The notes under the pieces: generated by a model
Told to the model about the DNA's origin: nothing
What the model saw: only the letters and a program-made list of their open reading frames with translations
The model's database searches: none
Made by a program: the position numbers and the translations under genes
Shown: positions 1 through 63,962 of the stretch, piece by piece
Numbering within the stretch: position 1 is the stretch's first letter
Layout of the letters: every line of letters starts with the position of its first letter
Source of the DNA: an uncultured virus (IMG/VR IMGVR_UViG_3300009376_000002)
Taxonomy: Duplodnaviria; Heunggongvirae; Uroviricota; Caudoviricetes
Strand: one strand, 5' to 3'
Virus record (IMG/VR): IMGVR_UViG_3300009376_000002
Length of the DNA stretch: 63,962 bases

Positions 1-1
1 A

Positions 2-574
2 GAGCACGTAGTTGATTATCCGGATCACGGCGCTCACCCCATCAAGGTTACGAGCATAGAAGAAGGTATCCAGGCTTTCTCTCTAGACGATGACTTTGTG
101 CTAGGAAAGCTATCAGACAATCAGCTTGTTAACGTTGTCACGATTATGGATGTTGCTAAAAAGCAAAAATTTGATGAGTTTACGCTGCTGGCTATTGCAT
201 TCCGAGAATCATCTTTCAAGACGGGACTAATATCCAGACAGGGAGATGTAGGAGTCTTCCAGATCAACGGTCGCTGGTGGTGGAAGAAACTAGGATACAC
301 AAGTCGGGCAGACTTTACTGCAAAAAACCAAGACGTAGCTACCAGCGCAAGAAACGCGATCATTATTATAAAAAAATTTAAGAGATTCAAGACCTGTCGA
401 GGAGATAAGGTTTTTGCCTGCTATAACGGCGGGCCAGGATGGCAACTCTCCAAGAACGTTGAAAAGATCAAAGCTTACCAGAAACGTGTTATTCGTGCCC
501 GATACTTAATTTCGCGCCACATGAAGCGTTGGAAGCAGGAGATCAAAGGTGAGCGATCCCAACCATCCCCGTAA
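2..574 (+). CDS. Lytic transglycosylase (SLT/lysozyme-like) domain protein, 5' truncated by the window edge
   Basis: Frame is open from position 2. Motifs AIAFRESSF (catalytic Glu), GVFQIN and CYNGGPG. Confidence 0.8.
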   Translation, partial: EHVVDYPDHGAHPIKVTSIEEGIQAFSLDDDFVLGKLSDNQLVNVVTIMDVAKKQKFDEFTLLAIAFRESSFKTGLISRQGDVGVFQINGRWWWKKLGYTSRADFTAKNQDVATSARNAIIIIKKFKRFKTCRGDKVFACYNGGPGWQLSKNVEKIKAYQKRVIRARYLISRHMKRWKQEIKGERSQPSP

Positions 575-836
575 GTTCGGTGGGGGAAAGTTTCGTATCC
601 ACCATGTTGTGGATGACTGGGATCTTGGGTTCTATGATGGAAGCGCAGTCAAGCTCATTCTCGAGGCAAAATTTGGCGAGCAAGAGATACAAGATATAGA
701 AAAAGCGATAGAGTATCTTAGGCACCAAATTAGGTCGAGGGGTGAAGAGATTGAACGAGCAAATGAGGAACAGACTGCGACTTGGCGCCCTGGCTGTGGT
801 AATTACATCGTTAGTGATACCGAATCCGACGATTGA
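549..836 (+). CDS. DUF3310-like protein (T7 gp1.7/SaV-like), divergent
   Basis: The pattern HP...DDWDLGF..GSAVKLI...QDIEKAIEYL resembles the family. Confidence 0.6.
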   Translation: MSDPNHPRKFGGGKFRIHHVVDDWDLGFYDGSAVKLILEAKFGEQEIQDIEKAIEYLRHQIRSRGEEIERANEEQTATWRPGCGNYIVSDTESDD

Positions 837-938
837 CGCCCTCTCTCGCATAGCCCTTATCGGACTTTTTGCCGACTGGGCATATCAGCTATATAAACGT
901 TCATAAAACTTAGTATAATACGTCATTGGAGCTTTGAA

Positions 939-1175
939 ATGGCAAAGAAGATTTATCGTCTTGATGATGAAGTGGTCGCAGAAGTGGCCCGTTCCCTACA
1001 GCGCGCCCTGCTTACAGGCACTGACATTGTTGATCACATTCGCGCTATTGAACTTAACGTTGCTCGAGGGTCAAACATGATCGTATTAAGCCCAGAGTAT
1101 CTTGAAAGAACCCAGACAAATGACCAACGCATGGTCGACGAAGCTGAAGAATTATCTTTCGAGGGTGAAAAATAA
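939..1175 (+). CDS. Hypothetical protein
   Basis: 78 aa ORF with GGAG RBS; TATAAT at 914-919 upstream. Confidence 0.7.
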   Translation: MAKKIYRLDDEVVAEVARSLQRALLTGTDIVDHIRAIELNVARGSNMIVLSPEYLERTQTNDQRMVDEAEELSFEGEK

Positions 1176-1176
1176 A

Positions 1177-1545
1177 TTGGATCGTCTTGAGCAGATATTC
1201 TGGCTGCAAGAATCATTTATGAAGGTGCTCTCCGACAACAAGGAGAAGCTTCCAGAATGGCCTGTGGATCCTTCTGACAAGAAAGCCCAGCAGTTTATAA
1301 GGGATATTATCCATCGAGGCACAGAGGAGGCTTTCGAAGCTCTCCTCCACCTTAAGAACTGGAAGCCTCATAAGCACACCGAGGTCAAAGAGTTTGACAG
1401 AGATGCTTTTCTCGAGGAAATGGTAGATGATTTCACCTATAAGCTCGAAGCTCTTATTCTAATGGGGTTTACACCCGAAGACTTCTTTAAGTCATTCTGC
1501 TTGAAAAACGGCAAGAATGTTAATCGTGTAAGAGGTGATTATTAA
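1177..1545 (+). CDS. All-alpha NTP pyrophosphatase (dimeric dUTPase/dCTPase-like)
   Basis: EEAFEAL...NWKPHK...FLEEMVD pattern. TTG start inferred right after the upstream stop. Confidence 0.7.
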   Translation: MDRLEQIFWLQESFMKVLSDNKEKLPEWPVDPSDKKAQQFIRDIIHRGTEEAFEALLHLKNWKPHKHTEVKEFDRDAFLEEMVDDFTYKLEALILMGFTPEDFFKSFCLKNGKNVNRVRGDY

Positions 1546-1555
1546 GTCTTAAGTG

Positions 1556-1563
1556 ATATTTAG
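1556..1563 (+). promoter_or_regulatory. Putative late-promoter motif ATATTTAG
   Basis: Recurrent ATATTTA motif directly upstream of the tail-fibre operon. Confidence 0.55.
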
Positions 1564-1580
1564 TATTGCGAGAGACTATA

Positions 1581-2888
1581 ATGCCCCTTACTCGAATCCG
1601 AACAGACGATCTACTGTCAGGTTCTGTAGCTAACGGAACTTTAAATGCGACTGCGATCACCGGACAAGCTGCTGCAACGTCAGCAGATGACGCTGACTTA
1701 GTCCTAATATACGACAACGGCGCTTCTGCTCTTAAAAAGATGACGCGTGCTAATTTTACCGCAGGCCTCTCAACCACGCTTTCCGGTGCATATGACGCAG
1801 GCAGATTTATCACTGCTTCTAATGGCGCCGTTGATATTCAAGTTTCAAGTAATACAAACGCTCCAACTGAACTGCTCAGGCTTGTAGTATCAGGTAATGT
1901 AAGCGGCACCGACTCCGGGCCAAGATTATCTTTCCATGTACCGTACTCAGACACCGCTTACATAGGTGCAGCGATTGACGGAATTAAAAGTCAGACGTCA
2001 GAGAATAACTCTACAACTGAGTTCCAGTTCTCCACGTCAGATAATAATCAAACCCTTTCGCATAACGTAACAATAAATACAAACGGCCTAGCAGTCGCAG
2101 GCACCTCGGCCACAGTTCCCACCCTCGGCAGCGAACCTCATGCATTTTATGTCGCGACCACCGGTGACGGTAGTGCGCTGACTGTTAAAAATAGCAATGG
2201 TTACGTAGGCATAGGTGAGACAAGCCCAGATTATAATCTTCACATATCTTCTACAGGAGATGCGGCGATCTTTATCGAAGCAGACACTGACAATTCAGGC
2301 GAGGCGGATAATCCCTTTATAAAGCTTTCGCAAGACAACACAGCAGTGCAATCTATCATAGGTCTTTGCGGCGCTACTGACAAGGATCCTGAGAATAACA
2401 CTTACACAGGTGTTGTTAATAACAACATGCTGATAGGAACCACGACAAACTACGGTTTACAGATTGGCACCAACGATAACGTAAGGATAACAGTTGAGAA
2501 CGATGGTGACATTAAGCTAGTATCAACTAAAGACGACACAACATCTTCCTCTGCTAACTTGTTTATAAATTCAAGCACGGGATTCCTTGCAAGGTCAACC
2601 TCGGACAGGCGTCAAAAGAAAGATATAACTGCTATTTCAAGTTCTCTTGATGATCTCTGTAGGCTTTCTCCTAGGCATTTTTACGACGTCAATGACGAAA
2701 ACAACGAAGTTAGAATTGCGGGCTTTGTTGCTGATGAAGTTCAACCTGTTTTCCCCGAGCTTGTACCTGAGAGAGAGCTACCAGAGGAGATCTACAGGTC
2801 AGTAGCTTACGATCGACTTGGTGCATATATAGTTAGCGCGATTAAAGAGATAAAGCAGCGATTAGAAGCTTTAGAAGGCGGGAGTTAA
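1581..2888 (+). CDS. Tail fibre protein with C-terminal intramolecular chaperone (peptidase S74) domain
   Basis: G/S/T/N-rich beta repeats and YVGIG. C-terminus SDRRQKKDI...GFVADEVQPVFPELV...AIKEIKQRLEALE. Confidence 0.85.
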   Translation: MPLTRIRTDDLLSGSVANGTLNATAITGQAAATSADDADLVLIYDNGASALKKMTRANFTAGLSTTLSGAYDAGRFITASNGAVDIQVSSNTNAPTELLRLVVSGNVSGTDSGPRLSFHVPYSDTAYIGAAIDGIKSQTSENNSTTEFQFSTSDNNQTLSHNVTINTNGLAVAGTSATVPTLGSEPHAFYVATTGDGSALTVKNSNGYVGIGETSPDYNLHISSTGDAAIFIEADTDNSGEADNPFIKLSQDNTAVQSIIGLCGATDKDPENNTYTGVVNNNMLIGTTTNYGLQIGTNDNVRITVENDGDIKLVSTKDDTTSSSANLFINSSTGFLARSTSDRRQKKDITAISSSLDDLCRLSPRHFYDVNDENNEVRIAGFVADEVQPVFPELVPERELPEEIYRSVAYDRLGAYIVSAIKEIKQRLEALEGGS

Positions 2889-2890
2889 TA

Positions 2891-5239
2891 ATGGGCACAA
2901 CAGGAATACGCGGAACACAGATTAAAGACGAGACGGTGAAGTCCATCGACATAGCGTCGGGATCCATCAAGAAGGGCGAAGTCAGCTCGCAAGTGATATC
3001 AAGCCAGGCGACCATAGACTCGGTTGACACTTCCAACGACATGCTCCTTATTTACGATGCTAACAATGATGCACTTAAGAAAGTGGCACCTACCAACCTA
3101 GGCGTAGGCGGATCCGGATCTCCTGGTGGGTCTGATACTCAAGTTCAATACAATAATGGCGGCTCCTTTGGCGGTGCCACACAGCTTATATACGATGATT
3201 CAAACCATCGGTTAGGCATAGGATCAACTAGTGCTCCCGACTACACACTAGATGTAGCCGGAAACATTGGAGTAGATCAATACATCTATCACAATGGAGA
3301 TGGCAACACGCTCATCAATTTTACTGATGATAAAATAATCCTCAAGGCTGGCGGCAAAGCCATGATTACTATGGAGGAAAAAGGTTCTGCACCCCACGAA
3401 ATTACGCTTAACGATGGAGGCAACAATATTGACTTTGTTGTCAAGGGTAACGGCTCCAATGCAGGAAACCCCGCATTTAAGGTGGACGCTTCTAACAATA
3501 GGGTGGGGATTAACGGGGTGGGCGACCCCAGCGTGGAGTTGGACGTCAGTGGCGATGTTAACTTTGATGGTGCTGCCGTGTTCAACGAATCAAGCGCAGA
3601 CAAAGATTTTCGTGTAGAGAGCAATGGCAATGCTAACATGCTTTTCGTCAACGGCGGCACCGATCGGGTTGGTATCGGAACTGATACACCTCTAACTACA
3701 TTGCATATAAGTGGAGCCGCGGCAACCGATTCTTGCATTACTATTCAAGGTCAGGCCGACGCCGGCATACGTCTTGCAGCGGATAAAGCCAACGGTGATG
3801 AAGGCAACAACCCCTATATCGACTGGTATCAAGACGGTCAAAACCCGACAAGTAGAAACAATAGAGTGGCAGTGATTGCTATGGAAGGTGACGCCGGCAC
3901 CGCCTTTACAGGATCCTTGGCGAACTCTCTTTTCGTCGACACTTTCTGCCCTAATTCACAGCAGTCAAATGTAAGAAGATTCCAGATCGCCACTGATTGC
4001 TCCTCCTCATCGGACGGTGCAAACCACAGCGCTAGATTAACCATTGAGGGAGGCCACGGTTATGTCGGGCTTCACACGAATGCTGCAACATCTCCTCTCC
4101 ACGTCTACTCAAATGAAAGTGGAAACTTCGCCGCACTGATCGACAATGATAACGGTTCATCTGGGCACGGCTTAAAAGTTACAAGCGACGGCACAGGCAC
4201 CGGAACTAACCTTCTCGATGTTGAGGCAGCTTCAACTACGGTATTCCGAGTTAGAGGCGACGGTCGCGTTGGTATCGGCAAGGTATCATCGCTGCCGGCA
4301 GCTGTTCTCACGGTTTCCAGCAGTAATACAGACGGCGATATCGCTGTAGCACACAAGATACAACACATTGGTGACTCGGATACCTACATTGAGTTTGCTG
4401 ACGATGAAATTGCACTGGCCGCCGGCGGCAGAACATTCATAAAAATAGAAGAAGCCAGCACAGATAAATTGATAATAAATAACGGCGGTTTAGACATTGA
4501 TTTAAAAGTAAGTGGTGAAAATCTAGCCAATCTTATTCGAACCGACGCCGCGAATGATCGGGTTGGCATAGGAACAAGCAGTCCGGACGGTATCCTTCAC
4601 ATCGATAACGGAACCTCCAACACCGAGGTCATCATCGAGAAAGACGCAGGCACTTCAGGTAGCATCGTGTTCCACAACGCTGGAACCCGAGAAGCAGACA
4701 TCGCCTTCTCTACCAACGAGGACATTGAGATCACCAACTGGGTGGCCGACAAGGACATCACGCTTAATATTGTCTCCGGAAGTACAGAAGCAGCAGCACT
4801 TACAATAGATGCTAGCACAGGTGCACTCATCGCTAATAAGCAGTTCGCTCGAGGAGTTGCTTCGCTCAATCTGGGCAGCGGCACAACTTCAACTATAGAT
4901 CCCTCAGTGGAAGGTGCTGGAACTATTCTAGTAACCTGTTCTTCGATCACTGTTCCCACCAGTGAGCCAAACGAAAGCCAACACATTTGCTCCATTCCTG
5001 ACGGCAAGATCGCCGGCCAAATATTGACCGTCTGCCTCATCACAGATTGCCTAGATGGTTCAACCGGTCTCGATAGCATGGGCGCATTAATTTTTGGAAT
5101 GGACACTCCCATACCGTCGTCCAGGGCACTCACGACCATGGGCTCAGCGCTGGGTGGCACACCGCAAGGTGCCAGCTTTACCTTATTGTGGACTGGGAGC
5201 GGATGGATGGTATTGTCCACGTTCGGCGGCATATCCTGA
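2891..5239 (+). CDS. Tail fibre-like protein with repeated VGIG modules
   Basis: Several R-V/L-G-I-G repeats, an internal duplicated module, and an N-terminal module shared with the upstream fibre. Confidence 0.75.
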   Translation: MGTTGIRGTQIKDETVKSIDIASGSIKKGEVSSQVISSQATIDSVDTSNDMLLIYDANNDALKKVAPTNLGVGGSGSPGGSDTQVQYNNGGSFGGATQLIYDDSNHRLGIGSTSAPDYTLDVAGNIGVDQYIYHNGDGNTLINFTDDKIILKAGGKAMITMEEKGSAPHEITLNDGGNNIDFVVKGNGSNAGNPAFKVDASNNRVGINGVGDPSVELDVSGDVNFDGAAVFNESSADKDFRVESNGNANMLFVNGGTDRVGIGTDTPLTTLHISGAAATDSCITIQGQADAGIRLAADKANGDEGNNPYIDWYQDGQNPTSRNNRVAVIAMEGDAGTAFTGSLANSLFVDTFCPNSQQSNVRRFQIATDCSSSSDGANHSARLTIEGGHGYVGLHTNAATSPLHVYSNESGNFAALIDNDNGSSGHGLKVTSDGTGTGTNLLDVEAASTTVFRVRGDGRVGIGKVSSLPAAVLTVSSSNTDGDIAVAHKIQHIGDSDTYIEFADDEIALAAGGRTFIKIEEASTDKLIINNGGLDIDLKVSGENLANLIRTDAANDRVGIGTSSPDGILHIDNGTSNTEVIIEKDAGTSGSIVFHNAGTREADIAFSTNEDIEITNWVADKDITLNIVSGSTEAAALTIDASTGALIANKQFARGVASLNLGSGTTSTIDPSVEGAGTILVTCSSITVPTSEPNESQHICSIPDGKIAGQILTVCLITDCLDGSTGLDSMGALIFGMDTPIPSSRALTTMGSALGGTPQGASFTLLWTGSGWMVLSTFGGIS

Positions 5240-5249
5240 TCTTCCTGGC

Positions 5250-5278
5250 TTGAACAATATGAAAATAGTGCATACAAT
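5250..5278 (+). promoter_or_regulatory. Sigma70-like promoter TTGAAC-N17-TACAAT
   Basis: Exact 17 nt spacing. Lies 6 nt before ATG 5285, so the transcript is probably leaderless. Confidence 0.55.
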
Positions 5279-5284
5279 GCTTAT

Positions 5285-6241
5285 ATGAAAACGCTACCAC
5301 AGTTGTTCCAGATCCAGGACCAGTTCTCAGAACTATTCCAAAAGAAGGATGACCTTTCCTTGGAGGAGAGGGAGCGGCTAACACAGGAGTTCTCTCTAGC
5401 ACTCCACAGTGAGGTGTCAGCCCTGATCAGTGAGATCAACTTTAAGAACCATCATCAGGATCGTAAGCAGGTGGTGGAGAACAGCATCCTTTTCGAGGGC
5501 GTTGATGTCTTCCGATATCTCTTAGCTATCTTAAATCTCTGGGGCTTCAGTGCAGAGGATTTCTCGCAGGCTTTCGACGACAAGGAGAACTACCTCCAGG
5601 TCAAGTATGTCAAGAACGCGCAGAAGTGGCAAGGCCAACCGGTCATCCTCGTGGATGCCGACGATGTGATTGTGGAGTTCCGGAAGGGCTACAGTGAGTA
5701 TCTTAATGCTATGGAAGGCATCGATGTTGACGTCAACTCCAAAGAATATTATTTCACCAACGGCATTCCAAAGGACCGCTACAATCCTGAGCAACTATTC
5801 CAGGATTTCATCGATCAGCGACGCCTCAGAGATTTAGAGCCTATCACGCCCACAATTCAAGCAATCAACGACTTGTACGACCAGGGCTATTGGATCCAGA
5901 TTCTTACAGCTAGACCTGACTGGAACAAAACATGCCAGTATGACACTTATACTTGGCTTGAAAATAGCGGCCTAAAATTCCACAAAATTGACTTTTCGCC
6001 TGAGAAGATGATTTGGGCTGCAAATAGTGAGTATTACGATTCTGAGTCGATTGTGTGCGCTATTGATGATAGTTCCAAGCACACTATGGAATATGCTAAG
6101 CATGGGATCAAAGTGGCATCGCCAGTCACGCCTTATAACGAGGAGTTGCGAGGGGTAGAGAACGTCATTATGTTCGAGACAAAGCAAGAACTTGCTGATA
6201 TCATTAAACAGTTCTCACTCCGGCGCATATTTAGCGTATGA
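5285..6241 (+). CDS. Fusion of an all-alpha dNTP pyrophosphatase and a HAD 5'(3')-deoxyribonucleotidase (NT5C-like)
   Basis: N-terminal HSEVSAL..EINFKNH...FEGVDVFRY. C-terminal ILVDADDVI, LTAR and IDDS. Confidence 0.7.
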   Translation: MKTLPQLFQIQDQFSELFQKKDDLSLEERERLTQEFSLALHSEVSALISEINFKNHHQDRKQVVENSILFEGVDVFRYLLAILNLWGFSAEDFSQAFDDKENYLQVKYVKNAQKWQGQPVILVDADDVIVEFRKGYSEYLNAMEGIDVDVNSKEYYFTNGIPKDRYNPEQLFQDFIDQRRLRDLEPITPTIQAINDLYDQGYWIQILTARPDWNKTCQYDTYTWLENSGLKFHKIDFSPEKMIWAANSEYYDSESIVCAIDDSSKHTMEYAKHGIKVASPVTPYNEELRGVENVIMFETKQELADIIKQFSLRRIFSV

Positions 6242-6909
6242 TGCGTATTACAGTTGGACAATTACGAACCCTTATAAAGGAAGCAATGCAGGAGCTGAAT
6301 CCTGATCTTGACCCAGATTGCAAGAGCTTTGCAGTATTTGATTTCGATGAGACGCTGGCACTGACGGATTCGAAAATTTTGATAACAGATGACCAGGGAA
6401 AAAAGATCCGATCTCTTACCCCCGCGCAGTATGCTCTTTATGTTCCCGAGCCGGGAGAGAACTTTGACTTTAGTGAATTTGAAATTGTCAAAGACGGTAA
6501 ACCAACTGCTTTGATGGATGTTCTGCGAGATGTGGCTGCCTGCGGAACCACCGCCGCGGCCATTTTAACAGCTCGAGGCCCTAAATCACAAGACCCTATT
6601 AGAGAGTTTCTTGCAGACATGGGGGTAAAATTGCAGATAATCGACACTGTAAACACCTCAGATCCCCAAGCCAAAGCCCGGAAGATAAAAGGCTACGTTA
6701 GATCTTATAGCCCACAAGTCTTGCACTTTTTTGAGGATTCACCTAAGAATCTCGCTGCAGTAAAGAAGATGGCAGAGTCTGATCGTGAATTTGAGAACGT
6801 AGATGTGATTTTGCATAAGATGGTGGATGGCAACAAGGTAGACGTCGAGCACGTCGTGTATAAAGGATTAAGCGCAATCGCAGCTCCTGAAGATTCAAAA
6901 CACATTTGA
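6238..6909 (+). CDS. HAD-superfamily phosphatase (PNKP/RNA-repair-like) with N-terminal tag
   Basis: FDFDETL, LTAR, K and FFEDS motifs. N-terminus MRITVGQLRTLIKEAMQE. ATATTTAG at 6227-6234. Confidence 0.7.
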   Translation: MMRITVGQLRTLIKEAMQELNPDLDPDCKSFAVFDFDETLALTDSKILITDDQGKKIRSLTPAQYALYVPEPGENFDFSEFEIVKDGKPTALMDVLRDVAACGTTAAAILTARGPKSQDPIREFLADMGVKLQIIDTVNTSDPQAKARKIKGYVRSYSPQVLHFFEDSPKNLAAVKKMAESDREFENVDVILHKMVDGNKVDVEHVVYKGLSAIAAPEDSKHI

Positions 6910-6934
6910 ACAACTAGCTTACTCAACATATAAT
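6906..6934 (+). promoter_or_regulatory. Sigma70-like promoter TTGAAC-N17-TATAAT
   Basis: Exact spacing upstream of the thyX-like gene, with an AGGAGG RBS. Confidence 0.65.
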
Positions 6935-6963
6935 AACTTATAACTTCACACAAGGAGGCAGTT

Positions 6964-7947
6964 TTGCCACAGAACCTTAGTCTTGAGCCCGTTACCCTTC
7001 CTATGCCCCTTCGCTTCGGCGAGGAACCACAGACCGAGTTTGTCAATGATCTTGACGCACTGCGTGTTGAGCTTGTCGATAGTCCAACAGCTGAGCAGAT
7101 GCGTCATGTGGCATATCGCTACGTGAAGGCAACGTGGGCCGACGCGCCCGAAGATACTGATCCGATGAATGCAACTCAAAAAGAGTTGTCAGAAACTCTT
7201 GAGGACGTGATGCAGTTTCGAGCACTCCCAGCCGGAATGGAGGCTATGAGCTTTACATTCTTAATCGGCGGGATCGATCTGCAGACCGTCACTCACCTAA
7301 TCCGTCACCGTGCCGGCACCTTTGCAGCACAATGCACCGGTGATCGCTGGCAGTCGCATAGCCGAGTACTGGCACCTGCTGCTGTTCAAAACAGCCCGGA
7401 AATCTATGGCCGCTGGAAGGACCACATTGAAGCAGGCAAGAAGCTTTACGCAGATATGATCGATACTAGGCAGATCAGCATTATGGACGCACGGACCATT
7501 CTGCCCCGTGCTATCGAAACCTTCTACTACGCGCGTTTCAACCTGAAAGATCTGATCGGTTTCATCCGCCAGCGATGTGACAAGCAGATCCAGCCCGCAG
7601 CAGACAACCTGATGGCTGCCAAGATGGCTCTGGAAGTTTGCAAGGTTATTCCTGAGGCTGCAGCCTGCATCGGTACTCGGACCCTTACTGCGCCTGCCAT
7701 GCACTACGTTCGCAACATGCGCACTGGCACCGGAACCAACCTCTACTGGCCTGATGCCGACACCGATGCACACATTGAGTATCACCCCAACGACACCATC
7801 TATCAAGCTGAGCGTGATGATGTTAATGGCACCAACCCTCCGCCTGATGAGGCAGGTGAGAATAGTAAGTTTCGGCAGCACTGGAATGCGCTTCTCGCAC
7901 AGATCAGTGACATCGAGATGGAATACAAGGATAAAATGGGTCGCTAA
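6964..7947 (+). CDS. thyX: Flavin-dependent thymidylate synthase ThyX-like, divergent active site
   Basis: THLIRHRAGTFAAQC (RHR-X7-C rather than RHR-X7-S), DARTILP and FIRQRC. Confidence 0.75.
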   Translation: MPQNLSLEPVTLPMPLRFGEEPQTEFVNDLDALRVELVDSPTAEQMRHVAYRYVKATWADAPEDTDPMNATQKELSETLEDVMQFRALPAGMEAMSFTFLIGGIDLQTVTHLIRHRAGTFAAQCTGDRWQSHSRVLAPAAVQNSPEIYGRWKDHIEAGKKLYADMIDTRQISIMDARTILPRAIETFYYARFNLKDLIGFIRQRCDKQIQPAADNLMAAKMALEVCKVIPEAAACIGTRTLTAPAMHYVRNMRTGTGTNLYWPDADTDAHIEYHPNDTIYQAERDDVNGTNPPPDEAGENSKFRQHWNALLAQISDIEMEYKDKMGR

Positions 7948-7948
7948 C

Positions 7949-8221
7949 TTGCCTTTCTCTAATCCAAACACAGCACGAAGGCGCCGGGCCATTTACCGGT
8001 GCTTTCACTTAGGTCTCACTTACTTTTCGATTAATGAGGCTCTTAATAATCAGGACGAAAAACCCTTGTCGATCGAAGATTATAAAGTTTGGAAATCTCT
8101 GCTTTACCCAATCTCAGCGGGAGATACCCTTATGAAGAAAGCTATTATCGAAGAGGGTAAATCCCTGTCTTGGGTTGCGAAACAGATAAATAAGAGGCGA
8201 CAAACCCAGACGCTATCATGA
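7949..8221 (+). CDS. Hypothetical basic protein
   Basis: TTG start just after the thyX stop; ATGA overlap with the next gene. Confidence 0.55.
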   Translation: MPFSNPNTARRRRAIYRCFHLGLTYFSINEALNNQDEKPLSIEDYKVWKSLLYPISAGDTLMKKAIIEEGKSLSWVAKQINKRRQTQTLS

Positions 8222-8427
8222 AAGAGCTAGATTTGCACGGTCTCACTCACGATCGAATAAGGGATATCGTCACAAGTTGGGTTCACAGCAACCCTCCTCC
8301 TTGCAAGATTATCACAGGAAATAGTGCTGCTATGGAGAAGCTGGTTCGAGAAGCTCTTGACAAGCACTATCGCTGTGAGTATGAAAGCTATCACAATCTA
8401 GGAGCACTCATTGTCACAAGAAGATGA
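8218..8427 (+). CDS. Stand-alone Smr domain protein
   Basis: LDLHG and IITG motifs and N-x-G-A-L-I-V. Confidence 0.75.
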   Translation: MKELDLHGLTHDRIRDIVTSWVHSNPPPCKIITGNSAAMEKLVREALDKHYRCEYESYHNLGALIVTRR

Positions 8428-8635
8428 AGAAAAAGTAGTCGAATTACCCGAAGAGTTTGCGGGCCTCGACCTGTACACAAAATCAGAATATGAAGCTGGA
8501 AGAGCGCTAATCATGGGGCTTATCCATTCCCTTCAAATTGAACAATCTAAAGCTCAGCTGTATTTTATGCTCATACCACTAGCGTTTTCAGTCGGATTAC
8601 TGCTAGGTTACTACATTTCATTTATTAACCTTTGA
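8411..8635 (+). CDS. Small protein with a C-terminal TM helix
   Basis: Hydrophobic stretch LYFMLIPLAFSVGLLLGYYISF. Confidence 0.55.
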   Translation: MSQEDEEKVVELPEEFAGLDLYTKSEYEAGRALIMGLIHSLQIEQSKAQLYFMLIPLAFSVGLLLGYYISFINL

Positions 8636-8648
8636 GAGGATATCACAA

Positions 8649-9086
8649 ATGAAGGTTTATATCGCATCCCCGTTCTTTAACCCCAAGCAAGTTGAGCAAG
8701 TTGAGTTTCTTAAAGAAGCCCTCACTGCAGCAGGTCATGAATACTTTAGCCCAAAGGATTTCTTTGTGCTCAAGCCTAATGCTACGCAAGAGGATCGCAC
8801 ACGTATCTTTGATGTGAACTGCGAGAAGATCCAGTGGGCTGACTTTGTCCTGTGCAACACGGAAGCCAAGGATCTTGGCACTATTTGGGAGGCAGGTTAT
8901 GCTTACGGCATCGAAAAGCCGGTCGTCTTCTTTGCTGAGGGCTTGCCCGATGGTAAGTTTAACGTGATGCTTAGTGAAGCCGGCAAGTCAGTCAACACCA
9001 CGCGTGAGCAGATGCAAGACTACCTTAGTCGTGTTTCCGACGCAGGGGAGCTCATCTTCGAACAATATTCAGGATTTACTCAGTAG
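8649..9086 (+). CDS. Nucleoside 2-deoxyribosyltransferase/NMP N-glycosidase family protein
   Basis: VYIASPFF, DLGTIWEAGYA and FNVML motifs. Confidence 0.85.
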   Translation: MKVYIASPFFNPKQVEQVEFLKEALTAAGHEYFSPKDFFVLKPNATQEDRTRIFDVNCEKIQWADFVLCNTEAKDLGTIWEAGYAYGIEKPVVFFAEGLPDGKFNVMLSEAGKSVNTTREQMQDYLSRVSDAGELIFEQYSGFTQ

Positions 9087-9220
9087 TGAGAAAGACCCTA
9101 CTGTTACTCTTTGCTTTTGGTTTAATGGCATCGTGTGTTCATAAGCCTAGGGTTACTATCCAAGGGTGGCGTCTAGTGCTTGATTGCGACCCCCAGGAAC
9201 CTGCTTGCGAAGAGTTTTAA
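9086..9220 (+). CDS. Small lipoprotein, 44 aa (not in the ORF track)
   Basis: GTG start overlapping the upstream stop. Sequence MRKTLLLLFAFGLMASC VHKP...CDPQEPACEEF with lipobox MASC. Confidence 0.6.
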   Translation: MRKTLLLLFAFGLMASCVHKPRVTIQGWRLVLDCDPQEPACEEF

Positions 9221-9240
9221 GATTTAACAGGAGAAATAAA

Positions 9241-9798
9241 ATGAAATTCTTAAAAAATACAATCACACACCTTGCACTAGCTTTTATGATTTTAGCTGGT
9301 GCTCCATCAACAGCAATGGCCGATGACCATGCTGTTGATATCACCGGAGACAGCGCGGACTGGAAAAAGCGTTCAGGCCTTCGGTTTGGGTATAACTACC
9401 TTAGTAACGGAGATAAACCCACTAATGGTGAAGAGGCAAAGCTTCGTAGCCCGCATATGTTTGCCATAGGCTATGAGCTTCAACAGACTATGTCAGGCGG
9501 CGACTGGTTAGACATCTTGTTTATCCAGAACGTTACCATTAGCGGCCTAGAGCAGAGTGTCATTGCACCTTCTGCAAATGTTTTGGTGGGCTTTGAGATT
9601 AATGACACGCTTCAGCTAGCTGTAGGTGGCAACCTCTCGGTCTATGACCCATCTCCGGACGGAAACTATATCCACCTTGTAACTGCTTTGGGCTTTACAG
9701 CTGCCGCAGGAAAGCTGAGTGTTCCACTTCATCTTGTGTATGTTCCTGACGTTAACGGGTTCTGGCGGTTTGCGATCACCACCGGCGTGAACTGGTAG
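9241..9798 (+). CDS. Secreted outer-membrane beta-barrel-like protein
   Basis: Signal peptide ending AMA, alternating amphipathic strands, C-terminal FAITTGVNW. Confidence 0.65.
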   Translation: MKFLKNTITHLALAFMILAGAPSTAMADDHAVDITGDSADWKKRSGLRFGYNYLSNGDKPTNGEEAKLRSPHMFAIGYELQQTMSGGDWLDILFIQNVTISGLEQSVIAPSANVLVGFEINDTLQLAVGGNLSVYDPSPDGNYIHLVTALGFTAAAGKLSVPLHLVYVPDVNGFWRFAITTGVNW

Positions 9799-9808
9799 GA
9801 GAAGAACG

Positions 9809-10336
9809 ATGAGATATCTGTTAATTTTTAGTTTATTGCTACCTGCAGCTGCCCAAGCGGATGAGCAACGGATCGGTTTCGTTGCTGGCTCTACACACGG
9901 CGTAGGCTTAGGATACAGTAGGCAGCATAAGGACGGAACGGGCTGGCAAGTCTCAGCTCTTCCGATTGTTGAGGATGACTTTGATGCCACCGTTTTTCTC
10001 GGGGGAACCTACTTCAAGACTCTAAACTCCACAAGCTGGGGTCGTGCATACTGGTCATTAGGAATGGCTGCTTTTTACAATCGGAATACTGACGAGCAGT
10101 TTGAGTGGGTTTGCGACGCTAATGATGAGAACTGTCGCGACGTAAGTCAGGGATCACGCTTGGATGAAGGCCTTATGCTTTCCTTTGGTCCGGGCGTAGG
10201 CTTGGAACGACGCTGGAAGCAGTTCGCTGTGTCTCTAGAGCTTCCCCTTGCAGTCCAGATCGGCTATGTCGAGCACAAGGTCCAGTTCTTGGGTATGCAC
10301 CCAATTCCGAACTTCTCTCTAATGTATTTCTGGTAG
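9809..10336 (+). CDS. Secreted outer-membrane beta-barrel-like protein
   Basis: Signal peptide ending AQA, amphipathic strands, C-terminal FSLMYFW. Confidence 0.65.
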   Translation: MRYLLIFSLLLPAAAQADEQRIGFVAGSTHGVGLGYSRQHKDGTGWQVSALPIVEDDFDATVFLGGTYFKTLNSTSWGRAYWSLGMAAFYNRNTDEQFEWVCDANDENCRDVSQGSRLDEGLMLSFGPGVGLERRWKQFAVSLELPLAVQIGYVEHKVQFLGMHPIPNFSLMYFW

Positions 10337-10350
10337 GAGATTGCAGGTAG

Positions 10351-10677
10351 ATGCGCTTCGAGCTTATCACTGAAGAAAACCTTGACGACTATACCGACAA
10401 CGGTGAGTTTCCTAACTTTGTTCATTATCCCATGAAGAAACTAAGAGAAGATTTCTATGATGTTAAGAAGAAAGATACACTCATCTTCTGGGGCGCCGAA
10501 GGTCACAATATAAAATCGAAGAATGTCACGTTAAAATCCATCGGAAAGTTTGACGGGACGCTAGAAGAAGCATTAGATGTCTTGAAATCTTCTTTGCCGC
10601 CAAGCCAGGTGATGCTTGTTCATACTGAGCACGGTGAGATATACAGAGCAATTGTTCCTCGAAGGAGAATGAGATGA
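10351..10677 (+). CDS. Hypothetical protein
   Basis: 108 aa ORF with ATGA coupling to the epimerase gene. Confidence 0.65.
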   Translation: MRFELITEENLDDYTDNGEFPNFVHYPMKKLREDFYDVKKKDTLIFWGAEGHNIKSKNVTLKSIGKFDGTLEEALDVLKSSLPPSQVMLVHTEHGEIYRAIVPRRRMR

Positions 10678-11642
10678 AATTTGTTATTACAGGTGAAGCC
10701 GGTTTTATCGGGCGCAACCTCCCTCTAGCATTTGAGAAGCACGGTCACACGTTTGTTTCACTACTTAATCATTCAGCTTTTGTTTGTCTCCCTACAGGTG
10801 AGCCCTGTGTGCATCGCAACTCAGAAGATCGCTGGTTCTCTGTCCTGGAAGAGAATGATATCGACCTGGTGATCCACAATGCAGCCTTGGTAGGCACGGA
10901 TGTGGTGGCACTAAACCCAAACGAAGCATCCCTAACTAACGTCTCAGGCACACACATCATCTGTCGTGCAGCAGAACGAGCTGGAGCTGCCGTCTCCTAT
11001 ATGGGCACCACAGTGATCTACAATACTGCGCTTTACCAGCGCATTAAGATCCATGAACGATCTGAGCATCTACCTAAGACGCTTTACGGCTCTCAAAAGC
11101 TTGCGTCAGAATACATCGTTCAGAGTGCATGCACCCGCTGGAATGTTGTTCGCCCGCTCTTCGCTTACGGCGGCGTGGGTGACATGAACTCTCTGATTGC
11201 CAAAACCCTCTACGCTTCTCGTGATGGTCGTGATAGCATCAATATGTTCCTGGATCCGATGAAGGTGAAAGATTACATGCACGTTACCGACTACTGCGAT
11301 GCCGTTGCCCTATCCTGCCACCTGCAGATGTGGGGTAGCGACTACAATGTCGCAGCTGAGAACCCTTATAACACTCGTGAGATCGTGGAGATGATGTCCG
11401 AGGTCTCGGGCCGCGACCTAGAAGAGGTGATCAAATGGCACCCGCACACCGACTACCTCGGAAACCATCGCCTTCTTTCCAAGAAGTTTAGAGATGCCAC
11501 GGGATGGGAGCCGAAATACACACTCCTCCAAGGCATTCAGGAATCCTGGGAGTCAATCTTGGAAGATAGAAGCGGCTACAATCCCCTCGTGTACCTGGAT
11601 GAAGCAGATAAGCGCGGATTAGATCTCACGCAGTTCTACTAG
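10674..11642 (+). CDS. NAD-dependent sugar epimerase/dehydratase (extended SDR)
   Basis: TGEAGFIG, HNAA, YGSQK (YxxxK) and DYMHVTD. Confidence 0.85.
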   Translation: MKFVITGEAGFIGRNLPLAFEKHGHTFVSLLNHSAFVCLPTGEPCVHRNSEDRWFSVLEENDIDLVIHNAALVGTDVVALNPNEASLTNVSGTHIICRAAERAGAAVSYMGTTVIYNTALYQRIKIHERSEHLPKTLYGSQKLASEYIVQSACTRWNVVRPLFAYGGVGDMNSLIAKTLYASRDGRDSINMFLDPMKVKDYMHVTDYCDAVALSCHLQMWGSDYNVAAENPYNTREIVEMMSEVSGRDLEEVIKWHPHTDYLGNHRLLSKKFRDATGWEPKYTLLQGIQESWESILEDRSGYNPLVYLDEADKRGLDLTQFY

Positions 11643-11645
11643 GCT

Positions 11646-11674
11646 GTGTAAATCTCTTACTTATAGAATATAAT
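11646..11674 (+). promoter_or_regulatory. Promoter GTGTAA-N17-TATAAT
   Basis: One of a recurrent set of GTGTAAAT...TATAAT elements. Confidence 0.7.
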
Positions 11675-11695
11675 AGGGCGCAAGGAGAACCTCAC

Positions 11696-13321
11696 TTGTC
11701 ACTTCAAGACGCCTTTCCATTTGACGAACCACGTCAGGCACAGATCGATGCCATCGCTTTCACTATTAATACTTTCTTAAAAAGTGATAAACGCTTCTGT
11801 ATCATCGAGGCAGGAACCGGCGTAGGTAAGTCTGCTATCGGTGTCACCATCGGACGAGTTCTTAACTCTAAGTACGAGCAGTTTACCGACCAGGATCCTG
11901 TCAAAGGTACATACTTTGTCACCACGCAGAAGATCTTGCAAGACCAGTACGTCAAGGATTTCGGTGGCTACGGTAAGAAGATGAAATCTATCGCTTCCTC
12001 TGCTAACTACCCATGTAGATATCATAAGGGCAATAGCTGCGGTGAGTCAAAGCAACTCCTCAGAACAGCCGAGAGATCTAGTAAGTTCTTCAAAGTTTGC
12101 ACGATGAACTGCAACTACAATCAGGCGAAGGACGAGTTTATTAACTCGCCCGAGTCAGTGGTCAACTTTCCCTACCTGCTCACCGAGGCAACCTACAGCG
12201 GCAAGCTTAAACCGCGTCACTTGCTGGTGCTAGACGAGGCACACAATATCGAGTCACAGCTTAGTCGCTTCATCGAGGTGTCAGTTTCGGAGTGGTTCTC
12301 TAAAAAGACACTCAAAGCAGGTTGGACGAAGGCAGAAACTCAGTTTCAAGCACATAAGTGGATCAGCGAAGTTTACTACACCAAAGTTTGCGACCGACTC
12401 AAGCACATCGAAAAGATGATGAGCAAATACGGCGGGCTAAAAGACAAGCTAGATGAGATGATGGGTTTCGCCAAGCAGTTGGACATGTTGCGCTCTCATG
12501 TTGATCGGCTCCGCATGTTTCTCAAGCACTACGACAAGGAAAACTGGATCGTGGAGTTCGAGAACTACAAAGGTCGAGGCAAACGCCGCATTACCTTCAA
12601 ACCTGTGGATGTGTCCAAATTTGGGCAGGATTACCTTTTTAGGCTAGGGACCAAGGTTTTAATGATGTCGGCGACGATCCTTGACAGAGAAGCATTCTGT
12701 CAATCTCTGGGTATCTCTGCGGGTGATGTGGAGTTTCTTTCTCTGCCTTCACCCTTTCCGACGGAAAATCGACCTATCATCGAACTACCGGTGGGGCCAA
12801 TGAATGCCAAAGAGATCGACAACACCCTGCCCAAGATGGCGAAGGTCGTGGAGGAGTTATTGGAAGCACATCCCGACGAGAAAGGGATTGTCCACTGCCA
12901 CACGTTCAAGATTGCCAACTACCTAAAAGACAACATCAATTCCAAGCGCCTGCTCATTCACGAGACATCAAATCGGGAGGAGATGCTGCAAAAGCACATG
13001 CAGTCAAACAAACCAACGGTTCTGCTTAGTCCGTCAATGTCAGAGGGTGTGGATCTACGTGATGACTGCTCACGCTTCCAGATTATCTGCAAGATCCCGT
13101 ATCCCTACTTGGGTGACAAGGTGGTGAAGAAGCGCATGAACAAGTGGCCCGGCTGGTATCCCCTCCAAACCGCGAAATCCATCGTCCAGGCAGTAGGGCG
13201 CAGTATCCGGTCTGTAGACGATCACGCAGTGACTTACATTTTAGATGGCCAGTGGCGTAGCTTTTACGGAAGGAACAAGAAGTTCTTTCCTGATGATTTT
13301 CAAAAATGCATTAAGAGGTGA
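11696..13321 (+). CDS. DinG/XPD-family SF2 helicase
   Basis: AGTGVGKS, DEAH, MSAT, EGVD and QAVGRSIR motifs; Cys cluster suitable for Fe-S. Confidence 0.9.
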   Translation: MSLQDAFPFDEPRQAQIDAIAFTINTFLKSDKRFCIIEAGTGVGKSAIGVTIGRVLNSKYEQFTDQDPVKGTYFVTTQKILQDQYVKDFGGYGKKMKSIASSANYPCRYHKGNSCGESKQLLRTAERSSKFFKVCTMNCNYNQAKDEFINSPESVVNFPYLLTEATYSGKLKPRHLLVLDEAHNIESQLSRFIEVSVSEWFSKKTLKAGWTKAETQFQAHKWISEVYYTKVCDRLKHIEKMMSKYGGLKDKLDEMMGFAKQLDMLRSHVDRLRMFLKHYDKENWIVEFENYKGRGKRRITFKPVDVSKFGQDYLFRLGTKVLMMSATILDREAFCQSLGISAGDVEFLSLPSPFPTENRPIIELPVGPMNAKEIDNTLPKMAKVVEELLEAHPDEKGIVHCHTFKIANYLKDNINSKRLLIHETSNREEMLQKHMQSNKPTVLLSPSMSEGVDLRDDCSRFQIICKIPYPYLGDKVVKKRMNKWPGWYPLQTAKSIVQAVGRSIRSVDDHAVTYILDGQWRSFYGRNKKFFPDDFQKCIKR

Positions 13322-13323
13322 TC

Positions 13324-14085
13324 ATGAGCGAAGACGAAGAAAATAAGCTTGGTAAAGTCATTGAGTTTCCTTATCATAAGCTTAGGAAAAACTCTGCACC
13401 TACCGAAGAAAAATATGTCAATGCGCTTGACCGTTTTGACCCGTCAGAGATGGAAGATGCCACGCTGGTAGCTACTTTGCAATCTTGCCCGCTCTATGTG
13501 ATCGGAGACGTGTTTGATCCTCGCTGGTGGGCTCGACGCGTCGCCTGGATGATGAGGCTTGGAATGTCAACTAATCATCCTGTTGTTGGAGACGTTTTTC
13601 CAGAGATCAAGCACTGCACTTTAATCGAATACAGTTTTCCCAAGCTCGATTTATGCTGGTTCGACCAAGATACGATGCTCTCTGCAATTAAGATTGTGAC
13701 AGATAAGTCGATCAAGCAGAATGACATCGATGTTGCAGAGAGATCCTTAGATCGAAAAGGCCACAATCCCAAGAAGTATCTACTAAGTTTCTTTGAGCCT
13801 AACCCAAAGATTAACACGTCAGATTGGGAAGTTATTCCTATGGCGGATTTCTCATATACGCTCCACGACATGGCAGATGCCTTAGGTGAAAACCTTGATA
13901 TGGCTCGGAGCTTAGATGATTGCGGTTCGTGGATGCTTCTGCTGGACGAGTTTACTACACGTTACCTGTCATATTACAACAGAAACGATGCCAACAACAC
14001 AGCCATGATGCGCTACTTCGCACAGCAGTTAGGCCTAGACAAGATACTGGATAAAGTGGCCAAACAGGGCACTGGATTATTTTAA
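13324..14085 (+). CDS. Hypothetical protein
   Basis: ORF of about 253 aa with RBS and an N-terminal KVIEFP motif. Confidence 0.7.
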   Translation: MSEDEENKLGKVIEFPYHKLRKNSAPTEEKYVNALDRFDPSEMEDATLVATLQSCPLYVIGDVFDPRWWARRVAWMMRLGMSTNHPVVGDVFPEIKHCTLIEYSFPKLDLCWFDQDTMLSAIKIVTDKSIKQNDIDVAERSLDRKGHNPKKYLLSFFEPNPKINTSDWEVIPMADFSYTLHDMADALGENLDMARSLDDCGSWMLLLDEFTTRYLSYYNRNDANNTAMMRYFAQQLGLDKILDKVAKQGTGLF

Positions 14086-14111
14086 AGCATATTTAGAAAC
14101 AGGAGAAAATA

Positions 14112-15245
14112 ATGGGCGGTGCAGCTGGACATATGGCACATCCTTTCGATCTTCCCGCAGTTCGAAATGGAAAAGACCTGATCAAGTTCTTTGACGACGC
14201 GTCAGAATACCTTGCCAATAATGAGTCGAGCGTAAAGATCGACGGCGTCAATGTAAGCTTTAAGCTCGTCGACGGGCCGAACGGCAAAGAGTTCGCGATG
14301 GATCGTGGAAGCTTAAGCCCGCTGGATATCGGTGGCATCACTCGAGCGAAACTTGACCAACGCTTTCCAGAGGGTCACGGTATGATCGCGGCAGGAAACG
14401 AGATGCTCGATCTGCTTAACACTGCACTCCCGGACATTCAATCAGAGCTTGAAGAGCTCGGAATGTACGACGATCCGACAATGTTCCTAAACACGGAGTA
14501 TGTTTCAGGCAAGACCAATGTGACAGATTACGACCAGAAGTTTCTGGCCATTCACGGTCTCAACCAGTTCTACGAGAAGATATCACGCATCAAGAGTAAA
14601 GCGCGTCGACCAGGCGCTCCACGACCGGAAGGGGTAAAAGCTCCTAGTGCGGAAGTAGCATATGACAAATCCGTCATGAAGCGTCTTATTGACAAGCTTG
14701 GAGCTGCAGCCAAGAAGCAAGGCTTCGAGGTTTACGGTGATGTCCCGGCTGCTCTCAAAGGAGATGCTCAGACTGCTGATTTCTCCGGCACTCTCTCGTC
14801 GCCGTTTGAGGTGGTGAGGTCCGAGGGCGAAGCGGAAACTAAACCCTTGTCCCAATGGCTTCAGGCAGCAAACCACCCGGGAGTTGAAAAGATAACTTTA
14901 GGTAGCGGCAAGAAGGTGAATGCTCTCAGCAAAGAGGTCTATATGTCCATTATCGATGGAGTGCCCGTTGATGAGCTTGTCCCAGACTCAGGCCAACAGC
15001 AGACTGCCATTGACGCAGCAGTCATCTACCATGCTACTCGAATGCTAGGAAACGATATCCTTGATGTGCTTACCTCACCAATGGGCGATGTTCGCGCTCA
15101 CGAAGGTGTGGTTCTCCGAGACGAGCGCTTTGGTTCACGCCCAGTAAAGATCACGGGTGATTTTATCGTAGGTGGCTTGGAATCTGCGTTCCAGAAGAAC
15201 GAAAGCCTTCTCAGGAACTACGTTAAAGCTATTCTTAAATCTTAA
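14112..15245 (+). CDS. ATP-dependent ligase/covalent nucleotidyltransferase-fold protein (MGGAAGHM-type) with C-terminal tag
   Basis: Motif I KIDG, motif IV HEGVVLR, motif V VKITG. C-terminal ESLLRNYVKAIL. ATATTTAG at 14089-14096. Confidence 0.6.
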   Translation: MGGAAGHMAHPFDLPAVRNGKDLIKFFDDASEYLANNESSVKIDGVNVSFKLVDGPNGKEFAMDRGSLSPLDIGGITRAKLDQRFPEGHGMIAAGNEMLDLLNTALPDIQSELEELGMYDDPTMFLNTEYVSGKTNVTDYDQKFLAIHGLNQFYEKISRIKSKARRPGAPRPEGVKAPSAEVAYDKSVMKRLIDKLGAAAKKQGFEVYGDVPAALKGDAQTADFSGTLSSPFEVVRSEGEAETKPLSQWLQAANHPGVEKITLGSGKKVNALSKEVYMSIIDGVPVDELVPDSGQQQTAIDAAVIYHATRMLGNDILDVLTSPMGDVRAHEGVVLRDERFGSRPVKITGDFIVGGLESAFQKNESLLRNYVKAILKS

Positions 15246-15913
15246 TCGATCGCGGTTCGGATGAACGCGCGCAACAGGCTTTCCTGTAAAGCTTTCCCAG
15301 ATAGGATGTCAAAGATCGCCTGCTTTGAAGCATCACTCAGCTGGAAGGGAAGCATGTCTTTAAATGCCTCTTCATTCCCGTCAACCAGGTGGCGCCGCAT
15401 ATCGGTGCCGCTTACTGGGACAGTTTCATTGCGATCAAGGGCGACTTTGTCCAGCTTCTCAAGTACGAAATCTTGATCCAAATACCTCAGCAACTGTTCT
15501 TCGCTGTAGTTGTTTTCGATATCAACTGGGTCCGAGTAGATAGTAAAGTGATCTTCAGAGTTTTGCTCAGAGGAATTCTGTAGAAGCTCATACGCTTTGC
15601 GAATAGGCGCGCCCCCGGTGCCTAGAAGATGAAGCGTGACGTTGCTAGGTAGTATTTTGCCTAGATGATCCTCCCAGACTTTTCGCATGTCATCTCCGTA
15701 GATCGGGTGCACCCCGGGCTTCGGTACTTCGATTTTTCTTGCGCCCTGCTTGACCGTCCGCGTGTCGCTTGGATCTTTAATCTTTCTAACGCCCCTGCTA
15801 GACAGAGAGACGAAGAGCTCCACTTTGTCGTTTTCCTTTGCAGCCTTTTCGACCATAGCATGATGCCCGGCGTGATAAGGCTTAAAACTACCTGCGACTA
15901 TTCCGACTTTCAT
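15242..15913 (-). CDS. HIGH-motif (cytidylyl/adenylyl) nucleotidyltransferase with C-terminal tag
   Basis: GSFKPYHAGH (HxGH) and VSGTDMR. C-terminal ESLLRAFIRTAI. The only minus-strand gene. Confidence 0.8.
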   Translation of the reverse strand: MKVGIVAGSFKPYHAGHHAMVEKAAKENDKVELFVSLSSRGVRKIKDPSDTRTVKQGARKIEVPKPGVHPIYGDDMRKVWEDHLGKILPSNVTLHLLGTGGAPIRKAYELLQNSSEQNSEDHFTIYSDPVDIENNYSEEQLLRYLDQDFVLEKLDKVALDRNETVPVSGTDMRRHLVDGNEEAFKDMLPFQLSDASKQAIFDILSGKALQESLLRAFIRTAID

Positions 15914-15928
15914 AATGAAACTCCAGGC

Positions 15929-15976
15929 ATAAATATTGAATCGAATTTATTATAACACACGTATGTAGATTTACAC
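15929..15976 (-). promoter_or_regulatory. Tandem promoters for the minus-strand gene: GTGTAA-N16-TATAAT (15976-15949) and late-type ATATTTAT (15936-15929)
   Basis: Reverse complement reads GTGTAAATCTACATACGTGTGTTATAAT...ATATTTATGCCTGGAG. Confidence 0.65.
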
Positions 15977-15997
15977 GGTCCGGGGTAGTATTAATAC

Positions 15998-16234
15998 ATG
16001 TCTAAAAAGAGAAGATTTAAACCGGGTGACATGGTCCAGGTTTTGTCTGGGGATGATCATGAAAAATACAAGAAAGACGATGTAGGCTTAGTGCTCCCCG
16101 GGAAAATGGCGTGGCCCTTGTCAAGGGCACACTCAAACGGAAAAAGAACCCTTATGTATTCAGTCTTAATATTCGGAACTAAGCACTGGATAGATGGAAA
16201 AGCACTTCGATTGATTGAGAAGGTAAATGGATAG
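15998..16234 (+). CDS. Small KOW/SH3-like GDLV-family protein
   Basis: FKPGDMVQV start. Confidence 0.6.
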   Translation: MSKKRRFKPGDMVQVLSGDDHEKYKKDDVGLVLPGKMAWPLSRAHSNGKRTLMYSVLIFGTKHWIDGKALRLIEKVNG

Positions 16235-16418
16235 AGATCTCACTTATCTAAGAGAAGGAGATCTAGTCTGTATTCCCATGCAGGAACCGCCCGTCGTAGG
16301 ATTCGTTGCCAGAACTCCACCCCCAACTGCCACTTTTGTCCGGATCCTTGTTGACGGGAAGCTTGACTGGTGGCACATAACCGACTGCGATATTATAAGT
16401 TGTGTAAATCCAGAATAG
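16227..16418 (+). CDS. Small KOW/SH3-like GDLV-family protein
   Basis: LREGDLVCI. Confidence 0.55.
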   Translation: MDRDLTYLREGDLVCIPMQEPPVVGFVARTPPPTATFVRILVDGKLDWWHITDCDIISCVNPE

Positions 16419-16430
16419 GTGTTTTATAAT
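16402..16430 (+). promoter_or_regulatory. Promoter GTGTAA-N17-TATAAT upstream of dnaE
   Basis: Exact spacing, followed by a GGAG RBS. Confidence 0.7.
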
Positions 16431-16450
16431 CTTAGCACCGGAGATAAAAA

Positions 16451-19400
16451 GTGTCATTTGACGATTTCAAGAAACCTAATCGATTCGTAGGCATGCACGG
16501 CCACGATGGTTATTCCACTTACGATGGCCTAGGATACCCAGCAGATCACCTGGACTTTGTCTTGGAGAACGGCATGGATGCCCTCTCTATTACCAACCAC
16601 GGTAACTGCAACTCCCTCCCTTTCCTCTGGAAGCACGGCGAGAAACTACGCAAGCAAGGTCGAAATGTTAGAACCATCTCAGGATGTGAGTTCTATTTTG
16701 TTCCATCGCTTAAGGAGTGGGAGAAGCAGTATCAAAACCATCGAGATCGAGTAAAGGCGGAACGGGATGCTAAAAAGCAAGAAGCCCTATCTAAGATCGA
16801 TGTCAATAAAGATGCCGAGGATGATGAGGCTCAGGGGGGCCACGTTATTGAGGATGAGGAAGCCAGCAAGACTTACGACCCCGACGCCTTGGATTGGAAG
16901 CGCCGGTATCACTTAGTTGTCACAGCGCGGAACTTGACCGGCCTGCAAAACCTCTTCAGGTTAATCAAGCGCTCGTACAAGGAAGGGTTTTATCGGTTTC
17001 CACGCATTGACTTTGAAATGTTGAAGGAGCACGGGGAAGGGCTCCAGGTGTCGTCTGCCTGTCTGGCAGGCATCGCCACTGGAACCGTCTTTAAGGGGCA
17101 GGCTCACAAGAAAGATTTTGAGGAGATCATGCGGGATCTCGGTAATCTCACAGATCGCTTTCATGATGCGCTAAGTCCGGATCGTTTCTTCTGGGAGATC
17201 CAGTTCAACTCCTTGGACGCACAACACACCACAAATCACTACCTGCTAGAGATGGCCAAACGCCACAACCTTCCTCTCATCGCCACCGCAGACAGTCACT
17301 ATCCACGACCGGACCTGTGGGAAGCCCGGGAGCTCTACAAGAAGCTCGGCTGGATGCGTGATAAGCCCACCCCTCTCCCCACCTTCGACGAGCTCAAGTG
17401 TGAGCTTTATCCCAAGAACGCGGAACAGATGTGGGAGGAGTACGGAAGGCATTACACTCAGCACGACTTCTACAATGGCACCGAAGACATGGTCCGGCAA
17501 GCAATCGAGCGTACACATGACCTGACCTGGAACGAGTTCGAGGACGTCTGGATCGACAGCAAAGCCAAGCTGCCTAACTACGCCAATCCCCAGCGTTCAC
17601 ACGCGTGCTATCCCGAGCCGCCTGAGGACACCCCGTTCCAGCAGCTAGCTAAGCTGGTCAAGGCGGCGATGATCCGCGAGGGCCTAGGTGACAAGCCCGA
17701 GTACGTCGCGCGTGTCAAGGAGGAGATGGACGACATCAAGTTCCTGGGCTTCGAGAACTACTTCCTGACCATGTATGACGTGTTCCATCTCGCAGAGAAG
17801 AAGACGCTGTTCGGGCCGGCCCGTGGTTCGGGTGGTGGCTCGCTGGTCAACTACCTGCTGGGCATCACGCAGATCGACCCCCTCCCGTTTGGCCTGCTGT
17901 GGTCGCGCTTCCTGGGCCGCCACCGCACGTCCTGGCCTGACATCGACTCTGACGCGGGAGACCGCGACGCGCTGATCGATGCAGCTCGAGTCCTCTTTGG
18001 AGAGGATGCGGTCATTCCCGTGTCCAACTTCAACACGCTGAAACTCAAGTCCATCGTTAAGGATGTGGCCAAGTTCTACCAGATCGACTTCGCCGAAGTG
18101 AACCGGATCACTGGTCCCCTCCAGGGTGAGGTGGAACCCTTCGCCCGAGATGCCAACACCGAGAAGTCCGTCTTTGTGCTCAAGCACGACGACTGTATGA
18201 AGTACTCCGATAACTACCGGACCTTTATGGAGAAGTATCCGCACGTGGAGAAGCACGTGAGCACGTTGTTTATGGAACAACGAGCCATCGGCCGACATGC
18301 TGGGGGCGTCCTCATCGCTGATGAGAATGAGTTAGCCGAGACCATGCCCCTGATCGGTGTGCGTGGTGAGCTCCAGACCCCCTGGACCGAGGGTATGAAC
18401 TTCCGGAACCTGGAAGACAACGGTTTCATCAAGTTCGACTTCCTCGGCCTAACCCTAATGAAGGATGTGGAGAACTGCATCAAGCGCGTCCTGCGGACGC
18501 CTGACAATCCTCAGCCTAGCTTTGCGCAGATTAAAGAGTATTTTGACGAGCATCTTAACTGCCGATATGTCAAGCAGGATGACCCTAAGGTGTGGGAGCA
18601 CTCCTATCACCATCAGAATTTCGCCCCGGGCCTCTTTCAGTTTACGGCTCAGGGAGCTCGCAACTTCTGTCAGCAGGCTAAACCCGATAACATTGAGGAA
18701 CTAGCGGCCATTACTGCTATCTATCGCCCGGGCCCACTCAAGGCTAATGTCCACATCAAGTACGTGGAAGCCAAGAACGACCGGGACAACATTGTCTACG
18801 ACCACCCCGTGATCGAGCGCGTCCTCGGCCCCACCTGCGGTTTCATCACCTTTCAGGAGCAGTTCATGACCCTGGCAGTCGAGCTCGCAGGGTTTACTCC
18901 CGGTGAGTCTGACAAGATGCGTAAGACGCTGGTGAAGAAGTCCTTAGACACCATCGGTAAGAAGGGTTCCGAACGTGACCAGCTGCGTAAGCAATTCGTG
19001 GAAGGTGCTCAACGCCTCCATGACCTAGATCCCAAGATCACTCACGCGCTTTTCGATAAGATCGAGTTCTTCTCCCTTTATGGTTTCAATAAGTCGCACG
19101 CCGTGGCTTACGCCATCGATAGCTACTACGCCGCCTGGCTCTACACCTACCATCCCAAGGAGTGGATCGCTACTGTGCTCCAGTCAGAGAACAACTCCCC
19201 TAACGGTCTGGCTAAGACCATCCGGGAGGTCAAGGTCCTGGGTTACAAGTTTGCACCATCGGATATCAACTACTCCGGTGAGGAGTGGGATTATAATCCT
19301 GAGCGAAAAGCCTTTGTACCTCCCCTGTCTTCTATTAAAGGTGTTGGTGGTAAAGCGATGGAGGAGATCATCGAGCATCGTCCTTTCCGCAATCTACGCG

Positions 19401-20341
19401 AGCTCTTCTTTAATGAGGAGGGTAAGTGGCGTCACTCCAAGGTAAATAAGACCTGCTTCGGTGCGCTCTGTCAGATTGAGGCTTTCACCTCGCTGCAGGA
19501 GTTCCAAGACGGTGACCTTGACAACCATCGCCAGCTCTACCACTTGATCGTTGATAACTACGAGCAGATCCGAAAGTCGGATGAAGGTAAGAAGAAGTGG
19601 TTGGATAAGCTAGAAGCCATCGGTGACAAGAACCGCGAGGAGGTCGATAAGATCATCTCCGTCTACACCAAGACCAAGATGCCTGAGATGGAGGAAGCCG
19701 CTCGATCTCTCGTCCTTGATGCTAATGTGATGGACTGGACTTACATCGATCACTTAGTAGATTCCCTCAAGACTATCGAGCACCCTAAACCTCGACGACA
19801 GCTCCAGATCGATCGCTGCTTCGAACGGATTGCAAAGAACGGCGATCGTCGTGAAAAGATCCTTGAGCGCATCGATGCTTTCTTCGATCTAGACGAGGCA
19901 ATGGGTTCTGTTGCGCACATTGAAGACTGGTCGCGTGATGAGAAGATTCGTCTCTACCAGGAGATCACGTCTGCTATCAATAATGCGTTGGTCTTTCCTG
20001 CCGAGGTGATGAAGCGAATCACCAAGACTGATATGCCCTCTGTCTGTGAGATCCCTGGCGGGGAGAAGGCTGTTGCTTGGGGTTGCGCCGCCGAGATCCA
20101 GAAGAAGACCACCAAGAAGGGTAAAGAGTTCTATCGCCTTCGAATGATCGATGACCAGAACAGATCTTGCTGGCTTCGAGTATGGGGTAAGTTCTTCGAG
20201 TGGGGTGAGGAGCGCGGACAAAAGCTCTACTACGAACCACCCGATTTCTCCTACTGGTTGATGGAGGTGGATGTAGATCCTAACTGGGGCGCTTCCACCG
20301 CAGCCTTTAAGATGCGCAGGATCCCCCTAGCCGATGATTAA
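16451..20341 (+). CDS. dnaE: DNA polymerase III alpha subunit (family C)
   Basis: PHP domain (HGH, TNHG, ADSHY), ARGSGGGSLV, PDIDSD, GRHAGG, KFDFLGL and FNKSHAVAY. Confidence 0.95.
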   Translation: MSFDDFKKPNRFVGMHGHDGYSTYDGLGYPADHLDFVLENGMDALSITNHGNCNSLPFLWKHGEKLRKQGRNVRTISGCEFYFVPSLKEWEKQYQNHRDRVKAERDAKKQEALSKIDVNKDAEDDEAQGGHVIEDEEASKTYDPDALDWKRRYHLVVTARNLTGLQNLFRLIKRSYKEGFYRFPRIDFEMLKEHGEGLQVSSACLAGIATGTVFKGQAHKKDFEEIMRDLGNLTDRFHDALSPDRFFWEIQFNSLDAQHTTNHYLLEMAKRHNLPLIATADSHYPRPDLWEARELYKKLGWMRDKPTPLPTFDELKCELYPKNAEQMWEEYGRHYTQHDFYNGTEDMVRQAIERTHDLTWNEFEDVWIDSKAKLPNYANPQRSHACYPEPPEDTPFQQLAKLVKAAMIREGLGDKPEYVARVKEEMDDIKFLGFENYFLTMYDVFHLAEKKTLFGPARGSGGGSLVNYLLGITQIDPLPFGLLWSRFLGRHRTSWPDIDSDAGDRDALIDAARVLFGEDAVIPVSNFNTLKLKSIVKDVAKFYQIDFAEVNRITGPLQGEVEPFARDANTEKSVFVLKHDDCMKYSDNYRTFMEKYPHVEKHVSTLFMEQRAIGRHAGGVLIADENELAETMPLIGVRGELQTPWTEGMNFRNLEDNGFIKFDFLGLTLMKDVENCIKRVLRTPDNPQPSFAQIKEYFDEHLNCRYVKQDDPKVWEHSYHHQNFAPGLFQFTAQGARNFCQQAKPDNIEELAAITAIYRPGPLKANVHIKYVEAKNDRDNIVYDHPVIERVLGPTCGFITFQEQFMTLAVELAGFTPGESDKMRKTLVKKSLDTIGKKGSERDQLRKQFVEGAQRLHDLDPKITHALFDKIEFFSLYGFNKSHAVAYAIDSYYAAWLYTYHPKEWIATVLQSENNSPNGLAKTIREVKVLGYKFAPSDINYSGEEWDYNPERKAFVPPLSSIKGVGGKAMEEIIEHRPFRNLRELFFNEEGKWRHSKVNKTCFGALCQIEAFTSLQEFQDGDLDNHRQLYHLIVDNYEQIRKSDEGKKKWLDKLEAIGDKNREEVDKIISVYTKTKMPEMEEAARSLVLDANVMDWTYIDHLVDSLKTIEHPKPRRQLQIDRCFERIAKNGDRREKILERIDAFFDLDEAMGSVAHIEDWSRDEKIRLYQEITSAINNALVFPAEVMKRITKTDMPSVCEIPGGEKAVAWGCAAEIQKKTTKKGKEFYRLRMIDDQNRSCWLRVWGKFFEWGEERGQKLYYEPPDFSYWLMEVDVDPNWGASTAAFKMRRIPLADD

Positions 20342-20537
20342 TCCGGGACAACTTGTCAGAATCACAAAGACAGCTGTGCAGGACAGTCGCCATCTAAATA
20401 AGTTGGGTGTCTTGCTGAAGGATAATGGTGTGGACGATTGTGGCATTCCAGAAGTATATATTTTAGTCGATGGTGATAGAATATGGGTATACCCAGACGG
20501 ATATGAGGTGATTGATGATCAAGTTTCCGATCTCTAA
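20334..20537 (+). CDS. Small KOW/SH3-like GDLV-family protein
   Basis: INPGQLVRI...YEVI. Confidence 0.55.
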   Translation: MINPGQLVRITKTAVQDSRHLNKLGVLLKDNGVDDCGIPEVYILVDGDRIWVYPDGYEVIDDQVSDL

Positions 20538-21423
20538 GGTCGTTCTAGAGGGTTGCGACCTAAGTGGCAAGACCTCGCTCTATAACTCCATTCATAAGCG
20601 ATCTGGATTCCGATGGAACATTGATGATAGGTCATCTTTGTCAATGTGCGTCTACGCTAATCAATATGATCGGGATGATTACTACCTTAGAAAGAACCTC
20701 ACGATGGAGCTATCTAACCTGAACAATCACTTTGTTCTTCTCCATCCTGACCTGGACGTGATTCATAACAGATATCTCGACCGAGGAGATGAGTTCCAGG
20801 ATGTCGACTCTCTGATCGACCTGCACACAAGGTTCAGCAAGGAGTTTGAAAAGATCTGCATGTTACCTAACGTTCATGCCTTCACTTCAGGGACGCTGAA
20901 GGACCAGGCCGATCGATTGATGAGTAACTTCTCTGACTGGGAAGCAAGGACACCTGAACAGATCGGTCGTTTGGCCTATGAGTTCGCCAAGTTCAGCCCG
21001 AACCGTGAGTGCACAACGATGCAGTTCCACTTCTACGATGACGGAACCTTTGAGGAGGTGAATGACAATATTGAATTTACTCCTGGCGAGGAAGTGTACT
21101 ACGCTCGAATCAGAGGCAAACTGATCGGAAAGATAGAAGATGAGCTTCGCGGCCGAAACCCTTATAAGCGCAAGGAGACAGACCAGTCACGAAGGTTTGT
21201 GTTCTCCGGAGAGGAATGCATCTCCTTCATCCAGGTTCTCGTTCGGGATGGTTTGATGGATGTCCACGCTGTATTTCGAAGTTCTGATACAGAGCGCAAG
21301 ACAGCCACCGACATTCAGCTAATCCATTACCTAGGCAGAGAGGCCTTTAGGTTGCTCAGATTGAACCCAGATGAATATAAAGTTCGCTTCCGGTTTAACA
21401 TAAACAGTGCTCACGTACTTTAA
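20515..21423 (+). CDS. Fusion of a dNMP (thymidylate-like) kinase and a thymidylate-synthase-fold domain (dCMP hydroxymethylase-like)
   Basis: N-terminal LEGCDLSGKTS P-loop and DDR. C-terminal SRR...C-ISFI-Q...RSSD-X7-D...SAH. Confidence 0.75.
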   Translation: MIKFPISKVVLEGCDLSGKTSLYNSIHKRSGFRWNIDDRSSLSMCVYANQYDRDDYYLRKNLTMELSNLNNHFVLLHPDLDVIHNRYLDRGDEFQDVDSLIDLHTRFSKEFEKICMLPNVHAFTSGTLKDQADRLMSNFSDWEARTPEQIGRLAYEFAKFSPNRECTTMQFHFYDDGTFEEVNDNIEFTPGEEVYYARIRGKLIGKIEDELRGRNPYKRKETDQSRRFVFSGEECISFIQVLVRDGLMDVHAVFRSSDTERKTATDIQLIHYLGREAFRLLRLNPDEYKVRFRFNINSAHVL

Positions 21424-21499
21424 TCTTAAACAAATCAAAATTTTTATCTAGAATACCTTATCATTAACTTACGTTCAAGGCACAGAAAGGAAAATAATA

Positions 21500-21844
21500 A
21501 TGCGCCTAGCACTAGTAACAATGTTCGCAATCGGTCTGATGGGTTGTCCCGACGACAAGGCAGCCACCACGGCTGCTGCAACCACCACAACCGGTACCGC
21601 CACAATGGCAACTGGTAATGAAGGTACGACTAATACGGAGACCACTGAGGGAACCGAAACGAATACCGAAAATACCAACAACACTGGTAGCACCACCAAT
21701 ACAGAAGGTGCTGCTACTGAGACCAATGCAGCCGCGGCCAACGAAGCTGCTGCAGCAGCACCAACCACGGCAACGGAGGAAACTCCTGCCGCAACGAACA
21801 CCAACACCGATGAGACGAAAACTACTAACAATAGTAACGACTAA
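21500..21844 (+). CDS. Thr/Ala/Asn-rich low-complexity lipoprotein
   Basis: Signal peptide with lipobox LMGC followed by a disordered T/A/N/E tail. Confidence 0.75.
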   Translation: MRLALVTMFAIGLMGCPDDKAATTAAATTTTGTATMATGNEGTTNTETTEGTETNTENTNNTGSTTNTEGAATETNAAAANEAAAAAPTTATEETPAATNTNTDETKTTNNSND

Positions 21845-21866
21845 TCAAATCGATTTTGGTAATCGT

Positions 21867-21897
21867 GAAGGGGGCCTCTGTGCCCCCTTCTTTATTT
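21867..21897 (+). terminator. Rho-independent terminator
   Basis: GAAGGGGGC-CTCTGT-GCCCCCTTC stem-loop followed by TTTATTT. Confidence 0.75.
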
Positions 21898-21907
21898 GGA
21901 GACAAAA

Positions 21908-22837
21908 ATGACAAGACATGCGCTGGTGACGGGAGCCGCTGGGTTTATAGGATCTAATCTTTGCCGCAAGCTTTTGCAAGAAGGCTGGAAGGTTACAGGA
22001 GTAGACGATCTGAGCAGCGGCCATCTTGAGCTTGTCCAGGGATTAAAAGGGCTGACATTGGTCGTAAATGACTTCGCTTCTGAACCCATTGTAGAAGCTG
22101 TGGAGTCAGGAGACTTTGACGTAGTATTTCACGTCGCCGCAGTGCCACGCGTAAGCTATTCAGTCGAAAATCCATCAGATACAACTCTTAATAACGTGGC
22201 TAAGACAGTAAAGTTAATGGAGTCTTGCAGGGGAAAGATCGATAGGTTTGTATTCTCTTCGTCTTCGTCAGTCTACGGGGGCGCCGAAGTAATGCCCACA
22301 CCTATAGATCAGCCTCGAGATCCAAAGTCTCCTTATGCTTGGCAGAAGTCTTCTGTAGAAGATCTGCTTAGAATGTTTGGTAATCTATACGATTTCGACT
22401 CCGTGTGCCTGCGCTACTTTAATGTGTTTGGACCTAATCAATACGGTGACTCACCCTACTCCACAGCCATCTCCGCATGGTGTCACGCTGTAAAAGAAGG
22501 ATTACCTCTTCGAAAAGACGGCACAGGTGAACAGAGTCGTGATATGTGCTATGTTGACAATGTTGTAGATGTTAATATACGAGCAGCCAACCACGAAGGT
22601 GCACTTAAAGGTGAGGCTTTCAACGTCGCATGCGGTGATCGAACTAGCAACAATGAGATCTTGGCTGCTTTCGAGTCCCGATTTGGAGATATCGACGTAA
22701 AGCAGGCTCCATTTCGACCCGGAGATGTCATGCACACTCAGGCAGATATTTCCGAGACAGAAAGAGTATTTGGTTACAAGCCCCTTGTAAGATTTTGGGA
22801 CGGTCTTGAAAAGACGTTTGACTGGTGGGGAATATAG
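21908..22837 (+). CDS. NAD-dependent UDP-sugar 4-epimerase (GalE/WbpP-like SDR)
   Basis: TGAAGFIG, SSSSVYG, YAWQK, LRYFNVFGP and RPGDV. Confidence 0.9.
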   Translation: MTRHALVTGAAGFIGSNLCRKLLQEGWKVTGVDDLSSGHLELVQGLKGLTLVVNDFASEPIVEAVESGDFDVVFHVAAVPRVSYSVENPSDTTLNNVAKTVKLMESCRGKIDRFVFSSSSSVYGGAEVMPTPIDQPRDPKSPYAWQKSSVEDLLRMFGNLYDFDSVCLRYFNVFGPNQYGDSPYSTAISAWCHAVKEGLPLRKDGTGEQSRDMCYVDNVVDVNIRAANHEGALKGEAFNVACGDRTSNNEILAAFESRFGDIDVKQAPFRPGDVMHTQADISETERVFGYKPLVRFWDGLEKTFDWWGI

Positions 22838-22872
22838 CAGTAGACCATCATATTTATTCCTGATAGTGCACC

Positions 22873-23627
22873 CGGAGTGTTTTTATGAATCTCACTGAAA
22901 ATGATTTACGCCTTCTGGTTCGCAGTATTCTACGGGAAGAATCAGCAAAACCTGGCCCGTCCAGCGTGAACAAAGCAGATTTTTATCAGAAGCTCCCTGT
23001 GGAGAAGCAAGATGATCTGCAAAAAGCTGTCGATAAGTTTGCTAAAGCACAAGTCCCCACGCTTGTCAATGTCGCAAAAAACATGTCAGGAAAGTCAGGT
23101 AAAAAAAGCTCAGAAGTACTCGCATCTTTTCTAAAAAATCCTACGCTTAAAATTCCTCCAATGAAGCTAGGAAGAAATTTAAAACTAGGTGGTGAGTTTG
23201 GAGCTGGTAATAATTCAAAAGTAAAAGCTGTCGTTGAAAAGGGAAAGCTCAAAGGGTTTACGTTCTCAGGCGAGCTTGGCCCAGGCTTGGAAATTAAAAA
23301 TGTTTTCGTACAGACCCCTACGATCTCTCTCAGCAAAGAAGCGACAGCCGAGCTAGACATGGGTCTAACGCAGGACATGGCTAGCGCAAAAGCAGGCCTA
23401 AACTATAAGATTCCAGGCGGATCTATAACAGGTGCAGCAGCAGGAAATATAGCTCTCGATTCATCCAAGTCCGATTATGAATTCTCTATTGGCTTAAGCA
23501 AGAAGTTCTAAAATGAGAAAATCTACAGGAATTTGTTGCATATCTATTAAAATAGATCACGGAGTGTTTTTATGAAGCTCACTGAAAACGATTTACGCCT
23601 TCTGATTCGCAACATCCTGCGCGAGCA
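22873..23627 (+). repeat. Direct repeat of about 65 bp (RBS plus tag-coding 5' end) at 22873 and 23560
   Basis: CGGAGTGTTTTTATGAA(T/G)CTCACTGAAAA(T/C)GATTTACGCCTTCTG(G/A)TTCGCA occurs at both starts. Confidence 0.85.
22885..23511 (+). CDS. Tagged putative virion protein with a beta-rich C-terminal half
   Basis: N-terminal MNLTENDLRLLVRSILREE. ATATTTAT at 22850-22857. Confidence 0.65.
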   Translation: MNLTENDLRLLVRSILREESAKPGPSSVNKADFYQKLPVEKQDDLQKAVDKFAKAQVPTLVNVAKNMSGKSGKKSSEVLASFLKNPTLKIPPMKLGRNLKLGGEFGAGNNSKVKAVVEKGKLKGFTFSGELGPGLEIKNVFVQTPTISLSKEATAELDMGLTQDMASAKAGLNYKIPGGSITGAAAGNIALDSSKSDYEFSIGLSKKF

Positions 23628-24978
23628 GGACGAAGAAGAAGTTGAAGAAGAAACCGAAGAAGAGGCTGAGGCCGAAGAAGCGGTCGTTGAACCCGAAGTC
23701 AAAGAACCCGAGGTTGATCCTGAGCTCCAGTCCCTAGCAAAGGAATATGAAGACGCAAGTTCATTTAAAGCGAAAGCTGAGGCTATAGCTAATATCTTGC
23801 GTCGCCCTGAGTTCTTTGGAACTGATATCGTAGGGCCCACCAAAGGGAAGCAGGTAAAAGGCAAGAATTCCATGCGGTTCGGAGTAGGTGCAGGTGCAAA
23901 AGACAAGCATGATTTTAAAGACATCGCTGATAAGATCTATGCTGTCTTGGCTCCAGAAAAAGTAAATCCAGTTCGCGTGTTCGGTCCCGATACTGGCCCC
24001 AATGAGAGCGGAACTTACACATCTTATGTTCTTCCTGACCTGGACAACCTAATGTTCACGTTCGGAGGAGCAGGTGAGACATCTGGACAACGCAAAGGTG
24101 GCTACGAATATGAGATGAACGTGATCTTCCCGAACCTGAAGGATGCAGGTTTAGAAGCAGAGCTTGGCGCAGATAATACAATCTCAGATGTTTACGTTGT
24201 GACTAAGGATGGCAAGCTTGGTATTGAGGTAAAACTCCCTGACGCACAGCTCGGTGAACCCACACTCAAGTATAATATTAAAGATAAATCTTTCTTCCCG
24301 TCAGTTGAGAAGGGCATTAACGTAGATGTAGCTAATCTGATCAATGCTGACGACACAAGCACAGACGCTTATAACCGAATGGTGATTATTCGTGATAAGG
24401 TCAACACACAAAGATCAGCTGACGGAGAAGATTCTGAGCTTTCACCCTTCCAGGACATTATCGATAAGATCACTAGAGCCGAGTATGACCAGATTGTTAA
24501 GCCTGCCCTGCGCGCAGACACAGAAGCAGGAAGTGATATCAGCGGAGTGAAGATCGGTGAGTTTAAGATCGGTTCTGACCGCATGAGGGACTACTACCTT
24601 GGAAAGAAAGCAGGCCTAGTTCAAGTGAAGGGTAAGGGACTCTATCATTTGCATCCGGATTTTGAGATCAAGATTAAAGACGAGGATGGCAACGAGAAGA
24701 GAACCATCCTCTTCGACTTCAGTGATCAAGTCTCAGGCGGAGTCCAGTTTCGAAACATGAAGGGCAACCGATATGGCATCAGATCAGACACAAGAAGTGC
24801 TCCTCTTAAAAAGATCCGACAGTCCCCCATCGATCTTGACAGCGAAGCTGACAGAGAGGCATTCGCAGCAGTTGTGCCTGACATGACCTTTCCAGATCCA
24901 AAATCTTTGATGGATGACAAATCCCTAGCAGAGTCAGTTCAAAACCGCTGGCAACTTTTGGCCGGCATAAAAGAATAA
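23572..24978 (+). CDS. Tagged putative virion protein with a PD-(D/E)xK nuclease-like core
   Basis: N-terminal MKLTENDLRLLIRNILREQ, GYEYE...SDVYV...IEVK core, C-terminal ESVQNRWQLLAGIKE. Confidence 0.6.
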   Translation: MKLTENDLRLLIRNILREQDEEEVEEETEEEAEAEEAVVEPEVKEPEVDPELQSLAKEYEDASSFKAKAEAIANILRRPEFFGTDIVGPTKGKQVKGKNSMRFGVGAGAKDKHDFKDIADKIYAVLAPEKVNPVRVFGPDTGPNESGTYTSYVLPDLDNLMFTFGGAGETSGQRKGGYEYEMNVIFPNLKDAGLEAELGADNTISDVYVVTKDGKLGIEVKLPDAQLGEPTLKYNIKDKSFFPSVEKGINVDVANLINADDTSTDAYNRMVIIRDKVNTQRSADGEDSELSPFQDIIDKITRAEYDQIVKPALRADTEAGSDISGVKIGEFKIGSDRMRDYYLGKKAGLVQVKGKGLYHLHPDFEIKIKDEDGNEKRTILFDFSDQVSGGVQFRNMKGNRYGIRSDTRSAPLKKIRQSPIDLDSEADREAFAAVVPDMTFPDPKSLMDDKSLAESVQNRWQLLAGIKE

Positions 24979-25024
24979 ATTTCACCGCGTTGTGTTATAA
25001 TCCATAGTAAGCAACGGAGAGAGC

Positions 25025-26050
25025 GTGAAGATCCCTGAAACACTATCCTACGACGACGTGCTACTGGTTCCGCAATACAGCGAAATCAGATCCCGCGAGG
25101 AGTGCGACACTTCCACAGTGCTCGGACCTGGTGTGGAGCTAAAGATACCGATCATCTCATCCTGCATGGACACTGTGACAGAGGCAGAGATGGCAGCGGT
25201 ACTGGCTAGGATGGGTGGATTAGGCATCATTCACCGCTACAACACACCCAAAGATCAGGCTGAGCTCGTGAGGAGAGCAGTTGAGCATGCAGAGGGTGGC
25301 CCCGTTGCTGCAGCTATTGGAGTGACAGGTGACTATTTCAAACGCGCAAGCTTACTACTGGATGCTGGAGCCTCTGCTCTTTGTGTCGATGTGGCACACG
25401 GCCACCATATCCTTGTGAAAGAGGTGCTGGAGGAGCTACGTGCAACTCACGGAGAAGAGCTCTGCATCATCGCAGGAAACGTGGCAACCAAGCAAGGCAT
25501 TAATGACTTAGCAGATTGGGGAGCAAATGCCGTACGATGCAACATTGGTGGAGGCTCTATATGCAGCACTCGAATCCAAACGGGACACGGTGTTCCGGGC
25601 TTTGAGACGATTTTACGATGCTACCAGACAGACCGGAACGTAGCGATCATTGCTGATGGCGGCATTCGAAACAGCGGCGATATCGTTAAGTCCATTGCTG
25701 CAGGATCTGACTGCGTGATGCTAGGCTCTCTTCTTTCTGGAACTGATGAGTCACCCGGTGATTTCGTGTATGTTAACGGAGAAAAGCGCAAGGTCTATAG
25801 AGGCATGGCTAGCCAAGAAGCACAGTTCGACTGGCGAGGAAGAGCTAGCAGTCTAGAAGGTGTATCCGCCACTGTACCTTACAAAGGATCTGCCGATTTA
25901 ATACTTAATAATCTGGTGCAAGGTTTGCGGAGCGGCATGTCTTATTCCGGGGCAAGAACTCTCAAGGAGTTGCAGCACCGCGCACAATTTATCAAGCAGA
26001 CTTCTGCAGGAGAGACCGAAAGTGGAACGCATATTCTCTCTAATCGTTAA
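25025..26050 (+). CDS. guaB: IMP dehydrogenase/GMP reductase family protein without CBS domains
   Basis: [34 protein letters not shown] and YRGMAS. IMPDH versus GMPR cannot be resolved by eye. Confidence 0.8.
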
Positions 26051-26753
26051 AGTAATCTTGCAAGCACTGGGTTCAAGCATGAAGCCCACACCTGATCCGG
26101 AGCCTGAAGAACCCGTACAGGTAAAGGAAGAACTCACGCCTGAACCCGTCAAGGAGAAGAAAGTGACACATCAAAAGAAGTATTTGTGGCTGTTAGACAA
26201 TGGACACGGAGAGACAACGCCCGGTAAGAGATCACCGAAGTTCGATGATGGAACGCGGATGTTTGAATACGAGTTCAATCGTGCTGTTGTGGCAAGGATT
26301 AAGAATCGACTTGATGAGATAGGTGTGGCTTACCTCGACCTTGTTCCAGGGGACAGCGACGTATCTCTGAGTGACCGTGTGTCCCTAGCTAAATCTTGTG
26401 ATGATCAAGGCCTTGAAAAGGTTTACATCTCAGTGCACGGCAATGCAGCAACTGATGATTGGTCATCTGCGAATGGCATCGAAACCTTCTGTTACCCAGG
26501 ATCTACCACGGGTCATAGGCTTGGTGATGTGTTCCAGAAACACTTGATCGACCAGACGGGGTGGAGAGATAGAGGGGTAAAAGAAGCCAAGTTCTATGTG
26601 CTTCGAAAAACTACTATGCCAGCTATCTTAACTGAAAACGGATTCTTTAGCAATAAACAACAATGTGAACAAATGCTCTCGGCAGAGTATAGAGATAAGA
26701 TAGCCGAAGCACACGTTCAAGCTATCCTCGAAATAGAAAAGGACAGTATCTAA
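26022..26753 (+). CDS. N-acetylmuramoyl-L-alanine amidase (Amidase_3), probable endolysin
   Basis: DNGHG, EYEFN, SVHGNA and ILTENGF. Confidence 0.9.
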   Translation: MERIFSLIVKVILQALGSSMKPTPDPEPEEPVQVKEELTPEPVKEKKVTHQKKYLWLLDNGHGETTPGKRSPKFDDGTRMFEYEFNRAVVARIKNRLDEIGVAYLDLVPGDSDVSLSDRVSLAKSCDDQGLEKVYISVHGNAATDDWSSANGIETFCYPGSTTGHRLGDVFQKHLIDQTGWRDRGVKEAKFYVLRKTTMPAILTENGFFSNKQQCEQMLSAEYRDKIAEAHVQAILEIEKDSI

Positions 26754-26947
26754 TGATCGAGATCGACAATGTAAACATCCTGCGGATCGCTATTGCCAAG
26801 TTTTTGGCAGGCTTTCCTGAGAAGACGATTAATCTTCACTCGCACGCAGCGATAAAGATCCTCTCCGGTGAACTTTCTGAGCATCTAAAATCTGAGTTCA
26901 GCTCCGATAGCGTCGAGCAGCTCCAGTTTGATTTTGACGGTGAGTAG
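26753..26947 (+). CDS. Hypothetical protein
   Basis: 64 aa ORF translationally coupled on both sides. Confidence 0.55.
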   Translation: MIEIDNVNILRIAIAKFLAGFPEKTINLHSHAAIKILSGELSEHLKSEFSSDSVEQLQFDFDGE

Positions 26948-27520
26948 ATGCCCACACCGGAGTTTAAGATATACTGCGGTCCAATGTTTGGATCTAAAAC
27001 AACACGCCTAATGGCTGCTGTTGACAGGTATCGATACCAGAATCGAAATGTTATAGCTTTCAAACCTAGGCTAGACGATCGATATGATGAATCAGATATT
27101 GTCACTCATAACGGGGGCAAGATCCCTGCAGTAACAGTTTTCGACGCGGAAGATATCTATAAACATCTGGCCGAGTCCGACGAAGTCTATGACGTCGTTG
27201 CTGTGGATGAAGCCTTTCTCATCGAGGGTGTGTCCGATGTGCTCCGGTGGCTGTATAGCAAAGGAGTGACTATCGTGGTATCTACGCTAGATCTTTCTGC
27301 TGCTTGCAATCCTTTTGATGAAGTACAACAAATGATGCCTTGGGCAACCCATGTTGAGAAGTGCCCAGCCGTTTGTCCCGTCTGCAGTAAGGATGCCTAC
27401 TACACTTACAAGAAGAATGATGACGGAATTGAGATCGCGATCGGGGGAGCCGAGCTTTATGAGCCTCGCTGCTTTGATCATCACCCTTTAATGAACCAGC
27501 GAGAAGCTCATGATTCCTAA
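26948..27520 (+). CDS. tdk: Thymidine kinase (type II)
   Basis: GPMFGSKTT, VDEA, CxxC and IGGAELYEPRC. Confidence 0.9.
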   Translation: MPTPEFKIYCGPMFGSKTTRLMAAVDRYRYQNRNVIAFKPRLDDRYDESDIVTHNGGKIPAVTVFDAEDIYKHLAESDEVYDVVAVDEAFLIEGVSDVLRWLYSKGVTIVVSTLDLSAACNPFDEVQQMMPWATHVEKCPAVCPVCSKDAYYTYKKNDDGIEIAIGGAELYEPRCFDHHPLMNQREAHDS

Positions 27521-28403
27521 TCCGCGCGACGTAGATCTCGTCATCTACCATAAAAATTGCACTGATGGATTTGGTGCTGCATATTCAGCATGGAGACTTC
27601 TAGGCAATAGAGCCGAGTATCTTGCATGCTCTCACGGTGAAGATCCACCCAATGTTAAAGGCAAGAATGTTGCCATCTGCGACTTTTCATTTAAAAATGA
27701 CGTCACAAAGAAGATGATCGAGGACGCTGACTCCCTGGTTATTCTTGACCACCACAAATCAGCAATGGTCGAGTTGCACGATATTCCTGACGCCATCTTC
27801 AATATGGAGAAATCAGGAGCTGTGATTACCTGGGAGTTTTTCCATCCGGGCAAGGACGTTCCAAAGTTTGTCCAGTATATTGAGGATAGAGATTTGTGGA
27901 AGTGGGAGCTTCCTTACTCACGTGAGTTCGCTGCAGCATTTGATATGGTCCAGTTTAACTTCGAAGATTTCGACAAATTCGTTGACGATTCTGTCTTTGA
28001 CGATGCAGTGAAACGTGGATCTTACATTCTCGCTTATTCAAAGACTGTTGTGAAGAAGATTGCAGCAAAGGCTATCCCACGAAAACTTGCCGGACACGAA
28101 GCCCTCGTGGTCAATGCATCACATTGGATGTCTGAGGTTGGAAATGCGCTGTCTCCTCATTGTGATCTTGCGATGATCTGGTTTCACGATCACGAGGATA
28201 AGAAGATCAAGGTAAGCCTAAGAGCTTTCCACGACAACATCGACGCGTCAGAGATTGCCAAGAAGTACGGCGGCGGAGGTCACAAGTCAGCAGCAGGGTT
28301 TACTTGGGAAAAAGGTATCGAGGAGCTATTTGACAAGCCAAAACCGAAGCGCAAAAGATCTACTAAAAAGACTGATTCTGCAAAATCAAAAGACAGCTCA
28401 TGA
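27510..28403 (+). CDS. DHH/DHHA1 phosphoesterase
   Basis: YHKNCTDG, LDHH, EDRD and GGGGH. Confidence 0.9.
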   Translation: MIPNPRDVDLVIYHKNCTDGFGAAYSAWRLLGNRAEYLACSHGEDPPNVKGKNVAICDFSFKNDVTKKMIEDADSLVILDHHKSAMVELHDIPDAIFNMEKSGAVITWEFFHPGKDVPKFVQYIEDRDLWKWELPYSREFAAAFDMVQFNFEDFDKFVDDSVFDDAVKRGSYILAYSKTVVKKIAAKAIPRKLAGHEALVVNASHWMSEVGNALSPHCDLAMIWFHDHEDKKIKVSLRAFHDNIDASEIAKKYGGGGHKSAAGFTWEKGIEELFDKPKPKRKRSTKKTDSAKSKDSS

Positions 28404-28882
28404 TCGACGTTGAATGCGGAAATTGTGGATGCAACACCACGCCAGCATGCCCTGAGCATGAAAAAGATGGTAGGCCTTCCTGGGACAAAGTTTGGATGCG
28501 TGTGGCGCATACTATTGCTGAGAGGTCTGTCGATCCTCGACACCAGGTGGGAACAATCATCGTGACGGAGGATAACACCCAGCTTCTTTCTCTAGGCTAT
28601 AATGGCAACTACAAAGGTGGGCCAAACAAAGTAGAATCAGAGGTCCCTGGCCAATCTGGTCTCATTCACGCAGAGCAGAACGCATTAATAAAACTAGATT
28701 ACAATAATCCCAAGAAAAAGAAGATGTATGTGACATTGTCACCTTGCAGTCACTGTGCTAAGATGATAGTTAACGCAAACGTAAATGAAGTGATTTATGA
28801 TGATCTATACAGAGATTCCACAGGAATAGAAATCATGAAGTCCGCAGGATTAACTGTTAGAAGATTTTCTCAGCCTAAGTAA
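28400..28882 (+). CDS. dCMP deaminase
   Basis: GYNG, HAEQNA and SPCSHC. Confidence 0.9.
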   Translation: MIDVECGNCGCNTTPACPEHEKDGRPSWDKVWMRVAHTIAERSVDPRHQVGTIIVTEDNTQLLSLGYNGNYKGGPNKVESEVPGQSGLIHAEQNALIKLDYNNPKKKKMYVTLSPCSHCAKMIVNANVNEVIYDDLYRDSTGIEIMKSAGLTVRRFSQPK

Positions 28883-28925
28883 TAAGCTGAAAGAGTTCAT
28901 ATTTATTACAGCATGGGAGTGCTCT

Positions 28926-29210
28926 ATGTCTAATCCGCTTACTCACGAAAAAGTTTTGGCAATCATCGCCGAGGAAAGACAAAAGATACAAGATGATCTT
29001 TGCAATAGCAAGAAGCACTCCCTAGGAAAGAAGGCAGATCTAATCAGCAAAGGATTACGAGTCTGCTGCAAGAAATCTAATAAGGATTACTACGTTGCCA
29101 AAAGGAAAAAAGTAGGCAAAAACATGATGTTCATACTGGTAGACCCAGAGGGAAATAGCCTAGATCCCATGCCAGCTGAACAACTTTTAAAAGGTTATAG
29201 GTTAGATTAA
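28926..29210 (+). CDS. Hypothetical protein with tag-like N-terminus
   Basis: LTHEKVLAIIAEE. ATATTTAT at 28899-28906. Confidence 0.6.
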   Translation: MSNPLTHEKVLAIIAEERQKIQDDLCNSKKHSLGKKADLISKGLRVCCKKSNKDYYVAKRKKVGKNMMFILVDPEGNSLDPMPAEQLLKGYRLD

Positions 29211-29211
29211 T

Positions 29212-29898
29212 ATGAAGAAGAAAGATGTGGCAAAAAATATCCGTGAATCTTTGGGTATGAGAAATACTGAGAGCCTCGATGAGGCGCTAGTAGTTCAAGC
29301 AAAGCCGTTTGCTATTCCAACAGAAGCCCTCTCAGGCGAAAACATTAGAAATCATTACAGCCTGTACGAGACTTACGCAAAAGATTTTAACAAAATAAGC
29401 GCAGAACTCGATGGTGCAGACAGATCTAATGCTTCATCAAATCACTCAGCGTTTAGAAGCTTGAAAATAGATGAAGTCTACAATTTAAATGCCACGTATT
29501 TGCACGAGCTTTACTTTGCTAACATCGGTGATTTGCAGAGCGAAATTACAATGGATACGCTTTCTTTCATGCGCCTTGAAAGAGACTTCGGTTCTTTTGA
29601 CGCATGGCAAATGGATTTTCTTGCTTGCGCAAAGTCATCTCGCTGCGGCTGGGTTATCACTGGATTTAATGTTTTTACTCACACTTACATGAACTATGTT
29701 GTTGATCTTCATTCTCTTAACATGCCCGTTGGTGTCATTCCCGTAATTGTTCTGGATGTCTGGCAGCATGCTTACTACAAGGACTACTTAAAGGATGTAT
29801 CTGCATATACAGTCAACATGATGAAGGAATTAAACTGGAACGTGATTGAGCAGAGGTTTGGGCGAACTGATAAGATCGCCCAGGTTATGAGAGGTTAA
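29212..29898 (+). CDS. Fe/Mn superoxide dismutase family protein
   Basis: LHELYF, FGSF, GW and LDVWQHAYY. N-terminal extension ending ESLDEA. Confidence 0.8.
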   Translation: MKKKDVAKNIRESLGMRNTESLDEALVVQAKPFAIPTEALSGENIRNHYSLYETYAKDFNKISAELDGADRSNASSNHSAFRSLKIDEVYNLNATYLHELYFANIGDLQSEITMDTLSFMRLERDFGSFDAWQMDFLACAKSSRCGWVITGFNVFTHTYMNYVVDLHSLNMPVGVIPVIVLDVWQHAYYKDYLKDVSAYTVNMMKELNWNVIEQRFGRTDKIAQVMRG

Positions 29899-29899
29899 G

Positions 29900-30526
29900 A
29901 TGAACGACAAAGATCTAAGAAAATTGATTGCAGAGGAATTTGCTGCAATAATATCAGAACAAGAAACTCAAGAAGTGCCTACAGGTGATGAACCTGATGT
30001 GCCTGCCCCAGATTCAGTAGATGTCCAGATTGATGAGCTTTTGCTGCAATATGAAAAGCTTTCTCTTCCTGACGAAGAAGAGGTTCTTGAAGAAGTTTTG
30101 ACTACTACTTCTCTTCGGTTTATTTTAGAACAAGAAGAAGTTGATGTTGAAGTCGACGTCGAAGAAGAGGGCGAAGAAGAAGGCGACGATGAGGGTGGAG
30201 AAGAAGCTGAAGCTGAAGAGGAAGATGAAGAAGTAGAGGTTGAGGAAAAAATGCCTAAGCTTGACGTCATTACTTTTGCAACTAAAGTGGCACGCCTCGC
30301 AGAGATCCCTGAGAAGGTTTTAGATCTAAAAGACGCGATCATCAATCGCGCTATACATTATCTTCAGACAAATTACGATGAGAATGTCGCAAAAGAATTT
30401 GAGACTGCTCTAATGGACAAGTTTCAGCTGGCCGTGCCGGAAGAAGAAGTTGAAAAGCTTGTTGCTTCTGATTTACCCGCACCTCCAGCAGTTGGAGCAG
30501 GCCCAGGAGGCGGCGCCGGAGGCTGA
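29900..30526 (+). CDS. Acidic tagged putative virion/scaffold protein
   Basis: MNDKDLRKLIAEEF...ISEQ and a poly-Glu tract. Confidence 0.7.
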   Translation: MNDKDLRKLIAEEFAAIISEQETQEVPTGDEPDVPAPDSVDVQIDELLLQYEKLSLPDEEEVLEEVLTTTSLRFILEQEEVDVEVDVEEEGEEEGDDEGGEEAEAEEEDEEVEVEEKMPKLDVITFATKVARLAEIPEKVLDLKDAIINRAIHYLQTNYDENVAKEFETALMDKFQLAVPEEEVEKLVASDLPAPPAVGAGPGGGAGG

Positions 30527-30808
30527 GTGGCTAAGTACAAGGACTTTGATCGACGCAAGTCTATCCATGTAAAGCTTTATACCGAGACTCATGCAGCATT
30601 CAGAGTTGAACTCATGAAAAAGAAGCTGTCTATGCAGGAAGTCTTTGAGGATTTTGCTCAAAGGGTTGTGTCTGGAGACGGTTTTGCCCATCGGGTCCTA
30701 GAGACAATTGAGAAAAGAAAGAGAAATCGGGAGATTGAAAAGCTTTCTGAGACAGACGTTGAATCTCTTTTTGATGCAATAGAAGATAATCAAAGTTATG
30801 AGGGATGA
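30527..30808 (+). CDS. Putative ribbon-helix-helix DNA-binding protein
   Basis: KSIHVKL strand followed by two helices (HAAFRVEL...SMQEVFEDF). Confidence 0.55.
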   Translation: MAKYKDFDRRKSIHVKLYTETHAAFRVELMKKKLSMQEVFEDFAQRVVSGDGFAHRVLETIEKRKRNREIEKLSETDVESLFDAIEDNQSYEG

Positions 30809-31032
30809 TGTTTAGAAACGCTAGGAAGATAAAAGATCTTGAAGCTGAAGTGAGAGACCTAAAGCTGCTTTGCACTCAACTAACCAACAACGCTATTTCT
30901 CTAATGAAAGAGCAGGCGATGCTTGCAGATGTTTTAAAAAAAGTACTTGAACATCAAAAAGTCATTGATAGGCTTATAAATACTAAATACACGATCACTA
31001 CGGCGAACGACGATGATGACATCATCCACTAG
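30805..31032 (+). CDS. Hypothetical coiled-coil protein
   Basis: Heptad pattern; coupled start. Confidence 0.55.
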   Translation: MMFRNARKIKDLEAEVRDLKLLCTQLTNNAISLMKEQAMLADVLKKVLEHQKVIDRLINTKYTITTANDDDDIIH

Positions 31033-31040
31033 GGCGAAAA

Positions 31041-31229
31041 ATGGTACAATCACTTCTAGACTCAAAGCTTAAAAAATTCATCTCACGAAAGTTTCTTGTG
31101 TGGCTTTCTTCTACTTCCTTGCTAATGTATGGCAAAATCACCGGTGAACAGTGGGTTTACATCTCAATGATTTATATTGGAACGCAGGCGGTCATCGACT
31201 CCTTCCTCCAGTGGAAAGGTAAATCCTAG
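31041..31229 (+). CDS. Putative holin
   Basis: 62 aa, SRKFLVW, two hydrophobic helices, basic C-terminus. Confidence 0.55.
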   Translation: MVQSLLDSKLKKFISRKFLVWLSSTSLLMYGKITGEQWVYISMIYIGTQAVIDSFLQWKGKS

Positions 31230-31633
31230 TGATTTTTCTCTCTAAGGCATGGGCGTGGATCAAAAAGTCCTGGAAGTTGGTTGTCGGTCTCATTGTAGGA
31301 TTCCTCGCCGCATTTTTTGCGCTAAGGGAAGGTCCTGTCTCCGAGGGTTTCAGGGCACTCATGAAGATACGCAAGGACGAAGAAGAGCTAGAAGAAAAGA
31401 TTGAAGATGAACTTTCATCTCAATCTGAAAAAGAAAAGAGAATCGACGAGGAAACACAAAAGCGCCTCGCAGAGATAGAAGAGCAGTTCAGGGAAAAGAA
31501 TCAAGAACTTGAACAAGACAAAAAAGAAGAAGTAAAAAGAATAGTACGGGAAACCGACGGTGATCCGAGTGAGCTAGCAAGGCGACTCAGTGAATTGACA
31601 GGTTTATCCGTAGCTAGTAACGATGTAGAATAG
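31229..31633 (+). CDS. N-terminal TM plus coiled-coil protein (i-spanin-like)
   Basis: WKLVVGLIVGFLAAFFAL followed by a long charged coiled coil; lies next to the holin-like gene. Confidence 0.5.
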   Translation: MIFLSKAWAWIKKSWKLVVGLIVGFLAAFFALREGPVSEGFRALMKIRKDEEELEEKIEDELSSQSEKEKRIDEETQKRLAEIEEQFREKNQELEQDKKEEVKRIVRETDGDPSELARRLSELTGLSVASNDVE

Positions 31634-31650
31634 ATTGATATGGAGATATC

Positions 31651-32673
31651 ATGAGCGAATTTGATTTTATTGATGATTATGCTGAGCCTCAAGCTAATCT
31701 TGAGACTCTTGCTGAGAATGCTGCAGAGTCAGCCATTAACATTGCCTTCATTGGCGTCGGCGGCGGAGGATGCAAGATTGCCAAGGCTTTCTTAGATCTA
31801 GGCTTTACCAAGACAATCCTGCTGAACACAACAACTAAGGATTTCCAGACAGGTATTAATGAGGACCACCTTGTTGCTCTCCCTGGTGCTGATGGTCTGG
31901 CAAAGAACATTGAGCTCGGTCGACAAGTTCTGTCTGAGAACAGCGCCTTTGTAGAAGACGCTCTTCGTACGAAGTTAGGTAAAGTTGATTGGCTCTTCGT
32001 CTGTGCAGGCGGAGGTGGTGGTACAGGATCATCTGCTTACACTCTGGACCCCGTTTTCAAGAGATTCCTAGAAACCAATGAGGCAACTGGTAAAGTTGTC
32101 TACGTTATCTCCCAGCCTACTGCACAAGAGAAGCTTAATTCTACCATCAAGAAAAATGCAGCATCCCTTCTGAAGGATGTTCAAAAAGATCCCTACGTTG
32201 TTCTTGACAATGAGAAACAGCTCAATGCTTTCCGCGGCCGCGTTGGTGTTCTAGGTCTTTACCCGGCAGCAAATAAAGCTTTTGCCAAGATGTTTTGGCA
32301 GCTTCTTCGTCTTGCTGACGAACCCTCACCCGTTCAAGTGTTTGACGGCAAGGATCTTGAGAGATTTTTAAGCTCACCCGGCCGTATGGTTGTAGGTTCT
32401 TCGATTTGTGCACCAGGACCTAACTTAGGTGTGCAGCTCTACCAGACTTGCCTAAATAATTCTCCTTGCCCGACGCCAAAGGGGCATGCTGAGACAGGTG
32501 TTCTTCTGCAAGTAATCACTGAAGATCATGCTAACGATGTAAGTATCAGCGGTCACCTTGAAGCATCAACTGCCTACGTGGGCGGAAGAACCAATACGCT
32601 TTTCTCAGGCATTTATGTTCGTGATGATCTTCCGGGACTCGTGACAGTATTAGCTTTAGGCGGCTTGAAGTGA
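31651..32673 (+). CDS. Tubulin/FtsZ-superfamily GTPase (PhuZ/TubZ/CetZ-like)
   Basis: GVGGGG, signature GGGGGTGS, LDNE and N..FA. No FtsZ C-terminal tail. Confidence 0.85.
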   Translation: MSEFDFIDDYAEPQANLETLAENAAESAINIAFIGVGGGGCKIAKAFLDLGFTKTILLNTTTKDFQTGINEDHLVALPGADGLAKNIELGRQVLSENSAFVEDALRTKLGKVDWLFVCAGGGGGTGSSAYTLDPVFKRFLETNEATGKVVYVISQPTAQEKLNSTIKKNAASLLKDVQKDPYVVLDNEKQLNAFRGRVGVLGLYPAANKAFAKMFWQLLRLADEPSPVQVFDGKDLERFLSSPGRMVVGSSICAPGPNLGVQLYQTCLNNSPCPTPKGHAETGVLLQVITEDHANDVSISGHLEASTAYVGGRTNTLFSGIYVRDDLPGLVTVLALGGLK

Positions 32674-33095
32674 GATTTCTCTTAGCTGCAGCACTGATTG
32701 TTGCACCGCAGCTATCTTATGCTGAGTGTGCTGATCTGACCCCGCTTAATCAAGGGCAAACAGCGCCGTGTGACGGCGTGCATGTAAAAGCAGCAGCGAT
32801 GGCTAAGATTGTAGTTGATATAGAAAATGCTAAGAAGCAGTGTGATCTTCGGGTAGATGAGCAAAAGAAAAAATCCGATGCTATATGCACCGGAGAGCTT
32901 GGTAAGCGCGATGTTGAGATCCTCACAATAAAGAATATTCACGAGTTAAAAGAGGATATGCGGAAGAAGCAGATTAACTTTCTTGTAACTCAACTTGATA
33001 AGTCACAGCGCCCTGGCTGGTATTTCGTTGCAGGTACTGTAGCAGGAATTGCAGTCACTATGGCATCTGCTTGGACTTTAAACCAGATAAAATAG
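32670..33095 (+). CDS. Secreted coiled-coil protein with C-terminal TM (spanin-like)
   Basis: Signal peptide ending SYA, QTAPCDGV, coiled coil, C-terminal WYFVAGTVAGIAV. Confidence 0.5.
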   Translation: MRFLLAAALIVAPQLSYAECADLTPLNQGQTAPCDGVHVKAAAMAKIVVDIENAKKQCDLRVDEQKKKSDAICTGELGKRDVEILTIKNIHELKEDMRKKQINFLVTQLDKSQRPGWYFVAGTVAGIAVTMASAWTLNQIK

Positions 33096-33142
33096 CAGTG
33101 CAAGACCATATTTATTTCGACTCACTGTTACCGGAGTAGATA

Positions 33143-34957
33143 ATGGCCGTTAAGATCACTGAAACTGCCTTGCGAGAATTTGTAAGGAACATGCTTCTAG
33201 AAGAAGCAGGAGACGATGCTCCCGCAGAGGAGACAAATCCACCTGCAGTATCTGAAATACCGATGGATAAACCGGATACTCCTTTAGAGGCAGATCCCCA
33301 AGTTGTTGATAATGAGCTTGGACCACCCACTGCAGATCCTTCCTACGTTCCCGATGGAATGCCTGAGTTAAAAGTTGCAGTTGGAAAACTTCTAGATGAT
33401 GTTCCTGACTCTGCAATCGGAACTGCTTATAAAATAGTTCGAAAATCCCTGGATAACCTGCACAGCGTTCTGAGGCAAAGGTCTGAGATCAGCCCGGGAG
33501 TAGAAGTTGTCATACCCGGTAGCTTCGAGCCTGGTGATCCTATTTCTACTGAGGAACCCGCTGATATCCTTGACTTAAGCGAAAGCACAAGCCTGGAAAG
33601 ATTAGTATACTTTATTTCTGAAGCACCTTATGAGCCCGGCCGAGTAAGCATGGATAGCTCTTTAGTTAAAGGAGTTTCCGATCCCACAGATCCTTTTGCG
33701 AACATAGAATTCGCCGAAGAAGATGAAGAGTTCGAAGAAGAAGAAATAGAAGTTTCTCCCGCATCCCCGGGCCCTCGAAGAGTTGTAGATGCTCCAAAGG
33801 GAGATGTAACAGCGGCCGGATTCGGCACTGATGACGAACAACCCGATTCTGATCTTGAAAAAATGATCGGAAGCCAAATGTCCTCAGCGCAAGCTGAAAA
33901 GATGCGAAAAGATCAGGAGGCTGCAGAAAAAGCTCAGGCTGTTATTGATAAAGAACAGGGTGTAGTTTCTCAGATGCTAGTAGATAAAAGCCTAGCTAAG
34001 AGAATCGAGATCGCAAAAGAAATGTTTGCCAGCAAGGCAAGTGCTATAGATGCAGCACTCGCGAAAGGTGACGATCTAGATACAGTTCTTGATTTTGACG
34101 AGCTTGAGAGAGTTCAAGAAGAGCTTGAGTCAACTGATGCGTTCACCCAGTCAATGCAGGCAGGATCAGCAAAGTTTAGTGAAATGTCTGACGAGCTTAA
34201 GTCACGCTATGCAGATGTTTTTCTCGGCGGTGGTGAGCCAATGAAGTCTAGTGTGTTTAGAAACCTTCAAGATTCTGCATTCATGAAATTTATGCTGGGC
34301 TTAGCTATTGGTCCCGATGTATTTGATGAGAAGTTTGTTGAATTTATAATCTCTCCCCCAGAGGATGCTAAGAAAATTAGAAGCTTCCTGATAAAGCACA
34401 CTGATGTGGCGAGAATAATGTCGAACCCCACAGCAGGCGGTGTCGAAAAAGTCTTGGACCAGCTTCGTGAAAAATCCGCTGGGAGCGACCTAGTCGACCA
34501 GTACAAACATCTTGTAACTCTTTACTTGGCTAATGATATTGATTTCCCTGGAGCAAAATCTTCAAAGTTTCACTTCAACAAAAAAGTTGGAAACGATGCT
34601 CTAGAGAAAGCAGTATCTGGCCTTATTCGGAGGGGCGAAAAAGAAGCCTACGATAATCTTGAACAGCTTCTTAACGATCCAAAGAACAAGAAGACAGTTG
34701 CAGGCCACTTAGGCAAGGGCTGGAAGATTGAACCCTGGCGGTCCAAAGAAGCTGAAGAGGAAGTACCAGCCCTAGAACCCCAGCCGGACGCTAGTCCTGC
34801 CGCGACAATTAAACGCTCAGCAGGCGGCAGAACTTTCCGCCGACGAGCAGCATCTGAGATATCTGAATCCATGACACCTGCAGATGCTATCTTGCAATCT
34901 GCTCCGGTAAATCCCGACCTAGACAAAGCCCTCCTTCTTGTGAAGGGCATTGCATGA
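33143..34957 (+). CDS. Large acidic tagged putative virion protein
   Basis: VKITETALREFVRNMLLEE. ATATTTAT at 33108-33115. Confidence 0.7.
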   Translation: MAVKITETALREFVRNMLLEEAGDDAPAEETNPPAVSEIPMDKPDTPLEADPQVVDNELGPPTADPSYVPDGMPELKVAVGKLLDDVPDSAIGTAYKIVRKSLDNLHSVLRQRSEISPGVEVVIPGSFEPGDPISTEEPADILDLSESTSLERLVYFISEAPYEPGRVSMDSSLVKGVSDPTDPFANIEFAEEDEEFEEEEIEVSPASPGPRRVVDAPKGDVTAAGFGTDDEQPDSDLEKMIGSQMSSAQAEKMRKDQEAAEKAQAVIDKEQGVVSQMLVDKSLAKRIEIAKEMFASKASAIDAALAKGDDLDTVLDFDELERVQEELESTDAFTQSMQAGSAKFSEMSDELKSRYADVFLGGGEPMKSSVFRNLQDSAFMKFMLGLAIGPDVFDEKFVEFIISPPEDAKKIRSFLIKHTDVARIMSNPTAGGVEKVLDQLREKSAGSDLVDQYKHLVTLYLANDIDFPGAKSSKFHFNKKVGNDALEKAVSGLIRRGEKEAYDNLEQLLNDPKNKKTVAGHLGKGWKIEPWRSKEAEEEVPALEPQPDASPAATIKRSAGGRTFRRRAASEISESMTPADAILQSAPVNPDLDKALLLVKGIA

Positions 34958-35340
34958 ATAAGCGCTTCTTAAAGGAGCTTAGTAGTGAACTTAGGCAGGG
35001 TGCTGCTGAAAAGCAGCAGTATACTTCGAGGCTTCTTTCTGAGATGCCAATGCCTGTCCTTCCTAGAGAAAATTTTAGATCAAGATGGGAAGTTTTGGAG
35101 TCACCAAAGCGTCTTGCACGATCATATAGCTTCCTAAGTAGCAAAAAAATGCAGGAATTTATAAATGAGCTTTTAGAATATCAGGGAAAAACAAATCACG
35201 CTGGTGACATTAGAATCAATCATGGCGATGTAATGATTGAAGTCTATACCAAGGACTTGAACTGCCTTACAGAGCTAGATTATGAGTACGCCAAGATGGC
35301 TGATCTTATCTACCAGGACCTGGAGTATTACGGTGATTAA
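34954..35340 (+). CDS. Pterin-4-alpha-carbinolamine dehydratase (PCD/PhhB)-like protein
   Basis: W...L.RSYSF...F...NHAGDI...V...YT.D...LTELD..YAK..D. Confidence 0.7.
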   Translation: MNKRFLKELSSELRQGAAEKQQYTSRLLSEMPMPVLPRENFRSRWEVLESPKRLARSYSFLSSKKMQEFINELLEYQGKTNHAGDIRINHGDVMIEVYTKDLNCLTELDYEYAKMADLIYQDLEYYGD

Positions 35341-35701
35341 TCAGAACGAAGAGAGGTTTTTCGCTTCCGAAAGCCTCCAGGGAACTTTGACACCCGATTT
35401 ACTAGAAGGAAGATCTACAGCAGGTTCTTTTGCGTTAATGGCAGGAGGCCAGGAATATGAGCTTCATTCTTATGATGAAGGGCCAACCGGCGTCACTATG
35501 ATTTTTAATTGCAGCGCTGATATGTTGCCGGCAATACTTGACGCAAATGCATCGGGTATTAATTTGCGCTGCGGAAAAAATGAAATAACCCGGGATCTTT
35601 CGAGATATGAGATCAGCTGGGATATAATTAGAATTGGGTCATCTAACTACAAGGTGACACTATCTTTTTCGAAGAACCAGGCAGGAATAATAAATGGCTA
35701 A
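35333..35701 (+). CDS. Hypothetical protein
   Basis: GTG start after a GGAG RBS. Confidence 0.55.
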   Translation: MINQNEERFFASESLQGTLTPDLLEGRSTAGSFALMAGGQEYELHSYDEGPTGVTMIFNCSADMLPAILDANASGINLRCGKNEITRDLSRYEISWDIIRIGSSNYKVTLSFSKNQAGIING

Positions 35702-35912
35702 CGAGAAATCAAATCCAAAGCCCGCTGAAAAAAATACGCAGGCCACTCCTCCGGGACCGTTTGATAAGTTTATTGATGACCAGCTCAAGAGAGAGCAGAA
35801 GAATATAGCGCGCCACAAAAGCGTAGCCGATCAAGGTGAAACACCGCAGCAGAAATACAACAGGCTTTACCGAGAAAATCCCGGTAACAAGACGGTCTGG
35901 AGAAAAAAATGA
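35694..35912 (+). CDS. Hypothetical protein
   Basis: 72 aa coupled ORF. Confidence 0.55.
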   Translation: MANEKSNPKPAEKNTQATPPGPFDKFIDDQLKREQKNIARHKSVADQGETPQQKYNRLYRENPGNKTVWRKK

Positions 35913-36586
35913 GTAAGAAGATAACAACAGGATCTCAGCTTGAGAAGTTCCTGAAGCGCCTTGTAAGTGAGAGCATGGACCAGGCCCAGGAAGAGCTTGA
36001 AAACTTAAGCGAAAATTCTATTCCGCATCTTCGAGAGCAAGAAGAAGCCGAAGAAGAAGTTGAGGAAGAAGAAGTTGAGGAAGAAGAAGTTGAGGAAGAA
36101 CCTGCTGAAGAAGATGAAGTAGACGTTGATGTTGAAGATGAAGAATCGGAGGAAGTAGAAGTCGACGTAAGTGTAGATGAAAAAGATCCAATGCAGCGTC
36201 CATCCGCAGAAGATCGTGCTCCTAAGAAGCCAGAATCTGGGGGAGAAGTCACCCTTGGAAACATCCTGTACAATATCAATCACATTCGAAGCGGGCGATC
36301 TCTTAAAGACCCAGAAGTTCGGAGCAATCTCCAGGACTATTTTAATCGCCTGAGCAACCCAGAGAGAATGGCACTCTCAGAATTCTTAGAAGGGCTCACT
36401 GATGTTATTGTCAAGGGAGTTCCTGCAGAGGATGCAGAAGATCCTGGCGATGAAGTCAAGATGAGCGAGCCTGGTGCTGATTCGAGCACCGAAGAAGTTG
36501 AAACTGAAGACGAAGTCGAAGTCGAAGAAAAAACTGCTGAAAAGCCAGCAGAAGATTTAACCCCACCAATCCAAGTACGGAGATAA
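35909..36586 (+). CDS. Acidic tagged putative virion protein
   Basis: KITTGSQLEKFLKRLVSES and Glu-rich tracts. Confidence 0.7.
   Translation: MSKKITTGSQLEKFLKRLVSESMDQAQEELENLSENSIPHLREQEEAEEEVEEEEVEEEEVEEEPAEEDEVDVDVEDEESEEVEVDVSVDEKDPMQRPSAEDRAPKKPESGGEVTLGNILYNINHIRSGRSLKDPEVRSNLQDYFNRLSNPERMALSEFLEGLTDVIVKGVPAEDAEDPGDEVKMSEPGADSSTEEVETEDEVEVEEKTAEKPAEDLTPPIQVRR
36050..36100 (+). repeat. In-frame 15 bp tandem repeat GAAGAAGAAGTTGAG x3.4 (EEEVE)
   Basis: Perfect units at 36050, 36065 and 36080. Confidence 0.9.
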
Positions 36587-36587
36587 G

Positions 36588-36785
36588 ATGAAGACCACAA
36601 CTATTACGTTGGGAAATGGAAGTGTTTTAGAAGTGCAACATACGCCGGAGTTTATAACAAAGGTGTCAGAATGGAAAGGCATCCAAAAGGAAAGGATTAG
36701 CCCGCTCGATATAAAGGATTTCATTAGGTCGTCATTTAAGATTGCAATGGATGAGGGAACCTTAGAAAAGGTTGAGGCTATCTAA
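36588..36785 (+). CDS. Hypothetical protein
   Basis: 65 aa ORF with RBS. Confidence 0.55.
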   Translation: MKTTTITLGNGSVLEVQHTPEFITKVSEWKGIQKERISPLDIKDFIRSSFKIAMDEGTLEKVEAI

Positions 36786-37100
36786 GTGAACGAGAAGCTA
36801 CTCAGACAGATCATTCGCCAGGAGCTCCAGACGCTCTCAGAGGCAAGAATGATGAAAACTCGAGAGGGATCTCGTGTTGACTATGTGTCTGAGGAGTACA
36901 TCGCGGAGCTTGAGAAAGATCTTGAAGAGCTTGTAAACATGAGAAAGCGTAGAGGCATGCGTGAGAGAGAGCGATATGTTCTATCGCGAGCCGTAGATCA
37001 TGTCAGAACAAGCCTGAAGAGAGCCACCAAAGCCCTGGAAAAGAGAAATGCTCTTCGCAAAGCCGCAGAGACAGATCTCATCACAGATAGCGAAAAGTAA
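36786..37100 (+). CDS. Tagged hypothetical protein
   Basis: MNEKLLRQIIRQELQTLSE. Confidence 0.65.
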   Translation: MNEKLLRQIIRQELQTLSEARMMKTREGSRVDYVSEEYIAELEKDLEELVNMRKRRGMRERERYVLSRAVDHVRTSLKRATKALEKRNALRKAAETDLITDSEK

Positions 37101-37115
37101 AAAATACCTTTATAG

Positions 37116-37144
37116 GTGTAAACTTTCTAGTAATGTTGTATTAT
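37116..37144 (+). promoter_or_regulatory. Promoter GTGTAA-N17-TATTAT
   Basis: Same class as the other GTGTAA promoters; AGGAGG RBS downstream. Confidence 0.6.
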
Positions 37145-37166
37145 AGACATACTAGGAGGTGCCCTA

Positions 37167-37520
37167 ATGGCCGAAGAGAAAAAGAACTGGATCCCAGAGA
37201 TCATGTACGAGGAGAGCTCCGGAGATGGCTCTTCAAATCTGCCTTTCATCCAAGTCCCGCAAGACGAGGAGATGCCCAAGCTTTTGTTCATGTTTGAAAG
37301 TCGTCAAACTGAGGACGTAGAGCCTGGACCTGAAGGGGAAGATCTACCTGTTTTTGAGTGGGATCTTCACCAGTATGCGAACATGGCAGTGCTGAAAGAA
37401 GCTCTTCGCCCTGAACTGTTCGATGAGGTCCGGGTCTCACTTGGCTTGCAGACTATGGCTGAAGCAGTCACCGCCGGCCAGCAGATCTCCCAAAACGTCA
37501 GAAATACGCTGGAAGATTAA
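37167..37520 (+). CDS. Hypothetical acidic protein
   Basis: 117 aa ORF with a strong RBS. Confidence 0.7.
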   Translation: MAEEKKNWIPEIMYEESSGDGSSNLPFIQVPQDEEMPKLLFMFESRQTEDVEPGPEGEDLPVFEWDLHQYANMAVLKEALRPELFDEVRVSLGLQTMAEAVTAGQQISQNVRNTLED

Positions 37521-38360
37521 ATGGCATACATCACACGAGAAGATGTTCGATCCACGCTTGTCGATATGCAAGGCTTCTATCAGGAGCTCAAGCAAGTTTT
37601 TCAGAGCAGCGGGATGAATATCGAGGATAATCTAGGTCGGCGCAATATTCTTATGTCACAGGTGCAAGAGGAGTTCCTCGCTCGAGCTCTTAGCAAGCGC
37701 TATGAGAATGTCATAGCTGATGGCGCCCCAGGAAAAGCTGATATCTACATTGCTGACCATGACCGTGAGATCGAGTGTAAATTGACCACTATAAACAAAT
37801 CAGGTGCAATCAGCCTTCAATCTGATTACGAAACCCTCAAGCAGAAGGGTAGCTTGGATTATGTTTATTTCATTGCGTCACCTGACTTTGAAAGCTTCGC
37901 AGTGCTTTACTTCCAGGGTTTGACAGTAGATGATTTTAGAACGCTGTCTAACGGTTCCCGGGGCAAGGTCGCTATGAAGAAGCACGCAGGAATGGAGAAG
38001 GCTGAGATTCTCTGGGGCGGTGTTCAAAAGAAGAATGATCTAGAGCTTGATAAGCTGGCTATTCTTTTTGAAGAAGAGACAGAACGCCATAGATCGAACA
38101 TGCACCGAGTAAACTTCCTCAAGAATGAGATCACCCAGAAGATCTCTACAAAAAAACACATCTCAGGAAAAAGCCTGTCAGATCGCGATCTGAAGTCTGC
38201 AAGTGCCCAGTTTGAAAAGCTATTCGAGAGGCAAGAGCGTGAGCGATCGCGCCATTCAAAAAAAGTAAGAGGATTACTCGATAGAAAAACCTACTGGTTG
38301 TCACAGCCCGGGAAGTACTCATTCTTGCTTGAAAAAGTGTCACATTCTATTGCTGAGTGA
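37521..38360 (+). CDS. PD-(D/E)xK restriction-endonuclease-like protein with a coiled-coil insert
   Basis: QEE...ADIYI...EIECK. Confidence 0.55.
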   Translation: MAYITREDVRSTLVDMQGFYQELKQVFQSSGMNIEDNLGRRNILMSQVQEEFLARALSKRYENVIADGAPGKADIYIADHDREIECKLTTINKSGAISLQSDYETLKQKGSLDYVYFIASPDFESFAVLYFQGLTVDDFRTLSNGSRGKVAMKKHAGMEKAEILWGGVQKKNDLELDKLAILFEEETERHRSNMHRVNFLKNEITQKISTKKHISGKSLSDRDLKSASAQFEKLFERQERERSRHSKKVRGLLDRKTYWLSQPGKYSFLLEKVSHSIAE

Positions 38361-38401
38361 TATTTAAACTACGCATAGACATTTATGCAAGGAGATCAAT
38401 C

Positions 38402-39349
38402 ATGGATTTTAACGCCAAGCGTTTAGCACTCTTAGCCGGCGTCGGTAACCCCGAGGACCGCCACGCAATCGTTCAGGAACAAGCACAGCAGCTTAATGAG
38501 TCTATCGAAGCTCGCCAGACAAGTTCAGACGAAGAAGACGTCCGCAAGGCGGTCCGCCGTACAATCCAAAAGATGGTCTCCGAAGGCGCGATCAACCTCC
38601 AAGAAGACAGTATCGCACGTGAGCTCGAACATCTTAGAGCAAATATTCAAGCTGATCATGATCACATCGCTGCTCTAGTTGATGATATGCACGATGACAA
38701 AGATGAGATCGAGAGAGCTGAGCACCACCGCGAAGAAATGCACGAAGAAGAAGGCTACGGCATCACGGGCGGAGCAATGCACGTCTTTGAAGACGAAGAC
38801 ACAGTTTCCGACGCTGATCTTGCAGACGACCCACAATACGATGATGATGAAGACGAGGACGAGGAATACGATCTCACAGAAGAAGAAGATCGTAAGGCTC
38901 CTTCCAAAGAAGATCTTGAGCGCATGAGAAAGTCTCTTGAGGCAGCAGAGGCAGAAGCCAAGCGCCGAGAGCAACAGAAGAATAAGCAAAACGAAAGCCT
39001 TAGCGAAAACGACGCCAACCTCATGAGACTGCAGAAGCTTGCAGGCCTCCAGATTCTCTCAGAAGGACACCACGGTGATCACATGGAAGAGGATGAGCTT
39101 GAAGAAGACGTGATGGGAACTCAGGGCTTCAACCGAGCTGAGCTGAAAAATTCTGCACCTACAGATGCCACTCTGGATCCTCAAACCGACCAGGACATTG
39201 ACGAAGAAGAGGAAGCTAATCTTTACGAGATGGAAGACGGCACCCTTCAGATGCAGATCGGTGAAAAGCGTTACGTGATGCAAGAGCTTGAAGAAGTTGA
39301 TGCTGTAGAGTTCACTGACGAAGACGGCAATACCTGGGCAAAGCAATAA
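38402..39349 (+). CDS. Acidic tagged putative prohead core/scaffold-like protein
   Basis: KRLALLAGV, VRKAVRRTIQKMVSE and RLQKLAGLQILSE, many LxE sites. ATATTTAA at 38360. Confidence 0.65.
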   Translation: MDFNAKRLALLAGVGNPEDRHAIVQEQAQQLNESIEARQTSSDEEDVRKAVRRTIQKMVSEGAINLQEDSIARELEHLRANIQADHDHIAALVDDMHDDKDEIERAEHHREEMHEEEGYGITGGAMHVFEDEDTVSDADLADDPQYDDDEDEDEEYDLTEEEDRKAPSKEDLERMRKSLEAAEAEAKRREQQKNKQNESLSENDANLMRLQKLAGLQILSEGHHGDHMEEDELEEDVMGTQGFNRAELKNSAPTDATLDPQTDQDIDEEEEANLYEMEDGTLQMQIGEKRYVMQELEEVDAVEFTDEDGNTWAKQ

Positions 39350-39395
39350 GTAAACATCTGATTCTATCATGTTAGAATAAGCTCGGAGGTCCAAA

Positions 39396-39587
39396 ATGAG
39401 ACTACACCCGAGTGCTGTTAAGCGGCTATTGAAGATTTATGACACCTACGGCGGTTACCGCGAGGAAACCAAGTTGCGTCAAGAGCTAGAGAAGCTCGAC
39501 CTGTCTGCGTACCAGCAGCAGCAACCACCCAACAATGAAGTGCTCGTGTGCACTGATGAGCTCCAGGCGGCCCTAAGGAATTTGTAA
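39396..39587 (+). CDS. Hypothetical protein
   Basis: GGAGG RBS; upstream GTAAAC-N17-TAGAAT (39350-39378). Confidence 0.55.
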   Translation: MRLHPSAVKRLLKIYDTYGGYREETKLRQELEKLDLSAYQQQQPPNNEVLVCTDELQAALRNL

Positions 39588-39588
39588 T

Positions 39589-40005
39589 ATGCCGTCTTAT
39601 GATGTCGGTCAAGTTGTTTACGTTGTTTCGTCCCAAAAAATGCAAGTTCTTCCGTTTGTTATTTCGGAAGAGGTAGTTAGAAAGACTCTTGCAGGTCAGG
39701 ATGTTACTTATCTAGTCAAGAGAGACAAGACGAACAAGACGTATAACCTTGCCGATATCCAGGGTGATGTCTATGAGGACATTGACGACGTGCGTAATTC
39801 GCTCATCATTAATGCTACTAATGCTATCGAAAAGATCTGTGATCAATCACGTCGCAAAGGCGAAGCTTTGACATCTGCGTCGAGACAGTCTAAGCCGAAG
39901 TCGCCCTCTAAAGAGACTGTCGTCAATGTACCCACTGACGAGGATCTAAAAAGTTTCGTTTTAGATGACGGAACACGCGTCAGAGTGAATTTACAAGATA
40001 TGTAG
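39589..40005 (+). CDS. Hypothetical protein (GDLV-like N-terminus)
   Basis: YDVGQVVYV. Confidence 0.6.
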   Translation: MPSYDVGQVVYVVSSQKMQVLPFVISEEVVRKTLAGQDVTYLVKRDKTNKTYNLADIQGDVYEDIDDVRNSLIINATNAIEKICDQSRRKGEALTSASRQSKPKSPSKETVVNVPTDEDLKSFVLDDGTRVRVNLQDM

Positions 40006-40023
40006 TCTCTAGAGGGGATTTAC

Positions 40024-42630
40024 ATGCAGCTTGATGAATTTACCGACGTCGCCGGCGACATTATCATGTCGTCGATCCAGAAGGCAAAAAGCTTAAATAA
40101 AGCTCCAGTGCCTGAGTTCATACTTGAAGGTGTCATAGAGCACGCAGATAGCCCTGTGTCTGCAATGATGATCAGCCACAAGATAGACAAGGAAAAGGTT
40201 CTTAGGGAGACTAAGGAATATTTGTCTACGCTCCCTGATGCGCCAGATGTTCATTCGTCTGAAGCGGGCGTTATTACTGTTCACCCGAGACTTGCGGCGC
40301 TTTTAGAGCGCGCCAAGAAGTCAGCTAACGACACCGGGGATGCTTATGTTGATACGCTTACTGTCTTCAAGCAGTTTTACACAGAGGGAACAGACAACAA
40401 GGGTACCCATCTTCTCACTTCTAACGGGATGTCGATGGAGAAAGCAGTATCTTCTTTCAAGAAGATCAGGGGCAACAAGAAGGTCAAGACTCGAAAAGAG
40501 AGGCTAGACTCTAAGGTCCTTGAAAAATACTGCACCAACATGGTTAAGGCTGCTTCATTGGGAGAATTCTCTCCCGTAATCGGTAGAGAGTTTGAGACTC
40601 GAAGAATCATCCAGATCTTATGTAGAAAATCCAAGAACAATCCAATCATTATCGGTGAGTCTGGAGTTGGCAAGACTGCAGTAGTTGAAGGATTGGCACA
40701 GCGGATACACAGAGGTGACGTCCCTGATTTCCTACAGGACTCTGAGCTTTATGAGCTAAGGATATCATCCCTTGTCGGAGGTGCTAAGCACAGAGGGGAT
40801 TTAGAGGAGAGGGTAACTGAGCTCATGGACGTGATCTCCAGCCTTCCCAAGAACATCGTCCTGTTTATCGATGAGATCCACAGCATTGGTAGCACTGGGA
40901 GCGAGACAAGCCTCTCAGACCTTTTTAAACCTGCTCTTAGCAGAAACAAGATTAGGATTATTGGTGCCACTACCCTTGATGAGTACAGAAACTTTATTGA
41001 AAAAGATAAGGCTTTGGAGCGAAGACTCCAGTCTGTCTTTGTAGAGCCGCCAAGTGTTCGTGAGACTGTCGGAATCTTGCGAGGCCTCAGAGATACATAC
41101 GAAGCCTTTCACGGTTTGCACATAAAGGATGCATCGCTTATTACGGCATCTGAGCTATCTGATCGCTATATAACTTTTCGAAATCTTCCTGACAAAGCTA
41201 TTGACCTTATTGACGAAGCTGCAGCAAGAGTAAGAGCAGAGAACGAGATGACGCCTGCTGTAATGTCTGACCTTTCACAGAAGCTCTTAATGATCGACAT
41301 TGAACTTGACTCTCTTCGAAAAGAATCAGATGATGATGCTAAGGAAGAGATTAATGAGCTTGAGAAAGAGCGTGCCAACGCCCAGGAAAAACTTAGTACA
41401 CTCCAGCGAAAATTTGACACGGAAAAAGGTGTGATTGATCGATATCGAAAGGCTAAGGCGGCAAAACTAAAAGTAGAATCCAGGTTGGCAGATGCTCAAG
41501 CCGGCGGCGCTGATAGAGATGACTATTTCCGCATGAAAGTGGAGGATCTACCCAAAGTAGAAGAAGATCTTAGAGATGCCCAGCAAGCTTTCCACCAACT
41601 CCGCCAGTCAGGTGAACTAATGGTAAAAGAGGAGATAAGCCCACTCGAGATAGCTCAAGTGATCTCAGATTGGATCGGTATTCCAGCTGAGAACTTATCT
41701 AAGTCTGATCGAGAGAAGCTCGCAACGCTAAGGGAGGATATCGAGGCACAAGTTTACGGTCAGCCCGATGCTGTGAAAGGCGTATCAGATGCGATCATTC
41801 GTTCTCGTGCAGGCCTCTCAGATGAGTCAAGACCGATCGGATCTTTTCTGTTCTTGGGCCCATCAGGTGTAGGAAAGACATGGCTTGCTAAATGTTTAGC
41901 GAAACTGATGTTCGATGACTACGAGCACATGATTAGAATTGACATGTCAGAATACGGTGAAAAGCATTCTGTGTCTCGCTTGGTAGGCGCTCCTCCAGGG
42001 TACGTCGGTTTTGAACAAGGCGGCCAGCTGACTGAAGCAGTTAGAAGACGACCGTATTCTATTGTACTACTTGATGAGATCGAGAAGGCACACCCAGAAG
42101 TGTTTGATGTTTTGCTTCAGGTCTTAGATGACGGAAGGCTTACGGACGGACAAGGTCGAGTAGTAAACTTTAAGAATACCATTATCATCATGACATCCAA
42201 TATCGGATCGCATCTTTTGCTCGAAGCATTATCCTCGACAGGCGAGGTGTCTAATGCCGTTCGTGAGCAAGTCATCACTTTGCTTCGAGCCAAGTATAGA
42301 CCTGAGATCTTGAACAGAATCGATGAGATCGTTGTGTTCAATCCACTATCCAAAGATCTTCTAGGAAAGATCGCGATCACCTGCTTAGAAGAAGTTAGAG
42401 ATAGGCTGTCTAAGAAGAAGATAAAGATTGAGTGGACAGACCAGCTAATACAATATTTGAACAGCCAGCAGTATGACCCATCCCAAGGTGCTCGAGGAAT
42501 GAAGTCCTTTGTCAAGAAGCACGTTGAGACAGATATCGCCTCTGCCATCGTTCATAATCATGACGTGTCAAGCTTTAAGATTGATGTAGTGGATGATAAA
42601 GTGCAAATTCAACCCGTAGAGAATAATTAG
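40024..42630 (+). CDS. clpB: ClpB-type AAA+ disaggregase
   Basis: Two AAA modules (GESGVGKT/FIDE and GPSGVGKT/LLDEIEKAH), coiled-coil M domain, GAPPGYVG. Confidence 0.92.
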   Translation: MQLDEFTDVAGDIIMSSIQKAKSLNKAPVPEFILEGVIEHADSPVSAMMISHKIDKEKVLRETKEYLSTLPDAPDVHSSEAGVITVHPRLAALLERAKKSANDTGDAYVDTLTVFKQFYTEGTDNKGTHLLTSNGMSMEKAVSSFKKIRGNKKVKTRKERLDSKVLEKYCTNMVKAASLGEFSPVIGREFETRRIIQILCRKSKNNPIIIGESGVGKTAVVEGLAQRIHRGDVPDFLQDSELYELRISSLVGGAKHRGDLEERVTELMDVISSLPKNIVLFIDEIHSIGSTGSETSLSDLFKPALSRNKIRIIGATTLDEYRNFIEKDKALERRLQSVFVEPPSVRETVGILRGLRDTYEAFHGLHIKDASLITASELSDRYITFRNLPDKAIDLIDEAAARVRAENEMTPAVMSDLSQKLLMIDIELDSLRKESDDDAKEEINELEKERANAQEKLSTLQRKFDTEKGVIDRYRKAKAAKLKVESRLADAQAGGADRDDYFRMKVEDLPKVEEDLRDAQQAFHQLRQSGELMVKEEISPLEIAQVISDWIGIPAENLSKSDREKLATLREDIEAQVYGQPDAVKGVSDAIIRSRAGLSDESRPIGSFLFLGPSGVGKTWLAKCLAKLMFDDYEHMIRIDMSEYGEKHSVSRLVGAPPGYVGFEQGGQLTEAVRRRPYSIVLLDEIEKAHPEVFDVLLQVLDDGRLTDGQGRVVNFKNTIIIMTSNIGSHLLLEALSSTGEVSNAVREQVITLLRAKYRPEILNRIDEIVVFNPLSKDLLGKIAITCLEEVRDRLSKKKIKIEWTDQLIQYLNSQQYDPSQGARGMKSFVKKHVETDIASAIVHNHDVSSFKIDVVDDKVQIQPVENN

Positions 42631-42634
42631 TAAC

Positions 42635-42967
42635 ATGGCAAGCACACGCATCATAAATGAACAGGCTTTCGGTCGATCAGACCTGATACGCCCATCTGAA
42701 GCGCACTACATCCTTGTTTACCCAAAGGGAGTGCTTCTTAATAACGTTCTCACAAACATTCGAATCCTGCGAGGTGTCGCTACTGTGTACCAGCGTGACA
42801 CAATTACGAAGTCTGGTAATCGCTCATTCGTACCGATTGAGATTGGATTCATCGTCCCGGAAGGGTATGGCGGACGTGAGAAGTTTGAAGAAGATATGAC
42901 AGCTTCGATCAAGAAGATCAAGGGTGTTTCCGAGCTGAGAAAGCACAAAGCTAACCCCAAGAAATAG
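42635..42967 (+). CDS. Hypothetical protein
   Basis: 110 aa ORF preceded by ATAATTAG (late-type variant). Confidence 0.6.
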   Translation: MASTRIINEQAFGRSDLIRPSEAHYILVYPKGVLLNNVLTNIRILRGVATVYQRDTITKSGNRSFVPIEIGFIVPEGYGGREKFEEDMTASIKKIKGVSELRKHKANPKK

Positions 42968-42995
42968 TGTAAATCACGATCTCGTATGATATAAT
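42967..42995 (+). promoter_or_regulatory. Promoter GTGTAA-N17-TATAAT
   Basis: Exact spacing upstream of the flap endonuclease gene. Confidence 0.7.
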
Positions 42996-43012
42996 CTCTG
43001 CGGAGATAATCA

Positions 43013-43831
43013 ATGCGTGTACTCATTCTTGACGGCCACAATCTTATCCATCGTGCCCGAGCCGGCTACCATCGAGGCGACCACTCAGTAACGTTCATGT
43101 TCTTTAGGTCTCTTCGGCCCCTTGTGGAGAAGATGAACCCTGACAAGGTCTACTTTGTCCTGGAGGGAAGTCCCAAGAAGCGGATCGCAACCGACGCCAA
43201 CTACAAGGCCAATCGAAAGATCGACGAGACAGATCCTAAGTGGCAGGCGATGCAGGACTTCTTTAGGCAGAAAGACGAATGCGTGGAGCTCCTTTACAAA
43301 GCGTTCCCGTTCAGCATTGTCCGCCATCCTGATTTTGAAGCAGACGACATCATTGCTCACTACGCAAGGTTGCACAAGGAAGATGACGTCATCATCGCCT
43401 CAGGTGATTCTGATTTCATTCAGCTGCTAACGGATGAGAACCCGCAGATCAAGCTTTACCATCCGATTAAAAAAGACTTCGTCATCCCTCCTGACTACAA
43501 CTATCTGGAGTGGAAGGCTATTCGTGGTGATGCCACAGACAATGTGCCCGGGATTCCTCGCCACGGTGACAAGACTGCTGAGAAGATCATGCGTGATCCG
43601 GAGCTCTTTGCTAAGAAGATGGAGGATCCTGAGTGGAAAGCACACTTCGAACTCAATCTCAGCTTGATCCGAATCGATCCCTTGACAGAAGATGAGATTG
43701 CCGGCATTCACGTTGTTGAACCGGGCTTACATCCAGGCTTAATCCAAGAGCAGTTTCAGACTTGGGAGTTTAGCTTTGCGTCTAAAGAGAAGCCTTGGAA
43801 TACCTTCGTCCAGACGTTTTCTGCTGTATAA
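43013..43831 (+). CDS. 5'-3' exonuclease/flap endonuclease (PolA N-terminal or T4 RNase H-like)
   Basis: LDG.N, YKANR, EADD, SGDSD and GDATDNVPG. Confidence 0.9.
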   Translation: MRVLILDGHNLIHRARAGYHRGDHSVTFMFFRSLRPLVEKMNPDKVYFVLEGSPKKRIATDANYKANRKIDETDPKWQAMQDFFRQKDECVELLYKAFPFSIVRHPDFEADDIIAHYARLHKEDDVIIASGDSDFIQLLTDENPQIKLYHPIKKDFVIPPDYNYLEWKAIRGDATDNVPGIPRHGDKTAEKIMRDPELFAKKMEDPEWKAHFELNLSLIRIDPLTEDEIAGIHVVEPGLHPGLIQEQFQTWEFSFASKEKPWNTFVQTFSAV

Positions 43832-43871
43832 TTGAACATTTGACAAAGATTGTGATACATAATAGCTGCCT

Positions 43872-44138
43872 ATGAATAATCTTAAAAAACTTTTTAAAGC
43901 CTCCACCCGAGAGATAAAAATCGGGGACACACTTCAAACCGTTAAAACTTACCAGTGCAAGAAAGGGTGCGGATACAACAATTCTCGCCCCGATCCTGAT
44001 AAAAAGACTTGCCCTGGATGCGACTACAAAGAGAAGATTGAGAAGCAGATAGCTGCCGAAGGCACTCTGCGAACCAAGTCTGGTGCCCCCAAAAGAAAAG
44101 GCGGCAACTTTCGTGAAGTAAATAAGGGTGATGATTAG
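43872..44138 (+). CDS. Small Zn-ribbon protein
   Basis: CKKGC...CPGC. Confidence 0.55.
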   Translation: MNNLKKLFKASTREIKIGDTLQTVKTYQCKKGCGYNNSRPDPDKKTCPGCDYKEKIEKQIAAEGTLRTKSGAPKRKGGNFREVNKGDD

Positions 44139-44146
44139 GAGGGCGA

Positions 44147-44950
44147 ATGCCTGAAGGTCCTGAGTGTAGGCGCATGGCGCTCCAGCTATCTGAAGAAGTT
44201 TCAAACAAAAGATTGATCGATATCGTCGTGGAAAGCGGCAGATACACCAAGAAACCCATAGTAGGGATTGATGAGATTCTACAAGAGACACCTTTGAAAA
44301 TTCAGGGTGCCGGAGTTCACGGTAAGTTTATCTTTTTTCTACTGGATAACGAGTGGTCGATCTGGAACACTTTAGGAATGTCCGGTCGATGGTCTAGAAA
44401 CCACGAAAAGCACTCGCGAGTAAGGCTTGTTCTTGATGACGGCCCAGTATTTTTTAATGATACCAGAAATTTTGGGACGCTTAAGTTCGTTCATGGAAAA
44501 CAGCCCATTATTGATAAGCTTAACTCTCTTGGTCCGGACTTGTTAGCAGAAGAATGCACTGATGAAATGTTTATTAAGAGTCTAAGAAGAAAAGATAAAA
44601 AGACCATAGTAGAAGCTTTGATGGACCAGTCAGTGGTATCAGGTATTGGAAACTATGTCAAAGCTGAAGTCCTGTACTTGTGCAAGCTTTCTCCTCACCG
44701 CGTCGTCTCTTCGCTGACTGACATGGACCTCAAGAATTTAAATCTTGCAACTAGGTCTGTCCTAGTTAGTTCTTTTGATAGCGGAGGGGCAACAATCCAG
44801 TCATATAGAAATTTTTATGGAGAGGCAGGAGATGCCTCTCAAAAATTTGCCGTGTATGGTCGAAAGAATGATCCTCAAGGAAGAGGGGTAATTAAAGAGC
44901 AGACTAAGGATGGAAGAACAACGCACTGGGTTCCGGAAGTTCAAAAGTGA
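44147..44950 (+). CDS. mutM: Fpg/Nei DNA glycosylase, zincless-finger type
   Basis: MPEGPE, GK, LGMSG, D.RNFG, H2TH GIGNY and GRTT; no C-terminal Cys4. Confidence 0.85.
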   Translation: MPEGPECRRMALQLSEEVSNKRLIDIVVESGRYTKKPIVGIDEILQETPLKIQGAGVHGKFIFFLLDNEWSIWNTLGMSGRWSRNHEKHSRVRLVLDDGPVFFNDTRNFGTLKFVHGKQPIIDKLNSLGPDLLAEECTDEMFIKSLRRKDKKTIVEALMDQSVVSGIGNYVKAEVLYLCKLSPHRVVSSLTDMDLKNLNLATRSVLVSSFDSGGATIQSYRNFYGEAGDASQKFAVYGRKNDPQGRGVIKEQTKDGRTTHWVPEVQK

Positions 44951-44986
44951 CATTTACTTAGCCACACGTCTAAGATAATATCACAT

Positions 44987-45215
44987 ATGATTAACGTAGC
45001 CCACATAGGGTCAGGATCTATCTCAGAATACCAGATCGTGACTATGAAAAGCTCTTCCTTTAAAAAGGTCGCCGACTTTGAAGCTCTTGATACTAATATG
45101 GCTTCTTTTTACAAGACTTATAGGCAGGTTTTGTCTGTGACCTATGGGCTCAAACCTCGAGAACTTATACTTTTGCCGAAAGTAAGCAGTATGTTAAAAC
45201 TATGGAGATCAGCAA

Positions 45216-45229
<14 letters not shown>
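44987..45229 (+). CDS. Hypothetical protein
   Basis: 80 aa ORF. Confidence 0.45.
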
Positions 45230-47743
<2,514 letters not shown>

Positions 47744-47754
47744 TATGTACTTAC

Positions 47755-47934
47755 ATGAAAGACAAGTTCTTAAGATTTTATCCTATCATGATCTCTTTCT
47801 GGGGATCCTGCCTTATTCTTGACATTATTTTTCTGCCTTTTACAGGGATGCGACTCGCCTGGCCTATTTGCATGGCCTATTATGCGATGAGGTGGCACGA
47901 CATGAAAGACTGGAGCGATAAATTAGATGAGTGA
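47755..47934 (+). CDS. Small membrane protein, 59 aa (not in the ORF track)
   Basis: MKDKFLRFYPIMISFWGSCLILDIIFLPF...; fills the intergenic gap. Confidence 0.45.
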   Translation: MKDKFLRFYPIMISFWGSCLILDIIFLPFTGMRLAWPICMAYYAMRWHDMKDWSDKLDE

Positions 47935-48364
47935 TTGGCGATGTTTAGAGGGCGCGCCAAGAGATATTAAATCTCATTTGTCAAAATTTCTTAATAAGGG
48001 ATATGAGCTGCACGTAGGCTGTGATTCCCACCAGTACTCTGACTACACACGCCTTGTCTCAGTTATCTGCCTTCGAAAAGGACCAAATGGTGTAATAACT
48101 TTTCGAACTGTCCTCAACGAAAAGCCTTCATCTAGCATATACCTAAAACTTCAACGCGAAGTATTAAAAGCGATCGAGATCGCTCAGCTTGCCGGGGATC
48201 TGGGATACGAAAACATTACAGTGCATCTAGATATCAACCCAGATGACAAGTATATTTCTAACAAATTTTATAAAGAGTTTGTAAACATGGTGAAAGGATG
48301 TGGGTATAAATGCATTACGAAACCAGATGCATTTGCAGCATCCATAGCAGATATGTTTACGTGA
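47927..48364 (+). CDS. YkuK/DUF458 RNase H-like protein
   Basis: VGCDS, LQREV, VHLDIN and KPDAFAAS.AD. Confidence 0.75.
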   Translation: MSDWRCLEGAPRDIKSHLSKFLNKGYELHVGCDSHQYSDYTRLVSVICLRKGPNGVITFRTVLNEKPSSSIYLKLQREVLKAIEIAQLAGDLGYENITVHLDINPDDKYISNKFYKEFVNMVKGCGYKCITKPDAFAASIADMFT

Positions 48365-48371
48365 GGTACAT

Positions 48372-48761
48372 GTGAAAAAACTACTACAGACAACAAGACA
48401 GAGAATTGATGCCCTTACAGCTCTTCAAGACATCACCCTTCAGCAGAGAGAGAACGTAGTCCAGGCAGGACAAAGCCATGCAGACAGTGCTTCAAATCAG
48501 ACTGCCATCCAGGTATCTGAAAAATGGGCAAATCTTCGAGCATCCGATGCATTCTCTCGAGGCAAATCTCTTGGGTATGCAAATGCATGTAATGATTTCC
48601 TGGCAATGCTTGATGCGTTGGCGTCGTCAATATCTTCTGAGGCCGCTCATCTCGAAGAGCTTTTTGTGAAAATGGAATCATTTATTGAATCCGAACCAGA
48701 GGATGATGCCAGCGAGGACGACTTGGTCCCTTTGGGCTTAGGCGAGAGCTCTACAGGCTAG
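48372..48761 (+). CDS. Hypothetical helical protein
   Basis: GTG start with GAGG RBS. Confidence 0.55.
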   Translation: MKKLLQTTRQRIDALTALQDITLQQRENVVQAGQSHADSASNQTAIQVSEKWANLRASDAFSRGKSLGYANACNDFLAMLDALASSISSEAAHLEELFVKMESFIESEPEDDASEDDLVPLGLGESSTG

Positions 48762-48928
48762 ATCTCATAAAGCGCGCATACCTAGCCCTTTTCAGTTTGC
48801 CAGATTACAAAAGATCGATGCTACAGCAAGAGGTAGTCCGAGTTAGAAATAGAATTCGGTACTTTGAAAATCAATCTTAGAAGTTTCCTTTTTGATCCTC
48901 TATTTATATGCGTAAGGATATCTTGTAA

Positions 48929-49345
48929 ATGAGTAGTCAGTTTTCACCTGCAGCCGGAGTCGTGATCTTAAAGCATATGGACGGAGATTATCATGTTCTT
49001 TGTCTTAAGACAAAAAGTGGCAAATATGATTTAACCAAGGGGATTATCGACCCGGGTGAAGATCCTTTTGAGACCGCCCTGCGCGAAGCCTACGAAGAAG
49101 CAAACATCTCAGAGATCGATTTTCCTTTTGGTAGGCAGTCCCTTCACCATGATGCATGTGAGATGTTTGTAGGGATAACAACAGAAGAACCTGAGATACG
49201 CCCAAACCCCCACAACGGAGTGCTTGAGCATACTGGCTACAGGTGGATCCCCATCTTAGATGCAGTAAATTCAGACAGGATCAAGGGATTTCTGCAACCT
49301 TCTGTTATGTTTGCTTACAACCTCATTAGAGATAAACAACTTTAA
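48929..49345 (+). CDS. NUDIX hydrolase (Ap4A-hydrolase-like)
   Basis: KGIIDPGE...TALREAYEEA Nudix box. Confidence 0.85.
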   Translation: MSSQFSPAAGVVILKHMDGDYHVLCLKTKSGKYDLTKGIIDPGEDPFETALREAYEEANISEIDFPFGRQSLHHDACEMFVGITTEEPEIRPNPHNGVLEHTGYRWIPILDAVNSDRIKGFLQPSVMFAYNLIRDKQL

Positions 49346-49365
49346 AATTTAATGTAATATCGTGC

Positions 49366-49791
49366 ATGGATACTTGGAAGCCACCTCGATCGCCCTACAA
49401 GCTTATTCAAGAGGATCTTTATGATGACCCTTGGAAAGTGCTGGTTGCTTGCGTCTTTTGCAACCTTACAAGGCGGAATACAGCAGAGCCCTTGCTTTGG
49501 CAGTTCTTCTCTGACTATCCTACACCCTTTGCTGCATCTAGTGCAGATATCAAGCAACTTGAAAATCTGCTCAAGCCAATAGGCCTCAGTTCACGCCGGG
49601 CAAAAACGCTTAAGAAGATGTCTAGCGAGTATATTTCTATTGACTGGAAAGAGCCGATTGAGCTTTACGGCATAGGAAAATACGGTAACGATGCATGGAA
49701 AATATTTTGCACGAATGACTGGAAAAGCGTTACACCTAAAGATCATGCGCTAAGCTGGTATCATACGTGGTTATTGGAAAATTTCAACTAA
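49366..49791 (+). CDS. MBD4-like HhH-GPD mismatch DNA glycosylase
   Basis: SPY.LIQE.L..DPW...AC...N.T, LYGIGKYGND and V.P.DH.L..Y..WL. Confidence 0.8.
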   Translation: MDTWKPPRSPYKLIQEDLYDDPWKVLVACVFCNLTRRNTAEPLLWQFFSDYPTPFAASSADIKQLENLLKPIGLSSRRAKTLKKMSSEYISIDWKEPIELYGIGKYGNDAWKIFCTNDWKSVTPKDHALSWYHTWLLENFN

Positions 49792-49818
49792 ATTCATAAT
49801 TAAGATAGGAATACTAAG

Positions 49819-50004
49819 ATGAACGACCAGGAAATTAAGAACCTAATACAGATTAGAAAATACATTATTGAGTGTCACGATAGTCTCGACGGCGCCGGAC
49901 ACCCAACAAGCGCTATGGTAAAACAGTCTGATGTTGCGCATGAATACACACAGCTTGTCAAGATGCTTGACGGTCTACTGAAACCATATGTTAATTTTAA
50001 TTAA
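49819..50004 (+). CDS. Hypothetical protein
   Basis: 61 aa ORF preceded by ATAATTAA. Confidence 0.5.
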   Translation: MNDQEIKNLIQIRKYIIECHDSLDGAGHPTSAMVKQSDVAHEYTQLVKMLDGLLKPYVNFN

Positions 50005-50025
50005 AGCATAGCAGGAGAAAAGAAG

Positions 50026-50409
50026 ATGCCCTCAACCACATCTAGGTCAATGAAAGTGTCAGGAAAGCGCTCCCCAAGAAAACCTGAAGTCGCAAGAGAT
50101 CCCGATCCCTTGCCACAAGACAAGAAGAAAAAGCCTGCAGCCACGAAACCAGCTGCAAAACCTGCAGCTCAGAAGAAGAGCCGCGCCAAAAAGAAAGTAA
50201 CTTCTCCCGAGGATGCTATTCTGATGTCCTCTGCTGTCAATCCTGACCTTGAAAAAGCTGTTAAGCCTAAAAAGAAAGCGCCAGCAAAAGCTTCTACGAA
50301 AAAGGCCACATCTAAGAAATCAGCAGAGAAGAAGCCAGGATCCAAGAAATCTGCCGCGGGGACTAAAGCTAAAAAACGCACAACGAAAAAGTCTTCTAAG
50401 AAGTCATGA
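50026..50409 (+). CDS. Lys/Ala-rich histone H1-like basic protein
   Basis: KPAA and KK repeats. Confidence 0.7.
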   Translation: MPSTTSRSMKVSGKRSPRKPEVARDPDPLPQDKKKKPAATKPAAKPAAQKKSRAKKKVTSPEDAILMSSAVNPDLEKAVKPKKKAPAKASTKKATSKKSAEKKPGSKKSAAGTKAKKRTTKKSSKKS

Positions 50410-50421
50410 TGTGAGAGGTAA

Positions 50422-50889
50422 ATGAAGGTTCAGATTGCTTTTTACAAAGCAGAACCGGAGAATTGGAGAACACGCTTCATCCGATGGTGGACACAGAGTC
50501 CATATTTGCATGCTGAGCTCATTATTCAAGATCACTTTGCAGTCGGCATAAGCCCAGAAGATGACTCAGAAGTGAGAATGAAGCATATTATCATCGACTC
50601 AGACTGGGAAACCCTAGATATTCATCTCGCAGACGATCAGTATTTTAACATCCTGAGATTTTTCGAAAAGACCAAGGGGCAGAAATATGATTGGGTTGGC
50701 ATGCTCCTCTCGCAGTTTACACCTTTTTCTATAAAGCATGATCGAAAATGGTACTGCTCACAGTGGATAGCTCATGCGCTAATGATCGCAGGCGTCTTTC
50801 CAGTCACATATGAAAAGATTACTCCGGCAAAATTACACAGTATGTTGCTGGAGACAAGCCCTGCAGAGATCTCTAAAGATCCCCCTTAG
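50422..50889 (+). CDS. Permuted papain-like NlpC/P60 (YiiX-type) enzyme
   Basis: SPYLHAEL (His), KYDW and WYCSQW (Cys). Confidence 0.7.
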   Translation: MKVQIAFYKAEPENWRTRFIRWWTQSPYLHAELIIQDHFAVGISPEDDSEVRMKHIIIDSDWETLDIHLADDQYFNILRFFEKTKGQKYDWVGMLLSQFTPFSIKHDRKWYCSQWIAHALMIAGVFPVTYEKITPAKLHSMLLETSPAEISKDPP

Positions 50890-50921
50890 GCTCTAAGGGA
50901 TTTACTAGGAATGTTTAGCGG

Positions 50922-51263
50922 ATGAAACTAAGCCTTCACAACCTAAAGCACAAGATTGCCTTTTGGGCTTCAGCAAATCTTAAGCGCCTATGGAAGCGTT
51001 ACGGGCTTCCCTTGTTGATTATCTTCGTTGTGTGGGAGATCATCGAGGACGTCATCTTCCCTTTGATCTTCGCGTGGCTTGGTGCCAATGTTAATCCCGC
51101 TTTCTTTGCAGGTATACCAGTAGCTTGGCTGCTGTGCCTGCACCCTATCGCCGTGCCGCTCATCTGGTGGCTCTACTGCTTCGTTCTACGAAAAGATAAG
51201 TGTGAGCACGGCAAAGCCAAAAATATATGTCAGGAATGCTTATCACATGAAATACGTAGCTGA
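50922..51263 (+). CDS. Membrane protein
   Basis: Two to three hydrophobic helices. Confidence 0.6.
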   Translation: MKLSLHNLKHKIAFWASANLKRLWKRYGLPLLIIFVVWEIIEDVIFPLIFAWLGANVNPAFFAGIPVAWLLCLHPIAVPLIWWLYCFVLRKDKCEHGKAKNICQECLSHEIRS

Positions 51264-53691
51264 TCTTAGTAGCCTCCGCCTCGAAGATATTGACAAGGTG
51301 GGTGGAAAATCCGCATCACTTGGAGAGATGATCCAGGAGCTAACACAGTTAGGGGTCAACATTCCCGGCGGCTTCGCGGTCACTGTTGATGCTTATCGAG
51401 AGTTTATCACTGCTAACGGGCTGGAAGATGAGATACGTCGCCTGATCGGTGAGTGCGATGTTAATGATCTTGTCCAACTTCGAAAGACAGGCTCCCGGAT
51501 CCGTGAGATCATTCGTGAAGGTGAGTTTCCTGAGCACATCCGCGAGGAAATCAAGACCGCCTATCATAACCTGTCGCAGCGTTATGGCAACGAGATCACC
51601 GATGTTGCAGTGCGCTCATCAGCCACAGCAGAAGATCTACCCGATGCATCCTTCGCAGGCCAGCAGGAAACGTTTCTCAATGTTCGTGGCTGGAAAGGCG
51701 TCCTCACCGCGGTGCGAAACTGCTTTGCTTCGCTCTTCACAGACAGGGCGATATCTTATAGGGACAACTTTGGTTACGATCACTTCGATGTAGCTCTGTC
51801 AGCCTGCATCCAGAAGATGGTGCGCTCTGACTTAGGCGCCTCAGGCGTGGCTTTCTCACTGGACACTGAGTCAGGTTTCCCAGATGTTGTCCTAATCAAC
51901 GGCTCCTGGGGATTGGGCGAGATGGTAGTGCAAGGTGCTGTGTCACCTGATGAGTTCTTGGTTTTCAAACCTACCCTCAAGAAAGGCCACTCCTCCATCA
52001 TCGAGAAGAAGATGGGCGAGAAGGATCAAAAGATGATCTACTCAGACAATCCTGGTGACAGGACAAAGATCATCAACACCAACCCTGAGCTAAGAGATAA
52101 CTTCTGCATTCCTGATGAGACAGCTCTGCAGTTGGCTGACTGGGTGTGCAAGATCGAGGATTACTACACAGGCATGAAGGGCCACTGGTGCCCGATGGAT
52201 GTGGAGTGGGCAGTGGACGGACTAAGCGGCAATCTTTACATTGTTCAGGCCCGCCCCGAAACCATACACTCTCAAAAGCGAAAAGATCACTTGGTCGAAT
52301 ATAAGATCAATGATGACAATCGAGAATCGCGCTTGGTCGGGCACGGTGTTGCAGTTGGTGACGGGATTTCTTCTGGGAAGGTGCGCGTCATGTATTCTCT
52401 GGACGGTCGCGATGGCACGATGGACGAGAAAGACTTCGAGGACGGGGATGTGCTGGTCACTGAGATGACCGACCCTGACTGGGAACCCATCATGAAGAAA
52501 GCCTCAGGCATCATCACCAACAAGGGCGGTCGAACCTGTCACGCAGCTATTGTGGCACGAGAGATGGGCATTCCTGCCATCGTGGGTGCAAAAGGCTTGG
52601 ACGGAAAGCCGGGAACCGAGCGTTTAAACACCGGACAAATTGTGACAGTGTCTTGCGCTGAAGGTGATGTGGCGAACATCTACGACGGCATCGTGCTTTA
52701 CGATGTGGAAAAGACAGATCTCGCGGATCTTCCCAAGACAAGAACACCGATCATGATGAACGTTGGCTCGCCCGACCAGGCTTTCAAGTTCTCTTCCATT
52801 CCCAATGCTGGAGTAGGCCTGGCTCGGGAAGAGTTTATCATCAACAACTACATTCAGGCCCACCCACTGGCGCTGCTGCAGCACAGAGACATGGATGACC
52901 CTGAGCTGACCGAGAAGATTGAAGCACTGACGCAAGGCTATGACGATGAAGAAACGTTCTTCGTGAAGCGCCTTTCCTACGGTATTGCCAAAATCGGAGC
53001 AGCCTTCTATCCCAATGAAGTTATCGTACGCTTCAGCGATTTCAAATCCAATGAGTATCGAGGCTTGCTAGGTGGTGAGCACTTTGAACCTGAGGAAGAG
53101 AACCCAATGCTCGGTTGGCGCGGTGCGTCACGCTACTACTCCCCGGAATACCGAGAAGCATTTGGCTTGGAGTGCAAAGCGATCCGTCGAGTCAGAGAAA
53201 AGATGGGATTGAAGAACGTCACAGTGATGATCCCTTTCTGCAGGACAGTTGGGGAGCTTCATAAAGTTTATGATGTCATGAAAGTGTACGGCTTGGAACG
53301 AGGCAAAGAAGATCTTCGTGTGTTCTTGATGGCAGAGCTACCTTCCAACGTGATCATGGCGACAGAGTTTGCCAAGCATGTGGACGGATTCTCGATTGGT
53401 AGCAATGATCTTACGCAGCTTACCCTAGGGCTTGACAGAGATTCTGAGCTTGTCCAGCACTTGTACGACGAGAGAGATCAAGCAGTAAAGACGATGCTGT
53501 CAATGGTGATCTGTCAAGGCAAGGCATCCGGCGTGAAGGTTGGAATATGTGGTCAAGGACCATCTGACTTTCCGGACCTGGCACAGTTCCTGGTCGAGCA
53601 AGAGATAGACTCTATCTCAGTTACTCCTGACAGCGTGCTTAAAACAACACGCGCCATTTATGAGATAGAAAATACTGAAATAATCCGATAG
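51247..53691 (+). CDS. ppsA: Phosphoenolpyruvate synthase (pyruvate, water dikinase)
   Basis: VGGKSASLGEM, RSSATAED, QARPET, GGRTCHAAI and GFSIGSNDLTQL. Confidence 0.95.
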   Translation: MKYVADLSSLRLEDIDKVGGKSASLGEMIQELTQLGVNIPGGFAVTVDAYREFITANGLEDEIRRLIGECDVNDLVQLRKTGSRIREIIREGEFPEHIREEIKTAYHNLSQRYGNEITDVAVRSSATAEDLPDASFAGQQETFLNVRGWKGVLTAVRNCFASLFTDRAISYRDNFGYDHFDVALSACIQKMVRSDLGASGVAFSLDTESGFPDVVLINGSWGLGEMVVQGAVSPDEFLVFKPTLKKGHSSIIEKKMGEKDQKMIYSDNPGDRTKIINTNPELRDNFCIPDETALQLADWVCKIEDYYTGMKGHWCPMDVEWAVDGLSGNLYIVQARPETIHSQKRKDHLVEYKINDDNRESRLVGHGVAVGDGISSGKVRVMYSLDGRDGTMDEKDFEDGDVLVTEMTDPDWEPIMKKASGIITNKGGRTCHAAIVAREMGIPAIVGAKGLDGKPGTERLNTGQIVTVSCAEGDVANIYDGIVLYDVEKTDLADLPKTRTPIMMNVGSPDQAFKFSSIPNAGVGLAREEFIINNYIQAHPLALLQHRDMDDPELTEKIEALTQGYDDEETFFVKRLSYGIAKIGAAFYPNEVIVRFSDFKSNEYRGLLGGEHFEPEEENPMLGWRGASRYYSPEYREAFGLECKAIRRVREKMGLKNVTVMIPFCRTVGELHKVYDVMKVYGLERGKEDLRVFLMAELPSNVIMATEFAKHVDGFSIGSNDLTQLTLGLDRDSELVQHLYDERDQAVKTMLSMVICQGKASGVKVGICGQGPSDFPDLAQFLVEQEIDSISVTPDSVLKTTRAIYEIENTEIIR

Positions 53692-53751
53692 AACGACAGC
53701 TGAGTATAATGCTGTAGTCTAAGACATAGTTATTAATAACTGTGAGGTCAA

Positions 53752-55587
53752 ATGAGAAGATTTCGTCTCGGTAACACACCACCACAAACTCTTGCGATCT
53801 GGGCGCTAGCGCTCGGGCTGATCTTTATTTTGATAGCGCTCCCTGGCGCTCCGCGCAACCAAGCAAGACACGTTAGCTATACTGAAATGATCCAGTATGT
53901 CAAGGAGCTTCCTTCTGATAGGGAGGGCTCTGCAAAGCTTATCATTAGCGGAGACAAGTGGGAGCTGCACCAGAAAGACGACCCGCTTGTCATAAAGACA
54001 ACTGGGCCTGTCACCGAAAGCCTTCTAGAGCTAGCTCAAAAACAGCATCCAGGATTGCGCTTGGTTATCAAGCCCGCAGAGCCACCATCTGCCTTTTGGT
54101 CGTTAATTATTGCCATCTTACCTTTCCTCTTCCTTGGCTTGCTGTTTTGGTTCTTCATGCGAGGCATGATGAAAGGGCAGGGAAGAGCTATGGACTTCAA
54201 CAAGAGCAAACATACTCTGATGGCACCAGGGGAGAATGACAAGCGCTTCACTGACGTTGCGGGTTGTGATGAAGCCAAGCAAGATCTGGAAGAGATAGTT
54301 GAATATCTCAGAGAGCCTGCTAAGTTCTACAAGATCGGTGCTAAGCTTCCAAAAGGTATGCTTCTAGTCGGCCCACCAGGCACAGGCAAGACACTGCTGG
54401 CGAAGGCACTGGCTGGCGAAGCAGGTGTGCACTTCCTCACTATCTCAGGTTCCGACTTTGTGGAGATGTTTGTAGGTGTTGGCGCCGCGCGCGTACGCGA
54501 TCTATTTAAAGACGCTTCCTCTTTCGCACCCGCCATTGTTTTCATCGACGAGATCGATGCCGTAGGCCGCCAACGAGGTGCAGGTATGGGCGGAGGCCAC
54601 GACGAACGTGAGCAGACACTCAATCAGCTCCTGGTGGAGATGGACGGTTTCGCTGAGAACAGTGGTATCATTGTCCTAGCCGCATCTAACCGACCCGATG
54701 TCCTGGATCCTGCCCTGCTCAGGCCCGGTCGCTTCGATCGTCGTGTAACTGTTGGACGCCCTGACATAAAAGGCCGCGCAGAGATCCTGAGAATACATCT
54801 GAGGGACATTCCTCTGTCCCCGTTGGTGGATATTCAAGTTGTGGCTCGTTCCACACCAGGAATGACAGGAGCAGATTTAGCTAATCTGTGCAACGAGGCA
54901 GCACTCGCTGCAGCCCGGGAAAGCCGTGAAAAGGTGGAGCCGCAAGATTTTGAGCTAGCTCGAGACAAGGTCACGATGGGATCTCCTCGCAAGTCGATGG
55001 TGATGTCCGACGAGCAGAAGCTGGCGACCGCCCGACATGAAGCCGGTCATACTGTCGTAGCTTTCCACACCAAAACGTCAGATCCCTTGCACAAGGTGAC
55101 CATCATTCCACACGGAGGTGCCTTGGGATTGACGATGCAGTTACCCGAAGAGGACAAGTATTGCGCCACTCAGGAAGAGTATGAGGACAGGATCAAGGTG
55201 CTGCTGGGCGGATATCTGGCCGAGAAGATGTACTACGGTGACAAAGGATCTACTACAGGTGTAAAGAATGACCTGCAAAGAGCCAAAGCGATCGCAGCTG
55301 GCATGGTTAAAGAGTTTGGCATGTCTGAGCTTGGACCAATCTACAACTCCTCAGGAAATGACAATGTGTTCTTGGGCAGAGAGATGTCTATGTCTAGGAG
55401 AGGTGATATCAGTGAAGAGGTATCGTCTTCAATTGACCGTGAAATCAGAAGCATTATTGAGGCATGCATGGATAAGGCCAAGGGCATCTTGCTGCACAAC
55501 AAGATCGCAATGGACAAGCTCGTGGATGATCTAATGGAGCATGAGACATTAAACGCCGAGCAGATCAGCGAAGTATTATCCAGCTAA
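53752..55587 (+). CDS. ftsH: ATP-dependent zinc metalloprotease FtsH
   Basis: Two TM helices, [21 protein letters not shown] and HEAGH. Confidence 0.95.
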
Positions 55588-55592
55588 CATTT

Positions 55593-55680
55593 GGAGAGTT
55601 GACCGAGAGGCCGATGGTGGTCGCCTGGAACGCGGCTGTAGAGCAATCTACCGAGGGTTCGAATCCCTCACTCTCCTCCA
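55593..55680 (+). tRNA. tRNA-Ser(GGA)
   Basis: Acceptor stem GGAGAGT/ACTCTCC, anticodon GGA at 55627-55629, long variable arm, GTTCGAATC T-loop, encoded CCA. Confidence 0.9.
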
Positions 55681-55740
55681 TATACAATCCGGATAGCTTT
55701 GTGTATCTTTAAAAGCTACCTTTATAATGCGACTGGAGAT

Positions 55741-56565
55741 ATGTTGAAGAAGATTAATCTTAATCAAATCGAAGTGATTACCATTTTAGGTATTTTGTCT
55801 TGTGTTGCACTAATACTAATGTTTGCAACTGGCTGTGCTAAACAACCAGAGGTTACTGACGTAGTTCCATCCCCATCAGCGTTCGAAAAGAGAATGGCTT
55901 CTGAGTATGAAGGAACTGTGGTTCCTGCCGCGAGGCTTAATCGAGCTGAGCGCAGAGGGCGAGCAGGTGCAGTCAAGGTTTTTACCCCGGGCTCCGGTCG
56001 CGGCAGTGGGTGCTATGTGACTTACAAGGGTGCCCATCTAGTTGTAACTGCAGCCCATGTATTTGATGATTCTTCCGCCAATTGGGTGTGGGTCGTCAGG
56101 GGAGGCAAGAAAATCAAAGCCCACCCGGTCTATTTTGACAAGGGTGAAGATATCGGTCTGCTTGCCACCAAGCCTATGGACATGGTGACACCTACAAAAC
56201 TAAACGTTAGAACCCCTTACCCGCCTGTAGGGGAAGAATTAACATACTCAGGTTATCCCGGTCGACATGATTTACTGACCATTCGAGGCGAGGTTGTAGG
56301 ATATCAAAAAATCTGGGACCAGAGAGAAAAGATTGTAATCCATACCTATGGCTGGCCAGGAGCATCTGGCTCTTGCTTCTTTGATAAGCGGGGAAGGATG
56401 GCAGGCGTCCTCGTTGCTATACCGATCGGCCGAGGATATGTGCCCCAGCTTTTGGAAAGCATGATCTTTGCAACTCCAATCAAAGTCTTAGATCTGGACA
56501 AGCTGGATAAGAATCTTTGCACACTGCAACCTGATATTCGCCCTAGCTTCTGTTCGAAAAAGTAA
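55741..56565 (+). CDS. Trypsin-like serine protease, probable lipoprotein
   Basis: ATGC lipobox-like motif; TAAHV, D and GASGS catalytic triad. Confidence 0.85.
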   Translation: MLKKINLNQIEVITILGILSCVALILMFATGCAKQPEVTDVVPSPSAFEKRMASEYEGTVVPAARLNRAERRGRAGAVKVFTPGSGRGSGCYVTYKGAHLVVTAAHVFDDSSANWVWVVRGGKKIKAHPVYFDKGEDIGLLATKPMDMVTPTKLNVRTPYPPVGEELTYSGYPGRHDLLTIRGEVVGYQKIWDQREKIVIHTYGWPGASGSCFFDKRGRMAGVLVAIPIGRGYVPQLLESMIFATPIKVLDLDKLDKNLCTLQPDIRPSFCSKK

Positions 56566-56915
56566 TGTTCAAGGTAATACTTCTTCTCGCTGGTCTTCCT
56601 TTCTTTCATCCGGAGAAAGAGATTAAGTGCCCGAAGTATATGCCTGGATCAAACATTCCTGTACCCAACGGTGTTGTATTTCAATACACGCGCGAGCAGT
56701 GGCGAAACAACCAGATGAGATGCTACTGTGAGACTGTTAAGCATGTTGAAGACATGTGCATTCGAGCAGGATATAATAAGTCACGATGTGTCGCAAAAAC
56801 AAACGTGTGGATACAAGAGAACTTTCCCGTAATCCCTAATCCAGATGGAGGCGGAGGCAATAATGAAAGAGATGGCCGCGCAAACTTTATCCTTAACATC
56901 AGGACCGTTCCGTAA
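56565..56915 (+). CDS. Cys-rich putative secreted protein
   Basis: Short hydrophobic N-terminus and five Cys. Confidence 0.5.
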   Translation: MFKVILLLAGLPFFHPEKEIKCPKYMPGSNIPVPNGVVFQYTREQWRNNQMRCYCETVKHVEDMCIRAGYNKSRCVAKTNVWIQENFPVIPNPDGGGGNNERDGRANFILNIRTVP

Positions 56916-57333
56916 GCGAGGAATGGCGCTCGCCATCACTCTGATGATGCTCGTGGTTATCTCCATGAGCGCAGTGATGCTGTGGAATAGTACTTATTTA
57001 GAGACTCTAATTGCAGGCAATCGACGCAGAGCGATGCATGCAAAACACTCAGCAATGTCAGGTATCAACCACTTCATGGCGATGAAAGTTTACGACTCCG
57101 ACGTTCGAAATATGCTGGGTGATCGAAGCAAGGGTGAGCTTATAGAGCTTACTCATATCCCGGGAACGAAGCAATTCTATAAAGTAGAAGTCAGTACTTG
57201 CTGCGACCGCAATGGGCAAATTTTACCTGAAGATATGTTCAGAGTGATCTCCACGGGTTATTATGGAACCAAACCTAATGTGATGGCCGAATCTGTTGTC
57301 GAGGCCTTCATTCAAACTAGAGAAGAGAGATAA
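56863..57333 (+). CDS. PilX-like minor type IV pilin
   Basis: RKRG-MALAITLMMLVVISM prepilin-like cleavage site; A...A.SG; C-terminal FRVISTG...SVVEA. Confidence 0.7.
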   Translation: MKEMAAQTLSLTSGPFRKRGMALAITLMMLVVISMSAVMLWNSTYLETLIAGNRRRAMHAKHSAMSGINHFMAMKVYDSDVRNMLGDRSKGELIELTHIPGTKQFYKVEVSTCCDRNGQILPEDMFRVISTGYYGTKPNVMAESVVEAFIQTREER

Positions 57334-57334
57334 C

Positions 57335-58174
57335 GTGAATCAAATTGAAATCAAGCTGCTGCCCTGGTATTACCACTTATGTGAGTACTATGGTGTTTCC
57401 CCTGAACAAGCCCTAAAACTCGGCACTAGATCTAATGGTCGCAAACCTAGTCTTCCTGGGTCTTCAACGTGCCAAGCAGTTTCTGACATGACACTTGAGG
57501 ATATCTGGGAAAGCCGGGAAAGAAAATCCATAGAAGACGTGTTCCAGTTTTATAAAGACCAGGGATCTTGGAGTACTTTTAGGCAGTGTGTCCGGCACAA
57601 AGATCTGATCCAGCTGCACATGTCGCTTTTATCACAAACTGTGCCTCTAGGCGGTCACGTTTGTGAGTACGGATCCGGAGTTGCACCTTACATGAATACT
57701 TTATTGCAAGCAGTACCCGCAGATTCACAGCTAGATGTCTCTATTGTTGATGTTGATTGTGAACATTTTACTTTCGGTCAGTGGCGCCTGAATGACATTA
57801 AGGAAAAGAGAGGCATGACTAATGTGTCCATACAGGCACATGAAGCTCAAGTTGACTCTCTTCCTACTTTTCACAAGCCGCTCGACGCCGCGTTTTTGTT
57901 TGAAGTTATTGAGCATACTCCAGATCCAGTCGCTCTGATATCTAACTTGCACGCACAGATGAATCCAGGAGCATGTCTGGTTGAGAACTTCATCCTGGCG
58001 AATGACGTCTTAGATGCGCCTGAGTTTGATGGGCCTGACCTGAGGTCTGCAGCTTTGCTTAGAGATGATTATCTAAGCTTCATAAAAGATAATTTTGTTC
58101 TCCTCAGCGATGCTGATCCCGACCAAAGTTTTAAAGAGAATCCTAACGCTACCCGCGCCTGGAGAAAGAAGTAG
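57335..58174 (+). CDS. Class I SAM-dependent methyltransferase
   Basis: VCEYGSGVAP, VDVD and FEVIEH. Confidence 0.75.
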   Translation: MNQIEIKLLPWYYHLCEYYGVSPEQALKLGTRSNGRKPSLPGSSTCQAVSDMTLEDIWESRERKSIEDVFQFYKDQGSWSTFRQCVRHKDLIQLHMSLLSQTVPLGGHVCEYGSGVAPYMNTLLQAVPADSQLDVSIVDVDCEHFTFGQWRLNDIKEKRGMTNVSIQAHEAQVDSLPTFHKPLDAAFLFEVIEHTPDPVALISNLHAQMNPGACLVENFILANDVLDAPEFDGPDLRSAALLRDDYLSFIKDNFVLLSDADPDQSFKENPNATRAWRKK

Positions 58175-58177
58175 CCA

Positions 58178-58726
58178 TTGAACATCTTTGTCCTTGATCG
58201 AGATCCTGAGATCGCAGCCAAATACCACTGCAACAAGCACGTCGTGAAGATGATCTTGGAAAGTGGGCAAATGCTGTGCGGTGCTCACTGGCTCTCATTC
58301 CTGCATAAGAACGGCAAGGATCTTAAATCTTTCAAGAGGGTGCGTGATGCGCAAGCTTGGTTGTGGGAGAACATGCCCAAGCACAAGCAACCACCCTGGA
58401 AACTGTCACACGCCAACCACCCATGCTCAGCCTGGACGAGAGAGTCAAAAGACAACTACCGCTGGCACTGTGAGCTTGGGCTGGAGCTGTGTGCTGAATA
58501 CACCCGGCGCTACGGTAAGATCCACAAGTCAGAACAGCTTCACAACTGGCTGACCGACAATGTGCCTGACATTCCTGATATCGGTCGCACTGAGCATCCA
58601 GCATGCATGCCTGATGAGTGCAAGGTCGATAGCGTGGTGGAGTCATATAAGAACTACTACCGCGAATACAAGAAGCGCCTTGCAGTGTGGGAACCCAGGG
58701 CAACTACCCCATCGTGGTTTGTGTAA
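58178..58726 (+). CDS. Pyrimidine dimer DNA glycosylase/endonuclease V-like protein
   Basis: MNIFVLD.DP, KHVVKMILE..QML, NHPC..W and EY..RY.K.H. Confidence 0.8.
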   Translation: MNIFVLDRDPEIAAKYHCNKHVVKMILESGQMLCGAHWLSFLHKNGKDLKSFKRVRDAQAWLWENMPKHKQPPWKLSHANHPCSAWTRESKDNYRWHCELGLELCAEYTRRYGKIHKSEQLHNWLTDNVPDIPDIGRTEHPACMPDECKVDSVVESYKNYYREYKKRLAVWEPRATTPSWFV

Positions 58727-58748
58727 ATCACAGGGAAATTGATATAAT
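58721..58748 (+). promoter_or_regulatory. Promoter GTGTAA-N16-TATAAT driving the small-ORF array
   Basis: Extended -10 (TG), followed by a GGAGG RBS. Confidence 0.65.
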
Positions 58749-58765
58749 AGTTTTGGAGGAATACC

Positions 58766-58942
58766 TTGCCACGCGAACCTAAGTTCAAGACGGGAGACAC
58801 TGTCACCGCACGCTACGGAAAGAAAGTAATCAGATCTGCAGAGATCATGGCTTATAACAAGAATAACAACTACTACTGGCTCAAGATTAATGAAGAGTTT
58901 ATGTGGTTGCCAGAATGCACTCTGATACTCAACAAGGTCTAA
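58766..58942 (+). CDS. Small GDLV-family protein, 58 aa (not in the ORF track)
   Basis: TTG start after GGAGG; FKTGDTVTA. Confidence 0.6.
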   Translation: MPREPKFKTGDTVTARYGKKVIRSAEIMAYNKNNNYYWLKINEEFMWLPECTLILNKV

Positions 58943-59116
58943 ATGGATATTCCGCACTTAATGCCTGGCATGCTTGTCCGGACTAATATTCTAGAGCTTG
59001 AGACTGTGTGCGGAACTCCGGGCAAGATCATTGAATATGACGGAAAAGGCTTCTACAAGATTGATTTTTCGGGAATGATTAGGACTATACATTACAAGGG
59101 ATTAATAGGATGGTGA
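58943..59116 (+). CDS. Small GDLV-family protein, 57 aa (not in the ORF track)
   Basis: LMPGMLVRT...GKII. Confidence 0.55.
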   Translation: MDIPHLMPGMLVRTNILELETVCGTPGKIIEYDGKGFYKIDFSGMIRTIHYKGLIGW

Positions 59117-59412
59117 AGCCACCGGGCAGAAAAATCCAGTTGCGCCCACTGAATCTTAATGCAGGAGATCTCGTAAAGTATGTCGCCGTAAGAGGCTTCA
59201 ACAGTATGTCAGGCAAGAAGGGCTTTGTCATCAAGAAGACGCAGTCCCGCTCGCCCCACCGGACAGATGTGTATCTAGTAAAGTTTCAGAACGAGGATCC
59301 AAGCGAAGTTGATGAGAGATGGTTGCAGAGAATATTTAGCAACGAGGATGTGAGCAATGATAATCTGCATATGCAACGTGATCAGCGACAAGGACATTCG
59401 GAAAGCGATTGA
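59110..59412 (+). CDS. Small GDLV-family protein
   Basis: LNAGDLVKY...GFVI...YLVKF. Confidence 0.55.
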   Translation: MVKPPGRKIQLRPLNLNAGDLVKYVAVRGFNSMSGKKGFVIKKTQSRSPHRTDVYLVKFQNEDPSEVDERWLQRIFSNEDVSNDNLHMQRDQRQGHSESD

Positions 59413-59548
59413 TGATGGAGCCTCTGATTTCAATGAGTTCGCTAAGAAGTCAGGCATAGGAGATGACTGCGGAAGTTGTCACAAGTTTGCGCGCACATTT
59501 TTTGAAAAGTACTATGTTAAACAAGTTCAACCCCGGCGATCTCGTTAG
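59357..59548 (+). CDS. bfd: Bacterioferritin-associated ferredoxin (Bfd-like [2Fe-2S])
   Basis: MIICICN...I..AI...G..CGSC. Confidence 0.8.
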   Translation: MIICICNVISDKDIRKAIDDGASDFNEFAKKSGIGDDCGSCHKFARTFFEKYYVKQVQPRRSR

Positions 59549-59690
59549 AATAAAAAAGCACTGTAAAATAGGCGGCCAAGTCGGTATAATCTTTAAGAGT
59601 TATTACGGCATGGAACATGACCTCTTGATGTCATCAGGTCAGAAGATCCGGGCTCTTGAAATGAATATTGAGCCTGTTAATGAAAGCTAG
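59514..59690 (+). CDS. Small GDLV-family protein
   Basis: FNPGDLVRI. Confidence 0.55.
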   Translation: MLNKFNPGDLVRIKKHCKIGGQVGIIFKSYYGMEHDLLMSSGQKIRALEMNIEPVNES

Positions 59691-59964
59691 CGGATGGAAG
59701 TATGCGATGATCTTAGTAGACATCGATGAGTTCGATCAAGAAGTGTGCCAGCTTTCAGAGCTTTACAATATAGAGGGTTCCCCTGCATTTTGCAAGACTG
59801 ATCTTCTCTCTTCATGGGAGTTGATGCAAGCTGCTAAAGACGTCCAGCGAGACGGCGTCAATCGATGGTTTTATGAGAACGGAACTTTCTCGTGGGAGAA
59901 AGAAGAAGGAATGAGCAAGTATTCTTGGGACTGGGCTCCCAATGAAACGGGAAATAATGAGTAA
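59680..59964 (+). CDS. Hypothetical protein
   Basis: Coupled ORF. Confidence 0.55.
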   Translation: MKASGWKYAMILVDIDEFDQEVCQLSELYNIEGSPAFCKTDLLSSWELMQAAKDVQRDGVNRWFYENGTFSWEKEEGMSKYSWDWAPNETGNNE

Positions 59965-60208
59965 AGTCTACGTCAAAGACCTCGAGCCTGGAAAAGTTTA
60001 CACCTTCAGTTACTGGCTTCACTCTTCCGCTGGGATCGTGCAATACATCGGCCCATATCAGGAACCGTTCGCAAACGGCAAGACGTGGAAAGCTCACAGG
60101 TTTCTGTGGGTCAAGAAGCCAAGAGGATACGGCGAAGGTCAATCAGTTGTATCACTTTACGGTGACAACATTAGAGGAACGATAGGGTGGTACAATGAAA
60201 AAGGGTGA
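59957..60208 (+). CDS. Hypothetical protein
   Basis: DLEPGKVY. Confidence 0.5.
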   Translation: MSKVYVKDLEPGKVYTFSYWLHSSAGIVQYIGPYQEPFANGKTWKAHRFLWVKKPRGYGEGQSVVSLYGDNIRGTIGWYNEKG

Positions 60209-60554
60209 TCTTGTCAGGGTTAAAGCATCTGAGTTTGATGACTGGGGTAGACACCCACAGGGTTTTCGTTCGACTACGCGAGAAGAGCGAGACCAGTGGC
60301 GCCGGCAATTAAGCAGTGATATCGACGCTGGGCTCACTGAGTGGCACGACTCTGCGGGAGAACCTAGGCTTGCTCCGCAGTCTCACTATATCGATCTTAA
60401 CATGGGTGACGCATACTTGGTGCTCAGAGCGAGAGCACATGCTCGTGTAGGCTGGGGCAACGGTGTTCCCAAGTGCGTTTATCTTGCCTGCCCGAAAACC
60501 GGTGAGAAGTTCTACATGCATCGGGAAGAGGTTGAGGTGGTGAGTGAGCGCTGA
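60195..60554 (+). CDS. GDLV-family protein with insertion
   Basis: MKKGDLVRV...EVEVV. Confidence 0.6.
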   Translation: MKKGDLVRVKASEFDDWGRHPQGFRSTTREERDQWRRQLSSDIDAGLTEWHDSAGEPRLAPQSHYIDLNMGDAYLVLRARAHARVGWGNGVPKCVYLACPKTGEKFYMHREEVEVVSER

Positions 60555-60798
60555 TTGGCTCATGTACGTGGTGGAGTGCGCAGATGGCACCTACTACACA
60601 GGTATAACTACTGATATCACCAGGCGCCTTCACGAGCACAATCACACTAAACGGGCCGCTAAGTACACACGAGCTCGCCGACCCGTGGGCCTAATTTACT
60701 GTGAGAGATATGCTGATCGATCGGAGGCTTCAAAAGCCGAGGCTGCTTTTAAAAAGCTAACACGGAAACAAAAGGAAGCCTACATTGACTGGAATTAA
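60544..60798 (+). CDS. GIY-YIG nuclease (YhbQ/UPF0213-like)
   Basis: YVVEC.DGTYYTGIT.D..RR..EHN, AKYTR and A.K.E..FK. Confidence 0.85.
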   Translation: MSADWLMYVVECADGTYYTGITTDITRRLHEHNHTKRAAKYTRARRPVGLIYCERYADRSEASKAEAAFKKLTRKQKEAYIDWN

Positions 60799-60991
60799 GC
60801 TAGGTGACCTTGTCCGTGTTAAAGAAGGCTCGCGACTTGATGCCCGTGATCCTTTGTCGATGCCCCCTAGCGCTGGGATCGTTATAGATCTGATTGAAGA
60901 TGATGTAGGATACACACATGCTTACGTGCTCTTTCAAGAGCAAAAGTGGTGGATCTTCTCAAACTTGCTGGAGGTGGTAGATGACGTATGA
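60785..60991 (+). CDS. Small GDLV-family protein
   Basis: IKLGDLVRV...LEVV. Confidence 0.6.
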   Translation: MTGIKLGDLVRVKEGSRLDARDPLSMPPSAGIVIDLIEDDVGYTHAYVLFQEQKWWIFSNLLEVVDDV

Positions 60992-61319
60992 CTTTCGGCA
61001 CTACATGCTCAGCCTAAAGTCTGGAAGGACTAATGCTCACTTGCCCCTTCGAGATGGAATGATCCTGTCAATCCAGACCGGAAAGCGAAACTACTCAGAA
61101 CCTCGTCTTGACGGATTATCGCCCTATGACTACGAGTCGTTTGAGGTTGGTATTTTCTCAAAAGACGGAGCGTGGCTCAACCCGTTCATGGAGGCTGACA
61201 TGAGACACAAAGAGTGGAGCTCACACTGGTCAGAGTATGAGGATGTCGCCGGATGGGTTCCAGCTGAAGTCGTGCAGCAGATCTACGACGATCTTCGGGA
61301 GCCAGATGAAACCCGGTGA
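60981..61319 (+). CDS. Hypothetical protein
   Basis: LSIQ...YSEPR...EVG and V.GWVP pattern. Confidence 0.6.
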   Translation: MTYDFRHYMLSLKSGRTNAHLPLRDGMILSIQTGKRNYSEPRLDGLSPYDYESFEVGIFSKDGAWLNPFMEADMRHKEWSSHWSEYEDVAGWVPAEVVQQIYDDLREPDETR

Positions 61320-61509
61320 TCTCGTCAGAATAATCGCAAGAGACGGAGAATGCACGGGACATGGTGTGTATTTATACGATGAGGAATACCCAATATTAGA
61401 CAAGGTTTGCCCGCTAATATTTTATCGAGACAAAGAGAGCGCAAGGTGGTCTTTTGGCCATTTTGATGAACCCTGGTGGTACTTGGAGGTAGTAGATGAA
61501 GATCGGTGA
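61306..61509 (+). CDS. Small GDLV-family protein
   Basis: MKPGDLVRI...LEVV. Confidence 0.6.
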   Translation: MKPGDLVRIIARDGECTGHGVYLYDEEYPILDKVCPLIFYRDKESARWSFGHFDEPWWYLEVVDEDR

Positions 61510-61663
61510 TGAAGTAACAGTGATCGGCAAACCGGAGTTTGGATCCGGAAAGATCGTTAGATTCTATGCTAATCAAAGCACAATCCTTGTTGATTTTGAG
61601 AACGAGGACAGATTGACCTACTGTGACTACGAAAGCGTCGAATTCAGTGACCGCCAGCAGTAA
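61496..61663 (+). CDS. Small GDLV-family protein, 55 aa (not in the ORF track)
   Basis: MKIGDEVTV...FGSGKIV...ILVDF; GGAGGT RBS. Confidence 0.6.
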   Translation: MKIGDEVTVIGKPEFGSGKIVRFYANQSTILVDFENEDRLTYCDYESVEFSDRQQ

Positions 61664-61676
61664 ACTCTGGTCGTGG

Positions 61677-61967
61677 ATGAATGCTCACATGTATATCACT
61701 GTGTTCGTCCTCACTGTCATTACGGATTTCTGGGCCAACTGGTATAGTTACGCCATCGTGCATGACTGGATCGTGGTGCAGGCGTTTCTAGGATTGGCCC
61801 TACCTTTCTTAAATCTTCCCAGCATCTTGTTCTTCATCGATCAAAAAGACATGAAGATCAGGCTCCGGCTGTGTGCTGTCTCTGCTGTTGCCATGATGAT
61901 CGGCTCAACCGCAATGCTCCTCATGATCCGTGCTGGTATCGGTGTGGGCAAGGACATGATCCCATGA
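61677..61967 (+). CDS. Membrane protein
   Basis: Three hydrophobic helices. Confidence 0.55.
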   Translation: MNAHMYITVFVLTVITDFWANWYSYAIVHDWIVVQAFLGLALPFLNLPSILFFIDQKDMKIRLRLCAVSAVAMMIGSTAMLLMIRAGIGVGKDMIP

Positions 61968-62269
61968 AACTAAGCGATTGGGAGAAAACATTCTGGGAAG
62001 ATGAAAAAGGAAACAGGGTCACAATCCAAGATGTTCTGTCAGCATTGCAAGATGAACCGATTGTTTCGCTGGAAGTTGAACCACTGACCCAGATATCTAA
62101 CGTGATCATTGAACAGCATCGGAAGGAAACCGCAGACTTATCTTTTCCGATCATCGCAGTAGAGCAAGAAGGAGAGATCCAGTGCGTTCTTGACGGACAT
62201 CATCGGTTGCAAAGAGCAGTAGACGAAAACAGGACACACATTCTTGCAAAGGTTCTGGTGATCTCGTGA
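61964..62269 (+). CDS. Stand-alone ParB/Srx-like domain protein
   Basis: ADLSFPII...LDGHHRL..A. Confidence 0.7.
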   Translation: MKLSDWEKTFWEDEKGNRVTIQDVLSALQDEPIVSLEVEPLTQISNVIIEQHRKETADLSFPIIAVEQEGEIQCVLDGHHRLQRAVDENRTHILAKVLVIS

Positions 62270-62454
62270 AAGCTGGAGATCTCGTCAGTCGAAAGAGATC
62301 ACCTCGTCGATATCTCGGTTTCGTCGTACGATTGTTTGACCTGGAAGTCCCGTCAATGCTCAATGAGCCGTTACCTGTCGCAGAGTTAATGACAAGTGAA
62401 GGTTTGCGAGTGTGGAAGATCAGAAAGCTAAAGGTGATGTGTGAAAGTCGGTGA
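62266..62454 (+). CDS. Small GDLV-family protein
   Basis: MKAGDLVSR...GFVV. Confidence 0.6.
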   Translation: MKAGDLVSRKRSPRRYLGFVVRLFDLEVPSMLNEPLPVAELMTSEGLRVWKIRKLKVMCESR

Positions 62455-62629
62455 CCTTGTCTATGATACCTCCATTAACAAGCATGGAATGATCATTGCT
62501 GCAGGTATCGAATGGACGGATCACAACGATCAAACTTACGAGTGGGATTACGAAGTGCTCTACTCAGATGGCATGCGCGCCTATGCTGATACCATCGAAC
62601 TTTTCCCTGCGATAGATGCTCCTAAATAG
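62441..62629 (+). CDS. Small GDLV-family protein
   Basis: MKVGDLVYD...GMII...YEVLY. Confidence 0.6.
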   Translation: MKVGDLVYDTSINKHGMIIAAGIEWTDHNDQTYEWDYEVLYSDGMRAYADTIELFPAIDAPK

Positions 62630-62639
62630 CTGCTTTTCC

Positions 62640-62696
62640 AAAAAAAATAAAAAAAAGTGAAAAAAAGAGGAAACTTTTCCGTAAAACTACCGGTAA
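62640..62696 (+). promoter_or_regulatory. Sigma28 (FliA/WhiG)-like promoter with an upstream A-tract (UP-like)
   Basis: GAAACTTT (62670-62677)-N11-ACCGGTAA (62689-62696) versus consensus TAAAGTTT-N11-GCCGATAA. Confidence 0.5.
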
Positions 62697-62732
62697 TAGA
62701 TATAGGACACCCAAAAATGAAAGGTCCTTTAG

Positions 62733-63554
62733 ATGGTAAACGGCATAAACTCACTTGGAACGCGCCTTAACAAGGCATTAGACAACCTTGGATACCCGGA
62801 CGCGGTAGGTGACGTCGCAGGCGCGCAGCTCGACCTGGCAACATTCAACGTCTCAGGCGCAGTTCAAAACTGGAAAGATCTCTTCTCAGGTCAAACCACG
62901 CAGCAGTTTTTAACCAAACCGTCGCAGGCATTAGCAAGATCACGTAGGCTTCACGGTCACACATACGCGCAGAATACTGCACGCACCACGATGAACTCCG
63001 CTCTCCAGGCAATGGACGGTGAGATCATGAACCTTATGCGCGCAGCAGGCGAGACAGGTGCTGATCTACTCAGAGGCCAGATCCGCAAGCAGGGCGGTGA
63101 CATGGAGTCGCTGGTCGGCCCCGGTGCCTCCTTTGAGGACATGCTTGCAGCGTTCCTCTTCAAGCAGATGCGCGACTCCGAGAAAGAGCTTAAGTCACTC
63201 ATGCAAAAGTATGAGTCACTGAAGAAGGGCAAGAAGAAGGGTGGCATCTTCGGCGGCATCAAGTCCGCGTTCAAGTCACTCGCTTCGAAGGCTGTCTCCC
63301 TCGGCGGCGGCATGCTCGGCGGCCTGGTTGGTGGCCCGATCGGCTCACGACTTGGTGCTGCTTTTGGCGGAGGAATAGGTAACTCCCTCTTCGGCAAGAA
63401 GAAAGCTTCCGGTGACGTCGATCACAGCCGTTCAGTGATCAACTTCAAGATCCAGCAAGCGATGAACAAGCGCAAGGAGATGTATGACATGATCTCTAAC
63501 GTTCTGAAGACGATGCACGATATGAGCATGACTTCCATTAGAAACATCAAGTAA
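62733..63554 (+). CDS. Type III secretion substrate/translocator-like protein (myxobacterial-type)
   Basis: Coiled coil, Gly-rich hydrophobic GGMLGGLVGGPIG segment, C-terminal FKIQQAMNKRKEMYDMISNVLKTMHDMSMTSIRNIK. Confidence 0.6.
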   Translation: MVNGINSLGTRLNKALDNLGYPDAVGDVAGAQLDLATFNVSGAVQNWKDLFSGQTTQQFLTKPSQALARSRRLHGHTYAQNTARTTMNSALQAMDGEIMNLMRAAGETGADLLRGQIRKQGGDMESLVGPGASFEDMLAAFLFKQMRDSEKELKSLMQKYESLKKGKKKGGIFGGIKSAFKSLASKAVSLGGGMLGGLVGGPIGSRLGAAFGGGIGNSLFGKKKASGDVDHSRSVINFKIQQAMNKRKEMYDMISNVLKTMHDMSMTSIRNIK

Positions 63555-63564
63555 GGAAATAGAG

Positions 63565-63962
63565 ATGACTGCAATTAACAGGCTTAACAACGGCGGCTCA
63601 ATCCGAATCAACTCCGCACCAGCAACCACACGACAAACTCCGCGTAACGACTTCGGAGCAATGATAGGTCGAGGCGTGGCAAACGGCGCAGGTGCAGTAG
63701 CAGGCGCAGTTGGAGTTGCAGCTCCCTTCATCCCTGGAGGAGCAGTCGTAAGTTCCACCGTCAGTCAGGCAGCCGGCGCGATCGGCAACTACGCTAACGA
63801 TGGTGCGATGAACGTGCCCGGTCAAGCTCCTGGCTTGAACACTCCGATGGGACAAGGCGGAGGATCCTCCACACAATCCCTGATGGACCAGACGAAGCAG
63901 ATGCAGGAGATGCAGATGAGCTTCAACTTGCAGTATCTCAACCTGCAGAACAAGATGCAAGG
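63565..63962 (+). CDS. Second type III secretion substrate-like protein, 3' truncated (not in the ORF track)
   Basis: MTAINRLNNGGSIRIN...RQTPRNDFG...GAVGVAAPFIPGGAVVS...QMQEMQMSFNLQYLNLQNKMQ; open to the window end. Confidence 0.6.
   Translation, partial: MTAINRLNNGGSIRINSAPATTRQTPRNDFGAMIGRGVANGAGAVAGAVGVAAPFIPGGAVVSSTVSQAAGAIGNYANDGAMNVPGQAPGLNTPMGQGGGSSTQSLMDQTKQMQEMQMSFNLQYLNLQNKMQ

Follow-up and report, generated by a model that had tools for sequence, protein, structure and literature searches.

Myxococcus xanthus carries two non-flagellar type III secretion systems of the 'Myxo' type (NF-T3SS), T3SS* (MXAN_2434-2464) and T3SS(2) (MXAN_5643-5654). T3SS* gathers at prey contacts (PMC12075869) and is needed for prey lysis, and the available text of the papers on it describes it as having no secretin, needle or translocon (PMC10433427, PMC12075869, PMC12428579). 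Abby and Rocha argue that Myxo systems have lost SctF, and they allow that a tip and translocon could have been overlooked (PMC3459982). Use of T3SS* has been predicted for bradymonads (PMC11509652), and the available sections of a review limit the co-occurrence of Kil and T3SS* to Cystobacterinae (PMC12428579). Delivery by T3SS* is an open question in this literature, and the phage cassette described here appears to pick out the exported subunits.

The DNA analysed (the window, 63,962 nucleotides) represents bases 156539-220500 of one 235,681-bp virus record, and a cassette of three genes, A, B and C, begins at its end. Cellular homologues of B and C head both long and short Myxo-type loci. 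In genome G232, the long locus reads E-like, B, G-like, H, FliA, SctI, SctJ, ..., SctN, SctQ, SctRSTU, LcrH, SctV, and the short locus reads B', SctI, SctJ. Compared with these loci, the phage cassette lies in a jumbo myophage, has the order A-B-C and has no chaperone or sigma factor gene that we could find. Phages carry host-derived metabolic genes of the cyanophage psbA type, and prophages carry T3SS effectors. The cassette resembles both in holding host-derived, selected genes for a host machine, and differs in that these genes encode structural subunits of a secretion system. Our literature search, with most subscription journals outside its coverage, found nothing on phage-borne T3SS structural genes, and nothing published since 2020 on Myxococcus, SctF and T3SS together; the available main text of a 2026 survey of 790 myxophages contains neither 'T3SS' nor 'needle' (10.64898/2026.09.14.751636). 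We thus found no precedent, in the literature searched, for what seems to be a viral kit of exported T3SS parts. We regard the parts as remote variants of known T3SS proteins and do not file them as family members.

All features of the cassette lie on the plus strand. Gene A (P0001, 273 aa), an LcrH-chaperone-slot T3SS substrate of probable tip/translocator type, occupies positions 62733..63554 and has a probable ribosome-binding site at 62720..62725, which is GGAGG-type in relatives. Gene B (P0002, 160 aa), probably a needle-slot SctF-like subunit, begins at 63565 and fills the window to 63962, continuing for another 85 nt to genome position 220585. Its stop is overlapped by the start of gene C (P0003, 133 aa; genome 220585-220986, L001:5086-5487), an SctI-like inner rod gene that lies wholly beyond the window. 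The original prediction had seen a two-gene operon of translocator- or substrate-like proteins: A and B were indeed there as two co-oriented, GC-richer reading frames with all the quoted motifs, and the T3SS character of the parts held, while the operon proved to be a trio in which B belongs in the needle slot and not among the translocators, and C is probably the inner rod. The GC content is 53.9% for A and 54.5% for B, against a median of 45.1% for the 184 genes of at least 120 codons, among which A ranks 8th and B 14th in GC3. The homologues (E<1e-50) and the conservation of the order in other phages indicate that A-B-C is not a chance arrangement.

The carrier is a marine jumbo myophage of about 236 kb. 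In its record, which CheckV estimates as about 70% complete, 269 genes were called; 55 of the proteins were compared with PHROGs and gave matches to terminase, portal, head protease, major head protein, two tail sheaths and baseplate, as well as to DNA polymerase, primase and helicase. A length above 200 kb together with terminase, portal, protease, capsid and sheath genes identifies a tailed jumbo phage. Small accessory genes surround the cassette, small phage-type genes return downstream of C, and the identified head and tail genes lie ~80 kb or more away. The DNA downstream is therefore phage and not host chromosome, in keeping with the predicted phage-borne state. The continuity assumed across the upstream junction was also borne out, as contigs of two runs (X2 and X4) from two studies crossed it with zero differences; an X2 contig crossed the downstream junction. 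A misassembly or prophage junction was ruled out by these independent bridging contigs, the same trio in other phages and the flanking phage genes, and we regard A-B-C as almost certainly a real and phage-borne feature. Searches of the record for E-, G- and H-like homologues and for sigma-70 region 2 above its cut-off found none; given that about 70% of the genome is present, chaperone genes could sit in the absent part. Two RNA runs, available as contigs only, held one exact 166-nt piece of gene C and scattered pieces of relatives, and are uninformative on transcription of the cassette.

We then compared the surroundings of B in cells. The family comprises 905 homologues, the named ones being from Myxococcota or Deltaproteobacteria, and matches occurred in 251/301 Myxococcota genomes (a tally that includes genome G182, used in no other count). 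The cellular order is a small protein, B, a TPR protein, a 130-aa protein, a FliA-like sigma factor and the C homologue. Of the 55 cellular B loci whose sequence extends far enough downstream, the G-like gene came next in 33, 29 of which also had the E-like gene before B; SctI followed directly in nine, and the remaining 13, mostly non-Myxococcota records, had neither. The G-slot gene gave weak matches to CdsG, SctY and LcrH models, and the E-slot gene encodes a 79-120-aa protein. In the Myxococcus-type long locus the C homologue is followed by sctJ ... sctL, sctN, sctQ, sctRSTU, LcrH genes and sctV; in the short locus, sctI-sctJ come immediately after a B paralogue. The homologues expected near T3SS loci are thus found in such loci of Myxococcota. 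In other bacteria SctF is encoded with YscE/YscG-type chaperones (YscE-YscF-YscG, AscE-F-G, CdsE-F-G). Since the Aeromonas order ascE-ascF-ascG-ascH-ascI-ascJ is the same as the cellular B order, and cellular B lies between YscE- and YscG-type chaperone genes and/or beside sctI-sctJ, B fills the needle slot; it is probably an SctF-like subunit. The phage keeps only the B-C adjacency, with no chaperone neighbours found.

The family differs from SctF (~85 aa) in its length of 150-210 aa, with an N-terminal extension and a hydrophobic stretch, and in falling below the family cut-off. Phage B did not match the SctF models (PF09392, cut-off 29.4 bits; TIGR02105, 41.7). When the C-termini of 38 family members were searched, four matched PF09392 (best E 1.8e-4), six HrpA and four HrpF; the commonest Pfam match, Arg_decarb_HB (20/38), was read as a chance helical match. 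Two distant B-slot proteins reached 27.9-28.1 bits alone against PF09392 and passed in the genome search. In a genome-wide search with PF09392 the B gene ranked first in G139 and G232, and no B match appeared in G001-G003. PF09392 was matched at E<=0.02 in 56/301 genomes, with a listed B gene as the sole match in 11 of the 56, a count made by visual selection among the 150 listed B matches; many further matches were A-type or short LcrH-flanked genes. A profile alignment of B with one real needle, AscF, lay on the needle's C-terminal helix at a non-significant E of 0.08 and carries no weight alone; with single sequences of AscF, HrpA, AopB and AopD, hhalign gave only non-significant values (E 0.08-0.3). 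No T3SS protein turned up when PDB was searched with the sequences of A, B, the C-terminus of B and C; the lectin and designed-protein matches were set aside as compositional. Neighbours in the ESM Atlas included needle, HrpA and HrpE clusters at 0.78-0.89, which serve as leads only. The low-confidence AF2 model of B (pLDDT 50) has coil to residue 29, one long helix at 102-159 and no hairpin, and Foldseek gave no match to it. The predicted Gly/Ala-rich hydrophobic stretches were clear in B (Kyte-Doolittle maximum 1.81 over 19 residues; windows of at least 1.0 start at residues 31-56) and weak in A (maximum 1.14 at residues 182-205). Likewise, a disordered S/N/T-rich N-terminus describes B, with 10 such residues among the first 25, and fits A poorly (6/25; helices begin at residue 8 in its model). 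Neither protein has a hydrophobic window starting within the first 30 residues.

To B's last 66 residues we fitted the host G- and E-like proteins in a complex model; its score was 0.90, and the best of three controls reached 0.00. B residues ~127-160 lay in the TPR groove, the runs agreed on at least 84% of contacts and partner pLDDT was at least 68. The mark used was reached by 116/157 solved complexes and 2/215 mismatched pairs, counts that hold only roughly here. YscE-F-G and PscE-F-G trimers have been solved, and TPR grooves readily bind amphipathic helices, so the pass may reflect likeness. The model supports, and does not show, binding of B by the host TPR protein.

Gene C was compared with rod models and remained below their cut-offs (PF17001, E 0.004, 18.1 of 32.4 bits; NF038054, E 0.01, 16 of 39); both phage and host copies gave weak SctI-model matches (E 0.002-0.04). 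Its homologue lies directly upstream of sctJ in the long loci of G232 and G139 and in the short locus of G232, the same position as SctI; the closest host MAGs have sctJ and the C homologue on different contigs. Over the C-terminal 69-75 residues, phage C is 77-81% identical to host genes; the host protein has 167 aa, and its N-terminus extends ~35 residues further. The C family differs from described SctI proteins in its long variable N-terminus, and the present member also in being phage-borne. From its position and these matches, we assign C as an SctI-like inner rod.

For gene A, the informative neighbour in cells is a chaperone gene. The host homologue (365-371 aa, 55-57% identical to phage A) follows sctU, a hypothetical gene and an LcrH/SycD-like TPR gene, just as aopB/aopD follow acrH. 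This TPR gene precedes the host copies in G001, G002, G015 and G045 and matches LcrH_SycD below cut-off (E 8e-7 in G001, 2e-7 in G002). With a class II chaperone gene of the LcrH/SycD type adjacent to the host copies, A is probably a tip/translocator-like subunit of the LcrH class, to be compared with the translocators and tip/filament proteins SseD/SctB, SctE, LcrV, EspA and NolX. Among 39 family members, eight matched SseD and four SctF, all below cut-off (SseD cut-off 130 bits; E 0.9 for phage A, 7e-4 for the best member). Alignment with the single translocator sequences AopB and AopD gave nothing significant. ESM Atlas neighbours included needle, NolX, EspA and LcrV clusters (0.77-0.85), again leads only. 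The AF2 model of A (pLDDT 58) has a helical N-domain, a helix at 134-165, a Gly-rich stretch and a needle-like C-terminal helix at 228-272, with the weakly hydrophobic region below pLDDT 50; Foldseek found no match at E<=0.001. An MxiH-like assignment by VIA-align (6rwy_L, rank 34, Z 8.2, rmsd 1.7, 72/73 aligned) was rejected and is uninformative, because MxiH ranked level with generic helical hairpins. The last 34 residues are common to A and B (hhalign 95.8%); together with its weak hydrophobicity, this suggests that A may be a filament subunit and not a pore. Phage A is without a domain of ~95-105 residues that the host form has and that is absent from all phage copies aligned; the motif of this domain was present in 15/20 cellular A rows, including the four nearest, and in 0/9 phage rows. 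In cells, A paralogues are highly variable in both length and copy number.

The upstream regions of the host B, C and A genes have a motif in common, GCAAC-N15-(C/G)CGATAA, whose -10 half we take to resemble the sigma-28 consensus, and a FliA-like sigma gene lies within the host operon. The strict motif preceded 28/58 cellular B genes, 6/20 cellular C genes and 0/94 E/G/H (chaperone/neighbour) genes, counts that include kin and possibly a few repeats. In the window, a corresponding element lies at 62670..62696, with a -35 box GAAAC (62670-62674), a 15-nt spacer and a -10 box CCGGTAA (62690-62696). An A-tract immediately upstream (62640..62668), similar to A-tracts before A in related phages, may act like an UP element. 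In each of the 30 phage loci that include the 5' end of A, the motif precedes A: seven had the exact host form, one had one change and 22 had two changes, as in the window, and thus depart from the host consensus in both boxes. A relaxed pattern, defined after the site was seen, had this single site in the record against 0.05 expected. By sequence, the cassette promoter is a copy of the host T3SS sigma-28 promoter.

Phylogenetic trees were built for B and A. In the B tree (43 rows), 13 phage rows grouped with five marine Myxococcota MAGs (G001, G002, G015, G024, G045) at a support of 99/98; monophyly of phage B (79/88) was neither shown nor rejected. In the A tree (29 rows, quick method), nine phage rows formed one branch (100) inside four full-length host copies (100). 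B was 62-64% identical to the host copies, with a C-terminal helix almost identical to the host's. The trees show that, as far as homology can tell, the cassette derives from this marine Myxococcota lineage, and the phage-host pairing likewise rests on homology. The predicted host taxonomy therefore held for the phylum, with these five small marine MAGs and not Myxococcus as the closest cells. Besides a flagellum they encode another T3SS, which is non-flagellar and scattered: SctJ and a second SctR/FliP were found in 5/5, and SctN passed its cut-off in 4/5; SctV passed in G001, and in G002 only flagellar FlhA was found. TadE genes were present in 5/5, and secretin matches numbered 2-4 per MAG. 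T3SS* and TadE genes together suggest a predatory lifestyle of the host. Two host loci appear to supply the cassette, B and C coming from one operon and A from the sctU-LcrH operon; this gene-slot argument uses genes checked by HMM or frame-aware recalling.

We further looked for the cassette in other phages. In IMG/VR the trio was present on five contigs of three types, one type having an HNH-like gene between A and B. A tblastn search with B of an annotated phage collection (50,697 records) returned nothing, and a degenerate DNA pattern for gene C retrieved from viruses only three contigs, all already known. Alignment with A identified 44 metagenome loci, many of them near-identical strains: A was directly followed by B in 29, of which 24 had C too, and four ended in or just after a short A. 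Nine others had a long cellular A and two were cellular-type fragments; B came next in none of these 11, several of which ended soon after A. The A-B-C order was absent from the cellular loci examined. The neighbourhood of the trio differs by phage clade, and the clades share other genes with our phage at 28-96%. A PilX-like pilin is among the other proteins that these phages encode. From 13 phage pairs per gene, with saturated or identical pairs excluded, dN/dS was 0.055-0.106 for A (11 pairs), 0.022-0.151 for B (7) and 0.049-0.130 for C (9). Moreover, the last 45 codons of A had zero amino-acid change between the window and five relatives at a gene-wide dS of 0.45-0.89. The cassette is old and maintained under purifying selection.

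We think it likely that A, B and C enter the host T3SS* pathway. Our tentative preference, held at somewhat less than even confidence, is that the phage supplies exported parts for working host machines. The phage lineage would once have captured rod C, needle-slot B and LcrH-class A from two host operons and joined them as one operon behind a copy of the host sigma-28 promoter. During infection the host sigma factor would turn this operon on, host chaperones would bind the products (YscE/YscG-like for B, LcrH-like for A), and the host export gate would secrete all three, which would be built into working machines. The prey-lysing apparatus would then stay supplied once host gene expression declines. 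Cyanophage psbA keeps photosystem II supplied, and the benefit may be likened to this by analogy. Expression, export, assembly, a working machine and the benefit are steps that we infer. Supply is favoured because only exported parts, and no E-, G- or H-like homologue, were found in the phage; because the cassette genes are the very host genes with the promoter motif; by purifying selection, the host-like assembly helix of B and its modelled chaperone docking; and by the grouping of phage A and B with host MAGs that hold T3SS and TadE genes. Against it, a part that has been disabled or reshaped would explain the domain loss of A and the shortening of C equally well, purifying selection would also preserve the interfaces of a jamming protein, 22/30 phage promoters are off the host consensus and no phage protein reached a T3SS family cut-off. 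The limitation of Kil and T3SS* co-occurrence to Cystobacterinae, in the available text of the review, also counts against it (PMC12428579). A fuller picture, which we hold as possible with considerable doubt, is that T3SS* builds a filament from B as a diverged needle family, capped by LcrH-chaperoned A-type subunits, and that these marine jumbo phages carry a complete, host-sigma-controlled kit with an edited tip, by which prey lysis would continue in the infected predator.

Two other readings account at least as well for the reduced length of A and C. The products may be decoys that switch T3SS* off by engaging the export gate and the chaperones of the host, or by capping growing rods and needles, where A, lacking its internal domain, would act as a dead tip; the gain could be saved resources, an end to leakage or a blocked defence role. 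The ~100-residue deletion of A, fixed in 9/9 phage tree rows and absent from the nearest host copies, would suit such jamming, as would the shortened C, the chaperone-binding face that B retains in the model and a promoter that would time decoys to the host system. However, one poison subunit would suffice, yet three genes from two operons were kept together to dS saturation with host-like assembly helices, and we consider jamming rather unlikely. Alternatively, the T3SS* filament or tip may be a phage receptor, and swapped subunits without the exposed domain would bar later phages, as a form of superinfection exclusion, from a machine that may still work. The segment missing from A is flanked by conserved helical parts, which is where a surface domain would be expected, and both the variable cellular A paralogues and the PilX-like pilin in the same phages fit this idea; the rod C, an internal part, would not have to be exchanged, and a filament at the surface is doubtful for a T3SS* published, in the text available, without a secretin (PMC3459982). 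On balance this receptor change seems unlikely, somewhat more so than jamming. The tape-measure or ejection alternative has also fared poorly. Ejection proteins are generally helical with hydrophobic stretches, and the cassette proteins share this general likeness, so they might be co-opted ejection or channel proteins that aid the passage of DNA or phage proteins across the host envelope, perhaps through the host export ring. But the cassette lies ~80 kb or more from the head and tail genes, its neighbourhood changes between phages, A, B and C have no PHROGs match and a host-type promoter stands in front; we judge virion use very improbable. The GC content above that of most phage genes would fit an artefact or recent, role-less host DNA. 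To this we give practically no credence, as the junctions were bridged by other runs, selection is purifying and A and B adjoin in 29/44 metagenome loci in an order unseen in the cellular loci examined.

If true, whether as supply, jamming or remodelling, this would be a new route for viruses to steer bacterial predation at sea; on the kit reading, the virus would farm its host's predation with a phage-specified needle. The phage genes also suggest that the supposedly needle-less T3SS* may have a needle after all. Papers give T3SS* without needle and translocon in their available text (PMC10433427, PMC3459982, PMC12075869), which A and B challenge, and we propose the B family as a candidate needle of this 'needleless' system. 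The subunits of the cassette point to one gene that could be tested in a laboratory species. In G232, B lies 11 genes before sctQ; sctQ is MXAN_2445 (PMC10196010), so the B homologue is probably MXAN_2434 if G232 shares the DK1622 order. Needle-like genes of 71-74 residues between LcrH chaperones are further candidates for such a test.

In the Myxococcus-type long loci of the 'needleless' type III secretion system of Myxococcota (T3SS*), we identified needle-sized genes of 71-74 aa, and some longer, lying between LcrH chaperone genes (cellular loci L189:496-1707, L196:1498-1776, L198:1405-1671, L184:1492-1872 and L162:6128-6352). They occupy the slot that is held in the host lineage by A, the tip/translocator-like gene of the phage cassette, and are repeated in tandem in up to six copies (genome G292). 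Two of them matched PF09392 with E-values of 3e-5 and 7e-5, covering nearly the whole model. These genes thereby provide a further candidate, besides B, for the needle of T3SS*.

The C-terminal helix of B, the SctF-like protein encoded in the needle slot, was also found at the end of other proteins (loci L023, L024, L027, L028, L030-L032 and L034-L037), whose records are labelled Acidobacteriota, Chlorobiaceae, Ginsengibacter, Acidimicrobiaceae and, in one case, an archaeal bin. Among the loci where neighbours could be checked, the YscE- and YscG-like chaperone genes that accompany cellular B were absent beside these proteins. Within the phages, this helix is fixed except in the B of phage locus L046 (L046:9503-9955), which is divergent there and sits on a long branch of 0.75; compared with the B of L223, its last 45 codons gave a dN of 0.43. 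Nevertheless, A and C (the SctI-like inner rod) of L046 are ordinary. The divergence of this B suggests relaxed selection or another host.

One phage type carries a 320-aa gene between A and B (L002:7035-7997), which by eye is HNH/homing-endonuclease-like. A large family of small proteins shares the N-terminal helix 'MKIT..L..II.EE', represented by L001:5539-6009, in the region holding C, and by many genes in the jumbo phage genome (G000), L038, L224 and L226. A search of one member against PHROGs and Pfam returned no match. A looser match to the sigma-28-like host promoter motif was found at genome position 126949, upstream of the window and within the virion gene region, and may be due to chance.

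A minor-pilin-like gene at window 56845-57333 carries a PilX N-terminal domain above the Pfam cut-off (E 7e-8), and its relatives lie close to the cassette in L038, L200, L214, L224 and L225. A second host surface machine may be a target of the phage. The phage also carries a DUF444-SpoVR-PrkA trio (L153:6359-10813; genome 26359-30813), each member above the Pfam cut-off; the trio recurs in L225 and L226, in the latter immediately upstream of the cassette. Host-like genes at window 40024-55587 encode a Clp-type ATPase, GroEL, a PEP-synthase-like enzyme and an FtsH-like protease; downstream of the cassette lie genes that encode a DnaJ-like protein and an M50 peptidase. Finally, a vWA protein with PF11617 metal-binding repeats is encoded on the minus strand (L001:16391-17710; genome 231890-233209). 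Since this repeat is common in myxobacteria, its presence in the phage agrees with the Myxococcota host assignment.
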